From Terriglobia bacterium (GTDB lineage Bacteria; Acidobacteriota; Terriglobia; JAJPHL01; JAPKYU01): 64,000 nucleotides of DNA. The stretch is from contig CBDCVK010000008.1 of assembly GCA_965223005.1 (NCBI GenBank), forward strand, positions 64,001 through 128,000. Reading direction: 5' to 3'. Made by a program: the position numbers and the translations under genes. Each line of letters opens with the position of its first letter. The stretch's first letter is position 1. Of this stretch, positions 1 to 64,000 are shown piece by piece. The notes under the pieces were generated by a model. The model ran no database searches and was not told the origin of the DNA. It saw only the letters and a program-made list of their open reading frames with translations.

Positions 1-643
1 CCTGCGCCAGGGCCACAATGTCGGGATGTGGCGCGTAGGCCTCCGGAGTGGCCACGCGGAGCTGGGCGCCGGCCAGCGCCCCGCACAGCAGCAGTGAATG
101 CGCCACGTTATTGCCATCCCCGACGAACCCCAGGCGCGCCTGGCTCAGGTTCCCGAAAATCTCTTGCAGGGTGAAGTAGTCGGTGAGCGACTGGCAGGGG
201 TGGAACACCTCACTCAGGCCGTTGATGATCGGCACCGAGGAGAAGCGGGCAAACTCCTCCACTGTGGCGTGGGAAAAGGTACGAAGGGCCACGGCGTCCA
301 CCCAGCGAGCCAGGTTGCGTGCCACGTCACAAACCGGCTCACGGTCGGGGATGCGCTGTTGCCCCGTGTCCATGAACACACTCTTACCGCCCAGCATCTT
401 CATGCCCAGCTCGAAGGTGAAGCGGGTGCGCAGGGAGCGCTTCTCAAAGATCACTGCCAGCGACCGCCCTTCCAGCGCGCCGGCGTAGCGGCGCGGCTCG
501 GCCTTGACAGCGGCGGCCAGTCGGAATAGTTCGGTGACGGTCGCCGGGCTCAGGTCGTCATCGCGGATCAGGTGGGCCGGAACCTGCACCGGAACCGATA
601 AGGGCGCGGCACTCGAAACAGCGGGGGCGGCATCTTTTCGCAC
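1..643 (-). CDS. argF: Ornithine carbamoyltransferase (3' end runs off the window)
   Basis: Manual minus-strand translation: ...LAVIFEKRSLRTRFTFE...GLSEVFHPCQSLTDYFTL...LGFVGDGNNVAHS. These are the carbamoyl-phosphate SxRT, HPCQ and GDGNN motifs. Probable GTG start at 643 with GGAG upstream. Confidence 0.9.
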   Translation of the reverse strand, partial: MRKDAAPAVSSAAPLSVPVQVPAHLIRDDDLSPATVTELFRLAAAVKAEPRRYAGALEGRSLAVIFEKRSLRTRFTFELGMKMLGGKSVFMDTGQQRIPDREPVCDVARNLARWVDAVALRTFSHATVEEFARFSSVPIINGLSEVFHPCQSLTDYFTLQEIFGNLSQARLGFVGDGNNVAHSLLLCGALAGAQLRVATPEAYAPHPDIVALAQ

Positions 644-657
644 GGCATGTTGCTCCG

Positions 658-695
658 AATGAATAATTATACGCCAGGGTGAATAATTACACAAC
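658..695. promoter_or_regulatory. Tandem ARG boxes (ArgR operator)
   Basis: AATGAATAATTATACGCC (658-675) and GGTGAATAATTACACAAC (678-695): two 18-bp ARG-box-like sites 2 bp apart, AT-rich in a GC-rich background, immediately upstream of argF. Confidence 0.8.
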
Positions 696-800
696 GGCCG
701 TCCTCCCGTCAAGTCCGAACGACGAGGGAAGCCGGCTGGGCTCTCCGCTAGCAGGCAGAAGGGTATACTGGTTCTGGACTCCCTCTGGCGTGGAGGCAGC

Positions 801-2066
801 ATGGCCACCATTTCCCTGGAACAAGAGACGAACCCCTGGGAGGCGCAGGCCGCTCGCTTCCATGAAGCCGCGCGACGGCTCAAGCTGGACGGCGGTCTGG
901 TGAAGTTCCTTCAGCAGCCCAACCGCGAGATCATCGTCCACATCCCGGTGCAAATGGACGACGGGCGCCTGGAGGTGTTCACCGGCTTCCGGGTACAGCA
1001 CTCCATTGCCCGCGGCCCGGCCAAAGGCGGCATCCGGTTTGCACCCGGTGTGACCCTGGATGAGATGTGCGCCCTGGCGTCCTGGATGACCTGGAAGTGC
1101 GCCGTAGTCAACATTCCCTTCGGAGGCGCTAAGGGAGGCGTGGTGTGCGACCCGCATCTTCTTTCCAGCGCGGAACTGGAGCGAATCACACGGCGGTACA
1201 CGGCCGAGTTGCTGGACTATATGGGCCCGGAGCGGGACGTGCCCGCTCCGGACGTGAACACCGACGAGCAGGTGATGGCCTGGATCATGGACACCTACTC
1301 GATGCACGCGCGTCAAACGGTGACCGCGGTGGTCACTGGCAAGCCGCTGGTCCTGGGAGGTTCGCGAGGACGGCGCCAGGCTACCGGCCTCGGCTGCATG
1401 ATTGTCTGCGACGAGGCGTTGCAGAAGCTTGGACTGGGCCGCCAGGATGCCCGCGTCATCATCCAGGGCTTCGGCAACGTCGGGGGTCAGGCAGCGCGTC
1501 TAATGCATCAGGCCGGGTACAAGATTGTCGGCATCGCCGAGGCTGACGCGGCGGTCTACAACCGGCACGGGCTGGACATTCCTGCGCTGGCCCGCCACCG
1601 CGAGGAACAGGGGACGTTGGCTGGTTTTCCCGAGGCCGAGCCAGTGGAGCCGCACGTGCTTCTCACCCATGAGTGCGATGTACTGTTGCCGGCGGCTGTC
1701 GAGAACCAGATCACTTCGCACAACGCCGACCGGCTGCGCACCCGAGTCGTCATCGAGGGCGCCAATGGGCCTACCACTCCGCTGGCGGACGAAATCCTGC
1801 GGGGGAAGCGGATCTTCGTGGTGCCGGACATCTTGGCCAACGCTGGCGGCGTCACCGTTTCCTATTTCGAATGGGTGCAGGACCGGCAGGGCTACTTCTG
1901 GACTGAGAAGATGGTGAGTGAGCGGCTGGAGCACATCATGCGCAGCGCATTCCACGACGTGGACAGCTACGTGGAAAGATATCAGGTCAGTATGCGCATC
2001 GCCGCCCACATGCTGGCGATGGACCGCGTGGCCTTTGCTGTGAAGTTGCGCGGCATCTACGCCTGA
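801..2066 (+). CDS. gdhA: Glu/Leu/Phe/Val dehydrogenase (glutamate dehydrogenase)
   Basis: [62 protein letters not shown]; GGAGG RBS. Confidence 0.93.
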
Positions 2067-2123
2067 CTTCAAAATCGAGCCTGAGTTCCCAATTGGGTAC
2101 CTCGCGTGCACGCACGCGCGGCG

Positions 2124-2152
2124 TTGACACCTGCACTGCCCCTATCTAGAAT
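2124..2152 (+). promoter_or_regulatory. Sigma70-type promoter
   Basis: TTGACA-17 bp-TAGAAT upstream of the response regulator. Confidence 0.65.
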
Positions 2153-2211
2153 AGGAACCGCGGTGAAGACGGACGGAGCAGGCCAGAACGCAGGAAACGG
2201 CAAAGGGGTTA

Positions 2212-2925
2212 GTGCCGGGAGCTCTCGTGCCCACAGCGAAAACCTCGTCTCGTAGCCGGGCCAAAGATAAAAAGAAGATACGCATCGTCATTGCTGACGA
2301 CCACGCTATCTTCCGTGATGGCCTGAAGAAACTCCTGAGCCTGGAGCGGGACCTGGACGTCATCGGAGAGGCCGAGGACGGGCAGCAGACCGTCGAGTTG
2401 GTCAAGAAGCTGCAGCCTGACATCCTGCTGCTAGACCTGAAGATGCCCGTGATGAACGGTCTGGCGGCGCTGGAACAAATCCACGACCGGGTGAAAACCA
2501 CTCGGGTCATCGTGCTGACCGCCTCCGAACATGAGGAGGAGGTAGTGGAGGCCGTGAGGCTGGGAACGGCTGGCGTGGTGCGGAAGCAGTCCGCCACGGA
2601 CATGCTGATCAAGAGCATCCGCAAGGTGGCTGGCGGGGAAGTCTGGCTGGACAGCCGCCTGACAGCAGCGGTATTGCGCGAATTTTCCGAGCCGCCCCCG
2701 GCGCCCCGCGAACAGCCCAAAAACTTGCTCAGCGGGCGCGAGCGCGAAATTGTCGGCCTCGTCTGCCAGGGCTTCCGCAACAAGGAAATTGCCGAGAAGA
2801 TGTTCATCAGCGAGCAGACGGTGAAAAACCACCTGCACAATATCTTCGACAAGCTGGGCGTGTCCGACCGTCTGGAGCTGGCGCTCTACGCAATTCACAA
2901 GAAGCTGAACGATCCGGTCGCCTAA
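2212..2925 (+). CDS. NarL/LuxR-family response regulator
   Basis: Receiver domain (IADDH, LLDLKMP) and LuxR HTH (LSGREREI...NKEIAEKMFISEQTVKNHL). Start uncertain. Confidence 0.92.
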   Translation: MPGALVPTAKTSSRSRAKDKKKIRIVIADDHAIFRDGLKKLLSLERDLDVIGEAEDGQQTVELVKKLQPDILLLDLKMPVMNGLAALEQIHDRVKTTRVIVLTASEHEEEVVEAVRLGTAGVVRKQSATDMLIKSIRKVAGGEVWLDSRLTAAVLREFSEPPPAPREQPKNLLSGREREIVGLVCQGFRNKEIAEKMFISEQTVKNHLHNIFDKLGVSDRLELALYAIHKKLNDPVA

Positions 2926-2965
2926 CACCCTTCCGGCGAGCCTGGTCCGTTCCGGAGGAATTTCC

Positions 2966-3694
2966 ATGCGCAGGTTACTCTATCTGTATCACGCGGCCCC
3001 CGGTGCTGCCGGAGATCTAGCCTTCACCTACCTGCACGAGAGCGCGGTCAAGACCGGACCGATCGTGAAACAAATCGGAGAGGAAAGCGGCGCCTTTGAG
3101 ACCACGGTCACCGATGACTGCAGCGTACTCACCGCAGAGAACTTGAAGAAATATGACGCGGTGTTGTTCTTCACGAGCGGGGAGCTGCCCATTTCCGAGG
3201 AAGAGAAGCAAGGGCTGCTGGATTTTGTCCACGGAGGCAAAGGCCTTGCCGGCCTCCATAGCGCCACCGACACCTTCTATCGGTGGCCAGCGTACGGGGA
3301 GCTGATCGGCGGCTACTACAACGGGCATCCCTGGCACGAGCTGGACCGCGAAAGCGACTGGCCCGAAGTGCGCATAAAAGTGGAAGACCGAAACCACCCG
3401 GCCACACGGCACCTGGGCGAAGGGTTCACCATCAAGGATGAGATTTACGAGTTCCGAAACTGGTCACGCGACAAGGTGCACGTGCTGCTCAGCCTGGACA
3501 CCGATTCGGTCGATTTGAACAACAAGGAAGTTAACCGTACCGACAAAGACTTTGGCGTGGCTTGGACGCGCACCTATGGCCAGGGACGGGTTTTTTACTC
3601 TGCTCCAGGGCACCTGCCCGATATCTGGGCTGGCGAGCGCCTCCGGACCTTCCTGCTAAACGGGCTGCGCTGGGTCATGGGCGACGCCAAGTAG
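2966..3694 (+). CDS. ThuA-like (class I glutamine amidotransferase-like) domain protein
   Basis: GGKGLAGLHSATDTF, GGYYNGHPW, DEIY, WTRTYGQGRVFYSAPGH. Confidence 0.85.
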   Translation: MRRLLYLYHAAPGAAGDLAFTYLHESAVKTGPIVKQIGEESGAFETTVTDDCSVLTAENLKKYDAVLFFTSGELPISEEEKQGLLDFVHGGKGLAGLHSATDTFYRWPAYGELIGGYYNGHPWHELDRESDWPEVRIKVEDRNHPATRHLGEGFTIKDEIYEFRNWSRDKVHVLLSLDTDSVDLNNKEVNRTDKDFGVAWTRTYGQGRVFYSAPGHLPDIWAGERLRTFLLNGLRWVMGDAK

Positions 3695-3779
3695 CGGCGG
3701 CGCCCTGCCTGCCCCACTCCAGCCAACGCTCCCGCCCCCGCTGAACGGCTTGCAATGGGCCCTGGGCGATTCCTTCACC

Positions 3780-5429
3780 CTATCCTGACGATTCCCGTGA
3801 GCTGGTTGGCTTGCCCAAGGAGTCAGCCAAGGAGTCAGAATGTCGCCCGGAGCCTTCCGGCTCCTGATCAGCGACTGAGTGCTTGGATCGGCCGGACCAC
3901 CGAAGCTCGTAGATCCTTGGAAGTCCTTCTTGCTCATCGGACGGCGGGTGGAAGCTCCGCACGACCTTGTGCCGGCCGAACGCCCGGCTGCTGAGGAGAG
4001 CGGCAAGCGCATCGCCGATTGCTGATTCGTACGACCAGCGCTGGGTCCAGGGGAAGACGGTCGCCTGAATCCATTGTCGCGGAAGGCGTTCTCGTTCGCC
4101 GAGCGCGATCTGCTCACTCACCCACCGCAAGAACTCAAGCTTCTGACGCAGAAGTTCCTTCGGATTCCGGCGTGAGGCGATCGAGGAGAACCCAGCTCGC
4201 TCCAGCTCGAAGAGGACATCTTCGCGAAGGGTGTGCACGTGTCCATGTGCTTCGATCATGATCTCGATCTCCAGCTGCAACAGCCGTTCCAGAGCCACAA
4301 TCCAGCCGTGGTGATCAACCTCCTCGTTTGGACTCGAGAAGTGCGTGCCCATGAACGCATCGCCGGCCAGCAGCAATCTTTCGTGGGGGATGTAGAAGCT
4401 GACGTGTTCGTCGCAGTGGCCTGGTGTCTCAATGACCTGAACGAGATCGCAATCCTCTTGACCCAGGACTAGCCTCTCTGCCAGAGGTTCGATGGGTGAG
4501 AGAACTGCGCGGGGCTGCCCAATCACCAGCCGCCGCATAAAGGGGATCCGCGGAGGCGCAAGCAACATCGGGATAGCGCGTGGATGGGCCCGGACGCGCG
4601 CCCCGGTGGCGCCGGCGGCCAGCTCGAGGTTTCCGCCGTGTTCTTCGTGGGCGTGCGTTGCCACCACGTATCTGATTTTGTGCTTTGCCTCCTCGAGGTG
4701 GTGTGCCACGCAGCCCCGCATGCGTGTCCCTCCGGGATCGACGAGGAGCGAGCGATAGCGGATCATGGTGAACAGTTCGCCGAACAGCAGGGAAACCGTC
4801 CAACTGATTCCGCCCCGGAGAAAGTAGATCGAGAGTCGACCGCCAAGCAGCGTCGCCACACGGTTACGAGTACGCCACCAGGTGACTGACTGGAATCCCA
4901 AACGCCGAATATAGAGGAGTGCACTGAGAGGGGCGACGATGCCCCATCCCAAGAGGCGGCAGATCTGAAACGCTCTCCACGGCGCCTCCTGTCGGACGAG
5001 ATTTTGATCAACGCTCCTGCATACACCGCCGCGGCAACGGCTCAAGCTGTATCTGTTGGCCGCTACCCATCGGTAGAACCATCCCGCAACCGCGGAGACC
5101 CCTGGGACGCTCGCCAGCCATCCGACAAGCCAAGTTAGAGGGAACAAGCGGGCGAGCGCCGCAACGGCTGGGGCTCCCATGAAGACCTGTCCGCTGGGCG
5201 CCGCCACGTGGAGGTTGCGCAAAAGGTCCTCCATGGGGGCGTCCGGTGGTGCGGCGTCCGGATCGCCCGCCAACACGCTGGCCAACACGCTGGAAAGAGG
5301 GATTGCGACCACACCACAACATTGCCGTCGATTGAGCCAACGCAACCACGCCACGCCGGCCTGACAGACCTCACACTGGTCATCGTACCAGAGGCGCCAG
5401 TTCGTCTCGCGTGCTACGCCGGAAGCCAT
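3780..5429 (-). CDS. DCC1/DUF393-like thiol-disulfide oxidoreductase fused to MBL-fold metallo-hydrolase
   Basis: N-terminal YDDQCEVC and YRWVAANRY (DCC1-like); C-terminal THAHEEHGG, ETPGHCDEH, AGDAF, AHG (MBL fold). Confidence 0.75.
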   Translation of the reverse strand: MASGVARETNWRLWYDDQCEVCQAGVAWLRWLNRRQCCGVVAIPLSSVLASVLAGDPDAAPPDAPMEDLLRNLHVAAPSGQVFMGAPAVAALARLFPLTWLVGWLASVPGVSAVAGWFYRWVAANRYSLSRCRGGVCRSVDQNLVRQEAPWRAFQICRLLGWGIVAPLSALLYIRRLGFQSVTWWRTRNRVATLLGGRLSIYFLRGGISWTVSLLFGELFTMIRYRSLLVDPGGTRMRGCVAHHLEEAKHKIRYVVATHAHEEHGGNLELAAGATGARVRAHPRAIPMLLAPPRIPFMRRLVIGQPRAVLSPIEPLAERLVLGQEDCDLVQVIETPGHCDEHVSFYIPHERLLLAGDAFMGTHFSSPNEEVDHHGWIVALERLLQLEIEIMIEAHGHVHTLREDVLFELERAGFSSIASRRNPKELLRQKLEFLRWVSEQIALGERERLPRQWIQATVFPWTQRWSYESAIGDALAALLSSRAFGRHKVVRSFHPPSDEQEGLPRIYELRWSGRSKHSVADQEPEGSGRHSDSLADSLGKPTSSRESSG

Positions 5430-5502
5430 AAACTCTCCGTGCGCGAGCCAATGTGTCCGGTTGTGATCGAGGCAGCTGAGTCCGGGTTCTCAATCCTTCG
5501 TT

Positions 5503-7302
5503 TCAGGTTTCGACGCGCAGCACCGCCAGGAAAGCTTCCTGGGGAATGTCCACGCGGCCCACTCGTTTCATCCGCCGCTTGCCTTCCTTCTGCCTCTCGA
5601 GCAGCTTCCTCTTACGAGTGACGTCGCCGCCGTAGCACTTGGCCAGCACGTTTTTTCGCAACGCCCGCACCGTTTCCCGGGCGATGACCCGGTTGCCGAT
5701 GGCGGCTTGCAGGCTGACCTCGAATGACTGTCGAGGGATCAACTCCTTCATCTTTTCCACCAGGGCCTTGCCGCGGGCATAGGCGCGGTCGCGGTGCACG
5801 ACGGTGGAAAGCGCGTCCACCGGTTCGCCCGCTACCAGGATGTCCAGCTTCACTAGCGGAGCCTCACGGTAGCCGGAGAGGTGGTAGTCCAGCGAGGCGT
5901 ACCCGCGGGAAACCGTTTTCAAACGGTCGTAGAAATCCAGCACAACCTCATTCAGGGGAAGTTCATAGGTCAGCAGGACACGCCCCGGCGCCAGGTATTC
6001 GAAGCCCTTCTGCACGCCACGTTTCTCTCCCAGCAGCTTCAGGACGTTTCCCAGGTATTCGTCGGGAGTGATGATGGTGGTGGTGAGAATGGGCTCCTCG
6101 ATCTGAGCGATTTCTTGCACCGTCGGCAACCGACTGGGGTTGTCCAGTTCGCGCATCTCGCCCGAGTGAGTGATCACACGGTAGCGAACACCCGGAGCCG
6201 TAGTGATCAACTCCAAGTGGAACTCGCGCTCCAACCGCTCCTGCACGATTTCCATGTGCAACAGTCCCAGGAATCCGCAGCGGAATCCGAAGCCAAGCGC
6301 CTCCGAACTCTCCGGTTCGAAGAAGAACGAGGAATCATTGAGTCGCAGCTTGTTCAGAGCGTCGCGTAAGGGCTCCTGGTGGTCGGCATCCACCGGATAG
6401 AGCCCGGCAAAGACCATCGGCTTGGCCTCGTCGAAGCCGGGCAGGGGCGCGGCGGCAGGCCGCCGATCCTCGATGATGGTGTCGCCAATCTTGGTGTCCG
6501 CCACACGCTTAATGTTGGCCACCAGTAGTCCCACCTCGCCCGTCCCGAGTTGAGTGACCGCAACGGGCTTAGGCGTCAGCACGCCCAATTCCTCAACCGT
6601 AAAGACCTGGCCGTTGGACCACAGCCGGATGCGCTGGCCGCAGTGCAGGGTCCCTTCCTTCATTCGCACCAGCACAACTGCGCCGCGGTAGGGGTCGAAC
6701 CAGGAGTCGAAAATCAGGGCACGCAGCGGGTCTTGCGGATTGCCCCGGGGAGCAGGCACGCGGGCCACCACCGCTTCCAGCACCTCCTCGATCCCTCCTC
6801 CGTGCTTGGCACTGATGAGCAGAGCTTCGTGGCCCGCCAAGCCAATCAAGTGCTCTACTTGCGCTCGTACTCTTTCTGGTTCGGCCGCCGGTAAGTCAAT
6901 CTTGTTGATGACCGGGATGATTTCCAGGTTGTGCTCCAGGGCCAGGAAGGTATTGGCCAGCGTCTGCGCTTCCACGCCTTGCGAGGCGTCCACCACCAGC
7001 AGCGCTCCTTCGCAAGCGGCTAGGCTGCGCGAGACCTCGTAGGTAAAGTCCACGTGCCCCGGCGTGTCAATCAGGTTGAGCTGATAGATTTGCCCGTCAC
7101 GGGCCCGGTAATTGAGACGAACCGCATGGGCCTTGATGGTGATGCCACGTTCGCGCTCCAGATCCATGCTGTCCAGCACTTGCTCGGCCATCTCGCGCGA
7201 GCTCAGGGCTCCTGTCCATTCCAGCAGCCGGTCGGCGAGCGTGGATTTCCCGTGGTCAATGTGGGCGATAATCGAGAAATTGCGGATTAACTCGCGATGC
7301 AT
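5503..7302 (-). CDS. lepA: Elongation factor 4 (LepA)
   Basis: [46 protein letters not shown]. Confidence 0.98.
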
Positions 7303-7385
7303 CCGAGGAAGACGATTTGCCCAGGAAGAGCTCGCAGGCGAGTCAAGACAGGCACCGAGTTGAACCTAGCAGAGAGGTTGCGCGG

Positions 7386-7414
7386 TTGTCAATTCAGTCC
7401 GGTTTCATTAGAAT
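7386..7414 (+). promoter_or_regulatory. Sigma70-type promoter
   Basis: TTGTCA-17 bp-TAGAAT upstream of the 7453 ORF. Confidence 0.55.
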
Positions 7415-7452
7415 GACTTTCGCAAGCCAGCCCGCCACTGCCGCGGGGTCCC

Positions 7453-10008
7453 ATGCCGGATATCACCAAGCGCCTGGAAAAAGCCGAAAAATACCTCCAA
7501 AAGAACCGGCCCGACGCGGCTATCGAGCAGTACCTGGCTGCCTGGAAAGAGGATCCCCACAACGACGCGGTAGCTGAAATTGTGGCTGACCTCTACGTGC
7601 GGCAAAACCATAAGAACCGGGCGCTGGAGTGTTACGGGTACCTGTTCGACAAGCACACAGAGCGAAACGATGGCTCCAAGGCCATTCTGGTGTTCCGCAA
7701 GATGGGCAAGCTGGGCGAACAGGATCCGGATCGGATGCTGACCGTTGCCCGGTTCCAGGAAAAACAGAGGCCTGAGGAAGCACAAGAGAGCTACCGGGTT
7801 GCCGCACAGACTTTCTTGGAGCGCGGCGATCAGGGCAAAGCGCTGGAGGCGCTGCGCGGTCTGGCGGCACTGGACGACCTGAATCCCGACGTGCACCTGC
7901 AGCTAGGCGAGGTCGCAGAGAGCTTGGGGAGTAAGGAGCTGGCCGCTGGCTCCCTGGCGCGGGCGGCGGAACTACGCCGCGCCAGCCAAGCCGACGGCGA
8001 TGATCAAACCCTCGCGCTATTGGAACGGGCCCAGGCCCTAGCCCCCAGTGACGGGCATGTAGCCACGGCGCTGGCAACGGCGCTTTTTGACTCCGGCAAC
8101 CCGGGACGTGCTGCCCAACTGCTGGAACCGCTGGCGGCCCAAGGCCTCCCGGAAGTCAACCGGCTACTGGCCCAGGCGCACCTGGCCACGGGGAACCTGG
8201 CTCGCGCCGAGGAACTGCTGTGGGGCATCGCTCCTGAGTTCCCCGACGCCTACCAGCAGCTGCATCGAGTAACGGAGGGCTACCTGCGCCGGCGGAACAA
8301 TGAGGACGCCGCCAAACTTCTGCGCAAACTGAAGAAATCCATGTTCGCGGCCCAGAAGGACCGCGACTTCATCTCCTCCGTGGAGGGATTACAGCAGAAG
8401 GGCCTGGCGGGCGTCGAGGTGTTGGAGTTTCTGGCTGAACTGTACAACGAGCTTAACTACGACTCCCTGTTCAGCAGCGCACAGGGCCAACTCTTTGACC
8501 TGCACGCGGATGCCGAAGAGTACATCAAGGCGGCTAACGCCTTGGACCGCCTGGTGGACGTGGACCCCTACGATGCCCGGAACAGCGAGCGCCTGCAGCG
8601 GCTGAGCGGGAAGCTGGACCCGCATCGTTACCAGGCGATTGCGTCCCGCTTCCAGCAGGCTGCCGACACTACAGCTCCAGTGGCTGCTGCCGAAGCGCCG
8701 TCACAAGAGGCTGGGCAGAGTACCGACGGTGAAGCGGAAAGCGATGTCCTGGAAGACCTGATCTTGCAAGCCGAGATTTTCCAGCAGTACGGGCTGAAGC
8801 ATCGGGCCGTCGAGCGCCTGCAGCGGATCGCCCGGCTGTTCCCTGGCGAGGAGCAACGCAACGAGAAGCTGCGTTCCCTGTACGGGTCGGCTCAATTTTC
8901 ACCCAAACCGGCGCCAGCAGCGCCAGCAGAGCCGAGCGGCGAGCCGACTGCCACTCCGTCGGCCGAAGAAACGCTGGCCGACATCACCCGCGTCGCCGAA
9001 ATTACCCGCAATATCTGCCGGGAGGGCACCGTCAAGGCGGTCATGTCCACTGCCGCTAACGAAATCGGGAAAACCTGGCGGGGCAGTCGTTGTGTCGCCG
9101 GCTTGTGCACGCCCGGCAAGCCCCCTTCGGCAGTGCTGGAATACTGTGCCTCGGGCATACCCCAGTCCGAGGTGATTTCCATCGTGAAGCTGGTCTCCTC
9201 TCTGGTGCAGATCGCCTCTGACGGGAACCCGCTGTCTGTGGAGGACGCGGCCGCTTCTGCCAAACTCTCCAAGCTTGCCCCCGTCCTACAGTCCCTGCAG
9301 ATCAAGTCGCTGCTGGCGCTGCCCATGATGGAGACCGATCAGCCCATCGGCATTATTGTGTTCGAGCAATGCGACCGGATGCGCCGCTGGCGGTCCAACG
9401 ACGTCGTGGTCCTCAAAGCGCTCGTGGACCAGACTACGATCGCCATCTCCCACGTCAAATTGCGCAGCTTGATGAAGACGCTGGCGGTGGCCGACGAGGG
9501 ATCTGGGCTGCTCAACCGCGGCTCCTACCTGAATGCCCTGCTCTCGGAATGTGGCCGGGCGCAAAAGCAGCGCACCCCGCTGTCGGTTCTGCTGCTACAG
9601 TTTGGGCGCGAGTCGCAAGCGGCGCGCGAGCTGGAGGAGGCGGTCGTGCAGCCATACGTTCAGGAGGCAGCGCAGGTGATCATGGGCTACCTGCGCCAGA
9701 ACGACATCGCCATCCGCTACGACACCACGACCCTGGCTCTGGTTCTGCCCGACACCAAAGGCAAGGACACGTTCTTCGTGGTGGACAAGATGCGTAAGAT
9801 GATAAGCGGAGTCAAGATGGCCGGCGGAGACGGCCTGCCAATGACCGCTGGCATCGCCGAAGCATTCCTGGAAGGCGACATCGACCCAGTGGATAGCGTC
9901 ACCGAACTGATCAACCGCCTGGAACAGGCCCTGGAGGGGGCCCAGGGGGAGGGTGGTGGCGCCTCTAAATTATTGAAGCCGCCGCTGGAATCGTCAACCG
10001 CAGCCTGA
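7453..10008 (+). CDS. TPR-repeat + GAF + degenerate GGDEF-domain protein
   Basis: Helical TPR-like N-terminus; GAF (IKSLLALPM..IGIIVFEQCDRMRRW); GGDEF fold (DEGSGLLNR...DIAIRYDTTTLALVLPDT) lacking the GG(D/E)EF signature. Confidence 0.8.
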   Translation: MPDITKRLEKAEKYLQKNRPDAAIEQYLAAWKEDPHNDAVAEIVADLYVRQNHKNRALECYGYLFDKHTERNDGSKAILVFRKMGKLGEQDPDRMLTVARFQEKQRPEEAQESYRVAAQTFLERGDQGKALEALRGLAALDDLNPDVHLQLGEVAESLGSKELAAGSLARAAELRRASQADGDDQTLALLERAQALAPSDGHVATALATALFDSGNPGRAAQLLEPLAAQGLPEVNRLLAQAHLATGNLARAEELLWGIAPEFPDAYQQLHRVTEGYLRRRNNEDAAKLLRKLKKSMFAAQKDRDFISSVEGLQQKGLAGVEVLEFLAELYNELNYDSLFSSAQGQLFDLHADAEEYIKAANALDRLVDVDPYDARNSERLQRLSGKLDPHRYQAIASRFQQAADTTAPVAAAEAPSQEAGQSTDGEAESDVLEDLILQAEIFQQYGLKHRAVERLQRIARLFPGEEQRNEKLRSLYGSAQFSPKPAPAAPAEPSGEPTATPSAEETLADITRVAEITRNICREGTVKAVMSTAANEIGKTWRGSRCVAGLCTPGKPPSAVLEYCASGIPQSEVISIVKLVSSLVQIASDGNPLSVEDAAASAKLSKLAPVLQSLQIKSLLALPMMETDQPIGIIVFEQCDRMRRWRSNDVVVLKALVDQTTIAISHVKLRSLMKTLAVADEGSGLLNRGSYLNALLSECGRAQKQRTPLSVLLLQFGRESQAARELEEAVVQPYVQEAAQVIMGYLRQNDIAIRYDTTTLALVLPDTKGKDTFFVVDKMRKMISGVKMAGGDGLPMTAGIAEAFLEGDIDPVDSVTELINRLEQALEGAQGEGGGASKLLKPPLESSTAA

Positions 10009-10026
10009 CAGCAGGTGATCCCCGCG

Positions 10027-10095
10027 AGGAGTACATAGCCCCAGGAGTACCTAGCCATGGAAGTGCATAAGGCCTAGCTATGGAAGTGCACAAGG
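10027..10095 (+). repeat. Nested short tandem duplications at the hbd translation start
   Basis: AGGAGTAC(A/C)TAGCC x2 (period 16) and CCTAGC(C/T)ATGGAAGTGCA(T/C)AAGG x2 (10050-10072, 10073-10095). Confidence 0.85.
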
Positions 10096-10967
10096 TAGGT
10101 GTAGTGGGCTGTGGGCTGATGGGCTCAGGCATCGCTGAGGTCTGCGCCGCAGCCGGCTTCCCCACCACCGTCGTCGAAGTCTCGCAGGAATTGTGCGAGC
10201 GGGGTTTGCGCGCCATCGAGAAGCATCTGGCCCGCCAGGTGGAGAAGGGCTCGCTGGCGCCGGAACAACGCGACGCCATCCGCAGCCGGCTGCACGGCTC
10301 CACCGAGCTGGCTGCCCTTGCCGACTGCGACCTGGTCATTGAGGCCGTCACCGAAAACCTGCAGGCGAAGATGGAGACCTTCCGGCAGTTAGACAGCATC
10401 GTGAAGCGCCAGGCCATTTTTGCCAGCAACACCAGCTCGCTTTCGATCACTGAGCTAATGACGGTCACCTCACGGCCCGAGCGCTTCCTCGGCCTGCACT
10501 TCTTCAACCCTGTTCCAGTGATGAAGCCGGTGGAAGTGGCTCGCACCATTGCCACCGACCCGGCCGTGCTGGAAACGGTGGTGACTTTCGCCGAGCGCCT
10601 GGGGAAGACGGTGGTGCGCGTTCCCGACCGAGCCGGCTTCATCGTCAACCGGCTGCTGACCCCGTACCTGATGGAGGCTGTCCGCGCCTGCGAAGAAGGC
10701 TTGGCGACCGTCACCGACATTGACACCGCGATGAAGCTCGGCTGCGGCCACCCCATGGGTCCGCTGACCCTGCTGGATTTTGTCGGCCTCGATACCGCCT
10801 ACTCCATCTCACAGATCTTGTACGAGGAGTTCCACGAAAAGCGCTTTGCCGCCCCCGGCTTGCTCCGGCGCATGGTGCTGGCCGGCTGGCTGGGGCGCAA
10901 ATCGGGGCGCGGCTTCTACGACTACTCTGACCCGGCCACCCCGCGCCCCCTGGACTTGCTGCGCTGA
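10080..10967 (+). CDS. hbd: 3-hydroxybutyryl-CoA dehydrogenase
   Basis: VGVVGCGLMGSGIA, ASNTSSLSIT, GLHFFNPVP, GFIVNRLL, HPMGPL. Confidence 0.92.
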   Translation: MEVHKVGVVGCGLMGSGIAEVCAAAGFPTTVVEVSQELCERGLRAIEKHLARQVEKGSLAPEQRDAIRSRLHGSTELAALADCDLVIEAVTENLQAKMETFRQLDSIVKRQAIFASNTSSLSITELMTVTSRPERFLGLHFFNPVPVMKPVEVARTIATDPAVLETVVTFAERLGKTVVRVPDRAGFIVNRLLTPYLMEAVRACEEGLATVTDIDTAMKLGCGHPMGPLTLLDFVGLDTAYSISQILYEEFHEKRFAAPGLLRRMVLAGWLGRKSGRGFYDYSDPATPRPLDLLR

Positions 10968-11136
10968 ACGCCGCCGGAGAAATCGACGTACGACCGCTTC
11001 TTGGCGCCTTCGCCTCAGCACTTCCAATCATGCCGAGCCGAGACCGCCAGGGAGCCCTGTTTTCACATTCCCTGATTCCCAACCCCACTGCCAAGCGGAA
11101 ACCCGGCGTAGGATATGCAAGGAGGAGCAAGCAGCC

Positions 11137-11919
11137 ATGGCTTTCGAGAATCTGCTGGTGGAAACACGCCAGGGCATCGGCTACGTCACACTCAACCGGC
11201 CCCGCGTGCTGAATGCGCTCAACCGGGCCACGCTGCGCGAGTTGGGGGTGTGCTTTGAGCAACTGGCGCAGGATGAGCAGGTCGGCGCGGTCATTCTGAC
11301 CGGAGCAGGCCAGAAGGCGTTCGCCGCCGGCGCCGACATCAACGAGCTGGCCACCCAAAGCCCAGCCGAAGGCAAGGAGTTCGCGCTGGCCGGGCAGGCC
11401 GTGATGAACCGCATCGAGCACCTGGGTAAGCCGGTCATCGCTGCCGTCAATGGCCACGCGCTGGGCGGGGGCTGCGAGCTAGCCATGGCCTCGACGCTCC
11501 GCATTGCCTCCGAGACCGCGCGCCTGGGCCAGCCCGAGGTGAAGTTGGGCATCATTCCGGGCTACGGCGGAACTCAGCGGCTGGCGCGCCTCATCGGCGC
11601 GGGGCGCGCGCTCGAACTGGTGTTAACCGGAGAGCCAATCACCGCCCGGGAGGCGCTGCGCATCGGCTTGGTCAACGAGGTGGTGCCGCCTGCCGAACTG
11701 CTGCCGCGCTGCGAAGCCGTCGCCAGCCAGATCCTGGCCAACGGGCCGGTGGCCGTCCGCCTGGCGATGGAGGCTGTCCACCGCGGCCTGGGTATGAACT
11801 TGGCCGACGGACTCTTCCTGGAGGCCACACTGTTCGGACTCAGCTGCGCAACCGAAGACATGAAGGAGGGCACGCGCGCTTTTCTGGAAAAGCGCGCTCC
11901 GCGCTTCACCGGCCGATAG
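11137..11919 (+). CDS. crt: Enoyl-CoA hydratase (crotonase)
   Basis: AFAAGADI, GHALGGGCELA, GQPEVKLGIIPGYGGTQRL. Start MAFENLL at 11137 after AAGGAGG. Confidence 0.9.
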   Translation: MAFENLLVETRQGIGYVTLNRPRVLNALNRATLRELGVCFEQLAQDEQVGAVILTGAGQKAFAAGADINELATQSPAEGKEFALAGQAVMNRIEHLGKPVIAAVNGHALGGGCELAMASTLRIASETARLGQPEVKLGIIPGYGGTQRLARLIGAGRALELVLTGEPITAREALRIGLVNEVVPPAELLPRCEAVASQILANGPVAVRLAMEAVHRGLGMNLADGLFLEATLFGLSCATEDMKEGTRAFLEKRAPRFTGR

Positions 11920-11948
11920 TACTCGTGCCGCAGGCACGCGTCCGGCCG

Positions 11949-11982
11949 GCTGGCCGGCAGGCATTCTTGCCTGCCGGCCAGC
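11949..11982. repeat. Perfect 15-bp inverted repeat (REP-like hairpin)
   Basis: GCTGGCCGGCAGGCA-TTCT-TGCCTGCCGGCCAGC between crt and ribH; no U-tract. Confidence 0.75.
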
Positions 11983-11997
11983 AATGACTGCTAAGCT

Positions 11998-12483
11998 ATG
12001 GCCCAGGTCATGAAAAACTACGTTGGCGAACTGGACGGACGCGGCCTTCGGTTTGGGGTTGTGGTGAGCCGCTTCAACGCCTTCATCGGCGATCGGCTGC
12101 TGGCCGGCGCCCTGGATGCGTTGGAGCGCACCGGCGCCGACCCTGCGGTCATCGAGGTAGCCCGCGTCCCAGGCTCGTTTGAAATCCCGGTAACGGCTCG
12201 CCAGATGGCGGCCAGCAGCCACTATGACGCAGTCATCTGCCTGGGCTGCATCCTCCGTGGCGAAACGCCGCATTTCGAATACATCAGCAGCGAAGTGTCC
12301 CGCGGTATCGCGGCAGCCGCGTTGGCCACCGGCATCCCCATCATCTTCGGCGTGCTCACCTGCGACACCCTGGAGCAGGCGATTCACCGCGCTGGCGCCA
12401 AGTCCGGCAACAAAGGGTTCGAAACCGGGCTGGCGGCCGTCGAGACAGCCAATCTGCTAAAGCGCCTCCGGCAAACACCATGA
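11998..12483 (+). CDS. ribH: 6,7-dimethyl-8-ribityllumazine synthase
   Basis: VVSRFN, VPGSFEIP, ILRGETPHFEY, RAGAKSGNKG. Confidence 0.96.
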   Translation: MAQVMKNYVGELDGRGLRFGVVVSRFNAFIGDRLLAGALDALERTGADPAVIEVARVPGSFEIPVTARQMAASSHYDAVICLGCILRGETPHFEYISSEVSRGIAAAALATGIPIIFGVLTCDTLEQAIHRAGAKSGNKGFETGLAAVETANLLKRLRQTP

Positions 12484-12902
12484 GCATCCCTCGCAAGGCG
12501 CGGGAGGCGGTGCTCCGCATGCTGTTCCAGTGGGAACTCGGCAAGGAGGCTCCCGAGCGGGTCAAGCAGTCGTACTGGCAGCGCTCCAGAGCCGACTCGC
12601 CCGTGCGTGCTATCGCCAACGGCCTGTTCGACCAGGTGCTGGAACGGCGCGAAGCCATTGATCACATGCTCGACGCGCACGCCGAACACTGGCGCCTGGA
12701 ACGGATGTCGGCCGTGGACCGCAATATCTTGCGGCTGGCCGTGTGCGAATTCCTCACCCGCTCCGACGTCGCGCCGGCGGTCGCCATCAATGAGGCGCTG
12801 GAGATCGCACGCCGCTATTCCACCGACGAGTCGGTAGGGTTCATCAACGGCGTCCTCGACGCCATCCGGCGCGAGCTGAGCGGCGCGGCGCGCTCCTCTT
12901 AA
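12480..12902 (+). CDS. nusB: Transcription antitermination factor NusB
   Basis: RKARE, WRLERMSAVDRNILRLA, AINEALEIA, FINGVLD; ATGA overlap with ribH. Confidence 0.95.
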   Translation: MSIPRKAREAVLRMLFQWELGKEAPERVKQSYWQRSRADSPVRAIANGLFDQVLERREAIDHMLDAHAEHWRLERMSAVDRNILRLAVCEFLTRSDVAPAVAINEALEIARRYSTDESVGFINGVLDAIRRELSGAARSS

Positions 12903-13067
12903 CCAAATCTTCGCACCGGGTGTTTCGGAAGCCAGGGCGATTTCCAAGCGCACACCCGAAATCTCAATTAGCCGGGCTAGAGGTGGTCTTGCGTTGTTTC
13001 GAGAGAAACGACTGCTTAAAAACCCGCACCTCCCCCTTATGCTTAGGGCAGTCGAAAGGAGTGCGCC

Positions 13068-13766
13068 ATGATCCACGTGCGACCGGCGAATGAGCGTGGC
13101 CACACGAAACTGAGCTGGCTCGACAGCCGCCACACCTTTTCCTTTGACCAATATTACAACCCCAACTACATGGGGTTTCGGCACCTGCGCGTACTCAACG
13201 AAGACTGGGTCGCCCCCGGCCAAGGTTTCTCCACTCACCCACATCGCGATATGGAAATCCTGACCTACGTGCTGGCAGGCGCGCTGGAGCACCGCGACAG
13301 CATGGGGAACGGCTCGGCGATTCGTCCGGGCGAGCTGCAACTCATGAGCGCCGGCACCGGCATTACCCACAGCGAGTTCAACCACTCAGAACGCGAGCCG
13401 GTCCACTTGCTGCAAATCTGGATCCTGCCACGCGAGCGAGGCCTCACTCCCAGCTACGAGCAGCGAGCCACGCTCGCCGAAGAGAAGCGCGACCAACTAC
13501 GCTTGGTGGCCGCCGCCTACCCCTTGGAAGGCGCAGTGCGGATACATCAGGATGTAGAGCTGTACATTGCGCAAATGGAACCGGAGAAGCAGGCGACGCA
13601 TCCGCTGAAGCCGGGCCGTCACGCGTGGCTGCAGGTGGCGGGGGGCGCGGCCACGCTCAACGGTTCACGGCTCGACGCAGGCGACGGCGCGGCGGTGAGC
13701 GAGGAGCTCGTCTTGGAAATCAAGGCCACTGATCGCTCCGAAATTCTGTTGTTCGACCTAGCCTGA
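13068..13766 (+). CDS. Pirin family protein
   Basis: WLDSRHTFSF, THPHRDMEILTYV, MSAGTGITHSEFN, LQIWI. Confidence 0.93.
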   Translation: MIHVRPANERGHTKLSWLDSRHTFSFDQYYNPNYMGFRHLRVLNEDWVAPGQGFSTHPHRDMEILTYVLAGALEHRDSMGNGSAIRPGELQLMSAGTGITHSEFNHSEREPVHLLQIWILPRERGLTPSYEQRATLAEEKRDQLRLVAAAYPLEGAVRIHQDVELYIAQMEPEKQATHPLKPGRHAWLQVAGGAATLNGSRLDAGDGAAVSEELVLEIKATDRSEILLFDLA

Positions 13767-13905
13767 CGCCACCTGCGAGAGCGGAGCAATGGCCGTCCTC
13801 TGGCGCCCTGAAGAAGTGCTAGACAGGTTGCTTTCCGGGATGCAAAATCCAAAGATGCTAGATACATCCCGAATGAGTCCTATTCGCAGTTGCAGGACTT
13901 GACGC

Positions 13906-16900
13906 TTGAGGAGGATGTCGATGACCCTGAAAGCCCTGAGCACCTCTCTGATCATCGCACTTATGCTGGCCGTGACGGCGCGAGCAGAGGTGAGCTTCAA
14001 TCGCGACGTCCGCCCAATCATGTCGGATACCTGCTTCCGTTGTCACGGTCCTGACGAGAATGCCCGAATGGCGGGTCTGCGGCTTGACATCCGGAAAGAA
14101 GCTCTGGGGCCTACCAAGTCCGGCCACATTCCTATTGTTCCCGGCAAGCCGGAAGCGAGCGAGATTGTCAAACGCATCTTTTCGGATGACCCCAGGGTCA
14201 TGATGCCACCGGCTTTCGCCGACAAGGAACTGACCGAGAGCCAGAAGGAAACCCTTCGGCAGTGGGTAGCCGAGGGCGCCAAATACGAGGGGCATTGGAG
14301 CTTCCAGCCCGTCCAGCGGCCGGCAGTGCCGGCGGTTGCGGGAAGAGGAGCCGCCATTCGCAATCCGATCGATGCGTTCATTCAGAATCGTCTGGCGAAG
14401 GAGGGATTGCAGCCGTCTCCCGAGGCGGATCGGCGGACGCTGATTCGGCGGGTCGCGCTAGACCTCACAGGTCTGCCGCCCACGCCTGCAGAGGTGGAAG
14501 CGTTCCTCAAAAACACTTCGCCCGGTGCCTACGAAAAGCTGGTTGAGGGACTGCTGGCTTCTCCGCGCTTTGCAGAAAAGCAGGCGATGCACTGGCTCGA
14601 CGCGGTACGCTATGCGGACACGCGCGGGTTCCATGGAGACAACGACCAGCCGGCGTGGCCCTATCGGGACTACGTGTTGCGGGCGTTTCTCGACAACAAG
14701 CCGTTCGACGAATTCACGCGGGAGCAGATTGCCGGGGATCTCTTGCCGGATGCCACCGTGCAGCAGCGAGTTGCCTCGGCATATAACCGCATCCTTCGCA
14801 CCTCACGGGAGGGCGGCCTCCAGGAAAAGGAGTACCTGGCCAAGTATGCCTCCGACCGCGTGCGGACAACGTCCAGCGTCTGGCTCGGTCTGACAATGGG
14901 CTGCGCGGAGTGCCACGACCACAAATTCGATCCGGTGAAGACGAAGGACTTCTATTCGATGAAGGCCTTCTTCGCCGACATCAAAGAGAAAGGCCTTCTA
15001 CCCGGTTCTGGCCCGGAAGCCTGGATTGCAACCCTGTCGTTGCCAACCCCAAAGCAGCGCACGCGATTAGCGGAACTGAATGAAGCGGTCGAGGCGGCCG
15101 AGCAAGCGCTCGAGGAGAAGACGGCGAGCCTAGCATCACAGCAGGCAGGATGGGAACGGCAACTGTTAGCTGACTTTGAAGCAGGCCGGCTAGAGTGGCT
15201 CTATCAGCGACCCTTCTCGGCTAGCTCCAGCAATGGCGCGCACCTCACCATCTACGAAGACGAGCTCGTCGAACGCACCTTCCATGTCGACGCGAAGGCG
15301 ACACTGGTAACACAACGAGAGCCCGGAAATGGTCTGGTCGTGGTCAGCGGACCGAATCCGGACAACGAGACTTACACGATCAGCTTGAAGCCAGAGCCCG
15401 GAACATGGACGGCCCTCGGGGTGCAGGCAATCCAGGATGAAAGTCTGCCTGGCAAGCGGCTGGGGCGAGGCGCGGATCGCTTAATGCTGACCGAGGTCGA
15501 GGCTGTGTTGTCGGCCAATGGGAAGACGCCAGAGCAGAACCTCTCGTTCGTTCTGGCGACCACCCGCGGATCTAGAGGACCCCTGGAGCAGCCGCCAATG
15601 GCCGCCATTGACGGCGACCCGGCCAGCGGTTGGGCTGGCGATCGGGGAAGTCCAGTCGACGAGGGTCGGAGCCCGTTTCTCGCGCTCCGTTTCGCTGAGC
15701 CTGTCAAGACGGACGCAACCTCGGTGATCACGGTCCGTCTCCGGCACGATTCCTCGCTTCGCCGTGCGACGATCGGCCGGCTGCGCTTTGCGCTCTCCTC
15801 CGGCCGGTACTCCTGGCCGCTGGATGATTCAGATACCGCAGCCGCAGACGATGACCTGGAAGTTGGCGAGCAGCGCTCCAGTAAAGGTGGCGCGGGTGAT
15901 GGTATGCCCAGCGAGGTGCTGGAGGCCCTCAAAGTCGCCCGGGAAGCCAGGTGCGAAAACCATCTCGAGGCCCTCAAGGAGCATTTCCAATGGTCTTCTA
16001 CCGGGCTGCAGCCGCTTTTTGTCCAGTTGGAACGTTTGAAAGCTGCCCGGGCTTTGCTGGAAACTGAGATTCCCACGGTGATGGTTACCGAAGCGACCAA
16101 ACCACGGAAAACCCGCGTTCTCCCACGGGCGAACTGGATGGATGAGTCGGGCGAGATTGTACAACCCGCGATTCCCGGGTTCCTCGGTCAAATGGAAACC
16201 AACGGCCGAGCGAATCGTCTGGATCTGGCAAACTGGATTGGCTCCCGTAAGAACCCACTGACTGCACGGGCGTTCCAAAATCGCCTATGGCGACAGTTCT
16301 TCGGCACGGGGCTGTCCAAGGTGCTCGACGATCTGGGCTCGCAGGGCGAGTGGCCAACACACCTCGAGCTGCTCGACTGGCTTGCCGCCGAGTTCATGGA
16401 GCCGAGCTGGAGGGCAGAGGGCACACACCCCTGGGATGTGAAACACATTATCCGGACGATTGTTACGAGCCACACCTATCGTCAGTCCTCCATGAGCAGC
16501 CCGCAATTCGACGAGCGCGACCCAGGCAACAGGTTCCTGGCGCGCCAGAGCCGGTTCCGCGTAGATGCGGAAGTCGTCCGCGACGTCGCGCTGGCTGTTT
16601 CCGGTTTGTTGGTCGAAAAGTTCGGCGGCCCGAGCGTCCGGCCGTATCAACCGGAAGGCTACCTGGCGGCGATGAATTTTCCCATGCGCGCATACTCGGA
16701 AAGCCGAGGCGAAAACATGTACCGTCGAGGCGTCTATACTCATTGGCAGCGGACGTTCTTGCATCCCAGCTTGTTGACCTTTGATGCGCCTTCGCGTGAG
16801 GAGTGCACGGTGAACCGGATGAGTTCCAACACGCCGTTGCAGGCACTGATCCTCCTGAATGATCCGGTCTTCGTCGAAGCCGCGCGGGTGTTTGCGCAGA

Positions 16901-17178
16901 ACACCCTGAAGAAAGGAGGTCCCACGCTCGATGCGCGCATCGACTGGGCTTTCCTGCAGGCCCTCAGCCGGAAGCCGACCCCTGACGAGCGAAAAATCCT
17001 CGCCGACCTGCACCAGAAGAGCCTTGCGGAGTTTGCTGCGCAGCCGCAGAAGGCGCGAGAATTTGTTCGTGTGGGGGAATCGCCGCTGGCGACGGATGTA
17101 AGACCAACCGACCTGGCGGCGATGACAACCGTGGCGCGGGCGATCCTGAACCTCCATGAGACCATTACGAGGAACTAG
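13906..17178 (+). CDS. Planctomycete-type cytochrome c / DUF1549 / DUF1553 protein
   Basis: Signal peptide; FNRDVRPIMSDTCFRCHG, WLDAVRYADT, CAECHDHKFDP, NPLTAR, NTPLQAL. Start may be 13915 or 13921. Confidence 0.9.
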   Translation: MRRMSMTLKALSTSLIIALMLAVTARAEVSFNRDVRPIMSDTCFRCHGPDENARMAGLRLDIRKEALGPTKSGHIPIVPGKPEASEIVKRIFSDDPRVMMPPAFADKELTESQKETLRQWVAEGAKYEGHWSFQPVQRPAVPAVAGRGAAIRNPIDAFIQNRLAKEGLQPSPEADRRTLIRRVALDLTGLPPTPAEVEAFLKNTSPGAYEKLVEGLLASPRFAEKQAMHWLDAVRYADTRGFHGDNDQPAWPYRDYVLRAFLDNKPFDEFTREQIAGDLLPDATVQQRVASAYNRILRTSREGGLQEKEYLAKYASDRVRTTSSVWLGLTMGCAECHDHKFDPVKTKDFYSMKAFFADIKEKGLLPGSGPEAWIATLSLPTPKQRTRLAELNEAVEAAEQALEEKTASLASQQAGWERQLLADFEAGRLEWLYQRPFSASSSNGAHLTIYEDELVERTFHVDAKATLVTQREPGNGLVVVSGPNPDNETYTISLKPEPGTWTALGVQAIQDESLPGKRLGRGADRLMLTEVEAVLSANGKTPEQNLSFVLATTRGSRGPLEQPPMAAIDGDPASGWAGDRGSPVDEGRSPFLALRFAEPVKTDATSVITVRLRHDSSLRRATIGRLRFALSSGRYSWPLDDSDTAAADDDLEVGEQRSSKGGAGDGMPSEVLEALKVAREARCENHLEALKEHFQWSSTGLQPLFVQLERLKAARALLETEIPTVMVTEATKPRKTRVLPRANWMDESGEIVQPAIPGFLGQMETNGRANRLDLANWIGSRKNPLTARAFQNRLWRQFFGTGLSKVLDDLGSQGEWPTHLELLDWLAAEFMEPSWRAEGTHPWDVKHIIRTIVTSHTYRQSSMSSPQFDERDPGNRFLARQSRFRVDAEVVRDVALAVSGLLVEKFGGPSVRPYQPEGYLAAMNFPMRAYSESRGENMYRRGVYTHWQRTFLHPSLLTFDAPSREECTVNRMSSNTPLQALILLNDPVFVEAARVFAQNTLKKGGPTLDARIDWAFLQALSRKPTPDERKILADLHQKSLAEFAAQPQKAREFVRVGESPLATDVRPTDLAAMTTVARAILNLHETITRN

Positions 17179-17188
17179 GGAGACTCCG

Positions 17189-18625
17189 ATGGACCCAGAA
17201 TCATTGGCGTTGCAGATTCACCGGCGGACGTTCCTGCGCTACGGCATTTCAGGACTGGGCCTGGTGGCGTTGAATTCATTACTCGATGCGAGGCTGTTGG
17301 CTTCGGAAACGGCCCTGGGAACCCAGGGGTCGCAAGGAGTTGTGGACCCGCTACATCATCCGGCGAAAGCCAAGCGCGTTATCTTTCTTTATCAGGCGGG
17401 CGGACCATCGCACCTCGAGACCTTCGATTACAAGCCAAAGCTCGCCGAAATGAACAGCAAACCAATGCCCGAGTCCTTCACCAAGGGTCAACAGCTGGCC
17501 CAGCTGCAAGGCCAGCCGCTGGTTTGCTTTGGACCGCAGCACGAGTTCAACAGGTTCGGCAAATCGGGACTCGAGATCTGCGGGTTGTTTCCACACATCG
17601 GCAGCGTCGCAGATGATGTTTGCATTATTCGCTCGATGTGGACGGAACAGATTAACCACGATCCGGCCCATACCTTGATGAACACTGGAGCGATCGTCGC
17701 GGGCCGGCCGAGCATGGGATCATGGTTGTTGTATGGGCTCGGGTCGGAAGCCAACGATTTGCCGGGTTTCGTGGTACTGGCCTCAAAGGGTAAGGGTGGG
17801 CAGATGCAGCCGATTGCGGCACGGCAATGGGCCTCCGGATTCCTGCCCGGCAAATTCCAGGGTGTAAAGTTCAACTCCATCGGGGACCCCGTACTATACA
17901 TCCAGAACCCGCAGGGCTTGAATGCCAGCATCCAGCACGCTTCGGTGCAGGCGATTCAGGCCATCAACAAGATCCAACACGAAGCGCGGCGGGATCCGGA
18001 GGTTCTTACGCGGATTTCGCAGTATGAGATGGCATTCAAGATGCAGACTAGCGTGCCCGACCTCATGGACATGAGCAAGGAGCCACCCCATATCCTGGAC
18101 ATGTATGGCGCCAAGCCAGGGGATGGCTCTTTTGCGTCCAATTGCATGCTGGCGCGGCGCCTGGCGGAGCGCGGCGTGAGGTTTATCCAGCTCTATCACC
18201 GGGACTGGGACCACCATGGCGCGGTTAAAGACAACGTTGCCATCAAGGCGCAGGAAACGGACCAGGCTACTGCCGCGCTGATCAAGGATTTGAAGCAGCG
18301 AGGCATGTTTGAGGATACGTTGGTCGTTTGGGGAGGCGAGTTTGGTCGGACACCCATGTCCCAGGGTGACAACGGACGCGACCATCACATCAAGGGCTTC
18401 TCGTTCATGCTGGCGGGTGGTGGGATTAAGGGCGGCATCACGTACGGAGCCACGGACGAGCTGGGCTATGCGGCGGTGGAAAAACCCGTGAGCGTCCACG
18501 ACTTCCACGCCACCATGCTGCACCTACTGGGGATCGATCACCTGCGCATGACGGTCAAGTTCCAGGGCTTGGACGCACGGCTGACGGGGGTTTCTGGTGA
18601 GGTCCTGAAGGAAATTCTGGCTTAG
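17189..18625 (+). CDS. DUF1501 domain protein (Tat-like N-terminus)
   Basis: HRRTFL, GGPSHLETFDYKP, ARRLAERGVRFIQL, WGGEFGRTP, GRDHH; follows the DUF1553 gene as is typical. Confidence 0.9.
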   Translation: MDPESLALQIHRRTFLRYGISGLGLVALNSLLDARLLASETALGTQGSQGVVDPLHHPAKAKRVIFLYQAGGPSHLETFDYKPKLAEMNSKPMPESFTKGQQLAQLQGQPLVCFGPQHEFNRFGKSGLEICGLFPHIGSVADDVCIIRSMWTEQINHDPAHTLMNTGAIVAGRPSMGSWLLYGLGSEANDLPGFVVLASKGKGGQMQPIAARQWASGFLPGKFQGVKFNSIGDPVLYIQNPQGLNASIQHASVQAIQAINKIQHEARRDPEVLTRISQYEMAFKMQTSVPDLMDMSKEPPHILDMYGAKPGDGSFASNCMLARRLAERGVRFIQLYHRDWDHHGAVKDNVAIKAQETDQATAALIKDLKQRGMFEDTLVVWGGEFGRTPMSQGDNGRDHHIKGFSFMLAGGGIKGGITYGATDELGYAAVEKPVSVHDFHATMLHLLGIDHLRMTVKFQGLDARLTGVSGEVLKEILA

Positions 18626-18699
18626 TCGGGCCAGCCATATACCTCAATCTCAAAGGGCAGAGCCAATACTGCTTTGCAATTCCATTGGACAGAAGGTCC

Positions 18700-18729
18700 T
18701 TGACAGCGGTAGAAGCCCTAAGGGAAAAT
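18700..18729 (+). promoter_or_regulatory. Putative sigma70 promoter for the Cys-leader/sulfite reductase transcript
   Basis: TTGACA (18700-18705), 18 bp, GAAAAT (18724-18729). The leader ATG at 18736 lies 7 nt after the -10 end. Confidence 0.5.
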
Positions 18730-18735
18730 CACTTC

Positions 18736-18834
18736 ATGGTGCAGTTCGGCCGGAGAGAGTTAAGGCTTTGTTGCCCGACGCCGGGATGTTGTTGCCCGTG
18801 CGGGCGGCTCTCCGGCGGACGGTTCGTGTCGTAG
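18736..18834 (+). CDS. Cys-rich leader (attenuator) peptide MVQFGRRELRLCCPTPGCCCPCGRLSGGRFVS
   Basis: Manual translation: 32 codons with 6 Cys within 11 residues, upstream of a terminator and the sulfite reductase gene. Confidence 0.75.
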   Translation: MVQFGRRELRLCCPTPGCCCPCGRLSGGRFVS

Positions 18835-18861
18835 CTTGTAGCCTAAGTTATCATCCAGACT

Positions 18862-18901
18862 GACCCGCCGTCGAGAGATCGGGCCTCTCGGGCGGGTTTT
18901 T
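18862..18901 (+). terminator. Intrinsic terminator (attenuator) hairpin
   Basis: GACCCGCC-gt-CGAGAG-loop-CTCTCG-GGCGGGTT followed by TTT; ends 46 nt before the reductase ATG. Confidence 0.75.
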
Positions 18902-18947
18902 CGTTCCGCGCGATCGAGCTGAGCGGAAGCAGACGGGGTACGGAATC

Positions 18948-21209
18948 ATGAAAGTCTCTAACGCACGTTGGAAAGAACGGCTTGCCGGGAAGATGCCGGA
19001 TAGCTTGGCCCGCGAAGTGGACATCTTCGAAACGGAGATAGATTTGCGAAGACAGGGCAAAGTGGAAGAAAAACTCTTTGCGGAAACTCGGCTTCGCAGA
19101 GGTGTCTACGGACAACGCTATGACAACGGCCACCGGCACGATGGGCAGAAAGTCCAGGATCTCGCCTATCCTTCCAGACAACTGACCAAGGGCCCGAATA
19201 CGGTGTGGGATGCTCCCGGAATGCAGCGCATCAAGGTCCCTTATGGAGGACTTAATGCAGAGCAACTAGAGACTCTGGCGGATTTGGCCGAGGAATATTC
19301 CGATGGCATTGCGCATGTCACGACCCGGCAGGACTTCCAACTCCACTATGTCCAGATTGACGATACGCCCGCTTTGATGCGGCGGCTGGCCGCGGTCAAG
19401 ATCACCACCCGCGAGGCTTGTGGCAACTCGGTGCGCAATGTGACCGCTTGCCCCTACGCCGGCGTTTGCCCGGACGAGGCGTTCGACGTCACCCCGTATG
19501 CCCGCGCCCTTTCCCGATTCTTGCTGGGACATCCCGACGCGCAGAACTTCGGCAGGAAGTTCAAGCCGGCCTTCAGCGGCTGCCGGGACCAAGGCTGTGG
19601 CCTTACCAACATGCACGATCTGGGGTTGATCGCAGTCAAACGGAACGGTGGCGGAAAAGAAGAACGCGGATTTGAAATGTACGTCGGCGGTGGATTGGGG
19701 GCCGTTCCCTATCAGGCGAAGCTGTTTGACTCCTTCCTGCGGCCGGAGGAGCTTCTGCCGACAGCTCAGGCAATTGCCAGGGTCTTCGCGCGACAGGGGG
19801 AGAAGAAAAACCGCAATCGGGCCCGTATCAAATTCCTGGTCCATGACCTGGGGATTGAGAAATTCAAGGAGCTGGTGCTCGAGGAGCGCAAGAATCTGCC
19901 TCCGGATGCCCGATGGAACGATTCCCTGGAGGGCGCTGAGCAGGAGTCGGAAGGAGCTCTCCGACCCGGAGGGAAACTGCCGGCCGGAGGCTCGGAAGAC
20001 TTCCGGCGCTGGGTGGAAACCAATACTCGCCGGCAGAAGCAGGAGGGATATGTCGTGGCCACGGTGGCGCTTCCCCTGGGAGATCTCACCTCGCTACAAC
20101 TCCGTGCTTTGGCCGACATCGTCCGCCGGTTCACAAAAGAAACCATCCGCACGACTGTGGAACAGAATTTCGTTCTCCGCTGGATCAGTCAAAGCGATTT
20201 GCCCGGACTCTATCGAGCATTAAAGGAGGCCGGCCTGGCAGAGCCGGGCGCGGGCACCCTCGTGGACATTGTCGCCTGCCCCGGCACCGATACCTGCAAA
20301 CTCGGGATTTCCTCCTCGCGCGGGCTGGCCGCCGAGTTGCGGAAACGACTGGCCGAGAAATGCTTTCAACTGGATGAGGCCGTTCAAAGCCTACACATCA
20401 AAGTCAGCGGCTGCTTTAACAGCTGCGGGCAGCACCACGTCGCCGACCTGGGCTTTTACGGCGTCAGCCGCAAGCTGGCGGGCCATGCCGTACCGCACTT
20501 TCAGGTCGTTCTCGGCGGTGAGTGGACCCACAATGCCGGCTCCTATGGCCTGGCCATTGTAGCGATCCCCTCCAGAAGAATTCCGGAAGTGGTCACCCGC
20601 ATTACCGAACGCTATGTCTCCGGCCGAAAGAACGGAGAAGGCTTTCAGGAGTTCATTAAGCGAATCGGCAAGGCGGAATTAAAGAAAATGCTGGAAGATC
20701 TTGCCCAGCCACTCGACCCGGCGACCGATCGCTCCTTTTTCCAGGACTGGGGTGACCCCCGGGAGTACAGCCTGGGCGACCTCGGCATCGGCGAATGCGC
20801 CGGGGAGGTGGTGAGCTCTATCGAGTTCGGCCTGGCGGCCGCAGAACGCGAAGTCTTCGAGGCGCAGGTGGCGCTGGAAAGTGGCGAAACGGAGAAGGCC
20901 AGAGAGACGGCGTATCAATCCATGCTCCATGCTGCCAAAGCACTCGTCCGAATCGAGTACCTGGATGTTTCCGACGACTCGGATAAGATTGTCCAGCAAT
21001 TCCGCACCCGCTTCTACGACACGCAGAAGTTCTTCGATCCTTTTGCCGGCGGTAAGTTCGCCCACTACCTGTTTGCCGCTCACCGAAAGGCCGAGGATCC
21101 ATACACGCCGGAGGCCACCCACCACTTGATCGAGGAGGCGCAACTGTTCATCGAGGCTTCGCACAGTTGCTACAGCCGCATGGCCACCCCGGCTGGCGCC
21201 AGGGCGTAG
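18948..21209 (+). CDS. Siroheme-[4Fe-4S] sulfite/nitrite reductase with C-terminal HEPN-like helical domain
   Basis: RLRRGVYGQR, HVTTRQDFQ, ACGNSVRNVT, CPGTDTC...SGCFNSCGQH; C-terminal AYQSMLHAAKAL segment is HEPN-like. Confidence 0.88.
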   Translation: MKVSNARWKERLAGKMPDSLAREVDIFETEIDLRRQGKVEEKLFAETRLRRGVYGQRYDNGHRHDGQKVQDLAYPSRQLTKGPNTVWDAPGMQRIKVPYGGLNAEQLETLADLAEEYSDGIAHVTTRQDFQLHYVQIDDTPALMRRLAAVKITTREACGNSVRNVTACPYAGVCPDEAFDVTPYARALSRFLLGHPDAQNFGRKFKPAFSGCRDQGCGLTNMHDLGLIAVKRNGGGKEERGFEMYVGGGLGAVPYQAKLFDSFLRPEELLPTAQAIARVFARQGEKKNRNRARIKFLVHDLGIEKFKELVLEERKNLPPDARWNDSLEGAEQESEGALRPGGKLPAGGSEDFRRWVETNTRRQKQEGYVVATVALPLGDLTSLQLRALADIVRRFTKETIRTTVEQNFVLRWISQSDLPGLYRALKEAGLAEPGAGTLVDIVACPGTDTCKLGISSSRGLAAELRKRLAEKCFQLDEAVQSLHIKVSGCFNSCGQHHVADLGFYGVSRKLAGHAVPHFQVVLGGEWTHNAGSYGLAIVAIPSRRIPEVVTRITERYVSGRKNGEGFQEFIKRIGKAELKKMLEDLAQPLDPATDRSFFQDWGDPREYSLGDLGIGECAGEVVSSIEFGLAAAEREVFEAQVALESGETEKARETAYQSMLHAAKALVRIEYLDVSDDSDKIVQQFRTRFYDTQKFFDPFAGGKFAHYLFAAHRKAEDPYTPEATHHLIEEAQLFIEASHSCYSRMATPAGARA

Positions 21210-21234
21210 CCAGGGCGCTAGCGAAGATGCCCTT

Positions 21235-21810
21235 ATGGAACTCCAGCACGTCAACGTAAAGCTCTACGTGGAGAATCCAAAGGGAACTGACCTAGAGGTG
21301 TTGATTCCAGTCTTTCACAACTGGATCCAGGATCAGGTGTGTGAGGAATTGTTGATCGATGTGGCCGATTACCGGCACGTTCATCGGGGTCCGGGAGTGG
21401 TCCTGATCGGCCATGAAGCCAATTACAGTCTGGACAATGCAGATAACCGGCTGGGCGTTCGCTACAATCGCAAGGCTCCCATAGCCGGCAGCAATCAAGA
21501 CCGCTTCGTGCAAGCCACCCGGGCGGCGCTGACCGCCTACAGACGTCTAGATTCCGATCCGCGGATTCAGGGAAAATTTCTTCTGAACGGTCAGGAGCTG
21601 GAGCTATTTGTGAACGACCGACTGCTGGCTCCGAACCTTGAGAAAACCTACCAGGCTGCGAAGCCGGAACTGGAAGGCTTTTTCGGGAAACTCTTTGCGG
21701 GAAGCGGTTACTCGGTGGCGCACAATGGCCACCCTCGGAATCTGTTCTCGGTCGAAGTCCAGGCTTCCAGGCCCTTCACAGCAAGCGAATTGCTCAAGAA
21801 CCTATCCTGA
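21235..21810 (+). CDS. Hypothetical protein co-transcribed with the reductase
   Basis: 191-aa ORF 25 bp downstream; protein-like composition (IPVFHNWIQ, LIDVADYRHVHRGPGV). Confidence 0.75.
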   Translation: MELQHVNVKLYVENPKGTDLEVLIPVFHNWIQDQVCEELLIDVADYRHVHRGPGVVLIGHEANYSLDNADNRLGVRYNRKAPIAGSNQDRFVQATRAALTAYRRLDSDPRIQGKFLLNGQELELFVNDRLLAPNLEKTYQAAKPELEGFFGKLFAGSGYSVAHNGHPRNLFSVEVQASRPFTASELLKNLS

Positions 21811-21925
21811 CCATTTGACGCACGCCCTCAAAGATTCTCCACGGCGTGAATGGTCTTGTGGTCCCTCGTCAATTCGGGATGCCAAACAGGAAACGCCATT
21901 GGCGATCGGACCTTGAGTCAACTGC

Positions 21926-22591
21926 TCAAGGCTTACGAACGACAACGCAAAAGCGTTGCTCAGGCCAAGACCACCAGGTATCTATGGTGTGCTCAAGTTG
22001 GAACCCTGCGTCTCTGAGCTCCTGGATGAGAACATCCATGGGCATACCATGTCCGCCACGGTTTTCCGGCACTCCATCCGGTGTCGAGAGCCAGAATCGC
22101 CAAACGCGCGGCTCAAAGTCGATGACCGCAAGCTGGCCACCGTCACGAAGCGCTTCGTAGGCACTACGGTTCATCGCCGTGGGATCAGTGAAGTGATGAT
22201 AGACCTTCGACATGAAAATCGCGTCACAGCATGCCGCCGGCAGATTCGTGTCCGCCTCCTCACCGCCAACGACGGTCATGTTCGCAAAGCCGGCTGACGC
22301 AATATTGTTCCGAAGCTCTTCTAGGATAGATCCTTCCAGCTCTGTAGCGTAGACGTGACCAGCGGGGCCCACGTGCTCGGCCACCCGGATAGTCATTCGG
22401 CCTTTGCCAGCACCGATTTCCGCTACTGTGGTGCCGGGCTCTAACTCCAGCAACTCGATCAAGCGCGTCACCTCAGGGCGGGGATAAGCATCGCGGTAAG
22501 CGCCTATCGCATAGAGTCCTCCGGCCAGAGCGACCAGCAGCAACAGCGGCCATCTCAGCTTCTTTAGGATGTGTGCAGGTTGAACTCTCAT
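21926..22591 (-). CDS. Class I SAM-dependent methyltransferase
   Basis: N-terminal TM segment; VAEIGAGKG, VYHHF, LRDGGQLAVIDF. Confidence 0.85.
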   Translation of the reverse strand: MRVQPAHILKKLRWPLLLLVALAGGLYAIGAYRDAYPRPEVTRLIELLELEPGTTVAEIGAGKGRMTIRVAEHVGPAGHVYATELEGSILEELRNNIASAGFANMTVVGGEEADTNLPAACCDAIFMSKVYHHFTDPTAMNRSAYEALRDGGQLAVIDFEPRVWRFWLSTPDGVPENRGGHGMPMDVLIQELRDAGFQLEHTIDTWWSWPEQRFCVVVRKP

Positions 22592-22668
22592 CGGCGGCGA
22601 CTGGACTTCGAGCGACCTGAGCTATCGTTCGACGTTGGAGCTCCCCGACGGCTCGCTTCTGACGGACC

Positions 22669-24405
22669 TCAAATGACCGGGGTCTCCCGGTACGTGCCCC
22701 AGATCTGCCTGAGCGTCTCCACGATATCGCCCATGGTGGCGCCCGTCTTCACCAGCTCGATCGTGGTTGGCATGATATTTTGGTTCTCGTCCCTGGCCAC
22801 CCGCTGCAACTCCTCTAAGAGCTGCGCAACCTTCTGATTGTCGCGCTCGCAACGAACCTTTTGAAGGGCCTGGAACTGGCGGCGCTCGGTTTCTGGATCA
22901 TAGGGATGGGCGTCAAGATCCAGCTTCTCATCTTTCTCTACATGTTTATTGACACCAATGACGTTGTGCTCACCCCGGGCTTTTTTCAGTGCCGTCCGAT
23001 AGGCCGTGTCGGCGATTTCTCGCTGGAACCAACCATCCTCGATCGCCTGAATCGCGCCACCCATGGCGTCCACTTTGTCCAGGATCGTGAAAATTTCCCG
23101 TTCCATTTGTGTGGTCAGGCTCTCCACAAAGTAAGAGCCCCCCAAAGGGTCGACCACCGAGGTGATGTTGGTCTCGTCGGCAATGACCTGCTGCGTTCGC
23201 AAAGCCAGCTTCATCGCCTCCTCGGTGGGGATGGTGAACGCTTCGTCGAATCCATTTGTATGCAGACTTTGCGCACCCCCCAGAACGCCAGCCAGCGCCT
23301 GGAAGGCAGTACGGAGCAGATTGACTTTGTACTGCGGCTTGGTGAGCGTGGCTGCCGAAGTCTGGCAGTGGAAGCGCAGCCGCATGGACTCGGGCTTCTT
23401 TGCGCCGAAGCGTTCCCTCATGATCTTGGCGTACACGCGGCGCAGCGCACGGAACTTGGCGATCTCTTCAAAAAAATCCGCCTGGCTGACAAAGTAGAAC
23501 GAGAGCCGCGGCGCGAAGCTGTCCACGTCCACTCCGGCTTTGATCACCTCCTCCACGTAGGCTACGGCGTTCGCCAGGGTGAAACCACTTTCCTGCACCG
23601 CGTTGGCCCCGGCCTCGGAGATGTGGTAACCGGAGATGTTGATCGGGTTGTAGCGCGGCAGGTGGCGGGTGCTGTACACAATGGTGTCCCGCACAACGCG
23701 CATCGAGGGACGAACAGGATAAATCCACTCTTTCTGGGCCACATACTCCTTCAGGATGTCGTTCTGGATGGTCCCGGAGAGCTGGCCTGGGTCATAGCCG
23801 TGCTTTTCCGCCAGCGCGATGTACATGGCGAAGAGGATCCAGGCCGTAGGGTTGATGGTCATGGACACCGAAATCTGGGTAAGATCAATCCCCTCGAACA
23901 GAGCCTCCATGTCGGCCAGTGTGTCAATGGCCACACCCTCGCGTCCCACCTCTCCATGCGACATCGGGTGATCGGAGTCGTAGCCCATGAGAGTCGGCAT
24001 GTCGAAATCGGTCGAAAGGCCTGTCTGCCCTTGCGAGATCAGGTACTGGAACCGGGCATTCGTATCCGCACCCGTGCCGTAGCCGGCGATCTGCCGCATG
24101 GTCCACAGGCGACCTCGGTACATGGTCGGATAGGGTCCACGGGTGAAGGGGTATTGTCCCGGCAACCCGATGTCTTCGAGTGAAGTTTCCTTGAGATCCA
24201 GGGCAGTGTAGACCCGCTGGAGGGGCGACCCGGCCAGAGTCCGGTACTCAGCGCGGCTTTCCGGCTGGCGCTTCAGAAAAGCCGCAAGCTCGCCCTCCTC
24301 CCACCCGCGCACGCGATCCTCCCACCGCGCGATTTCCGCCGCTGCCTTAGCGTCTTTGCTGTCGGCTACAGCGCGCCTATCTTTGCGGTCTTCCTTGCCT
24401 GCCAT
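22669..24405 (-). CDS. hcmA: 2-hydroxyisobutyryl-CoA mutase large subunit (acyl-CoA mutase family)
   Basis: PFTRGPYPTMYRGRLWTMRQIAGYG (Ile where MCM has Tyr and ICM has Phe), GLSTDFDMPTLMGYDSD, GTIQNDILKEY. Start MAGKE at 24405 after GAGGG. Confidence 0.85.
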   Translation of the reverse strand: MAGKEDRKDRRAVADSKDAKAAAEIARWEDRVRGWEEGELAAFLKRQPESRAEYRTLAGSPLQRVYTALDLKETSLEDIGLPGQYPFTRGPYPTMYRGRLWTMRQIAGYGTGADTNARFQYLISQGQTGLSTDFDMPTLMGYDSDHPMSHGEVGREGVAIDTLADMEALFEGIDLTQISVSMTINPTAWILFAMYIALAEKHGYDPGQLSGTIQNDILKEYVAQKEWIYPVRPSMRVVRDTIVYSTRHLPRYNPINISGYHISEAGANAVQESGFTLANAVAYVEEVIKAGVDVDSFAPRLSFYFVSQADFFEEIAKFRALRRVYAKIMRERFGAKKPESMRLRFHCQTSAATLTKPQYKVNLLRTAFQALAGVLGGAQSLHTNGFDEAFTIPTEEAMKLALRTQQVIADETNITSVVDPLGGSYFVESLTTQMEREIFTILDKVDAMGGAIQAIEDGWFQREIADTAYRTALKKARGEHNVIGVNKHVEKDEKLDLDAHPYDPETERRQFQALQKVRCERDNQKVAQLLEELQRVARDENQNIMPTTIELVKTGATMGDIVETLRQIWGTYRETPVI

Positions 24406-24603
24406 GGCTTCACCCTCGTTTCCGATCACTAGCTCGACACCATCCCCCAACTCCAGCCCGCGCCCGCAATGTTCGTGCAAGTAATAACGCTACCGGGGAC
24501 TTGAGTCAGACAAAAAGTTTAGCCACTACCTGCAGATCATTGTCCCGTAGGAAGGCACGATCCATCACGCCTGCGAGTGCCGGAACGGATCCCGCACGCC
24601 GAT

Positions 24604-26025
24604 TCACCCGGTTTGACTTTCATATTTTCGAAACAGGTCGCGGTCGTCGATGACGCGCCGTGCTTTGAAGTCGGTCCGCGCAATGGTGTTGGCCTGCACC
24701 ACATCCACCTTCGCCCGGACCCCCAGGACCCGCTGCAAGTCGCGTTCCGTCTGCTTGCGAAAACCCGCTACCGCTTGGTCCCCTTGCTCGTAAATCGATG
24801 GCTGAACCTCGACTCGCACCACCAACTCGTCCATCGAGGTTTCCCGAGTAATGACGATGCGGTGCTCGCCGCCGTATCCCGGCAGTTCGTTGAGCACGGC
24901 GTCGATGGCGCTGGGATAAATGTTCTCGCCGCGAATGGTAAACATGTCGTCAATTCGCCCATACATACCGCGGGGCAGCTGCGGGTAGGTTCGCCCGCAC
25001 GGCGTTCGCCCGTCCACCCACCGGGTAAGATCCCCGGACAGCAGGCGGATCATCGGCTGCGAGGTGCGTTCCAAGTGCGTATAGACAGGAGTGCCTTCCT
25101 CGCCGTAAGGAACGCGGCGAAGGTTCTTGGGGTCACACACCTCGGTGTAAACAAAGTCTTGCCACAGGAGCATGCCTTCGTGACTCTCCCAGCTTCCCGC
25201 GCCGTTCATCCAGGGCGTCAGTTCAGCCATCGTACCGCAGTCGATCACTCGGGCCCCATAAACGTCCTCGATGCGTTTGCGAATGCCGGGAATCGAGGCT
25301 CCTGGCTCACCCGAGAAGAACATCAACTTCAGCCGAAAATCGAGCGGATTGTAGCCCTCCTCCTCAGCCACCTCGGCGAGGTGCAAGGCGTAGGAGGGCG
25401 TGCCGTAGAAAGCGGTCGGCTTCACCAGCTTCATCCACATCGCCGCCCGAGCCGTCATCCCTGGCACACCCGCCCCGAACGGGAAACACTTCGCCCTCAG
25501 CCGCTCCGCCCCCGCTAGCGTGCCCCATGAGCCCATGTACAGGCTGAATACACCAGCAATGAACACCGTGTCGCCCGGGCGAATGCCCATCCCCCACATC
25601 ACCCGAGCCTGGGCGTTGGCGATGGCGTCCCAGTCGCTACGGCCGATAGCGAAGGCGGTGGGCCGACCGGTCGTACCTGACGTCCCATGGATGTGATGGA
25701 TTTCTGACTCCGGGATGCATAGAAAATCACCGAACGGCGCGGCGCGCTCCTGGGATTCTCTGAGCTCTGTCTTGGTGACAACCGGCACGCGCTCGAAATC
25801 CTCGAGGCTTTGAATGCGGTCCGGATGGACGCCGGCTTCATCCCATTTTTGCCTGTAGAAGGGCGCCTTTCCGTAAGCGTAGTGCATGACCTGCCGGATG
25901 CGCCCGAGGATCGCCTGTTCCCGCTCCTGCGGATCCATCGTTTCCCGCACGGGAAACCAATACCGGTTCCCCAGCTCAGGAATATAGTGGGGATCATATT
26001 GCGGCGGAAAGGACCAGTATTCCAT
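24604..26025 (-). CDS. hcl: 2-hydroxyisobutyrate-CoA ligase (phenylacetate-CoA ligase family)
   Basis: MEYWSFPPQY..RYWFPVRETM, HIHGTSGTTGRP, FSLYMGSWG, GRIDDMFTIRGENIYP; lies between hcmB and hcmA. Confidence 0.82.
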   Translation of the reverse strand: MEYWSFPPQYDPHYIPELGNRYWFPVRETMDPQEREQAILGRIRQVMHYAYGKAPFYRQKWDEAGVHPDRIQSLEDFERVPVVTKTELRESQERAAPFGDFLCIPESEIHHIHGTSGTTGRPTAFAIGRSDWDAIANAQARVMWGMGIRPGDTVFIAGVFSLYMGSWGTLAGAERLRAKCFPFGAGVPGMTARAAMWMKLVKPTAFYGTPSYALHLAEVAEEEGYNPLDFRLKLMFFSGEPGASIPGIRKRIEDVYGARVIDCGTMAELTPWMNGAGSWESHEGMLLWQDFVYTEVCDPKNLRRVPYGEEGTPVYTHLERTSQPMIRLLSGDLTRWVDGRTPCGRTYPQLPRGMYGRIDDMFTIRGENIYPSAIDAVLNELPGYGGEHRIVITRETSMDELVVRVEVQPSIYEQGDQAVAGFRKQTERDLQRVLGVRAKVDVVQANTIARTDFKARRVIDDRDLFRKYESQTG

Positions 26026-26062
26026 TCCTTGTCTACCGTGTGGAGGCTTCCAAAGACAGCCC

Positions 26063-26461
26063 TCAACGCGGGAGGCGCTCCGCGACCAGACGCCGGACCG
26101 TGTTGACAATTGTCTCGGGCGGCGTATCCTGGAGCAGGACTTCCGCCACCCCCATTTTCTTGAGCGCTGTCAAGTCCCCTTCCGACATAACGCCGCCCGC
26201 CACAAGGATGATGTCCTGCGCCTTTCTGGCCTTCAGCAGGTCGAGGATCCGTGTCAGGATCGTCATGTGCGCCCCGGACAGTACGCTGACGCCCAGCACG
26301 TCCACGTCCTCCTGAATCGCCGCGGAGACCACCTCTTCGGGCGTTCGGTGCAGCCCCGTGTAAATCACTTCCATACCGGCGTCTCGAAGGCAGCGGGCAA
26401 CGATCTTCACTCCGCGATCGTGACCGTCAAGCCCCACTTTGGCGATTAGGACGCGGATCAC
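26063..26461 (-). CDS. hcmB: Cobalamin-binding small subunit of acyl-CoA mutase
   Basis: IRVLIAKVGLDGHDRGVK (DxHxxG), VLLQDTPP. Confidence 0.88.
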   Translation of the reverse strand: MIRVLIAKVGLDGHDRGVKIVARCLRDAGMEVIYTGLHRTPEEVVSAAIQEDVDVLGVSVLSGAHMTILTRILDLLKARKAQDIILVAGGVMSEGDLTALKKMGVAEVLLQDTPPETIVNTVRRLVAERLPR

Positions 26462-26759
26462 ATCAGTCTCTGGAGTGTTTCATCACGCTGCACAACGGTT
26501 CTTTTGCGCGCAAACGACCCGAAAGGGCCGAATTGCTGGCAAAGCTCCATCGAACGCAAGCTCCTGAAGCCCTTTTTACAATCGCGAGGCAATAGACGCG
26601 CAAGCATCCGTTTCACCGGTGCCATCCAAACTCTATGCGAACTACATCCTCAACCCCTTGGGGGGTCTGGTCAATAGCAAATGTTGCCCATATGATCCGC
26701 ACACCACATTGGATGTACATGGTCCAGGTTCTATCTCTGTCTAGGCGTCGTCTTTCGAG

Positions 26760-27047
26760 AACGCGGCACGAAAGGGGCCGGGCCTTGCTTCGGCTCCCTC
26801 CGGACTTCGTGGTACACTCATCGAGGCATACGTTGCTGACCGTTTGGGCGAAGCTGGGGCGGACGCCTTTACAATCACGCGGATCGCGGGACACAGCAGG
26901 TCGGCCAAATTTCAGAGGTACGTACACCCCAGCCCGGAATCGCTTGAAGGCGCCTTCGCCCGGCTACATGCTCCGACCGAAAGGGCCACCAAGGGCTATC
27001 TGAGGCGTAGGAACTGCAGCTACCCGCTACAGTTTTCACTACAGTAG
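26760..27047 (+). pseudogene. Tyrosine recombinase (phage integrase) C-terminal remnant
   Basis: LPPDFVVHSSRHTLLT, then a frameshift at ~26841 into (R)LGEAGADAFTITRIAGHSRSAKFQRYVHPSPESLE. The HxxR, GH and catalytic Y motifs are present; no N-terminal part. Confidence 0.8.
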
Positions 27048-27095
27048 GGGAAGGGGCAGAAAGCACGCTCAGCTAAGTGCCTTGTTTTGAAGCTT

Positions 27096-27182
27096 GCGGA
27101 AGTGGCGGAACGGCAGACGCAGCGGACTCAAAATCCGCCGCCCCTCGCGGGCATGAGGGTTCAAATCCCTCCTTCCGCACCA
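27096..27182 (+). tRNA. tRNA-Leu(CAA)
   Basis: GCGGAAGTGGCGGAACGGCAGACGCAGCGGACTCAAAATCCGC...GGGTTCAAATCCCTCCTTCCGCACCA; long variable arm, encoded CCA. Confidence 0.96.
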
Positions 27183-27346
27183 AATTTCATATGGGTTAGT
27201 GGAAGCCCTTCAGAAGCAACGCGGACTTCCCTCACCGCGGGTCACCAAGCTGAGGCGGTCGAGTGTCTGGTACCCGAAACTCGCACGTCTACTCGCACCT
27301 ACACATTTGTGGAAAAACCGGACTGGCCCCAAGTGATTGAGGAAGT

Positions 27347-27422
27347 TGGTGGCGGCGGTGCGACTCGAACGCACGACCTAGGGATTATGAGACCCTCGCT
27401 CTGCCGACTGAGCTACGCCGCC
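27347..27422 (-). tRNA. tRNA-Met(CAT), elongator type
   Basis: Reverse complement GGCGGCGTAGCTCAGTCGGCAGAGCGAGGGTCTCATAATCCCTAGGTCGTGCGTTCGAGTCGCACCGCCGCCACCA; G1:C72 paired, so not an initiator. Confidence 0.95.
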
Positions 27423-27587
27423 TGCAGGGAGTCGGCTTAACACCCTTCATACCTATGCTAGCGGAGACGAACCCGAGGTGTCAAAGGACTGCCGGCACGC
27501 AGCCGCTCCTGCCGCGAGAGGCCGGCAGTCGAACCCGAGAAGGGCAAAGGAGCCGAACCCTTGCCGCCGCTGCCCCTTGTTCCGGCG

Positions 27588-29570
27588 CTACAGTCTGGCG
27601 ATCACAATCACAGTGAGTACGCTGAAGAAGGTGCCGGCACACAGCACTCCCAATTGCACCATCCAGTGGGATCGCAGCGGCGGGGGCAGAAAAACGCGAT
27701 TGAGGTAAAAGGTATGGAAAGCGTTAGCTGCCAGGACGGCGTTCGCCAGGCCCGCTCCAAACTTGGCGAGCTGCAGAGGATCGAGGAAGGCCAGCGAGAA
27801 CAGGCCCCAGAATCCGTACACTATCAGGATGCCATAGTAAACATACTTGACCTGATTTCCCTGAAGCCGTTGCGCACTTTTACTCGTGGCCCAGATGAGG
27901 TCTGTCCAGAGGCGGGCAATGATGTCGGTTGCAAACACCTGCCCGGGACCCAGGATCACGAAGCCACAAAGCAAGGTCACAAACCAGAGGAGTGGTCCGT
28001 AGTCGGGATACTGTTGCGCCATACCTCCGGCGGTCATGGCCGCAATGCGGTCGCCCACCACCGGGGCGTGACGGATGAAACGCAAGGAAATCATGCAGGG
28101 CAGCGCCATGCCCAACAGCGAGGCGACCATCCAGATGCCGGCCTGGTCGCGCCACATGTGGCGGATCCAGCCGCGCCATCGGACCAGGTTCGCGGCACTG
28201 AGGGGAAAGACCTGGCCGGTATGAGAAAGGGTAACCCGTCCCCCGCCAACGGCGCTGGGGATGGCCCCCACGCGAGCTCCCATTCCCCAACCTTTATCCC
28301 GCACGTAATTCGATATCAGAGCATTGGCGATCCCGCCCGCGCCGGCGATGGAGGCAAAGGCGGCCAGCAGTGCCCAGTCCAGGTCGGGAAGCTGACCACC
28401 GCCAAACAGGTAGCCGAGGAGGTTTTTATGCTCGACACCCCGATTGCGTACCAGCTCAGTGAACGTCGAGGCCAGCGGCTCAGGGATTTCTTCCAGTTTT
28501 GTCCAGCTTGACCGCTGATCGCCCTCCTGCGCCGAAAACGCTACCGGCCTCCATCTCCCGTTCGAATCCACATCACCTTCAACGACAAGGATCTTCTCCT
28601 CCTGCCGGTGCCGGACAAAGAATCCCCCCTGTTCGACGCGAGCCATCGCTGCAGCAACCATCCGTTGATATCGCGGTTGAAGATCGGGGGAAATGCTGTC
28701 GCCCATCGCGAAGCTCTGCTGATTTTCTCCGGTGCGGACGATGAACGAGGTTACCAGTGGCTGCCCATCCTCCAGCGTGCCCCTCACGGTATAAACGGAC
28801 GGCCCATCGTATTCGGTAAGGGTGAAGTGGGGACCCAGGATAATCGTCTCGGCGCGCTCCGGCACCGTACCAATCCGGAAAAAACCCTGGACCACTTCCC
28901 AAGCAATGTTGCCGGGAACCATCAGTGCACAGATGATGATGAAGTAACCCAGGACCAGGACCAGCTTGGTGGTCATGAGCCACTCGATCATCCTGTAAAC
29001 GGTTCCTCCGAAAATCAGGGGCACGAATGCTCCCAGGAACACGCAGTAGCCCAGGACCTTGACGAACGCGCTCTCAGAGATCGTTAATCCAAGTATGGTG
29101 ATCGTGGCGTCGCCAGGGAGATGGCCGAGGATGGCCGCCGCCAACGGAACCGCGGCATTGGCGGCCATGAAAGGAAAAATGTCAGAGATCATTAAAGTCA
29201 CATAAACGATTGCCCAGAGCCGCGGACCGGGCCGGGTGCGGAAAAATCCGACCCAGACTGGTTCGCCCGTGTAAAGCGTATATCGGATCACTTCGAGGTT
29301 GACGAACAGCTGAGTAACGATGCTGAGGGCGGCCAGCCACAGGAGGACGGCGCCATATTGAGCCGTGACCGCCGGTCCGAACAGCCACTCTCCACCGCCA
29401 ATCGAAGCGCCCGCAAGCAGCAGTCCCGGCCCGACCGCTTTCTTTAAATAGGCGAGGCCGCCTGGTGGTGCGGATGGCAAATCCCCAGTCGTCCAGGGAC
29501 GTAGCGCGCCAGCCTCCACAAGCTTCGGTGTCTGGGATTCAGATAGGTTCGTGTCCTGGCCCGACTCCAT
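27588..29570 (-). CDS. Nramp/APC-fold-like membrane transporter, paralog 2
   Basis: GPGLLLAGASIGGGEWLFGP, NLEVIRYTLYTGEP, YVRDKGWGMG; about 11 TM helices plus a large soluble loop; GGAGG RBS. Confidence 0.82.
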   Translation of the reverse strand: MESGQDTNLSESQTPKLVEAGALRPWTTGDLPSAPPGGLAYLKKAVGPGLLLAGASIGGGEWLFGPAVTAQYGAVLLWLAALSIVTQLFVNLEVIRYTLYTGEPVWVGFFRTRPGPRLWAIVYVTLMISDIFPFMAANAAVPLAAAILGHLPGDATITILGLTISESAFVKVLGYCVFLGAFVPLIFGGTVYRMIEWLMTTKLVLVLGYFIIICALMVPGNIAWEVVQGFFRIGTVPERAETIILGPHFTLTEYDGPSVYTVRGTLEDGQPLVTSFIVRTGENQQSFAMGDSISPDLQPRYQRMVAAAMARVEQGGFFVRHRQEEKILVVEGDVDSNGRWRPVAFSAQEGDQRSSWTKLEEIPEPLASTFTELVRNRGVEHKNLLGYLFGGGQLPDLDWALLAAFASIAGAGGIANALISNYVRDKGWGMGARVGAIPSAVGGGRVTLSHTGQVFPLSAANLVRWRGWIRHMWRDQAGIWMVASLLGMALPCMISLRFIRHAPVVGDRIAAMTAGGMAQQYPDYGPLLWFVTLLCGFVILGPGQVFATDIIARLWTDLIWATSKSAQRLQGNQVKYVYYGILIVYGFWGLFSLAFLDPLQLAKFGAGLANAVLAANAFHTFYLNRVFLPPPLRSHWMVQLGVLCAGTFFSVLTVIVIARL

Positions 29571-29621
29571 AGCACCTCCAGTTTGGATAAGTCCTCGCCT
29601 GCTGGCGGGAGGCTCCCGGCG

Positions 29622-31604
29622 CTACACTCTGGCGATCACAATCGCACTGAGTACGCCGAAGAAGACGCCGGCGCACAGCAGTCCCAATTGCACAATCCAG
29701 TGGGATCGTAGCGATGGGGGCAGAAAAACGCGATTGGTGTAGAAGGTGTGGAAAGCGGTAGCCGCCAGAACGACGTTTGCGAGGCCCGCTCCAATCTTGG
29801 CGATTTGCAGAGGATCGAGGAAGGCCAGCGAGTACACGCCCCAGGATCCGTACACAACCAGGATGCCGTAGTAAATATACTTGACCTGGTTTCCCTGAAG
29901 CCGTTGCGCCCTCTTATTCGACACCCAGAGAAGGTCTGTCCAGAGGCGGGCGATGATGTCGGCTGCAAACACCTGCCCGGGACCCAGCACCATGAAGCCA
30001 GTAAACAAGGTCAGGATCCAGAGGAGTGGTCCGTAGTCAGGATACTGTTGCGCCATAGCTCCTGCGGTCATGGCCGCAACTCGGTCGCCCACCACCGGGG
30101 CGTGACGGATGAAGCGCAAGGAAATCATGCAGGGCAGCGCCATGCCCAACAGCGAGGCGATCATCCAGATGCAAAGCTGGTCGCGCCAAATGTGGCGGAT
30201 CCAGCCGCGCCAGCGGCCCAGGTTCGCGGTACTGAGAGGAAAGACCTGGCCGGTATGAGAAAGGGTAACCCGTCCCCCGCCAACGGCACTGGGGATGGCC
30301 CCCACGCGAGCTCCCATTCCCCAGCCTTTATCCCGCACGTAATTCGATAAGAGAGCATTGGCGATCCCGCCCGCGCCGGCGATGGAGGCAAAGGCGGCCA
30401 GCAGTGCCCAGTCCAGGTCGGGAAGCTGACCACCGCCAAACAGATAGCCGAGGAGGTTTTTGTGCTCGACACCCCGATTGCGTACCAGTTCCGTGAACGT
30501 CGAGGCCAGTGGCCCAGGGATTTCTTCCAGTTTTGTCCAGCTTGACTGCTGATCGCCCTCCCGCGCTGAAAACGCCACCGGCTTCCAGCTCCCGTCCGAA
30601 TCCACATCACCTTCGACGACAAGGATCTTCTCTCCCTGCCGGTGCCGGACAAAGAACCCCCCCTGTTCGACGCGAGCCAGCGCCGCGGCAACCATCCGTT
30701 GATATCGCGGTTGAAGGTCGGGAGAAATGCTGTCGCCCATGGCGAAGCTCTGCTTATTTTCCCCGGTGCGGACGATAAATGAGGTTACGAGTGGCTGCCC
30801 ATCCTCCAGCGTGCCCCTCACGGTATAAACGGACGGCCCATCGCGTTCGGTGAGGGTGAAGTGGGGACCCAGGATAATCGTCTCGGCGCGCAGCGGCACC
30901 GTGCCAAACCGGAAAAAGCCCTGGACTACTTCCCAAGCAATGTTGCCAGGTACCATCAGGGCTGCGATGATGATGGAGTAACCCAGGACCAGAACCAGCT
31001 TGGTGGTCATGAGCCACTCGATCACCTTGTAAATGGTTCCTCCGAAAATCAGGGGGACGAATGCTCCCAGGAACACGCAGTAGCCCAGGACCTTGACGAA
31101 CGTGCTCTCGGAAATCGTGAATCCAACTATGGTGATCGTGGCGTCGCCGGGGAGATGGCCGAGGATGGCCGCCGCCAACGGAACCGCGGCATTGGCGGCC
31201 ATGAAAGGCCAGATCATATAGGAACATAAAAGCACATAAAAGCCGGTCCAGAGCCGCGGGCCCGGGCGGGTGCGGAAAAATCCAACGAAGATGGGTTCGC
31301 CTGAGTAGAGCGTATATCGGATCAATTCGAGGTTGATAAACAGCTGGCCGGCGATGCTGAGGAAGGCCAGCCAAAGGAGGACGGCCCCATATTGAGCCGA
31401 GACCGCCGGCCCGAACAGCCACTCTCCAGCGCCAATCGAAGCGCCCGCGAACAGCAGTCCCGGCCCGATCGCTTTCTTCCAATAGGCGAGGCCGCCTCCC
31501 GGTGCGGGGGGCAAATCTCCGGTCGTCCAGGGACGGAGCGCGCCAGCCTCCACAAATTCCGGCGTTTGGGTTTCAGATAGGTTCGCGTCCTGGCCCGACT
31601 CCAT
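29622..31604 (-). CDS. Nramp/APC-fold-like membrane transporter, paralog 1
   Basis: Colinear 660-aa paralog of 27588-29570; GGAGG RBS. Confidence 0.82.
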   Translation of the reverse strand: MESGQDANLSETQTPEFVEAGALRPWTTGDLPPAPGGGLAYWKKAIGPGLLFAGASIGAGEWLFGPAVSAQYGAVLLWLAFLSIAGQLFINLELIRYTLYSGEPIFVGFFRTRPGPRLWTGFYVLLCSYMIWPFMAANAAVPLAAAILGHLPGDATITIVGFTISESTFVKVLGYCVFLGAFVPLIFGGTIYKVIEWLMTTKLVLVLGYSIIIAALMVPGNIAWEVVQGFFRFGTVPLRAETIILGPHFTLTERDGPSVYTVRGTLEDGQPLVTSFIVRTGENKQSFAMGDSISPDLQPRYQRMVAAALARVEQGGFFVRHRQGEKILVVEGDVDSDGSWKPVAFSAREGDQQSSWTKLEEIPGPLASTFTELVRNRGVEHKNLLGYLFGGGQLPDLDWALLAAFASIAGAGGIANALLSNYVRDKGWGMGARVGAIPSAVGGGRVTLSHTGQVFPLSTANLGRWRGWIRHIWRDQLCIWMIASLLGMALPCMISLRFIRHAPVVGDRVAAMTAGAMAQQYPDYGPLLWILTLFTGFMVLGPGQVFAADIIARLWTDLLWVSNKRAQRLQGNQVKYIYYGILVVYGSWGVYSLAFLDPLQIAKIGAGLANVVLAATAFHTFYTNRVFLPPSLRSHWIVQLGLLCAGVFFGVLSAIVIARV

Positions 31605-31815
31605 AGCACCTCCTGCTTAGATACGTCTTGGCCTACCGGCTGCTGAAGGGGGCTTCCGCGCCAGCAGCCCGGAACGTATCATGTATAACTGGTTTGAACA
31701 ACTTGCTTGACGTGCTTTTCCTCGCACCACAGCCGGGGCAAAATAACTCGGCCCGCGAAGAAAAATGGAAGTCAGATAAGTTGGATTTGCTGTCGTAACT
31801 GGAGGCCGAGCAACG

Positions 31816-32544
31816 GTGTCAAACAGACCGCCCGCGGGCAGCTCCTTCCTGGATCGCTTGGGTATTTCTGCCGTCATCTTTGACCTGGACGGCGTGCTGA
31901 TTGACTCCATGCCCTTTCACTACGAGGCCTACCGGCGGCTGCTGGCCGAGGAAGGTCTGCCGCTGGAGCGGATGGAGATTTACCTGCGCGAAGGCCTGGG
32001 TTCGCCGGACGTGATCCGATCCCTGGCCGAGGATAAGGGGTGGGCATTCTCTCCGGAGCGAATCGAAGAGCTGGCGCAGCGCCGACGGCAGCTCTTCTAC
32101 CAAGTCTACCAGCACCGGGTCTTTACCGAAGTGCCGGAGATACTGACCTGGCTCAGCCAGGCGGGATACCGCCTGGCTGTCGTATCTGCAGCCACGCAGA
32201 AAAGCCTCGACGTTTGCTTGAACCAGTATCCCGCGGGCCCGGACGGAAGAGGTCTGGGGCAGTGGTTCCCGTTGGTCATCAGCGGAACCATGGTGGAGCG
32301 CGGCAAGCCCTTCCCCGACCCTTACCTGAAAGCCCTAGAGGAACTGGGAGTGAAAGGGACCCAGGTGCTGGTGGTGGAGAATGCTCCGGCTGGGGTCACC
32401 GCGGCGTTGGCAGCCGGATGCCATTGCGTGGCCTTAGAGACGACGCTGCCTCGAAGTCATCTTGAGGGCGCGCACTGGGTCCTACCTGATCATGCGGCTC
32501 TGCTCCAAATGCTGCGGGATTCGCCTGACCCAACTGGCGTCTAG
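31816..32544 (+). CDS. HAD-family phosphatase
   Basis: IFDLDGVLIDS, GKPFPDPY, VVENAPAG. Confidence 0.9.
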   Translation: MSNRPPAGSSFLDRLGISAVIFDLDGVLIDSMPFHYEAYRRLLAEEGLPLERMEIYLREGLGSPDVIRSLAEDKGWAFSPERIEELAQRRRQLFYQVYQHRVFTEVPEILTWLSQAGYRLAVVSAATQKSLDVCLNQYPAGPDGRGLGQWFPLVISGTMVERGKPFPDPYLKALEELGVKGTQVLVVENAPAGVTAALAAGCHCVALETTLPRSHLEGAHWVLPDHAALLQMLRDSPDPTGV

Positions 32545-32546
32545 CA

Positions 32547-33932
32547 CTAGCGGCGGCGCCCCTTGCGGCGGCTCCGTTTCAGCTTGAATCGGATCTGTTC
32601 CATCCCGTCATCGTGCACCACCACGTACCGCGTCTGGCGGTTGAATCCGGCACGATCAACGGTGACCCGGTACCTGCCGGGAGTAAGACCGATATTGGCC
32701 GGGGAACGGTGAGCAGTGGCTCTTCCGTTCAGATAGATCTTCGCCCCCTTGGGACGAGTGTGGATCACCAGCCGCCCGACCGCCGCTGGGGCCGCCGCAC
32801 GACCTGACCGTGGCTGTGGGCGCGCCGGCGGCGTTGCTCTTTCCAACTGAGTGGCTGCGGGCGCCTGGGCTGGGGCTGAGTCCGCGGGGCTGCGCATCCG
32901 CCAGATGGCTCCGGCGGCCAGGGCCAGCACTATGGCAGCCCCCACTGCCAGCAACGCTTTCTTTCGCCGCCACCATCTTGTTCGCAACCATGCTGCGCCA
33001 AGGACCCGTGGCGCTGCTTCAGGTTGCACGCCGGCCTGGAGAAGCATCGTCTTCTCTGCAGAGGCATCAACTCCGCCTGCGGCAGCCGGAGCAAGCACGG
33101 TCGCCTTAGCCCCTGCGCCTTGCTTTGGCGCCCCCGCGGCATGACCTTTTAGGTCGGCGACCAGCTCAGCGCAATTCTGGTAGCGCTCAGCCGGATCCTT
33201 GGCCAGCGTCTTCAGCACCACGTGGTCCAAGCCCGGGTGCAGTGTGGGATTCAACTCGGTCGGCGCCTGTGGTTGCTCCCCAACGATCTGGTAGATGACG
33301 GTGGTAATGTTTTCGCCGGCGAAGGGCTTGGTCCAGGCCAGCATCTCGTAGAGAACCACGCCCAGCGAGAAGATGTCGGAGCGTCCGTCCAAAGCTCCGC
33401 CCTTCACCAGCTCCGGCGACATGTAGGACGGGGTGCCCAGCGCCTGGCCGGTGCGGGTCATGCCCATGTTGACGATCTTGGCCACGCCGAAGTCCATCAC
33501 CTTGACGTGGCTGCCCGTGACCATGATGTTGGCCGGCTTGATGTCGCGATGGATGATCTGGCGGGAATGGGCGTGGTCCAGCGCCGCGCCTACTTGCTCC
33601 ACAATGGGAATGGCCTGCTCCACTGGCACCGGAGTGCGACCTATGATGCGCTGCAGGGTTTCCCCCTCCACCAGCTCCATGGCGATGTAGAACAGCCCCT
33701 GGTCTTCGCCGGCATCGTAGATGGTGACAATGTTGGGATGCGACAGGATGCCAGCCGCCTGGGCCTCGCGCCGGAAGCGCTTCACCAATTCCGGGTCCGC
33801 GGCCTCCAGCGAGATGGTCTTGATTGCGACCGGGCGGCCGATGGTGGGGTCAAAGCCACGGTACACGACTCCCATTGCGCCCCGGCCCAACTCTTCTTGA
33901 ATCTGGTAGCGTCCGACTTTGGTCAAAGGCAT
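32547..33932 (-). CDS. Ser/Thr protein kinase with TM helix and PEGA domain
   Basis: LGRGAMGVVY, VAIK, HRDIKPAN, DFG, GTPSYMSPE; TM helix; C-terminal TRPKGAKIYLNG (PEGA). Confidence 0.92.
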   Translation of the reverse strand: MPLTKVGRYQIQEELGRGAMGVVYRGFDPTIGRPVAIKTISLEAADPELVKRFRREAQAAGILSHPNIVTIYDAGEDQGLFYIAMELVEGETLQRIIGRTPVPVEQAIPIVEQVGAALDHAHSRQIIHRDIKPANIMVTGSHVKVMDFGVAKIVNMGMTRTGQALGTPSYMSPELVKGGALDGRSDIFSLGVVLYEMLAWTKPFAGENITTVIYQIVGEQPQAPTELNPTLHPGLDHVVLKTLAKDPAERYQNCAELVADLKGHAAGAPKQGAGAKATVLAPAAAGGVDASAEKTMLLQAGVQPEAAPRVLGAAWLRTRWWRRKKALLAVGAAIVLALAAGAIWRMRSPADSAPAQAPAATQLERATPPARPQPRSGRAAAPAAVGRLVIHTRPKGAKIYLNGRATAHRSPANIGLTPGRYRVTVDRAGFNRQTRYVVVHDDGMEQIRFKLKRSRRKGRRR

Positions 33933-34124
33933 GGGAAGCCGGAATTCCGCTCTCTGCGCCTGTTCCCGGAGTGGGTGCGCGTGTTGTGGGCAGCAGGCGA
34001 AGTATAGCATGCAGGGTATAGCATGCCGGCGCCCGGCTGACCTACAGGCTGACTTATAATGGTTGCCTTTATAGTGGCTACCTTATAGTGAGGGCCATTC
34101 CACTATCGCGCGAGGCAAACGACG

Positions 34125-34535
34125 ATGTCCTACTGGTTCTTTCTCAGCGACCCAGAGGATTACCATTTCGACGCGCTGCTGCGGCGCAAGAGCGAAACGT
34201 GGGACGGGGTGTTTGGCACGGCGGCGCAGAGCTTTTTGGGGCAGGTCAAACGCGGCGATCGCATCCTGGGCTACCACACGGCGCCAGAAAAACAGGTGGT
34301 CGCCGTGCTGGAAGCTTTGAGCGACGCCTACCAGAATCCCGAGATTAAGGACAAGAAGAACTGGGTCGTGGACGTGAAGGGACTCGAGAAGCTGCCGCGC
34401 CCCGTTCCGCTGGCGGAACTGAAGGCCAACAGGAAGCTGGCCCAGATGAAGTTGTTCAAGCTGATGCGCCCGATTGCCGTCTCACCGCTCTCCGAAGCCG
34501 AGTTCAACGAAATCCGCCGCATGAGCGGCCTGTGA
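34125..34535 (+). CDS. EVE domain protein
   Basis: YWFFLSDPEDYHF, WDGV, GDRILGYH, PVPLAELK. Confidence 0.85.
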   Translation: MSYWFFLSDPEDYHFDALLRRKSETWDGVFGTAAQSFLGQVKRGDRILGYHTAPEKQVVAVLEALSDAYQNPEIKDKKNWVVDVKGLEKLPRPVPLAELKANRKLAQMKLFKLMRPIAVSPLSEAEFNEIRRMSGL

Positions 34536-34649
34536 AAGCTCTGCGTTGCAGGTTCCAGGCCAGGTTCTGGGGTGCTGCTGAAAACGTGCAACCTGGTCAT
34601 TCCGAGCGAACAGAGCCGGGCCGCAGCATTCAGCAGCGAGACTTGTCGC

Positions 34650-35672
34650 TCAGTTCGCTCTTTTGACCAGTTCCACCCGCCGGTTCTTGGCGCGGCCCTC
34701 CTCCGTCTCGTTAGTTGCCACGGGCGCTACGGGTCCGACGCCCACCGCCTCAAGCCGAGAGGCGGCAATGCCGTATTTCTGCGACAGCACCGCCGCCACT
34801 GCCTTTGCCCGCGCGTCGGAAAGCTGCAGATTGTGCTCGTAGCTCCCGGTGCCGTCCGTGTGTCCGGTGACGAAAAAAGTCATGGCCGAATTGCTCTTCA
34901 GGTAATTCGCGATAATGGCGAGGGCCTCGCCGGATTCCGGTTTCACAACGGCCTTGCCGGTATCAAAGAAAATGCCATCTAAAACCATCTTCCCCTCGTT
35001 CGCTAGCGCCTGAGCCAGTTTGTCAAGGGTGATGGTTACCATGTCCGTCGCCATCTCGGCGCCCTCGACCGTATCAACGAAGAACACAACCCGGTCGGTG
35101 GCAAATCTGCGACGTCGATTGTCTGCATCCCTGTAACGGGATCCTGCTACCGTCACCGTGCCTATGCCAATGGCAACCCATATAGGCCGCCCCTTGTGCT
35201 CTCCTTCAGCGGCGATATACGCCATCTGAGAAAGTCCGTGAAAGTTATGATAGTGATCCTTCGGGATGAGCCGATCTGGCATCATCCCAATGAAGCTCCT
35301 TGCAAACCTGCGGTCGCAGCTCTGCTCCGGGCAGCCATAGAGGATTTTCAGGCCGCTGTTCTGAACCGCCCTTTCGAAGTTGCGATAAACCGCCAGAACC
35401 GAGGGGCCTTCCGGAGCGACATAAGATCGCCGAGTGACTTCACCCTCGACCGTCCGCGAAGACTCGAAACCTCGTTTGGCCCGAGTCCAGTTTCCGAGTG
35501 GAAGCAGGTAAGCGTCATACTCCTGCTGATCATAGAAGAGCAACGCAGAACCTTTGTAGCGCGTGATTGCCGCGTGATCGGCTGATCCGGCCGCGTCAGC
35601 CTGCTGTCCTAACGTGGCTACAGGCAGTACGCAGCATAATGTTGCCATTGCCAAGATGATCCGGATGTACAT
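34650..35672 (-). CDS. OmpA-family protein (DUF4892-like N-terminus)
   Basis: Signal peptide; GIFFDTGKA, GHTDGTG, LSDARAKAV, NRRVEL. Start MYIRI after GGAG. Confidence 0.88.
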   Translation of the reverse strand: MYIRIILAMATLCCVLPVATLGQQADAAGSADHAAITRYKGSALLFYDQQEYDAYLLPLGNWTRAKRGFESSRTVEGEVTRRSYVAPEGPSVLAVYRNFERAVQNSGLKILYGCPEQSCDRRFARSFIGMMPDRLIPKDHYHNFHGLSQMAYIAAEGEHKGRPIWVAIGIGTVTVAGSRYRDADNRRRRFATDRVVFFVDTVEGAEMATDMVTITLDKLAQALANEGKMVLDGIFFDTGKAVVKPESGEALAIIANYLKSNSAMTFFVTGHTDGTGSYEHNLQLSDARAKAVAAVLSQKYGIAASRLEAVGVGPVAPVATNETEEGRAKNRRVELVKRAN

Positions 35673-36005
35673 GCTCCCTTGTTCCTTTCGTCTGTGATTT
35701 CTCTTAAGGCACTGAGCCTTGCTAAACCCGCTTTGCTCATCCGGGCTTTTCGTTTTGGTCTCGTTCGTAACGGGAGGATATCCAAAGTGCCGGTTCCCAC
35801 TCAACGGTTTTTATCCTCCTCTGCTGACCGAGCCTGATCCAATAGGGAAATCCATAAACATCAATCCCGGTTTCAGTTGGGCGAATAGTCGGCTTCCCGG
35901 AAACTGACCCACTACCACGGTCCGGCGCGGCTTGCCTGCCTCTGCCCCCTGTGTTAGGTTTCTCGCTTATCCTGTTCTCGGCGAATTTCACCAGCGAGGA
36001 GATCG

Positions 36006-36530
36006 ATGGTCCGCAGCTTCCGCGGGGCGCTGCCGCGCATCGCCCACAACGCCTACATTGACGAGAGCGCGCAGGTGATCGGCGACGTGGAGATTGGCGA
36101 ACGGTCCAGCGTCTGGATGGGCACGGTGGTTCGAGGCGACGTGAACTATATCCGTATCGGCGCCGAAACCAACCTCCAGGATAACTCGGTGTTGCACGTG
36201 ATGAGGGACCTCCACCCGCTGCTCGTAGGCGACCGGGTTACCGTCGGCCACAGCGTTACCCTGCATGGCTGTAGGATCGAATCCGATTGCCTGATTGCGA
36301 TGGGCGCCATCGTGTTGAACGGGGCGGAGGTTGGCTCGGGCTCGATCATCGGCGCCGGCGCCGTGGTGACGGAAGGCACCGTCGTGCCGCCCAACAGCCT
36401 TTTCCTGAGCACCCCGGCCAGGTTCAAGCGTCAGTTGGGTCCGGAAGATCTCATTGTGATTCGCCGCCACGCATCGAACTACGTTGAGAATGCCGCGACC
36501 TATCTGGCGGAACAAAGCGGCAGGAAGTAG
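36006..36530 (+). CDS. Gamma carbonic anhydrase family protein
   Basis: Hexapeptide repeats, VVRGDVNYIRIG, NLQDNSVLH, VGHSVTLHGC. Confidence 0.92.
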   Translation: MVRSFRGALPRIAHNAYIDESAQVIGDVEIGERSSVWMGTVVRGDVNYIRIGAETNLQDNSVLHVMRDLHPLLVGDRVTVGHSVTLHGCRIESDCLIAMGAIVLNGAEVGSGSIIGAGAVVTEGTVVPPNSLFLSTPARFKRQLGPEDLIVIRRHASNYVENAATYLAEQSGRK

Positions 36531-36557
36531 CACGCGGGGAAAGACCCCAGACCTCTC

Positions 36558-37919
36558 ATGATCCGCGCCATCAAAGGCACCCGGGACATCCTGCCGCCCG
36601 AAACCGCGCTCTGGAACCGGTTGGAGGCGCTGGCCCGCGAGCTGTTTACCAGCTACAACTACGGGGAGATCCGCACTCCCCTGTTCGAAGAGACGCAGTT
36701 GTTTGCCCGCAGCGTGGGCGAGGAGACCGACATCGTTCGCAAAGAGATGTATACGTTCGAGGACCGCGACGGTGGCTCGCTGACGCTGCGCCCGGAAGCC
36801 ACCGCGTCGGTCGTCCGCGCCTACATCGAGCACCGCATGTGGCAGCGCCCCGGATTGACCAAGCTCTACTACATGGGGCCGATGTTCCGGCGGGAGCGGC
36901 CGCAAAAAGGCCGCTACCGGCAGTTCTCGCAGATCGGCGCCGAAGCCATTGGCTCGGAGAGCCCGGCGGTGGATGCCGAGATGCTGGAGATGCTGGTGGA
37001 ACTGCTGGAACGCGCCGGACTCAAGGACTACGAGTTGCGACTGAACTCGATCGGCGACGAGAACTGCCGCCCCGCTTACCTGGAGCGCCTGCGGCAGGAA
37101 CTGGCGGCGGTGCGCGGCCAAATGTGTGGCGACTGCCAGCGCCGCGCCGTCACCAACCCCTTGCGTGTGCTGGACTGCAAGGTGCCTGCCGATCAGCCCA
37201 TCATTGAGAAGCTGCCGGCGGTCGCGGACTCGCTCTGCAACCCCTGCCGCGAGCACTTCCAAGCCCTCCAGCAAGCTCTAGAGGATCGCCGGGTGGCATA
37301 CACTGTCGTCCCGCGCATGGTGCGCGGTCTGGACTACTACACCCGCACCACTTTTGAGTTTGTGCATCGCGGCCTGGGTGCCCAAGACGCGGTGCTAGGC
37401 GGCGGCCGCTACGATGGCCTCTCGGAGGCGCTGGGTGGACCGAAAGGGCCGGGGATTGGTTTCTCCATCGGCGAGGACCGGTTTGTGCTGGCCCTGGCGG
37501 CTTCAGGGGTGCAGATGCCGGGTCCAGCACTCGACGTGTACGTGGCCTGGATTTCAGAGCCTAGGGCCGCTACTGCTTCAGCGGGCCCGGGTGGGCCCGC
37601 CTATCGCCACGCGGCCGAGCTCGTTCGCGAACTGCGGACGCGCGGGCTGGTCGTCGAGTTGCAACCGGAAGCCTTGAAGCTGCGCCGCGCGTTAGAGTTG
37701 GCCAGCAAGCAGAAGGCGCGGTTCGCGCTGATCGTGGGGGAAGACGAAATCCGGCAAGGTCGGTATCCACTGAGGGATCTGGCCCGGGGCGAACAGCGGG
37801 AGCTGAGCAAAGCTGAGCTACTCAAGGAACTGGCGCCGCCGGGGCGCTCCCGCGAGACGGCCGAGCCTGCCAGTGCCAGCCCGGCGGCTCGCGGGATGGA
37901 CCGCGGCATGGACCAATGA
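36558..37919 (+). CDS. hisS: Histidine--tRNA ligase
   Basis: [41 protein letters not shown]. Confidence 0.97.
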
Positions 37920-39760
37920 AACTCGACTTCCTGGGCGACCTGTGCCGCACCCACATGTGCGGCGAGCTGCGCTCAGAACACGCCGGGCAAACGGCGGTGC
38001 TGACGGGCTGGGTGGCGCGACAGCGCGACCTGGGCAGCTTGATCTTCATTGACTTGCGCGACCGCGCCGGCGTCACCCAGGTCGTTTTCAACCGGGATCT
38101 TCTTCCCCAGGTCCACGAGCGCGCCAGCAGGCTGGGCCGGGAGTTTGTCGTGGGAGTGCGCGGGCAGGTGGTCGAGCGCGACCCGAAAACCGTCAACCCG
38201 GAACTGGCCACCGGGGCCGTTGAACTGGTTGCCGAGCAGCTCTTCGTGCTGAATGATGCCCGCACGCCGCCTTTCCCCATCGAAGACAACACCACCGTTC
38301 AGGAGGACACCCGGCTGCGCTACCGCTTCCTCGACCTGCGGCGACCGGGCATGCAAGCGAAGCTCGCGTTGCGCCACCGCATCTGCTTTGAGATTCGCCG
38401 GTACATGACGGAGCAGGGCTTTTTCGAGATCGAAACTCCGTTCCTGACGCGCTCCACTCCCGAGGGGGCGCGCGACTACCTGGTGCCCAGCCGCATCCAG
38501 CCCGGCTCTTTCTACGCGCTGCCGCAGTCGCCCCAGTTGTTCAAGCAAATCTTGATGATCGCCGGCCTGGACCGCTACTTCCAGATCGTGCGTTGCTTCC
38601 GCGACGAGGACCTACGCGCCGACCGCCAGCCCGAGTTCACCCAACTGGACATCGAGATGGCCTTTACGCAGCAGGACCGGCTCTTCGATCTGGTCGAGCC
38701 ACTGATGCTGCGCCTGGCCGCGCTGGCCGGAGTGGAAGCACCCAGGCCGTTCCCGCGCCTGACTTACGACGAGGCCATCCGACTCTACGGAAGCGACAAG
38801 CCTGACCTGCGCCTGCCGCCGCTCGTGCGCGTCAACCAGCTGTTCGCCCCGGAGGAGACCGCCAAACTGCGCTTTGACCCGGAATTACCCCTGGTGGCCT
38901 TCCGCGTGCCCCAATGCGCCGGCCTATCGCGAAAGGAACGGGAGGAGATTGACCAGTTCATCGCTGAGCGGAACGCACGCGGCTTTGCAGATCTCCGCCT
39001 GTCAGGTGACGGGCTGGAGGGCTCGCTGGCCCGGAGCTTGCCGGAAACGGCGCGCCGTGTTGCCGGCGCCGTGGCCGCTGAGGTCGGGGACCTGATCCCG
39101 CTCATGGCCGCGCCGCTGGGCCCGGAGTCACGTCACGAGCAGATTCCTCCGACGGGTCCGGCCGTGACCCCGCACGACACGCCGATTTTTAACGCTGCCG
39201 GCGCCCTGCGCCTGCACTTGGGACAAAAGTACAACGACCGCCACCGGCTGCTGAAGCCCCTCGACTTCCGCTTCCTGTGGGTCACGGACTTTCCCATGTT
39301 TGAATGGAGCGAGCAGGATCGGCGCTGGGTGGCCGCGCATCACCCCTTTACCTCGCCCCACGAGGAAGACCTGGGCCGGCTGGAAAGCGCTCCAGGCGCA
39401 GTGCGCTCCCGCGCCTATGACCTGGTGCTGAATGGGACTGAAGTGGGCTCTGGCTCCATCCGAATTCACCGGCGCGACGTGCAATCACAAGTGTTTCGCG
39501 CCTTGGGCTTCAGTGAGGAAGAAGCGCGCGCCCGATTCGGCTTTTTTCTGGAAGCTCTCGAGTACGGGACGCCGCCCCACGGTGGCATGGCGCTGGGACT
39601 GGATCGGCTGGTGATGCTATTGGCAGGGGAGACCTCGATCCGCGAGGTGATTGCTTTCCCCAAAACGGCGCGCGCCGTGGACTTGATGGTGGACGCGCCC
39701 ACGCCCATCAGCGACGCACAGCTCCGCGAGCTGGGCCTCCAGATCCGCAAGAAAGATTGA
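37916..39760 (+). CDS. aspS: Aspartate--tRNA ligase
   Basis: [45 protein letters not shown]. Confidence 0.97.
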
Positions 39761-39784
39761 AGTTGACAATCGGAAGATTCAAAC

Positions 39785-40087
39785 ATGTCCGTTTACGTAA
39801 TCGTCACCTATGACATCGTCGACCCCAAGGGCTATGAGAGCTACGTCCCCGGCGTCATGCCGCTGCTTCAGAAGCACGGTGCTGAAATTCTGGTCGCTGA
39901 CTTTGAAGCTGAACCTCTGGAAGGACGGGCTCCAGGGGTGAATGTGGTTTTGAAGTTCGATTCGGAGAAGGCGGCTCGCAACTGGTATAACGATGCGGAC
40001 TATGGCCCGGTGAAACAGGTCCGGCTTAGTTCGACGAAAAACGGATCAATTGTATTGGCAAAGCAATTCGTGGCGCCTTCGACGTAG
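39785..40087 (+). CDS. DUF1330 domain protein
   Basis: YVIV..IVDPKGYESY, LEG, VLKFDSEKAARNWYNDADY. Confidence 0.85.
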   Translation: MSVYVIVTYDIVDPKGYESYVPGVMPLLQKHGAEILVADFEAEPLEGRAPGVNVVLKFDSEKAARNWYNDADYGPVKQVRLSSTKNGSIVLAKQFVAPST

Positions 40088-40270
40088 TATGAGCGTCAGT
40101 AAATGGGTAGCCACGGCACGATGATCGTACCGTCGGCGGTTTACTAGGGCGGGGCTTGAGGATCGCGACGAGCCGGTCGGCACGAGTTGAGGCCTTTGGG
40201 AGAGGGTCTCGGATTTTACGATCAAGAATGAATTGGTCCTGGCTTTCTGCCCCTTGTGGGCTCGTCGAGA

Positions 40271-40894
40271 TTAGCCGTTGTTGCCGCGCTGGACCAGGGC
40301 CAGGAACTCGTCCCGGGTCTGCTTCTGTGCCCGGAACGAGCCGAGCATGGCGCTGGTGACGGCCTGGGAATGCTGCTTTTCCACGCCGCGCATCATCATG
40401 CAGAGGTGGCGTGCTTCCATCACCACACCCACCCCTCGCGGCTGGATTTTTTCCTCGATGGCCTGCGCAATCTGCAAGGTAAGCCGCTCCTGAATTTGGA
40501 GACGCTGGGCAAAAATATCTACCAGGCGGGGGATCTTGCTCAGCCCGATCACCTTCTGGTTCGGGATGTAGGCCACATGGGCCTTGCCAAAGAAAGGCAG
40601 CAGGTGGTGTTCGCACAGGCTGAACACCTCGATGTCCTTCACGATGACCATTTCGTCGTACGTGACGCTATACAGCGCTCCGTTCAGCGTATCCTCCAGG
40701 CTGTTCCGGTAGCCCTGGGTGAGGAAGCGCAGCGCCTGCTCGACGCGTCTGGGTGTGTCTTGCAGGCCATCCCGCTCCGGGTCTTCTCCCAGCCGGATCA
40801 GCAGTTCGCGAACCAAGTCCTGCAACGGCTGAGTGTCGGGAGTGGCCACGGTAGCCGAGCTCCCGGCCGGTGTTTTCGCTGCGGAGTTCGTCAT
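40271..40894 (-). CDS. folE: GTP cyclohydrolase I
   Basis: [38 protein letters not shown]. Confidence 0.97.
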
Positions 40895-41045
40895 GGATGT
40901 CTCATTTCGCCGCCCCGTCCCTGGGCGTCCCGGCTGCAGCGACCACTGCAGCCCAGTTCCTTCCTTCCTGTTGTAAACTGAGTGGGGACTCCAAGCTTAT
41001 CATTATATACCGCCCGCAGGTCGGGCAGGGCGCATTCGACGGGAC

Positions 41046-41573
41046 ATGATTTCTTTGCAGCCCCAAACTGTGGCACGCGCACTCCTGGTAGTGTTGGTCG
41101 TCGCGTTTGTCTTCGCCATCCTGAATCCCGGCGATGCTCCGCCGGCAGTCGGAGAAGTTGCACCGGACTTCGAGCTGTCGGACCTCCAAGGGCAAGCGGT
41201 TCGGCTCTCGAAGTACCGGGGCAAGGTGGTGGTGTTGAATTTCTGGGCCACCTGGTGTCCTCCGTGTGTCGAGGAGATGCCTTCGCTCAACCGCTTCGCG
41301 CGGATTTTTGCTTCCCGCGGAGTGGTGGTGGTGGCGGTCAGCGTGGACGATGATGAGCAAGCCCTGCGTCGGTTCACGGCCGACCATCAACTCGAGATGA
41401 TCATCCTGCGCGACCCCGGCCGCCAGGTCGCCACCCTTTACCAGACCTATATGTACCCGGAAACCTACATCCTGGACCGGCAGGGGCGGCTGTTGCGGAA
41501 ACTGGTTGGCCCCGCCGACTGGGGTGATCCCAACCTGCTCGTGTTCTTCCGGGAACTGACCACCGGAGCGTGA
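41046..41573 (+). CDS. TlpA/ResA-like thiol-disulfide oxidoreductase
   Basis: TM anchor; NFWATWCPPCVEEMP; YPETYILDRQG. Confidence 0.9.
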   Translation: MISLQPQTVARALLVVLVVAFVFAILNPGDAPPAVGEVAPDFELSDLQGQAVRLSKYRGKVVVLNFWATWCPPCVEEMPSLNRFARIFASRGVVVVAVSVDDDEQALRRFTADHQLEMIILRDPGRQVATLYQTYMYPETYILDRQGRLLRKLVGPADWGDPNLLVFFRELTTGA

Positions 41574-41614
41574 TTGTCCAAAGCAGGCCGCGTCCTCTGG
41601 CTACAATCCCGCCG

Positions 41615-41836
41615 CTACTTTTTCTTTTCCGCGATCCACAGGCCGCGCGAGATTGCTCGGCCGCAGAACGGGCAATAATTGACCGCCATGTAAGAGACGC
41701 GGTCCGTCTCGGCGTTGCGTAGGAAGTACTCCGAATCGATTTCATTGAGCACCCGCCCTCCCGGCAGCCGCTGGATCGAGCCGTGTGCCAGGAATTCGCG
41801 GTCCAAGGCGTCCTCCATCTCCGTACAGCAGGTCAT
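41615..41836 (-). CDS. Small Cys-rich hypothetical protein (putative Zn-binding)
   Basis: MTCC...NYCPFCG; fills the gap between flanking genes. Confidence 0.65.
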   Translation of the reverse strand: MTCCTEMEDALDREFLAHGSIQRLPGGRVLNEIDSEYFLRNAETDRVSYMAVNYCPFCGRAISRGLWIAEKKK

Positions 41837-41914
41837 GGCAACAGGTTATAGGAAATCCATGCTCGGTGCCAGGGTGCCTGAGCGCATGGCGCTATAATGC
41901 GAGGGGAGTCTTGA

Positions 41915-42709
41915 TTGGCCCGATCGCCCGAACCCTTTCTCAGCATCGTCATCCCGGCATACAACGAGGAAACCCGCTTGCCGCGCGCGCTGGAGTCCAT
42001 CGCCACCTATGCGGCCTCGAAAAGTTTTGCGTTGGAGGTGCTGGTGGTGGACGATGGCTCACGTGACGGCACTGCCGCTGCGGCAACCCGTGCGGCCGCG
42101 AACTGGCCGGCCGTCCGCTTGCTGCGCAACCCCGGCAACCGCGGCAAGGGCTACAGCGTGCGCCACGGAATGCTGGAAGCGGCCGGGCGGATTGCGCTAT
42201 TTACCGACGCCGACCTGGCCGCACCCATCGAGGAAGCTGACCGGCTGCTGGCGGTGCTCGAAGCCGGCCACGACGTCGCGATTGCCTCTCGCGCCCTGCG
42301 GCCCGAGCTGATCGCGGTGCACCAGTCCCGGATGCGCGAAACGGCGGGACGGATTTTTAATCTGCTCGTGCGGGCTTTTACCAGACTTCCTTTCCGGGAT
42401 ACCCAGTGCGGTTTCAAGTTGTTCCGGCGCGAGGCTGCGCGCGCCGTCTTCAGCCGCCAGCAGATTGACGGCTTTGGCTTCGACGTGGAAGTGCTCTACC
42501 TGGCCCGCAAGTTCGGATACCAGGTTGCGGAGGTGCCGGTTCGCTGGAGCCATGATCAAGACACCAAAGTTTCCATGTTCAGTGCCAGCGCGCGGATGTT
42601 TGCCGACCTGTGGTGCATTCGTTGGATGGACTTCCGGGGGAGATACAATCCCCTCCGTGAGGATGTAGTCTCCGGGGGGCCGCACCGGCCGGGCAGGGAG
42701 AAGCCTTGA
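41915..42709 (+). CDS. GT2 glycosyltransferase (dolichyl-phosphate glucosyltransferase-like)
   Basis: IVIPAYNE, VVDDGS, NRGKG, FTDADL, DTQCGFKLF. Confidence 0.92.
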   Translation: MARSPEPFLSIVIPAYNEETRLPRALESIATYAASKSFALEVLVVDDGSRDGTAAAATRAAANWPAVRLLRNPGNRGKGYSVRHGMLEAAGRIALFTDADLAAPIEEADRLLAVLEAGHDVAIASRALRPELIAVHQSRMRETAGRIFNLLVRAFTRLPFRDTQCGFKLFRREAARAVFSRQQIDGFGFDVEVLYLARKFGYQVAEVPVRWSHDQDTKVSMFSASARMFADLWCIRWMDFRGRYNPLREDVVSGGPHRPGREKP

Positions 42710-42744
42710 ACCCCGAGTCAGTTGGCGAACGCAGGAAATCCAGG

Positions 42745-43665
42745 CTAGCCCAGCCGGCCGAAGTTCCAACCGACCAGCAGGAACGAAATGGCAATCATCA
42801 GCAGCACAGTGTAGCTGGCAAACCGCCAGGCGAGAATGGAGGTGCGTTGGAACAAGGGAGTGTCGCTAACCAGCGCGCCGAACACCAGGCCTGCCAGCAG
42901 CCCGCCGATGTGGGCGGCGTTGTCAATTCCGGGAATGAAGAATCCGAAAACTAGACCGTAGATGGCCCAGCGCATGTACATCGTTTTGACCTGCGCACCG
43001 AGAGCCGTACGGTGCCGGTAGCCGTAGGCAATCATCACGCCAATCAAACCAAACAGAGCGCCTGATGCGCCAACCGAAACGGCGAACGGGTGCCACAGCA
43101 AGCTGGCCAGACTGCCGGCAATGCCCGCCAGAAAGTAGAGCACCAAGTAGCGGGCGGTGCCGTACATTTCCTCAACAGCTGGGCCGAGGTCGAACAGAAC
43201 CAGGCTGTTAAACAACAGGTGGATCAGATTGCCATGCAGGAAGACAGCGGTTACCAGGCGCCACCACTCGCCCTCTACCACGTGGTAGTCGCGCGCGCCT
43301 AACTCCACCAGCGTCCGCCCGGGCATGCTCCCAAGTGCCTCCAGCCCGACGCCGCTGCGGGCCGCCGCCACCAGGGAAATCCCGAACAGGAAAAAGTTTG
43401 CCCCAAGCAGCAACGTAGTATAGCGAGCTCTTTCGGGCACCAATCCGGTGAGCAAGCGTCGGATGCCAACCCGGTGGACGGCTGACAGCGACTCGTTGCA
43501 GTACGGGCACCGCGACTCCTTCGCACCCACCAAGGCGCGACAGGCCGGGCAAACCTTTTGCTTCGCCATGCTGGCTTTAAAGAGCCAGCTGAGCCTGTCC
43601 AACCGGTCCCTCAGCGAGCGGCGGTACCGCTCCAGTTTCCACCTCATGTGGGGCGAGAGAGGCAT
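42745..43665 (-). CDS. Rhomboid intramembrane serine protease with N-terminal zinc ribbon
   Basis: CPACR..CPYC; WWRLVTAVFLH, HLLFN, VGASGA, NAAHIGG. Confidence 0.9.
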   Translation of the reverse strand: MPLSPHMRWKLERYRRSLRDRLDRLSWLFKASMAKQKVCPACRALVGAKESRCPYCNESLSAVHRVGIRRLLTGLVPERARYTTLLLGANFFLFGISLVAAARSGVGLEALGSMPGRTLVELGARDYHVVEGEWWRLVTAVFLHGNLIHLLFNSLVLFDLGPAVEEMYGTARYLVLYFLAGIAGSLASLLWHPFAVSVGASGALFGLIGVMIAYGYRHRTALGAQVKTMYMRWAIYGLVFGFFIPGIDNAAHIGGLLAGLVFGALVSDTPLFQRTSILAWRFASYTVLLMIAISFLLVGWNFGRLG

Positions 43666-43753
43666 CGTCCGATTCCATTATAGTACCGTTATAGTACCGT
43701 GCTCGCCGCGTGGCCCGTCCCGGAATCCGCTGCAGAGTGTGTTTCAATAAGCC

Positions 43754-44473
43754 ATGAATTCTCGGCACGCTCGGCTGATCTTGGTTGCGCTGCTGGCGCT
43801 GGTGCTGGTGGTGGGCGCCACCGGGTGTGGCAAGAAACGAAGTGCCGGGAAACGCGCGCCGCGACTTCCTTCCCCTGTCGCGGTGCAACCAGGAGACTTC
43901 GAGTACGGGTACGCCAGTTGGTACGGCCATCCCTACCACGGCCGGCGGACTTCCAACGGCGAAACTTACGACATGCACAAGCTGACGGCTGCCCATCGCA
44001 CCCTGCCCTTTGGCACCGAGGTGGAAGTGACCAACAGGGAGAATGAGCGGAAGGTGCAGGTGCGCATCAACGATCGCGGCCCGTTTGTGGACGGTCGCAT
44101 CATTGACCTGTCGCTGAAGGCTGCCAAAGCCATCCGCCTGGTTGGCCCCGGGACGGCCCTGGTACAGGTAAAAATCCTTCGCGTTCCGGAGAACGGCGCC
44201 CCTTCCTCCGCCGGTGGTGGAGGTGGCGCGGGGACTCGCAACGGCCGTTACACTGTGCAGGTGGGTGCCTTTGCCGACAAGCGCAATGCCGACCGATTGC
44301 GCGCCCGGCTCGCCCGCAGCTATCCCCAGTATCCTGTGCTCCTGAACCGGACCCCCAGCGGGCACCGCTACCGCGTTTGGGTGGGCAATGAGCCCAGCGA
44401 GCAACGAGCCGCCTTGATCGCCGGACAGCTCCGGCAGGACCGCCTCTCCGTTTTCGTGGTACGCCTCGACTAA
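43754..44473 (+). CDS. rlpA: Septal ring lytic transglycosylase RlpA (lipoprotein, SPOR domain)
   Basis: Lipobox ATGC; ASWYG, TAAHRTLPFG, RINDRGPF, IIDLS; SPOR YTVQVGAF. Confidence 0.93.
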   Translation: MNSRHARLILVALLALVLVVGATGCGKKRSAGKRAPRLPSPVAVQPGDFEYGYASWYGHPYHGRRTSNGETYDMHKLTAAHRTLPFGTEVEVTNRENERKVQVRINDRGPFVDGRIIDLSLKAAKAIRLVGPGTALVQVKILRVPENGAPSSAGGGGGAGTRNGRYTVQVGAFADKRNADRLRARLARSYPQYPVLLNRTPSGHRYRVWVGNEPSEQRAALIAGQLRQDRLSVFVVRLD

Positions 44474-44681
44474 TACCCTAACCGGCTGAAGTAGTGCTTT
44501 CCCGGGGTAGCGAGTTGCTTTCTGGATAGCTGTGCTATGAGGCGGTAGTAGGAATTAGCCGTTACCGTATTACAATTCAAATGCTCCCTATTGTGTGTGC
44601 TGCCTGCTTCTGAATATGGAGGATCACGGCCTGTCACGGCCTACCGGCGAACACACATGATTCAGAGAGGGGTAACTGCTC

Positions 44682-45158
44682 ATGCCTCTAACTTTTCGTT
44701 TTGCCACACCGGCTGATCATCCGCGCGTTGAAGAGCTAGCCATCAGCAGCTTCGAGTCCATTACTTATTTCCGCCTTATTGGCGAGAAGTTTGGCTCCTT
44801 GAACGGTAAGGACTGGAAGGACCACTGGAGGCTACGGATGCAGAGGATCTTCGAGACCCAAATCATCCTGCTGGGCGAAACCAACGGGGAGATCGTGGGA
44901 TTCTCCAGCGGGACCATCGACCCCGAACTTCGGCTGGGCTATGTGGACCTTTTGGCCGTCGATCCCAAGGCTCAGGGCAAAGGCTATGGGCGACAGCTGT
45001 TGAACGCTATGCTCCGTGCCTTCTTGGATCGTGGCGCTGAGCACGCCTACCTAGACTGCTTGGTTGAGAACGATGTCGGGAACACGCTCTATCGCACTGA
45101 AGGATTTGAGGAGGTAGCCCGCAGTATTCGATGGTTCATCAAGATTCGCCCCGAGTAA
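44682..45158 (+). CDS. GNAT N-acetyltransferase
   Basis: LAVDPKAQGKGYGRQL, N...LYRTEGF. Confidence 0.88.
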   Translation: MPLTFRFATPADHPRVEELAISSFESITYFRLIGEKFGSLNGKDWKDHWRLRMQRIFETQIILLGETNGEIVGFSSGTIDPELRLGYVDLLAVDPKAQGKGYGRQLLNAMLRAFLDRGAEHAYLDCLVENDVGNTLYRTEGFEEVARSIRWFIKIRPE

Positions 45159-45177
45159 CCCAGGCCGCCCACTCGTT

Positions 45178-46002
45178 TCAATACTTGCTCTCCTCCATCT
45201 CCACGCGAACCTCCAACGTTTCACCAGCCTTGATTTCAATCGTGCGCTCCCAATCCTTGAAACCATACTTTTGCACCTTGACCTTGTACTGGCCCGGTGC
45301 CAATGCTCTGGACTGTGGACAGACTCCACCGTAGATTCCGTCGATCCGGACTTCAAGCCAAGCAGGATCGCAAGTTAACTTCAGGACACCTTGCATGTCT
45401 CCGGATCTGTCGTCCTCTTGGGATGCGACGGTCTGCGTAGTGTCCTTCACGGCCCCCTCTTGGGATGTGACGGTCTGCGTAGTGTCCTTCGCGCTCTCCT
45501 CTCGGGATGCGACGGTCTGCTCGGTGTCCGTCACGCTCTCCTCTTGGGATGCGACGGTCTGCTCAGTGTTCGTCACGCCCTCCTCTCGGGATGCCACGGT
45601 CCGGCCGGTCACTTCCTCGACAGTCCCAAGCACGCTTTGGTAGTTGCTCTTGTGGAGCTTGAACTCGACCTTACCAACCAGGTCCGCGCCGTCATTGAAC
45701 GACAGAGCCATGTAGTGCTTGCGACCTTTGGTCAACAGGAACGTGCCTTTCCGCCTCCCGGAAACACTCGAGTAGAGCACTTCCGTCACCGCCTTCGCCG
45801 GTATCGAGAAGTATTCGGTCACTCCGTCTTTTTTCGTAAACTGAATCCGCTCACTGTTGATGACCAGCTTGCCTTTGTCGCCCTCCTCCGCTTCGAGGAA
45901 GTTCGTCCGGATTTGAACTTTGTCAAACGTGACCTGTGCCCAGGCAGGGATCGAGCATGTTGCCAAGAAGAGAGCGACTGAAAATATCCCCATCTTTCTC
46001 AT
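45178..46002 (-). CDS. Secreted PEGA-domain protein with repeat linker
   Basis: Signal peptide; C-terminal VRIDG..LAPGQYKVKVQKYGFKDW (PEGA). Confidence 0.8.
   Translation of the reverse strand: MRKMGIFSVALFLATCSIPAWAQVTFDKVQIRTNFLEAEEGDKGKLVINSERIQFTKKDGVTEYFSIPAKAVTEVLYSSVSGRRKGTFLLTKGRKHYMALSFNDGADLVGKVEFKLHKSNYQSVLGTVEEVTGRTVASREEGVTNTEQTVASQEESVTDTEQTVASREESAKDTTQTVTSQEGAVKDTTQTVASQEDDRSGDMQGVLKLTCDPAWLEVRIDGIYGGVCPQSRALAPGQYKVKVQKYGFKDWERTIEIKAGETLEVRVEMEESKY
45414..45601 (-). repeat. 42-bp (14-aa) coding tandem repeat, ~4.5 copies
   Basis: VASREEGVTNTEQT / VASQEESVTDTEQT / VASREESAKDTTQT / VTSQEGAVKDTTQT / VASQE. Confidence 0.9.
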
Positions 46003-46143
46003 GACGGTCCTCCTGTTGCCGGTGTTTTACCTGGGATCATGTGTTCCCAGCGTAGTGAAGTCAAGCCGTATCTGGTGCGCAGGAAGCAGCAGCATCCGAC
46101 GAAGATGTCAACAGGGCCACTGCGCTCGATGGCCAAATACAGA

Positions 46144-46989
46144 TCAAAACATTGTGCCAAGGACTGCGCAACCAGCGGTGATCGCTACGGTTTTAGTGGT
46201 GCTTTTCTGCGCTAGCGGGGACTCAAAGATAGCTCTATTGCCGCACGCTACGTCGACCTTGTTGTTCTGAATGGTGTTTGGCGGACTCAATGTTCCGACG
46301 TACGCGTACTGCTGCCCGACCCAAACCCCCTTGGCGGAATTATTTTCGATTGTGTTCCCTCCAAGATCAACAGATGACATCTTGGTCACCCAAAGTCCGT
46401 TCTTGTTGTTCTTGATCTTGTTGCCACGAACATTGGCCGAGCTGCTCAGATCTATGGCAATCCCACTGCCAGAATTGTTGTGGATTGTATTTTCAACCAC
46501 GTTTGCACTCGAACTCTTCGTCACGAACACTCCCACGCCGTTGCTGCTGATCGTACTCTGCCGAATGTCGGCAAAGCTCGTGTTTCCGACAAACACACCT
46601 GCGGTGGAAGCATTCCGGACAGTCACGTTGTTGAGGCTGACCGAGCCGCTAGCAACTTCGATCGCCAAATTGGCGCCACTGCCATCGACCGTGAGACCGC
46701 GAAGTTCTACAGCAGCTCCACTTATCAAAAGAACACTCTCGCTGCCAGGCGCCGACAGTGTTGCGGGACCGGTCAACGTGAAATTCCTGGTAATGCGCAA
46801 AGGTCCCTCGCAGGTCCCGATAACGAAGATCTCCGCATCCGCCGCGCTATTGATTTGCCGCTGGAGGCCGTGGCCCTTGGTATCGCAATTGATAGAGGTT
46901 TGTTGCGCATGAAGCCGTGAAACTGACACAGCGAACACTGCCACAACCGCCAGGACAACCACGAGGACTCGTTTCACAGAGATTGACAT
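46144..46989 (-). CDS. Secreted right-handed beta-helix (NosD/pectin lyase-like) protein
   Basis: Signal peptide; repeated I.NN..GI.V..SS motifs; AAGGAGG RBS. Confidence 0.8.
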   Translation of the reverse strand: MSISVKRVLVVVLAVVAVFAVSVSRLHAQQTSINCDTKGHGLQRQINSAADAEIFVIGTCEGPLRITRNFTLTGPATLSAPGSESVLLISGAAVELRGLTVDGSGANLAIEVASGSVSLNNVTVRNASTAGVFVGNTSFADIRQSTISSNGVGVFVTKSSSANVVENTIHNNSGSGIAIDLSSSANVRGNKIKNNKNGLWVTKMSSVDLGGNTIENNSAKGVWVGQQYAYVGTLSPPNTIQNNKVDVACGNRAIFESPLAQKSTTKTVAITAGCAVLGTMF

Positions 46990-47194
46990 TGTTCCTCCTT
47001 CTTCGTCTGGAGCTGCAATTTCCGATTCGTGCTTCCCTTTCGCTCAGCAGCATACGTCAGCCACCCTCCGTGTCAAGCTGAGACCGGATGGGCAGCGACC
47101 ACGGATGCGCTACGAGAATCAGGCTCTCGATGCCGAGGGCTAGGGAGTCGAGGATGTCAACCGAGTGAGATCGCTTCGTTGCTGAGATCGAGGC

Positions 47195-48106
47195 TCAGAC
47201 GTCGCAGAGCAGCACGGCCTCTCGCAGTGAAGCCATCGGATCGCGCTTGGGGACGAACTCGTGCGCCATGTAGCCGCTGAACCCGGTCTCGATGATGGCC
47301 TGGGTGACGGTGGCGTAGTTGAGTTCCTGCGTGCTGTCGATCTCGTTGCGCCCAGGAACACCGCCCGTGTGGAAGTGGGCGATGTACTGAATGTTGTCGC
47401 GGATCGTGCGGATCACATCGCCTTCCATGATCTGCATGTGGTAGATGTCGTGGAGCAACCGGAACCGGGGCGAGTTCACCCGCTTCACCAGTTCCACACC
47501 CCACTCCGTGCGGTCGCACTGGTAATCGGGGTGGTCGACCTTGCTGTTCAGCGGCTCCATGCAGATCATGATGTCTTTGTCTTCGGCCTGGGGGGTGACT
47601 TTTTTCAGGAAAATGTAGCAGTTCTCGAGGCCCTCTTCGTCGGTCATGCCGCGGCGGTTGCCGGAGAAGCAGATCAGGTTGGGTACGCCGGCCTTGGCGG
47701 CCAGGTCAATGTTCTTGCGGCACTCCTCCTCGGATTTGGGATGGTTGGCTTTGGTGTTGATTCCGTCGGGAGGGTTTCCTCCCGCGACGTATCCCATCAC
47801 CGGTCGAATCCCGTACTTGAACGCGGTGCCCCAGTCAGGCGGCCGGATCAGGTCTATGCCCACGATGCCCATCTTGGCCGATTCGCGCACCAGCTCTTCG
47901 ACCGACAGTTTCGGATAGCACCATTTGCACACTGACTGCTGGATGCGCCCCTTCAGCTTCTGCCGGCCGGCCTCGCCGTGATGGTCGGGCTTTGCGATCG
48001 CTGCCACGGCCCCCGGTTCCGCCAGCGCCCCGGCCACCGCCGCTGTGGCGCCGGCCGTCACGCGGGCCAACGCGGACCGGCGAGTGATTCGTTCCGCTTG
48101 GCTCAT
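47195..48106 (-). CDS. Hydroxypyruvate isomerase-family TIM-barrel protein (Tat signal)
   Basis: ITRRSAL; ICFSGNR, MEPLNSKVDH, DIYHMQIMEG, HFHTGGVPGRNE. Confidence 0.88.
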   Translation of the reverse strand: MSQAERITRRSALARVTAGATAAVAGALAEPGAVAAIAKPDHHGEAGRQKLKGRIQQSVCKWCYPKLSVEELVRESAKMGIVGIDLIRPPDWGTAFKYGIRPVMGYVAGGNPPDGINTKANHPKSEEECRKNIDLAAKAGVPNLICFSGNRRGMTDEEGLENCYIFLKKVTPQAEDKDIMICMEPLNSKVDHPDYQCDRTEWGVELVKRVNSPRFRLLHDIYHMQIMEGDVIRTIRDNIQYIAHFHTGGVPGRNEIDSTQELNYATVTQAIIETGFSGYMAHEFVPKRDPMASLREAVLLCDV

Positions 48107-48212
48107 GATGCCCTCCTCGGCTCGAAAGACCTGACCGCACCCCAGGGGGCGGGGTTCCTGCCATCTGGACTGCAGCGGCCCTATGTCAGCAGGACGGCCA
48201 AGAGTGATTTTG

Positions 48213-49361
48213 CTAATCCGTCACCTGCTCTAAGATGGCGAAATCACCGGGGTTCCACGCCTGCGCGATAACATAGAACTTACCGCCAACCTTCAGAATC
48301 ACAGCATTGTGGATGTGCTGAAAGTTCTTCAGGCCCAGATCCTCCTTGGGCATGAGGGTCGAAATCAGTTTGTCATTCTTCAGGATGTGGATAGGAGCGC
48401 CTTTGCTCCGGTCAGGCCCGTGCAGAGAACCTGCCACGGCATAGTTCCCTTCATAATCGATATCACCAGGGTAGGTGCCGTTAGGGAAGTTCACCGTGGC
48501 GCGATGATGGCCGTAGCGAGTGAAGCGATCTATCTCGGCGTTCGGTCGATCCGAAACATCCAGCCGCTTAATTCCTTGGGGCACGGTAATGCCATGTGCC
48601 GAGCCGAACTGGCCGACTCCACCCCCCTTGCCGCCAAACGCCAGGTGGTGCCAAACCGTCCGGAAAGGATTCGTGCTCACAATCCGGGCGGTCAATACGA
48701 AGTCCAGGCTCGAATAGCCGGTTGTCACATAAAAAAGCCCGTCCAGCTGCTCCACGTCGGTCGGCACGAAATTTCCCAGCGCGGAGAAGTACTGGTTGAC
48801 TGTCGGTTCATCGAAGTCGTCCTTCGCGGTCGGTGCGTTCAGGGTGTGAACAAGTTTCCCTTCGAGAGTTGTCGTGAAGACGTGGCCAGTATCGTTCGCT
48901 GGAAAAGTTAAATACGCGGTGCCATCGGGAGCATACCAGATGGTGGTATTGTGCATGTTCGTGTTGTTCACTTCGTCTGGCGTCTTTAGCAGTCGAATCG
49001 TTTTGAGATCACCGCTGATCTGCATAATTCCCGCCCCAGTCAGTGCGAAGTAGATTTCCCCTTTTCCCGGGCGGCGATCGACTGCGAAGCCGCCGTGGGC
49101 GGCCTTCAACACCTTCTGGGCTTCTTTCGGCAGATGATCGGAGGTGTACAAGACCTTGAATTTCATCTCTCCCTGGCCGCTGATTCCCGCAGCGTGTGAT
49201 GTAGCGGCCGCCGAAGATGCGGGCGCTGCCTTTGCCAAAGCTGCAAAACCAGGAGCACGATGCGCATGAACTGGCGCTACGCACGGGCTCGTTGCAACTA
49301 CGATGACGAAACTCCAAAGCACAACCTTTGTCACTAGCTTCATAGGTGTCACTCGCTCCAT
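48213..49361 (-). CDS. Secreted NHL/beta-propeller-like hypothetical protein
   Basis: Signal peptide; HGGFAVD, FVPTDVE, FGGKG..QFGSAHGIT, SDRPNAEI (NHL-like); AAGGAGG RBS. Confidence 0.7.
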   Translation of the reverse strand: MERVTPMKLVTKVVLWSFVIVVATSPCVAPVHAHRAPGFAALAKAAPASSAAATSHAAGISGQGEMKFKVLYTSDHLPKEAQKVLKAAHGGFAVDRRPGKGEIYFALTGAGIMQISGDLKTIRLLKTPDEVNNTNMHNTTIWYAPDGTAYLTFPANDTGHVFTTTLEGKLVHTLNAPTAKDDFDEPTVNQYFSALGNFVPTDVEQLDGLFYVTTGYSSLDFVLTARIVSTNPFRTVWHHLAFGGKGGGVGQFGSAHGITVPQGIKRLDVSDRPNAEIDRFTRYGHHRATVNFPNGTYPGDIDYEGNYAVAGSLHGPDRSKGAPIHILKNDKLISTLMPKEDLGLKNFQHIHNAVILKVGGKFYVIAQAWNPGDFAILEQVTD

Positions 49362-49533
49362 TGGGAGAAACCCTCCTTTGCGTGGAATCTGATCATAACC
49401 GGTGGAAGAGAGTCTATTGGACTGGGATTCCCTTTTTGAGCTTCTCCTTCGCCCAAAAGCATCAGAAGCGTACGCCCGCCGTTCTGTCGAGTCAAGCTCA
49501 GAGTGCCGTTCCTACCTGGCTCTCAGCTTTAGG

Positions 49534-50361
49534 TCAGGACGCATTCTTGCTGTCAGGCAAGAAGCGGCGGAGTCCAGCCTCGTAGACGAGGCCTCCTATC
49601 AGGGCGCCTGTCATTGGAGCCACAATATAGAGCCACCATTCATGGCCGCGCGGGCCAGGGAAGGCAATGTCACCGTAACCCACCAGATATCCGAACAGCC
49701 GAGGGCCAAAGTCACGGGCTGGATTGATCGCCACCATCGTCAGGGGCGCGCCAATGGCGATGAGGCCCATGACTGTGAGCCCGATAAAGAAGGGCGCCAG
49801 GTTCGACTTGGGGGCTGCGGGGTTCCGATCGTCTATCAAAGCGAGAATGGCAAGCACTAAGATTGCGGTCAGGACCGCTTCCGTCAGAAAAGCCGCGCCG
49901 GTAGTGACCTTCGCCCAGGCCTCAGGGCCGACGCCCACCATGCCCGGATTGGGATAGAAACAGGAAAACACCATCATCAGCTTCTGACTGCCGGGCTCAC
50001 CCGCACTGACCACCTTGGTAGGCTCCCACATTCCGAACCAGCACAGATAAATCGTGAGCGCTGCGGTGAAGGCGCCGGCTACCTGAGAGAGAATAAAGGG
50101 AAACAGTTTTCGTACGGGGAACTTGCGCCATGCCACAAGAGCAACGCTCACGGCAGGATTCAGGTGCGCGCCCGATACGCCTGCCGCTACGTAAACGCCC
50201 AACGCGACACCTACACCCCACATCATGGCCACTCCAGCCAGGTCGTAGCCCCCGGTGAATACGGCCACTGCGACCGCCGTATCACCGAGCAAGACCAAGA
50301 TGTAGGTGCCAATGAATTCAGCCGAACATTCGCCCAGGAGGGACGGACGACGCAACTCCAT
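49534..50361 (-). CDS. MIP family channel (glycerol facilitator-like)
   Basis: AEFIGT, SGAHLNPAV, INPARDFGPR (NPARD is typical of aquaglyceroporins). Confidence 0.92.
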   Translation of the reverse strand: MELRRPSLLGECSAEFIGTYILVLLGDTAVAVAVFTGGYDLAGVAMMWGVGVALGVYVAAGVSGAHLNPAVSVALVAWRKFPVRKLFPFILSQVAGAFTAALTIYLCWFGMWEPTKVVSAGEPGSQKLMMVFSCFYPNPGMVGVGPEAWAKVTTGAAFLTEAVLTAILVLAILALIDDRNPAAPKSNLAPFFIGLTVMGLIAIGAPLTMVAINPARDFGPRLFGYLVGYGDIAFPGPRGHEWWLYIVAPMTGALIGGLVYEAGLRRFLPDSKNAS

Positions 50362-50468
50362 GCTTTATTCTCCCCGCTATGAATTTTCAGGAACGGCCCA
50401 GCAAGCCAATAGGCGTGCCCATTCTGCCACAAGTATGCGAAAACCCATACGGACTAAATTAGGCGAGA

Positions 50469-52220
50469 TCAGTTTCGGTCGGTGGGAACGAGGCGCTTCA
50501 GCTCTTCAAACCAGTTGAGCACCACGTTGATTTGTGTCGCGCCAGGCTTACCTGGCTGGATCATAAGGAACCGCTGGCCGTCGGGCGTGATGTCGTAGTT
50601 TGCACGCCCCGGGCCCGACTGAACGTAGTGTCCCTCAAACAGTAGGGTGGGAGCGCCTGCGCGAAAGGTTGGCTGCGTTGTAATCTCAACGGCCATCATC
50701 TTGTCGCCGTTGCGGTAGAACAGTTCCTTCCCGTTCTTCGCCCAGACCGCCCCATTGCCGCCTTCGGTGGAGATCTGCCACTTGCCGCCGGGGCCGGGAT
50801 ACGCCTGGACATAGACTTCCCGCCGGCCGGACTCATTGGAGACATACGCGAGCCAGCGACCGTCCGGAGAAAACACCGCCCCGGTTTCACCGAATCGGGT
50901 TTGGAGGAAGGGGCGCGGCTTGCGCTCCCCCTCGAACGGAAGAACCCAGATGTCCCACCCCGTGGTGGGATGACGTTCAAAAAAGGCCACGATTTGCCCG
51001 TCCGGCGACCAGGACGAAGGCATCTGGAAGCGTTCACTTTCCGTGAGCTGCTCTGCCGGGCTGCTGCCGTCGGCAGGTTTCCAAAACAGGTTCGCAGCGC
51101 CGCCGCCCCTGGCCGAACCAAATGTCACCCGCTTTCCATCCGGTGCCCAGAGGTGACCGAAGTTGTCTCCCTCAATCGTCAGCCGGGTCAATGTCCCCCG
51201 GGGGATGTGGTAAATCCAGACGTCGGAGTTGCCGGTTTCGGGCCCGATCTGGACGGCCAGCCGCTGGCCATCTGGTGAGAAACGGGGGTTGTCATAGTTG
51301 CGTGGAGGCGCCGCCAGGGACTCAACCGCTCCCTGACGATCTATCCAAACCAGCGTGCGCTTACTCACAGAAGGAGAACCCGGGACATAGACGAGTGATC
51401 CGCTCTTAGACACGCTGAATGGTGTCTCTCCCAGTTCTGCAGAATAATTCGCGATCCCTGAAAGGACGACGGCGGGCGATCCTGTTAACTGGAGCTGGTC
51501 GAGATCAAAGGGCGCCGCCAACAACTTGTCTTCCCGTGCAAAGACGAGGTGGCCGGTTGGTACATACCGAGCATGGGAGCCGTGCTCGATCAGGGTCCGC
51601 TGCTCGCCAGTTTCCAGTGAACGCACAGCGACTGATGGACCGCTTTTTTGCCCAACAGTGAACAGCACTGCCTTGCCGTCTGGGAGGACCTGCGGCCAGG
51701 CATGAAAGTCTTTGGTCGCCTCGATCACAGTGGCGATCACCTTAGGGGTACCCCCGGCGGCCGAAACTCGGAACAAACCAGAGGGGCCTGCGAAAATGAG
51801 AGCGTCCCCGTTCGGAGTCCAGCTTTGACCTAGATACCCCCCACCTGCTATTTCGCTGTACGTGCATAGGGTCTGGAGCGCTCCCCCGGAAACCGACACC
51901 TTCTTTAGCAGTCCGTCGAGTCCGCCGAAGGCGAGCCACTTCCCATCGGGAGAAAAAGCACCATGGAACGCCCCCGCAGTGCCGGGAATCGGCCTGCTCA
52001 GCTGTTCGTTTAAGCGATGCACGTAGAGCTGCAGGATGTCTCCCGTGCGGGCGATGTAAGCGACCTGTGTGCCATCGGGTGAAATCGACAAGTCCGGCCA
52101 AAAGGTTTGACCCTGCGGGAGGTTAATGACCACTCGGCTGGCGGGCTGCTGCGCCAACGCCAGGGTCAACGCGCACAAAATGACTCCACAAATGCCTATC
52201 CTGCGAATGGTTGACCGCAT
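50469..52220 (-). CDS. Secreted PD40/TolB-like beta-propeller protein
   Basis: Signal peptide; repeated SPDG motifs; C-terminal YDITPDGQRFL...VVLNWFEELKRLVP. Confidence 0.85.
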   Translation of the reverse strand: MRSTIRRIGICGVILCALTLALAQQPASRVVINLPQGQTFWPDLSISPDGTQVAYIARTGDILQLYVHRLNEQLSRPIPGTAGAFHGAFSPDGKWLAFGGLDGLLKKVSVSGGALQTLCTYSEIAGGGYLGQSWTPNGDALIFAGPSGLFRVSAAGGTPKVIATVIEATKDFHAWPQVLPDGKAVLFTVGQKSGPSVAVRSLETGEQRTLIEHGSHARYVPTGHLVFAREDKLLAAPFDLDQLQLTGSPAVVLSGIANYSAELGETPFSVSKSGSLVYVPGSPSVSKRTLVWIDRQGAVESLAAPPRNYDNPRFSPDGQRLAVQIGPETGNSDVWIYHIPRGTLTRLTIEGDNFGHLWAPDGKRVTFGSARGGGAANLFWKPADGSSPAEQLTESERFQMPSSWSPDGQIVAFFERHPTTGWDIWVLPFEGERKPRPFLQTRFGETGAVFSPDGRWLAYVSNESGRREVYVQAYPGPGGKWQISTEGGNGAVWAKNGKELFYRNGDKMMAVEITTQPTFRAGAPTLLFEGHYVQSGPGRANYDITPDGQRFLMIQPGKPGATQINVVLNWFEELKRLVPTDRN

Positions 52221-52513
52221 GGTTGCCCTCCTGTTCCAACCGGGGATTTCCGATTTCACTCTCCTGCCCCGACTGTACACCCCCGGCCACTGACACGCAA
52301 TGACTTCGCAGCATGAACTGCCAAGCCTTATTTATATTCCTTCGCAGAGGGCTGCGCACCTTGCTGACTCAACCCGCGGAGACGACAGAGCGGGAGCCGG
52401 CGGGTCAATAAAAAGTGCGAGCCAGGTGAAGAGCGCATGGTACAATCCGCTCCCCCATGACCTGTTGCTTTGACATTTCCGGCCATGGAGATCTCGCGTG
52501 AACTGAGGTGATT

Positions 52514-53470
52514 ATGAAAGTGGTCTTGGCCCACGATGTGGGCGAGGGGTTCGTAAAAGATATGCGAGCGACCTTTCCCGCGCTTGACTTTCGAGTTGCG
52601 TACACCGTGAAAGAACAGCTACGGGAGGTCCCGGACGCTGAGATCCAAATTGGCGAAATTACCCGGGACGTGTTCCTGGCGGCAAAACGCCTGCGCTGGT
52701 TCCAGTACATCGGTATCGGATTCGACCACATTGTCGAAAGCATTCCTGAATTAGTGGAAAGCGACGTGGTGATGACCAATTGTCGCAAGACGCATGTCAT
52801 CTCGATGGCAGACCATGCGTTCGCCATGATCCTGGCTTTTGCTCACAACGTTCCTCAATTGATCGAGGACCAGCGGGCGCATCGCTGGGACACCTTGAAG
52901 TATTTCGGACGAATGAGAGAACTGGCGGGCACGACGATGGGGATCGTAGCTATGGGGGATATCGGCAAAGCTGTCGCCGAACGGGCCCGGGGATTCGATA
53001 TGGAGGTTTACGGAGTCGACATCCAGAAAATGCCCCCGCCACCGGGTGTGCGCGAAGTGTGGACGCTCGACCGTTTGGATGATCTCATGGCGCTCTCCGA
53101 CTACCTCGTTGTCACTGCCCCACTGACGGCCCAGACGCGCGGCATCATTAATCGAAAGCGCCTGGAACGGCTCAAGAAGGGCGCCGTCGTCGTTGTGGTT
53201 TCAAGAGGTCAGATCGTCGAGGAAGAACCTCTGATTGAGGCCCTGCGATCTGGGCACGTCGCCGGAGCTGGCCTGGACGTGTTTGCCCAGGAACCGCTTC
53301 CCGCCGACAGTCCTCTGTGGGACGCACCCAACGTATTGATTTCGCCTCATATCTCAGCGGATTCATCGCAAATGTGGGAACGCCGCAAGCAAATCTGCAA
53401 GGATAATCTGCGCCGCTATCTAGCCGGCGAGCAGTTGGTTTATGTCTGCGACAAGAAAGCCGGTTTCTAG
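52514..53470 (+). CDS. D-2-hydroxyacid dehydrogenase
   Basis: MGDIG, APLTAQTRG, SRGQIVEE, AGLDVFAQEPLP, ISPHIS. ATG at 52514 after GAGGTG. Confidence 0.92.
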   Translation: MKVVLAHDVGEGFVKDMRATFPALDFRVAYTVKEQLREVPDAEIQIGEITRDVFLAAKRLRWFQYIGIGFDHIVESIPELVESDVVMTNCRKTHVISMADHAFAMILAFAHNVPQLIEDQRAHRWDTLKYFGRMRELAGTTMGIVAMGDIGKAVAERARGFDMEVYGVDIQKMPPPPGVREVWTLDRLDDLMALSDYLVVTAPLTAQTRGIINRKRLERLKKGAVVVVVSRGQIVEEEPLIEALRSGHVAGAGLDVFAQEPLPADSPLWDAPNVLISPHISADSSQMWERRKQICKDNLRRYLAGEQLVYVCDKKAGF

Positions 53471-53609
53471 AGGTAGAGTCATTTGCGCCGCGATCGGACT
53501 GTCTCCGTTTGCAGAATCGGGTGAGGGCGGGTAGGATGAGCCGTCTGACACGCATGGTCGCTGAACCATTTCCAAATTGAACAGCACGTAAACCACTTGG
53601 AGCGAACCG

Positions 53610-54383
53610 ATGAGACGAAGCTTGATGCTGGAAAAGTTGAGACGCGGAGAATACGTAGTCATGTCGCAGTGCTTTATCCTCCCTCACTGGAAGCTGATCG
53701 ACATGATGGGCGTCATTGGTTTTGACGGCGTCTGGATTGAAAACGAGCATAGCGACTTCAACTACAGCGAACTGTCGCAGATGATCCTGGCAGCGCGAGC
53801 CCACGATATGGATTCGATTGTCCGAATCGCGCGCACCGGATACACGGGGACCATCAAGGTGCTGGAAGCCAGTGCCACTGGAATCATTGTCCCCCACTGC
53901 ATGGGAGGCGAGGATGCGAAGGCCATTGTCCGCGAAGCCAAGTATGGGCCGATGGGAATGCGTGGCTCCGGCGGCAGCGTCGACGCGGAATACGGCACGG
54001 TCCCTGAAATGGAGTATTACAAGCACGCCAACCGCGAGACCTTGGTCGCCGTCATCATTGAAGACAAAGAGGCGGTGGATGACGTGGACGCGATCGCCGG
54101 CACCGAGGGGATTGATGTGCTCCTGCTCGGCCCGGGCGACCTGTCTCAGAGTTATGGCCTCGTAGGGCAGTCCCGCCACAAAGTTATCGAGGACGCGATC
54201 GACGCGATGGCTAAGGCTTGTGCGAAGCACGGCAAGTGGTGGGGAATGCCCGTAGCCAATCGGGATGCTGCCAAGAAAGCGTTTCAGCGCGGCGCGCGCG
54301 TCATGCAAGCAGCCAACGAGCAAGACATCCTGGTGTCTGAGTTTCGCAAGATGAAGGAGTCGTTCAAGAACCTCAGCGCCTGA
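53610..54383 (+). CDS. HpcH/HpaI aldolase family protein
   Basis: GFDGVWIENEH, GIIVPH, IIEDKEAV, GPGDLSQS. Confidence 0.9.
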   Translation: MRRSLMLEKLRRGEYVVMSQCFILPHWKLIDMMGVIGFDGVWIENEHSDFNYSELSQMILAARAHDMDSIVRIARTGYTGTIKVLEASATGIIVPHCMGGEDAKAIVREAKYGPMGMRGSGGSVDAEYGTVPEMEYYKHANRETLVAVIIEDKEAVDDVDAIAGTEGIDVLLLGPGDLSQSYGLVGQSRHKVIEDAIDAMAKACAKHGKWWGMPVANRDAAKKAFQRGARVMQAANEQDILVSEFRKMKESFKNLSA

Positions 54384-54414
54384 CACGGCCGCGGGCAGAA
54401 ACCCTCAGCTCCTG

Positions 54415-55238
54415 CTAGTGCGTCTCCAGCAATCGCATGAGGGTGCGATAGGCGGAGCTTGCAGCCTCGTCCACCTCGGCAACAGGAGGCCAGCCCCGGT
54501 CGTCGAACTCGATCTCCACGCTCAGCGCACCTCGATAGCCTCCGTCGTCCAAGATGTTGAGCACCCTTTCGAAGTCAATTTCACCCATTCCTATGGGCGG
54601 AAAGTTCCATACTCCCTTGCCGCCGATCTTATCCTTCAGATGGATGTGCGCCATTTCGGGGACAGCAACCGGCAGGTCTTCGTAGGGCAAGGTATCGCCG
54701 AAATAGATGCAGTTGGCGGTATCGTAGTTGATCTTAACGTTTGGGTCATTGACCGCGCGGGGGTGACCGCGCGAACCGTGGCCAAAGCGAGTTTGCCGTT
54801 GGCAGTGTGCTTGCCGTGCACTTCCAGGCCAATCGTGACACCGTTTTTTCGGGCATGGTCCGCCACCTCCCCGACGTTGGCCAGAAACGGGGGTAAGTCC
54901 TCTTCCAGGCCGGCTCCGCCGAGTGTATTCACCACAACCCCGGCGCCAAGCTTTGGAGCAAGGCTGATGAGTTTCTTGGATCGCTCGACGTCGCCTTTCC
55001 TCATCATGCCGATGTTGCCGTTTAGAGCCACGACCTTGAGACGGTACTGCTGAAGCTTGGCCAGCAGGGCCTCGACTGCGGCGTCGTCCATGTCGAGGGA
55101 AACGTGTTCTGCATGTGGTGGGTTGGCTGCCATCTCCACATAGCCGCACCCGGCCCGATGAATCCCTTTCAGTGCAGCTTCCAGGCCGTAGTGATGGTAA
55201 ATCCCGGTGCCCAGAGCAACGATCTTCGACAAACTCAT
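54415..55238 (-). pseudogene. Sugar phosphate isomerase/epimerase (AP2Ec TIM barrel), frameshifted
   Basis: The N-terminal frame (...IGLEVHG...TVRAV) and C-terminal frame (NDPNVKINYDTAN...HIHLKD...SVEIE) are separated by a 14-bp insertion at 54750-54773. Confidence 0.8.
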
Positions 55239-55291
55239 GGTTCACCCCTTCTGGCTTGCGGACTTAGTCCGTCAAGTGAAACAGGGTCTAA

Positions 55292-55532
55292 TCTCTTACG
55301 ACTCTCTTACGACGACAGCCGGTCCAGAATATTACGAGTTATCCTTTCCACGACTTTGTCTCCACCGCGCAGGCCGTCGGACCAGTTCGTCGAACCCACG
55401 GTGACCACAGTGCCCCCTTGAGTGTAGACACCAAGGACTTACGACTCTCCGACGACCCGGGCTGGGGACTTTGTCTCCACCGCGCAGGCCGTCGGAGCCG
55501 GTGAGCCCCCTTGAGTGTAGACACCAAGGACT
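55292..55532. repeat. Degenerate tandem duplication of the gene 3' end
   Basis: 30-mer GACTTTGTCTCCACCGCGCAGGCCGTCGGA at 55352 and 55467; 28-mer GCCCCCTTGAGTGTAGACACCAAGGACT at 55412 and 55505. Confidence 0.9.
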
Positions 55533-57031
55533 GCCGCGCCGGCTGGGGAGCGCCCTCCCGAAGCGCCTCCGAAGCCGAGCGACCCATCGCCGGCGCACAA
55601 CCCGGCGGGACCGGTGGCAAGGATTTGAAAGCCACCGGGGGTGCCGTCACGATGGGTGGGGACAGGAAGTCCCTCCTGCAGCTCGAAAAGGCAGCCGTCG
55701 CACTCATACCCAACGATCTTGTTCGTTGCGCCGAAAAGATCTCCTTGCCTTAGACCAGTCCCTTCAAAAATCCAGTGGTTGGGCCGATGGACTGTGTAAG
55801 CTCCGGACCCATCCCGGAACTGATCGAAAAAGCGATGGTAGCCTCCGTAGGCGTAGCTGACTCCGGTGAGTTGATTCTCAGGCCGGTTGATCAGGCGACT
55901 ACACCACAGTGTAGTCAGCACCTTGTTGTTGCTTTTGTAACAAAGGTCCTGCTCGTAGGCTTCCTTCCAGCACACCAGGGCATGGCCGCCGTCTTCGGAG
56001 CGGACCTGCCAATAAACGACGTTGCCGCTGAGGAAAGCCACGTTGCCTCCACCGGCAATGAACGCCTCCAAGTGGTCGCGCATGGGCGATGACCAGTACT
56101 CGTCGTGTCCGACACTCAAAACGAGCCGATAGTGTTGAAGAGTTTCGGGGTGGAACTCCAGGTCCGAGTTGACGGCATAGTCAAACCTGTACCCGGCCCT
56201 CTCGGCCCACTCAACGAACGGCCGTTCCCAATTTTGCCAGCAGCTTTGAAAGGTGCTGAACCCGTCGAAGACTTGGAGCTTCTTTTTCCCTTTCTGGATC
56301 CGTAAGGTCACTGCGGGTTCGAGGATATGCCACTGGGTGCCGGTCTGCCCGTCAGACGCACCCTCGGCTTGACCGCTGTTGGTGGTAATGGTTGCAAGGT
56401 CCGTGAATGAGACACCGTGCTTTGAGAATTCTGTTCGAAGCCGCGGCGAGATCGTCCCTTCCTCCAGATCGACTTCGCATTCGGCTCCGATGTTAAACAA
56501 GAACCTTCCCTCGAATCCAACGGAGCCCGCAAAGGGGCGGTCGAAGGAAACCCGCCGCGCGGGCCCATCCGTACCTCGATACAGATCCGCGCCCCCCCAG
56601 GTGTTGTAAGCGTTGTCGGTGTTCGTGCTTCGCTGCAGCAGAATCTTTGAGTCTCGACCGGGATGCGCCGCTCGGACCACAAAGGACATCTCTCCTCTAG
56701 CACTCTGGCCTGTTGCACTTTGCTTGCCGGCGCCGGAACCGTGCCCGTGCAAGGCCACGCTGTAGTAGCCAGACTTCCAATGCTCCGGCACAGGCACTTT
56801 CAGCGCTATTGGCCAGTTGCATCCATGCGAGACACAATTTTCTGGAACCGGATACTCGGTGCCCGGCAGACCTTCTTTGGTCCAGACCACCTCCCTATTC
56901 GCGCCCACACGGGCGATCTGAACCGAGTACCTCTTTGCATCGGTTGAGATGTGGAACCCGATCTGATCACCGGCCTTGACGCTGAGTTGATCGGTGTAGC
57001 CTTGGATGGTAGGTTTGGATTTCCTATTCAT
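55307..57031 (-). pseudogene. N,N-dimethylformamidase beta-subunit-like protein with interrupted C-terminus
   Basis: AYNTWGG, VSFDRP, SVGHDEYWS, FLSGN..WQVR, VGYECDG. The ORF stops at 55439; the natural end (GTVVTVGSTNWSDGL...RITRNILDRLSS*) follows in frame to 55307. Confidence 0.75.
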
Positions 57032-57171
57032 GTGGAGCACTCCATACCTAACGGCAATGAGTAGGTTCGCTTTCGAGGTTGAGATTCTATCCCACAACGG
57101 TCGCCTCCAGAAGGTGTCCGTCGAGCTAGAATGACCTAGCCAAGGAATGATCTAGCCAAGGAGGGGTTTGT

Positions 57172-58485
57172 ATGTGTCCTCACCGAATGCTTGCCGCTTT
57201 CAAAGCTTCACTAGCCTGCTGGATTGCGCTCTGCCTGTGCCCGGCATCTTTGCTTGGACAGGGCTCGCTGGGGCAGGGCAAATCTCCTGCGAAGCCGAAC
57301 TTCGCGGCAACGTTCGAGCAACAAAAAATCGATTATCTGCGGACTCTTCTACCCTCCATCGAAAAGATCCAGAACTTCATCGACAAAGGAGAGGCGCCGG
57401 CCTCCGGTTACCATCCAAATGCGGGTTGGACCTACGATGCAGAGCTGGGTTGGGTGTTGCGGGATACCATTCGACAGGATGAGGGTGTTGATGGATCGCG
57501 GACTTTTTATCGTTATGAAAAAAGTGGCGCCCGGAGGAGAGTGCATTTCGCCGATACCACGGCCCGGATCCACACCTACGGTGACAGCTTCACGCACTGC
57601 GATCAGGTTAGCGACGGTGAAACTTGGCAGGAATATTTAGCGGCTCACCTGAGGGAGCCTATTGAAAACTTCGGCGTTGGAGGCTACAGCGTCTATCAAG
57701 CGTACAAACGGATGAAAGTTGTCGAAAAGACGCATCCGGCCGAATACATTGTCCTCAATATTTACGACGATGACCACTATCGCAACCTCGACCCTTGGCG
57801 CAGCATCGGCCGACACGATGTCCGTGAAGGCACGCTCCCGCACGTTCGAGCCAACGTGAGCAAGGACCACATTGTCGAGGTCCCGAATCTTTGCCCCACG
57901 CCACAGCACGTGTACAAACTCCGGAACTTGAACTGGGTCTTGGAAACTTTCGGGGACGATCCGGTCTTGCACCGAGCTGTCCTGGCTGCGAAAGCAGGGC
58001 CCATCCCCGCCCAGGCGGTCTCGGATCTGGCGGCACATTTTGGAGTGCCCTACTCGCCCGCGGGCCGAGCCACGGTGGGCGCAGAGGACCTGGAGAAGAT
58101 TCACACTCAGGCGGCTCTTTTCTCCACCATCAAGGTTCTCCAGATGGTGGAGAGATACGTCGGAGAGACTTGCAAGAAACTTTTCGTCATTCTTTCCTAT
58201 AGTCCTGCGAATATGAAGCGTCACCTACAGGGCGAGGATCGCTTTGACCAGGTTTTAGTCGATTACTTGAAGACTCAGGAGTACCCGTTCGTGGATTTGA
58301 GGGAAAGGCATCACGCCGAATTCAAGAGTTTCGACTTGGACGTCGATACCTACATCAAGCGCTACTACATCGGGCACTACAACCCGTCGGGCAACTTTTT
58401 CAGCGCCTGGGCCATCAAGGACAAGGTCGTTGAGTGGTTGGACCCGAAACCGAAACCATATCGAAGCCAAGCGGAGATTGACTAA
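57172..58485 (+). CDS. Secreted SGNH/GDSL-hydrolase-like protein
   Basis: YGDSFTH, NFGVGGYS, GHYNPSGN. Confidence 0.78.
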   Translation: MCPHRMLAAFKASLACWIALCLCPASLLGQGSLGQGKSPAKPNFAATFEQQKIDYLRTLLPSIEKIQNFIDKGEAPASGYHPNAGWTYDAELGWVLRDTIRQDEGVDGSRTFYRYEKSGARRRVHFADTTARIHTYGDSFTHCDQVSDGETWQEYLAAHLREPIENFGVGGYSVYQAYKRMKVVEKTHPAEYIVLNIYDDDHYRNLDPWRSIGRHDVREGTLPHVRANVSKDHIVEVPNLCPTPQHVYKLRNLNWVLETFGDDPVLHRAVLAAKAGPIPAQAVSDLAAHFGVPYSPAGRATVGAEDLEKIHTQAALFSTIKVLQMVERYVGETCKKLFVILSYSPANMKRHLQGEDRFDQVLVDYLKTQEYPFVDLRERHHAEFKSFDLDVDTYIKRYYIGHYNPSGNFFSAWAIKDKVVEWLDPKPKPYRSQAEID

Positions 58486-58537
58486 GTAATCGATACAGCT
58501 CCGGCCCCGGCCAGCCTCAGACACCTCTCAGTGCGAG

Positions 58538-60469
58538 CTAATCCCTGCCCGCAGTCCCTTTTGGGCCGGGGCCTTTTCTGGCCGACGGCAGGCGAGGCGG
58601 AGGGACACGGGCTTTTTCTCGGCCGTGAGATCTGCGTTTCACGATCCCCTTGCCTTCCTGAATCACAACCAGGTGGTTGGCGGGAAGATCCCGAAAGGTT
58701 TCGACCTTGCCCTGTGGCCAGCGGATGGTGAGATTGGCTTTGGTTTCGGTCCCAAGTCCGAAGTGGACGCGGAAATCGCCCTGCGAAATGTGGTAGCCGC
58801 CGCTGCGCACCTCTTCGACCTGTTTCTTTCCTTTTGAGGTCAGCGTCAGGCGCGCTCCGACCGCGTCGCGGCCGGAACGATGGAGGGCGCGAACCTGCAA
58901 AGCGGTGCCTTTCTCTCCGAAATTCTTCAGCAGCGACGGGGGTTCGTGCATGTTGACGACGACGATCTCCAGATCCCCGTCGTTATCCAGGTCGCCTAGC
59001 GCGACGCCCCGGGAGGAGTGCTTCGCCTGGATTCCCTCGCCAGCCTGTGGGGAGATGTCATAGAACTGTTTGTCGCGCCGGTTCCAGAAGAGCAAGCGCT
59101 GCTGGTGGAACTTCTCGTTGATCGGCAACTGGTCCACCCCCGGGTAGACGTGCCCGTTCGCTAAGAAAATGTCTTTCCAGCCGTCCTGGTCGAAGTCCAG
59201 GAAAGCTGCCCCCCAGCCGAGAAATTTCGTGTGGATTGCCAACCCGGCTGGCACCGTCACGTCGGAGAAGGTGCCGTCCCCGAGGTTGCGGTACAGGTTC
59301 GGGACGTCGTCGGAGAAGTTGGTCTTCAGGATGTCAAGGTGACCGTCGCGGTCATAATCGCCGGCTGCCGCGCCCATGCCTGCCTGCATCTGGCCGTCCT
59401 CATTGTAGGCCGCGCCCGAATACACGCCGATCTCTTCGAAGGTGCCGTCGCGGCGGTTGCGATAGAGCATGCTGGCAGTGGAGTCGCAGGCTACGTACAT
59501 GTCGGGCCAGCCGTCGTCGTCAAAGTCCCCGCTCAGCGCTGTGAATCCGTAGAAGTCTTTTGGTCCCGCGACGTTGGATTTCTCTGAGACATCAGTGAAA
59601 GAGCCGCGGCCGTCATTCTGGTAGAGCGACATGGTCTCTGGGGGCAGCCCGCGCGGCCCGCAGATCACCGGGAAACCTTTCCACCTGCAGTTGGGGTTCT
59701 TGCCCGGACGTGGCGTTGAGGCGGGGTCAAACTCCACGTAGTTGGCAACGAACAGATCCAGGTCGCCGTCGCGGTCGTAATCGAAGAACGAACAGCCGGT
59801 GCTCCAGCGCTGCGCCGGCGCGGACAGCCCCCGGGCCTTGGTTTCATCCTGGAAGGTTCCGGTGCCCTGGTTGCGGAACAATACGTTCTTGCCCCAGTGC
59901 GTGATCAGCAGGTCCGTGTGGCCGTCGTTGTCTACGTCGCCGGCGCAAACACCTTGCGCCCAGCCCGTGTGGACCAAGCCGGCTTTCTTGGTGACATCCT
60001 CGAATCTCAAGTTTCCGAGGTTGCGGTAGAGGTAGTGGCGCGGTTCCGGCCCGGAGCTGTCAAAGCGATCCCCGTTCACCAGCAGGATGTCCAGCAGGTC
60101 ATCGTTGTCGTAGTCGATCAGCGCGAGGCCCGTGCCGGTGGTTTCCACAATCCAGGTTTTGTTCTGCTTGTCGCCGGAAATGTTCCTTCCGGTAAGGCCA
60201 GCTTCCCGGGCCACGTCCTTATAGTTCACCTGCGGCGGTTTCATTCCTGGTGGGAGCGGCCTGGCCGGCTGGGCCTTCTGTGAACTGACGGCGACGCCTT
60301 GCGGCAGAGCCTGACGCGGAAGGCCGCCCGCCAGTAGAGCGACGGCTAACCCAAGGAGCAAGTGCAATGAACCCGTCGCCCAGCCGCCAGGTTTGCGACT
60401 TGCTGATCGTGAGAAGAATCGGAGAAGTCGAACCTGAGGAGGCACGAATGGCTTATTCCTTTTTCCCAT
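58538..60469 (-). CDS. CRTAC1 family protein (FG-GAP repeats + ASPIC/UnbV)
   Basis: Multiple DxDxDGxxD repeats; AGMG; SRGVALGDLDNDG; HFGLG..IRWPQG. Confidence 0.92.
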   Translation of the reverse strand: MGKRNKPFVPPQVRLLRFFSRSASRKPGGWATGSLHLLLGLAVALLAGGLPRQALPQGVAVSSQKAQPARPLPPGMKPPQVNYKDVAREAGLTGRNISGDKQNKTWIVETTGTGLALIDYDNDDLLDILLVNGDRFDSSGPEPRHYLYRNLGNLRFEDVTKKAGLVHTGWAQGVCAGDVDNDGHTDLLITHWGKNVLFRNQGTGTFQDETKARGLSAPAQRWSTGCSFFDYDRDGDLDLFVANYVEFDPASTPRPGKNPNCRWKGFPVICGPRGLPPETMSLYQNDGRGSFTDVSEKSNVAGPKDFYGFTALSGDFDDDGWPDMYVACDSTASMLYRNRRDGTFEEIGVYSGAAYNEDGQMQAGMGAAAGDYDRDGHLDILKTNFSDDVPNLYRNLGDGTFSDVTVPAGLAIHTKFLGWGAAFLDFDQDGWKDIFLANGHVYPGVDQLPINEKFHQQRLLFWNRRDKQFYDISPQAGEGIQAKHSSRGVALGDLDNDGDLEIVVVNMHEPPSLLKNFGEKGTALQVRALHRSGRDAVGARLTLTSKGKKQVEEVRSGGYHISQGDFRVHFGLGTETKANLTIRWPQGKVETFRDLPANHLVVIQEGKGIVKRRSHGREKARVPPPRLPSARKGPGPKGTAGRD

Positions 60470-60640
60470 TCTCCCTTTTACTCATTCTAGGATATAGGAG
60501 TTTTGGCCGACATTCGAGACCACGGTGCCAATACCACCTTCGTTGTCCAGGTCGTCAGAGGCCGCCGCGATTCGGCCCAGAGAACCCTGCGAAGGACGAC
60601 CCTACTGTTGTGCGCGCGAAACGGCAGCCGTGGGAACAAT

Positions 60641-62230
60641 CTACTCGGGCAGGCGATCTTTCTTGGCCGCGTGTTCCTTAGCTCGCTGCAGGGCCCTGCG
60701 CGCCGTAAGGCTGTTCGGCATGACTTTGAGAAATCGGGAAATAGTCTCGTGAACTTTGTCTAACTGGCGGGCTTCCGCATAAATTCTACTCAATTCGATG
60801 TAGGCGCGGGAATAGGAAGGATCAAGCTTGATGGCCCGATCCAGAGCGGCAATTGCCTTGCCCCGATCACCCACCTTCTCCCAGCCTATGGCGACGCTCC
60901 GATGGGCGGAAGCGGACCCTGGTTGCAAGCGAAGCGCCTCCTGGAAGAACCGCAGCGAGGGGGAATGCGAGCCAGCGAACCAATTGGCCCAGCCAAGAGC
61001 TTCCAATACCGCTGGGTCCCCAGGCGACGACTTCTGGTAGAGGGAGAGCAGGCGGTGGCCTTCCTTGAAGTGATAGGCGGATACGTCATCTCGTCCAACT
61101 GAGATGTTCGCGAGGCCCAGGTTCCGAATTGCTAACTGGCCGGGCGGCTCATGCCAGGCGACGAGCTTCTGGCCTTGCCCTCCTGCACCGGGTTTTCCTG
61201 GCAGTCGCGAGATTCGGTGGTCGGTAAAGACCGTGTGGCCCCCATCGCTGACTTCCCGCTTCGACATATGGCAGCCTATGCAATTGCGCGAAGCAGCGGC
61301 GTGCGATTTGGCCAGTGTTGCGCCATGACAGGCGAGGCACCTGGCGCGGTAGTACTGTTGGGGACTTACAGGGTTTTCGTGCGGGTTGTGGCAGGAACCG
61401 CACCACATCTTCCCCGCGCTCTTTCGGAAGCATTCACTGAGTGAGAGGTGTTCGACGTGGCTGACCACTTTAAGCTCGTCATCCTCGGAGGTGGCACGCG
61501 TGCGCTCGAAGACGTATACGGAGAATACGTCTTCGAGCCGTTGGCCGGGTTGGAAGTCGGCGATCGAAAGACCTGGATTGGGGATTCGAACCTCGCCCGC
61601 GATATGGCATTGCTCGCAGACGCTGTCGCGCGCTCGCTGTGGAAGCTTTCGAGGATTAACAATGTTAGTTGATGAAGGCTGTTGGAGATGAGCCTCAGTA
61701 GGGCCGTGACATCGCTCACACGAGATCGCCTCGGCGGCAAACTCCGGCTGCTCGTAGCGATTCAGCGTGCCGCGGACCGGCATCGGCCGCCCGGAGTGAC
61801 ACAGCAAGCACTTCAGCGTCACCGGACGGTCAAAATCCGGATACCGGTGTTTTTCGAAGCCCGGCGCCATATCCCACTTCTTCTGCCGCGTGTAATAAGC
61901 GAGCGGTGACTGGAAAAGAGCGTCGCCAACACGTACCAAGTAAGTAAAACCGTGATTTCCCGAGCCGACAACGTAGTCGATTTCATGCTCGGCCCGTACG
62001 CCCTTCAGCTCGATTCGCTGCCGCATCCCCGATGGACTGGAGACTATCGTGAACTTGGTGCCAGAGGCCGAGTGCGTGAAACTGCCGGCAGGCTGCTCAT
62101 TGGGTCGGGACAGGGATCGGCCCATCCCAGTTCGTGCATATTCATTGACCTCTTTCGGATGGCAGATGGCACACCCATTTGTGGGCGCAGCGGATGCCGA
62201 AAGCAGAAAACTGAGGAACAGGCTCGTCAC
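60641..62230 (-). CDS. Multiheme c-type cytochrome with C-terminal TPR repeats
   Basis: Seven CxxCH motifs (CAICH, CLLCH, CERCH, CEQCH, CGSCH, CLACH, CIGCH); FTDHRI; TPR tail. Confidence 0.88.
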   Translation of the reverse strand: MTSLFLSFLLSASAAPTNGCAICHPKEVNEYARTGMGRSLSRPNEQPAGSFTHSASGTKFTIVSSPSGMRQRIELKGVRAEHEIDYVVGSGNHGFTYLVRVGDALFQSPLAYYTRQKKWDMAPGFEKHRYPDFDRPVTLKCLLCHSGRPMPVRGTLNRYEQPEFAAEAISCERCHGPTEAHLQQPSSTNIVNPRKLPQRARDSVCEQCHIAGEVRIPNPGLSIADFQPGQRLEDVFSVYVFERTRATSEDDELKVVSHVEHLSLSECFRKSAGKMWCGSCHNPHENPVSPQQYYRARCLACHGATLAKSHAAASRNCIGCHMSKREVSDGGHTVFTDHRISRLPGKPGAGGQGQKLVAWHEPPGQLAIRNLGLANISVGRDDVSAYHFKEGHRLLSLYQKSSPGDPAVLEALGWANWFAGSHSPSLRFFQEALRLQPGSASAHRSVAIGWEKVGDRGKAIAALDRAIKLDPSYSRAYIELSRIYAEARQLDKVHETISRFLKVMPNSLTARRALQRAKEHAAKKDRLPE

Positions 62231-62351
62231 AGAACCATCACTTTGGTGCCTTCACCGATTATACCCCTACCTATTGAAGGCGCATTCGCCTATCGAGCTC
62301 TCGACGAGCGGGCGCTTGGCGACCGGGTTTTCGACGGATCGGTGCCGACTC

Positions 62352-63272
62352 CTAAGCTTCCAAGGCTTTCAGACGGGAATCCTTAAACCACAGCTTTCGT
62401 GCAGTTTCGCCGAGCACCGCTGCCCGCGCCTCACTCTTTAACTCGAGTTCGTGGGTAAAAATCTTGAGGTGGTCGCGGTACCCCAGTTTCGGCGTCCACA
62501 GCGCGGATGGATACGAGCTGCCCCAAGCGCAACGTTCGGGGCCGAAGGCATCAATGATTTTGTAGCAAAGAGGATGTGTATCCCTGCAGGGATAGGGCTC
62601 CTTGCTGCCAGAGGCCACCCAGCTCATCTTTGTGTGGAGATTCTTGTGTTCGGCAAGTCGCTGCAATGCCTCTAGAGCCTCGCCAGTACCGGGATGCCCG
62701 GCCCCCATGCACAGAGAATGATCGAGGGCGACGAGGAGCCCCGGAAAGTCCTTCAACATGCGGTGCAGAGCGGGCAGATAATCCTTCCCCGAATCCCAGC
62801 CGCCCTCCGGAGTCGGCCCAATGCAAACCAGAACATTCACGACGATCCCGAGATCGGCGGCAGTCTTCCACAGGGCTCTCACTCCATCGCTGTCTAAACC
62901 GTCCTTGCCAGGGAAGCTTCGCAGTCCGCGGAGCCCGTAAACTTCGGTGTCGTGGGTCAAGATGCTAAGACTGTGGGGATCATCCGGGTCGAGCGTGCAC
63001 ACCCCCGCGACCCAATCCGGATTGCTGCGCGCGCTGTCGCAGATATAACGGTTGTCCCAACGGTAGAACGTGGCCGTCTGGATGGCGCAGACGGCGGCCA
63101 CTCCGTTGGCCCGGCTCTCCTGGCGCAAGTCCTCCAGAGACGCCTTTCCGGGCGGCCGGAGCGGCTTGGACATCGGTTCTCCCTTCCAACCGTGCTCCAA
63201 TCGCTCTTTGGCTGGCGGATAGCGCTTCTCATCAGGAGAGTAAATGTGCGTGTGTGTGTCGATGATCAGCAT
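62352..63272 (-). CDS. Amidohydrolase family protein (amidohydro_2)
   Basis: IIDTHTH, WDNRY, LDH, AFGPERCAWGSSYP. Confidence 0.88.
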   Translation of the reverse strand: MLIIDTHTHIYSPDEKRYPPAKERLEHGWKGEPMSKPLRPPGKASLEDLRQESRANGVAAVCAIQTATFYRWDNRYICDSARSNPDWVAGVCTLDPDDPHSLSILTHDTEVYGLRGLRSFPGKDGLDSDGVRALWKTAADLGIVVNVLVCIGPTPEGGWDSGKDYLPALHRMLKDFPGLLVALDHSLCMGAGHPGTGEALEALQRLAEHKNLHTKMSWVASGSKEPYPCRDTHPLCYKIIDAFGPERCAWGSSYPSALWTPKLGYRDHLKIFTHELELKSEARAAVLGETARKLWFKDSRLKALEA

Positions 63273-63566
63273 AATATTTCCCAAACCGTAGGGTATGGCT
63301 GGCCAGGTCAGCCCAGCGCAGGAAACCCATTTCCGCTACCAGAGGAGTTACAAGAAATCATAATACATTCGACGCAGATCGGCCGGCCAGTCGCTTCGGC
63401 TCCCTTTCCGGCTAGTTCGTAATTACCACCATAAATATTCAGTCGGCTACCTTACATTCTATGTCTTTAGTTCATGATAAGCATTTTTCATGTCATCTCA
63501 CCCCCTTTTCGACACGAATCGTAGTACAAGCCCCAAAGCGGCTAACCACTAATCTGAAAGCAGGCC

Positions 63567-64000
63567 ATGGCTTCAGTTCCCCGCCTGAGAGCAAGCTTGC
63601 TACTTCTGGTAGTGTCAACAGTGATGCCGGCCCAAACCGATCGGGGAGGCATCCGTGGAACAATTTTGGATCCCACTGGGGCGGTCATTCCCGGGGCCAA
63701 TGTCGGAGCCATAAGCGTAGCCACCGGCGTTAGCTTCAGCACCGAATCCACAGCCGTCGGCAATTACAACATTACGAGTCTTCGCGCCGGTACGTACCGG
63801 GTGAAAGTGGAGCATCCTGGTTTCCAAAAATTGGTTCGTGAGAACGTCAAGGTCAATGTGAACGGAATTAGGGCGCTTGATCTCACGTTGGAAGTGGGAG
63901 CGACAACTGAAGTCATAACTGTCGAGGCCGTCGCTCCGCAGTTGAAAACCGAGACATCCGAACTGGCCACAAACATTAACCCGCAAACCTTCCTCGCTTT
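63567..64000 (+). CDS. TonB-dependent receptor-like protein, N-terminal carboxypeptidase-regulatory-like domain (partial)
   Basis: Manual translation: MASVPRLRASLLLLVVSTVMPAQTDRGGIRGTILDPTGAVIPGANV...GNYNITSLRAGTYRVKVEHPGFQK...LEVGATTEVITVEA; open to the window end. Confidence 0.85.
   Translation, partial: MASVPRLRASLLLLVVSTVMPAQTDRGGIRGTILDPTGAVIPGANVGAISVATGVSFSTESTAVGNYNITSLRAGTYRVKVEHPGFQKLVRENVKVNVNGIRALDLTLEVGATTEVITVEAVAPQLKTETSELATNINPQTFLA

Follow-up and report, generated by a model that had tools for sequence, protein, structure and literature searches.

What is the role of a short, cysteine-rich reading frame that lies just upstream of a sulfite reductase gene in the metagenome-assembled genome of an uncultured soil bacterium of the Terriglobia? 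The locus was found in a stretch of 64,000 nucleotides (contig CBDCVK010000008.1, positions 64,001 to 128,000; hereafter the window), and a preliminary description of it proposed a ribosome-dependent attenuator that senses cysteine. The elements on which that proposal was built are present as claimed (Table 1), and its guess of an Acidobacteria-like genome is correct. The 32-codon sORF carries six Cys codons in 11 codon positions, starting at 18769, 18772, 18787, 18790, 18793 and 18799, and these fall into two clusters (18769-18774, and 18787-18795 together with 18799-18801) ahead of the TAG stop codon at 18832. A GC-rich terminator hairpin with a run of five T follows at 18862-18901, ahead of the reductase ATG (arms ACCCGCC/GGCGGGT and GAGAG/CUCUC; folding energy of 18862-18898, -22.8 kcal/mol). 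Taken as a whole, 18730-18950 does not fold with unusual stability (z -1.25; 21 of 200 shuffles were as stable).

Table 1. Positions of the leader elements and the genes that follow them in the window
Feature	Position	Strand	Remark
Promoter-like site, TTGACA-18 nt-GAAAAT	18700..18729	+	-10 hexamer ends 6 nt upstream of the sORF ATG
Leader sORF, 32 codons plus TAG, reading MVQFGRRELRLCCPTPGCCCPCGRLSGGRFVS*	18736..18834	+	
Segment 1 (GCCGGAGAG), anti-antiterminator, partner of segment 2	18749..18757	+	9/9 pairs standard
Segment 2 (CTCTCCGGCGG), partner of segment 1 or of the terminator 5' arm (antiterminator)	18808..18818	+	
Segment 3, terminator hairpin 5' arm, ACCCGCC..GAGAG	18863..18877	+	
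Segment 4, terminator 3' arm, CTCTC.GGCGGGT, including the T-run 18897-18901	18885..18901	+	
NirA-family sulfite/nitrite reductase hemoprotein, 753 aa, putatively regulated gene	18948..21209	+	
Conserved 191-aa ORF, family-less	21235..21810	+	25 nt 3' of the reductase

The reductase matches Pfam NIR_SIR (5.9e-57) and NIR_SIR_ferr (1.7e-39), and its top NCBIfam match, "NirA family protein", scores under the equivalog cut-off. The 191-aa ORF matched nothing in Pfam or NCBIfam and has no relative in the PDB; its start (MELQHVN.. / MQHLSVK..) recurs directly downstream of the reductase at five orthologous loci (L003, L004, L007, L009 and L010), and it probably shares an operon with the reductase. 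An Rfam search of 18000-19500 gave three matches, every one far under the gathering score, and a search of 12 leader loci returned nothing but a tRNA; no curated cis-regulatory family (SAM riboswitch, T-box or known leader) was matched at its gathering score.

The promoter-like site proposed earlier was confirmed, and it is the sole such site in 18500-19100 (one observed, 0.2 expected). Among 51 well-matching orthologous loci, 48 have TTGAC[AT]-16..18-TAnnnT located 6-15 nt before the sORF start. Judging from this spacing, transcription most likely begins at the ATG of the sORF (18736) or slightly upstream of it, and the leader start seems to lie within a few nucleotides of the transcription start, which would leave no room for a Shine-Dalgarno sequence. 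Parts of 18300-19800 are contained in four metatranscriptome runs, as contigs only: identical pieces (X16) cover parts of the reductase coding region (18988-19146, 19287-19452 and 19703-19800) and not the leader, and one 3.7-kb contig, from a relative, covers all of 18300-19800.

Two mutually exclusive pairings had been noted upstream of the reductase, and both are fully complementary: GCCGGAGAG at 18749-57 with CTCTCCGGC at 18808-16, and CGGCGG at 18813-18 with CCGCCG at 18865-70. The antiterminator is longer than was stated, because CTCTC at 18808-12 also pairs with GAGAG at 18873-77; in total, segment 2 makes 11 standard pairs with 18865-18877. The folding energy is -37.1 kcal/mol for the 1:2 hairpin (18747-18818) and -29.1 kcal/mol for the 2:3 structure (18806-18879). 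The window holds a Cys-enriched leader ORF, an intrinsic terminator, an antiterminator and, downstream, a sulfur-pathway gene, as expected of a leader-peptide attenuator.

Under this reading, a ribosome would translate the 32-codon leader from the ATG at 18736. When cysteine is plentiful, it would reach the TAG at 18832 and segment 1 would pair with segment 2 (18808-18), so that the terminator at 18863-18897 with its U-run could form and RNA polymerase would halt ahead of the reductase gene. Under a shortage of Cys-tRNA, it would instead stall at the Cys codons, chiefly the first pair at 18769-74, with the ribosome footprint over segment 1. Segment 2, freed in this way, would capture the terminator 5' arm once that arm is transcribed, and the blocked terminator would allow transcription to continue into the sulfite reductase gene and then the 191-aa ORF.

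Folding with and without ribosome-masked segments, which had been suggested as a check, agrees in part with this scheme. When a ribosome is masked on the first Cys codons of the window, the upstream segment takes the terminator 5' arm (occupancy 0.86), whereas with the ribosome at the stop codon the arm is free (0.01); the shortened transcript without a ribosome is ambiguous (0.64). A mask at 18769 abolishes the 1:2 hairpin (pairing probability 0.00-0.01), and a mask at 18772 reduces its probability to 0.01 on the truncated transcript, yet leaves 0.58 at full length. The later Cys codons (18787-18799) sit between segments 1 and 2, and with the mask placed there the 1:2 hairpin and the terminator still form at equilibrium (terminator probability 0.92-0.99). 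Thus, of the six Cys codons the model cleanly accommodates just the first two, unless steric hindrance by a ribosome located in the loop prevents 1:2 pairing. Across 63 loci, occupancy of the 5' arm by upstream partners was higher by at least 0.2 with the ribosome on the Cys cluster than at the stop codon in 45, and the opposite difference was found in four.

If the leader regulates the reductase, it is expected to recur upstream of orthologous genes, and the preliminary description had named this comparison as a check. A Cys-rich frame (at least four Cys in 12 codons) precedes the reductase at 65 of 74 orthologous Acidobacteriota loci, and 63 of these 65 leaders are followed by a hairpin and T-run that starts 16-50 nt past the stop codon; since the loci are related, these counts are not independent. 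A stricter scan, in which a start codon was obligatory and length was limited to 70 aa, detected such frames at 62/74 loci on the forward strand, 2/74 on the reverse strand and in 22/1480 shuffles. None of 1480 dinucleotide shuffles of the upstream regions reached six Cys in 12 codons (the maximum, five, was reached once). The sORF is kept in two genomes of the same genus (G001 and G002); the leader is absent from nine of the 74 loci, one of them from the same genus (G003, L004).

The pairing of the terminator is conserved as well. Across the 63 leaders, terminator pairs are preserved in 82.6% of cells, against 34-51% when slid, and RNAalifold recovered the terminator core alone from the 63-leader alignment. 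In a plain MAFFT alignment, the antiterminator pairs showed no co-variation above shuffles (74.3% paired; 252/500 shuffles as high). This column-wise count is uninformative because leader subgroups differ in register. By duplex energy, among 101 leaders, each upstream segment prefers its cognate terminator 5' arm over the arms of other leaders (double-centred energy -1.32 kcal/mol), and 0/3000 permutations gave a preference as strong. The preference holds among 40 class representatives (-1.68; 0/3000 permutations), and the reversed-sequence control was null (973 and 1965 of 3000). Two other measures gave less: a test that demanded strict 6-nt complements proved too rigid and yielded a two-fold enrichment (20/100 vs 194/2000), and duplex energies compared with mononucleotide shuffles were weak (median z -1.06).

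These data bear on the first alternative, in which the sORF senses cysteine by stalling but, in the manner of the mycobacterial poly-Cys sORFs, acts otherwise than through intrinsic termination: on translation initiation, on the stability of the reductase mRNA or on its Rho-dependent termination. In the characterised mycobacterial case, regulation is translational, with a duplex that sequesters the ribosome-binding site and no involvement of a terminator (Canestrari et al., bioRxiv 10.1101/834739). A second hairpin in the window, which lies after the terminator at about 18903-18931 and has no U-run, would fit this alternative. The alternative also draws on another acidobacterial class, where a poly-Cys sORF was found at 4/24 reductase loci (fragments of split matches, L173, L178, L182 and L184, were excluded): two of the four have the hairpin and T-run, and the leaders of L163 and L172 are without them. 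Against it stand the hairpin and T-run that follow nearly all orthologous leaders at a fixed distance, the position of the reductase ATG, which is 46 nt past the T-run and beyond the hairpin rather than within it, and the co-variation of the upstream segment with the terminator 5' arm. We consider an output other than intrinsic termination improbable.

The coding content of the leader was examined next to its RNA. Outside the Cys run, the peptide is highly variable in both length and sequence, and some non-Cys parts are kept, e.g., CCC..AP.CGG. At L061, the stop codon comes directly after the Cys run and the GCGCCGACGTGTGG segment is retained though untranslated, which places its conservation at the RNA level. 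TGT accounts for 239 of the 345 Cys codons in the leaders (69% UGU), vs 44 of 714 (6%) in the adjacent reductase genes.

The genes behind the leaders point to sulfur assimilation. Of 401 Terriglobia genomes, 85 contain a strict form of the leader pattern (backward control, 0), and all 40 of the loci inspected contain the poly-Cys sORF. In 33 of the 40, the first downstream ORF carries a sulfur-assimilation domain: NIR_SIR (12 loci), PAPS_reduct (6), Rhodanese (6), TauE (5), ATP-sulfurylase (3) and siroheme synthase (1). The strict pattern was found in 0/229 genomes of other acidobacterial classes, for which it is too narrow to show absence. The genome of the window has a second copy of the leader, with three Cys, ahead of TauE-CysH; it was located via gene families, having been passed over by the genome scan with its threshold of at least four Cys. 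No leader was seen within 420 nt 5' of the genome's ATP sulfurylase gene, the start of which is uncertain. The 3.2-Mb genome contains 277 sORFs of up to 60 aa with at least four Cys in 12 codons, mainly alternative frames of genes, and the leader of the window is the sole one with at least five Cys in 12 codons and a terminator-like site. The best other candidate of the scan, VSAACCCCCCASIRL on contig C3, was rejected because it is a 99-aa ORF read in another frame.

Could the sORF instead be an independent gene for a Cys-rich peptide, metal- or redox-active or a precursor, to which the reductase is a mere neighbour? Such a gene would account for the promoter-like site and terminator of its own and for the retained non-Cys residues, and the gap of about 140 nt between terminator and reductase start in one orthologue group offers space for another promoter. 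In the window, this gap is 46 nt only. Furthermore, the conserved non-Cys part matches the terminator 5' arm and persists as nucleotides where it is not translated, the peptide outside the Cys run varies widely in length and sequence, and the leader points into a sulfur-assimilation gene at 33/40 loci. An independent peptide gene is thus very improbable. That the sORF arose by chance in GC-rich intergenic DNA, next to an ordinary terminator, is scarcely credible: the many Cys-rich sORFs of the genome and the unremarkable overall fold would allow it, but the comparative counts, with their low reverse-strand, shuffle and backward-pattern controls, contradict it, and so does retention of the element across families and operons.

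The attenuator interpretation of the preliminary description is therefore supported by conservation among orthologues, by the sulfur-assimilation genes downstream, by the competing pairings and by the masking result. We consider it very likely that the leader senses charged tRNA-Cys through ribosome-mediated transcription attenuation, in the way of trp/his-type leaders, with the transcription start, the stalling and the cysteine response predicted from sequence. Direct observations comprise the elements, their conservation, their association with genes of sulfur assimilation and the fact that segments 2 and 3 co-vary.

One aspect may go beyond such an attenuator. Paralogous leaders before different sulfur operons share a terminator core: in most Terriglobia it reads CCCACC/GGTGGG, and the two leaders of the window's genome have CCCGCC/GGGCGGG. 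Within a lineage, such leaders also have a C-terminal peptide tail in common. This sharing could reflect a trans-acting constraint (a stem-recognising factor or a nascent-peptide effect) or a mobile, gene-converting cassette, and would make the leaders a class-wide "cysteine ribulon" beyond classical attenuation; we regard this as rather unlikely.

Classical leader-peptide attenuators control amino-acid operons in E. coli and Salmonella (trpL, hisL, leuL, thrL, pheL and ilvL). The acidobacterial leader resembles them in its short ORF rich in codons for the end-product amino acid, its four pairing segments (1:2, 2:3 and 3:4), the placing of an intrinsic terminator ahead of the first structural gene, and target genes that make the amino acid presumably sensed. 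It differs from attenuators of the trpL/hisL type in the amino acid, cysteine, and in the phylum, Acidobacteriota. In addition, its start is apparently at or near the transcription start, without Shine-Dalgarno room, the majority of the window's Cys codons fall within the loop that separates segments 1 and 2 and not within segment 1, and one leader type serves several operons of the sulfur-assimilation regulon.

Cysteine-rich leaders have been described in other phyla. In mycobacteria, a separate leaderless poly-Cys sORF stands before each of several cysteine-related operons, together termed a "ribulon" (bioRxiv 10.1101/834739). The acidobacterial leaders share with them this arrangement of one sORF per operon, an unannotated poly-Cys sORF as first cistron, probably leaderless, and putative ribosome-based sensing of cysteine; unlike them, nearly every acidobacterial leader is followed by a hairpin and U-run, which suggests a terminator/antiterminator switch. 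No sequence relationship between the two was seen. In Rhodobacterales, ribosome-mediated transcription attenuation has been predicted for the uORFC-8-2 motif, which lies upstream of cysS and has only two tandem Cys codons, near positions 14-15 of the uORF (Brewer et al. 2021, PMC8632094). It likewise combines Cys codons in a uORF with a terminator stem and U-run, but it belongs to a cysteinyl-tRNA synthetase gene of Alphaproteobacteria, whereas the leader in the window precedes a sulfite reductase and has six Cys codons in two clusters. For Actinobacteria, Cys leader peptides have been proposed ahead of cys/cbs operons, which serve cysteine biosynthesis. These candidates, too, are short ORFs in which Cys codons form runs close to the stop; unlike the acidobacterial leaders, they have no terminator hairpins, and the authors suggested Rho-dependent termination (Seliverstov et al. 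2005, PMC1262725).

The proposed mechanism is of textbook type, and for the phylum Acidobacteriota it is most likely not yet reported. A literature search found no description of such a cysteine attenuator in Acidobacteria, and in a 2010 survey nearly no predicted attenuator in Acidobacteriota had an assigned function (PMC2965389). If the reading is true, cysteine would join the amino acids under terminator-type leader-peptide attenuation, many unannotated small ORFs would be flagged, and a compact cysteine-responsive switch would be at hand for engineering. Functionally uncharacterised genes of sulfur assimilation, the 191-aa ORF after the reductase for instance, would also become recognisable by the leader in front of them. 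Acidobacteriota are a dominant soil phylum in which the regulation of sulfur assimilation is essentially undescribed. There, one leader design would control the genes for sulfite reductase, PAPS reductase, ATP sulfurylase, TauE-type permeases, rhodanese and siroheme synthase, forming a simple, protein-free regulon in which the supply of Cys-tRNA would be read via ribosome speed.

The window derives from a Terriglobia (Acidobacteriota) MAG, and the related loci come nearly all from Acidobacteriota. The elements on which the preliminary description had built a ribosome-dependent cysteine-sensing attenuator were all recovered in place by sequence inspection and folding. The six Cys codons of the leader ORF start at 18769, 18772, 18787, 18790, 18793 and 18799, and the reductase ATG lies 46 nt beyond the T-run. 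No Rfam family matches the leader region, the overall fold of which is not unusually stable (z -1.25).

Features of the window and of a second leader in the same genome (G000, contig C2)
Feature	Position	Strand	Details
DUF1501 gene	ends 18625		5' neighbor of the promoter-like site
Promoter-like TTGACA-18-GAAAAT	18700-18729	+	sole such site in 18500-19100, 0.2 expected
Leader ORF MVQFGRRELRLCCPTPGCCCPCGRLSGGRFVS*	18736-18834	+	32 codons
Terminator hairpin	18862-18898	+	-22.8 kcal/mol; 3' end in T5 at 18897-18901
Second hairpin (TTCCGCGC..GCGGAA)	~18903-18931	+	no T-run; between terminator and ribosome-binding region of reductase
NirA-family sulfite/nitrite reductase	18948-21209	+	753 aa; Pfam NIR_SIR 5.9e-57; NCBIfam "NirA family protein", under equivalog cut-off
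Conserved ORF, start MELQHVNVKLYVEN...	21235-21810	+	191 aa; directly 3' of reductase
Second leader sORF VIDLASSFLSSCCSPPMCRGG*	C2, whole leader within ~172440-172660	-	3 Cys; outside window
Promoter-like TTGCAA-17-TACTCT	C2		5' of second leader sORF
Second leader terminator GCCCGCCCGG..ATGGGCGGGC + TTTT	C2		-19.9 kcal/mol

In same-genus relatives (loci L002 and L003 and one contig from an RNA library), the local CCATTGG motif is duplicated by a 13-nt insertion, CCATTGGCCAATC, immediately 5' of the -35 box (window 18681, + strand). RNA libraries represent the region in the form of contigs. The 191-aa ORF has no relative in Pfam, NCBIfam or PDB. The same ORF also follows the reductase at L003, L004, L007, L009 and L010, and it is therefore probably co-regulated with the reductase; it may be an unrecognized partner in sulfite reduction.

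Reductase orthologs were gathered from 41 related genomes plus one genome per species (75 loci), and 74 distinct loci with a full-length ortholog and at least 300 nt of upstream sequence were kept; L031, whose contig is identical to that of L003, and L087 and L092, with less than 300 nt upstream, were left out. At 62 of the 74 loci, the forward strand has an sORF of up to 70 aa in which four or more of 12 codons are Cys, against 2 of 74 on the reverse strand and 22 of 1480 dinucleotide shuffles. The combination of Cys-rich sORF and terminator proposed for the window recurs upstream of these orthologs: counted as stop-to-stop frames, Cys-rich leaders are present at 65 of 74 loci (including the frameshifted L048), and a hairpin with T-run follows 16-50 nt past the stop in 63 of the 65, although the loci are mutually related and such counts overstate independence. 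Poly-Cys sORFs also occur at remoter reductase homologs of other Terriglobia families, e.g., MRGKSHLRRIMCCCCCCCV. Within its own genome, where 277 sORFs are Cys-rich and seven of them have a terminator-like site, the window leader stands alone among sORFs of up to 60 aa in combining at least five Cys in 12 codons with such a site.

The leader is absent at nine loci (L004, L006, L007, L008, L054, L057, L062, L066 and L099), and from the sequences compared we consider that it has decayed in some lineages. At the same-genus locus L004 (genome G003), the promoter-like site and the remnant GTG AGG CTA TGT TGA are kept, with no terminator. The entire leader is present at L048 with its frame shifted, which may be an assembly error. 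At L006, L007 and L008, from one genus of another Terriglobia family, no Cys sORF lies upstream of the reductase, and a different conserved leader is located ~130 nt 5' of its ATG; this leader has a near-palindrome, TTGCGAATTTTGCAA, beside a -10-like box, TATAGAAT, and thus suggests protein-mediated control of the reductase in that family. In one large subgroup (L033-L049 and similar loci, e.g., L039), the gap from terminator to reductase start is ~140 nt and contains the conserved blocks CTGCTGTAnAGT and ATGGAGGCGAAG, which may be a second promoter or an additional regulatory element. In five genomes (G017, G025, G029, G033 and G037), the first ~60 reductase residues match a separate short frame just 5' of the main match, with one in-frame TAA in three cases, suggesting that the N-terminal part is split or differently started.

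A TTGAC[AT]-16..18-TAnnnT site is located 5' of the sORF at most loci. The distance from the -10 hexamer to the first in-frame start codon is 6-15 nt in 48 of 51 good-match loci (6 nt in the window), and we therefore infer that the sORF is leaderless or nearly so. TGT accounts for 239 of 345 Cys codons among the leaders of the 65 loci and for 44 of 714 among the reductase genes next to them, a bias that fits selection for a wobble-read, presumably slower codon or a constraint on RNA structure.

Three rival structures can form in the window leader, as had been claimed. Folding gives -37.1 kcal/mol for the anti-antiterminator (18747-18818), -29.1 kcal/mol for the antiterminator (18806-18879) and -22.8 kcal/mol for the terminator. 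The antiterminator helix first described, CGGCGG (18813-18) with CCGCCG (18865-70), stands, but its size had been understated, as CTCTC (18808-12) also pairs with GAGAG (18873-77). Transcripts reaching the terminator loop were folded with a 29-nt ribosome footprint kept unpaired. In the window, upstream partners take the terminator 5' arm with an occupancy of 0.86 for a ribosome whose A site is at either of the first two Cys codons; the value falls to 0.34 for the third Cys codon and to 0.01 for the stop codon. With the ribosome on later Cys codons, equilibrium folding still permits the anti-antiterminator together with the terminator. Over 63 leaders, occupancy averages 0.64 for a stalled ribosome, 0.33 for one at the stop codon and 0.47 for ribosome-free transcripts, the stalled value being higher by at least 0.2 in 45 leaders and lower by at least 0.2 in four.

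Leaders of the common form share a conserved ..GCGCCGNNGTGTGGRGG.. strand near the 3' end of the sORF; the strand pairs with the terminator 5' arm and codes for a conserved "AP.CGG" peptide motif. At L061 a stop codon precedes this strand, which is nonetheless retained, and the sequence thus argues that the strand is constrained as RNA. On a MAFFT alignment, the terminator is 82.6% paired column-wise compared with 34-51% when slid, and its co-variation score is 0.178 against 0.139 +/- 0.010 (0 of 500 shuffles as high). The column-wise test is uninformative for the antiterminator because subgroup registers differ and the core hardly varies. In an alignment-free test, the binding of each upstream segment to its own terminator arm was compared, double-centered, with its binding to the arms of other leaders. 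Own arms are preferred by -1.32 kcal/mol across all 101 leaders and by -1.68 kcal/mol among 40 leaders chosen to represent distinct arms; 0 of 3000 permutations reached so low a value in either set. With reversed upstream segments the preference is absent (973 and 1965 of 3000 permutations). Compensation is exemplified by CCGACG/CGTCGG, CTGGCG/CGCCAG and CCGGCTG/CAGCCGG. The window has its own matching set, CGGCGG/CCGCCG/GGCGGG, where leaders elsewhere have GTGG/CCAC/GGTGGG.

A strict pattern derived from the common form, TGTTGT-N55-85-CCCACC-N13-31-GTGGGTTTT, is present in 85 of 401 Terriglobia genomes (three of the 85 marked unpublished), against 0 of 401 when read backward; it matched none of 229 genomes of other acidobacterial classes and none of 31 genomes of the family of L006, L007 and L008. 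A poly-Cys sORF was found at all 40 pattern loci inspected (30 returned by the scan and 10 further places in multi-match genomes). By Pfam, the first downstream ORF is NIR_SIR at 12 loci, PAPS_reduct at six, Rhodanese at six, TauE at five, ATP-sulfurylase at three and siroheme-synthase domains at one; outer-membrane barrel or porin domains account for three, and four ORFs without a family are possibly wrong ORF calls. In one other acidobacterial class, a poly-Cys sORF lies at 4 of 24 reductase loci, two of the four with hairpin and T-run, and one locus (L159) shares the CCCACC core.

The second leader of the window's own genome lies upstream of a TauE permease-PAPS reductase gene pair. Both leaders of this genome, the window one at 18863-18897, have the terminator core CCCGCC/GGGCGGG, and nearly all other Terriglobia leaders, at various operons, have CCCACC/GGTGGG. 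Paralogous leaders within a lineage share the peptide tail too, e.g., ..SSGAGRL... The comparison of cores and tails covered loci L106-L145 and the two leaders of this genome. Judging from these sequences, the common cores and tails look like the outcome of concerted evolution or of a three-way pairing constraint.

Full-text searches of main articles, largely outside the subscription journals, turned up no account of cysteine attenuators from Acidobacteria. Within that literature, the one predicted terminator-type Cys uORF is that of cysS in Rhodobacterales (PMC8632094), and the Cys leader peptides predicted in Actinobacteria are without terminators (PMC1262725). The poly-Cys leaderless sORFs of mycobacteria, which the Terriglobia leader resembles in the amino acid it would sense and in serving several operons, act on translation without a terminator (bioRxiv 10.1101/834739). 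The Terriglobia leader resembles classical trp/his leader-peptide attenuators in their testable sequence-level features, save that folding is equivocal on whether a ribosome stalled at later Cys codons would disrupt the anti-antiterminator. The attenuator interpretation first proposed is thus supported by the conserved sORF and terminator, the linkage to sulfur genes and the cognate antiterminator pairing, and the window leader is very probably a cysteine-specific, terminator-type leader-peptide attenuator heading a sulfur-assimilation regulon in Terriglobia.
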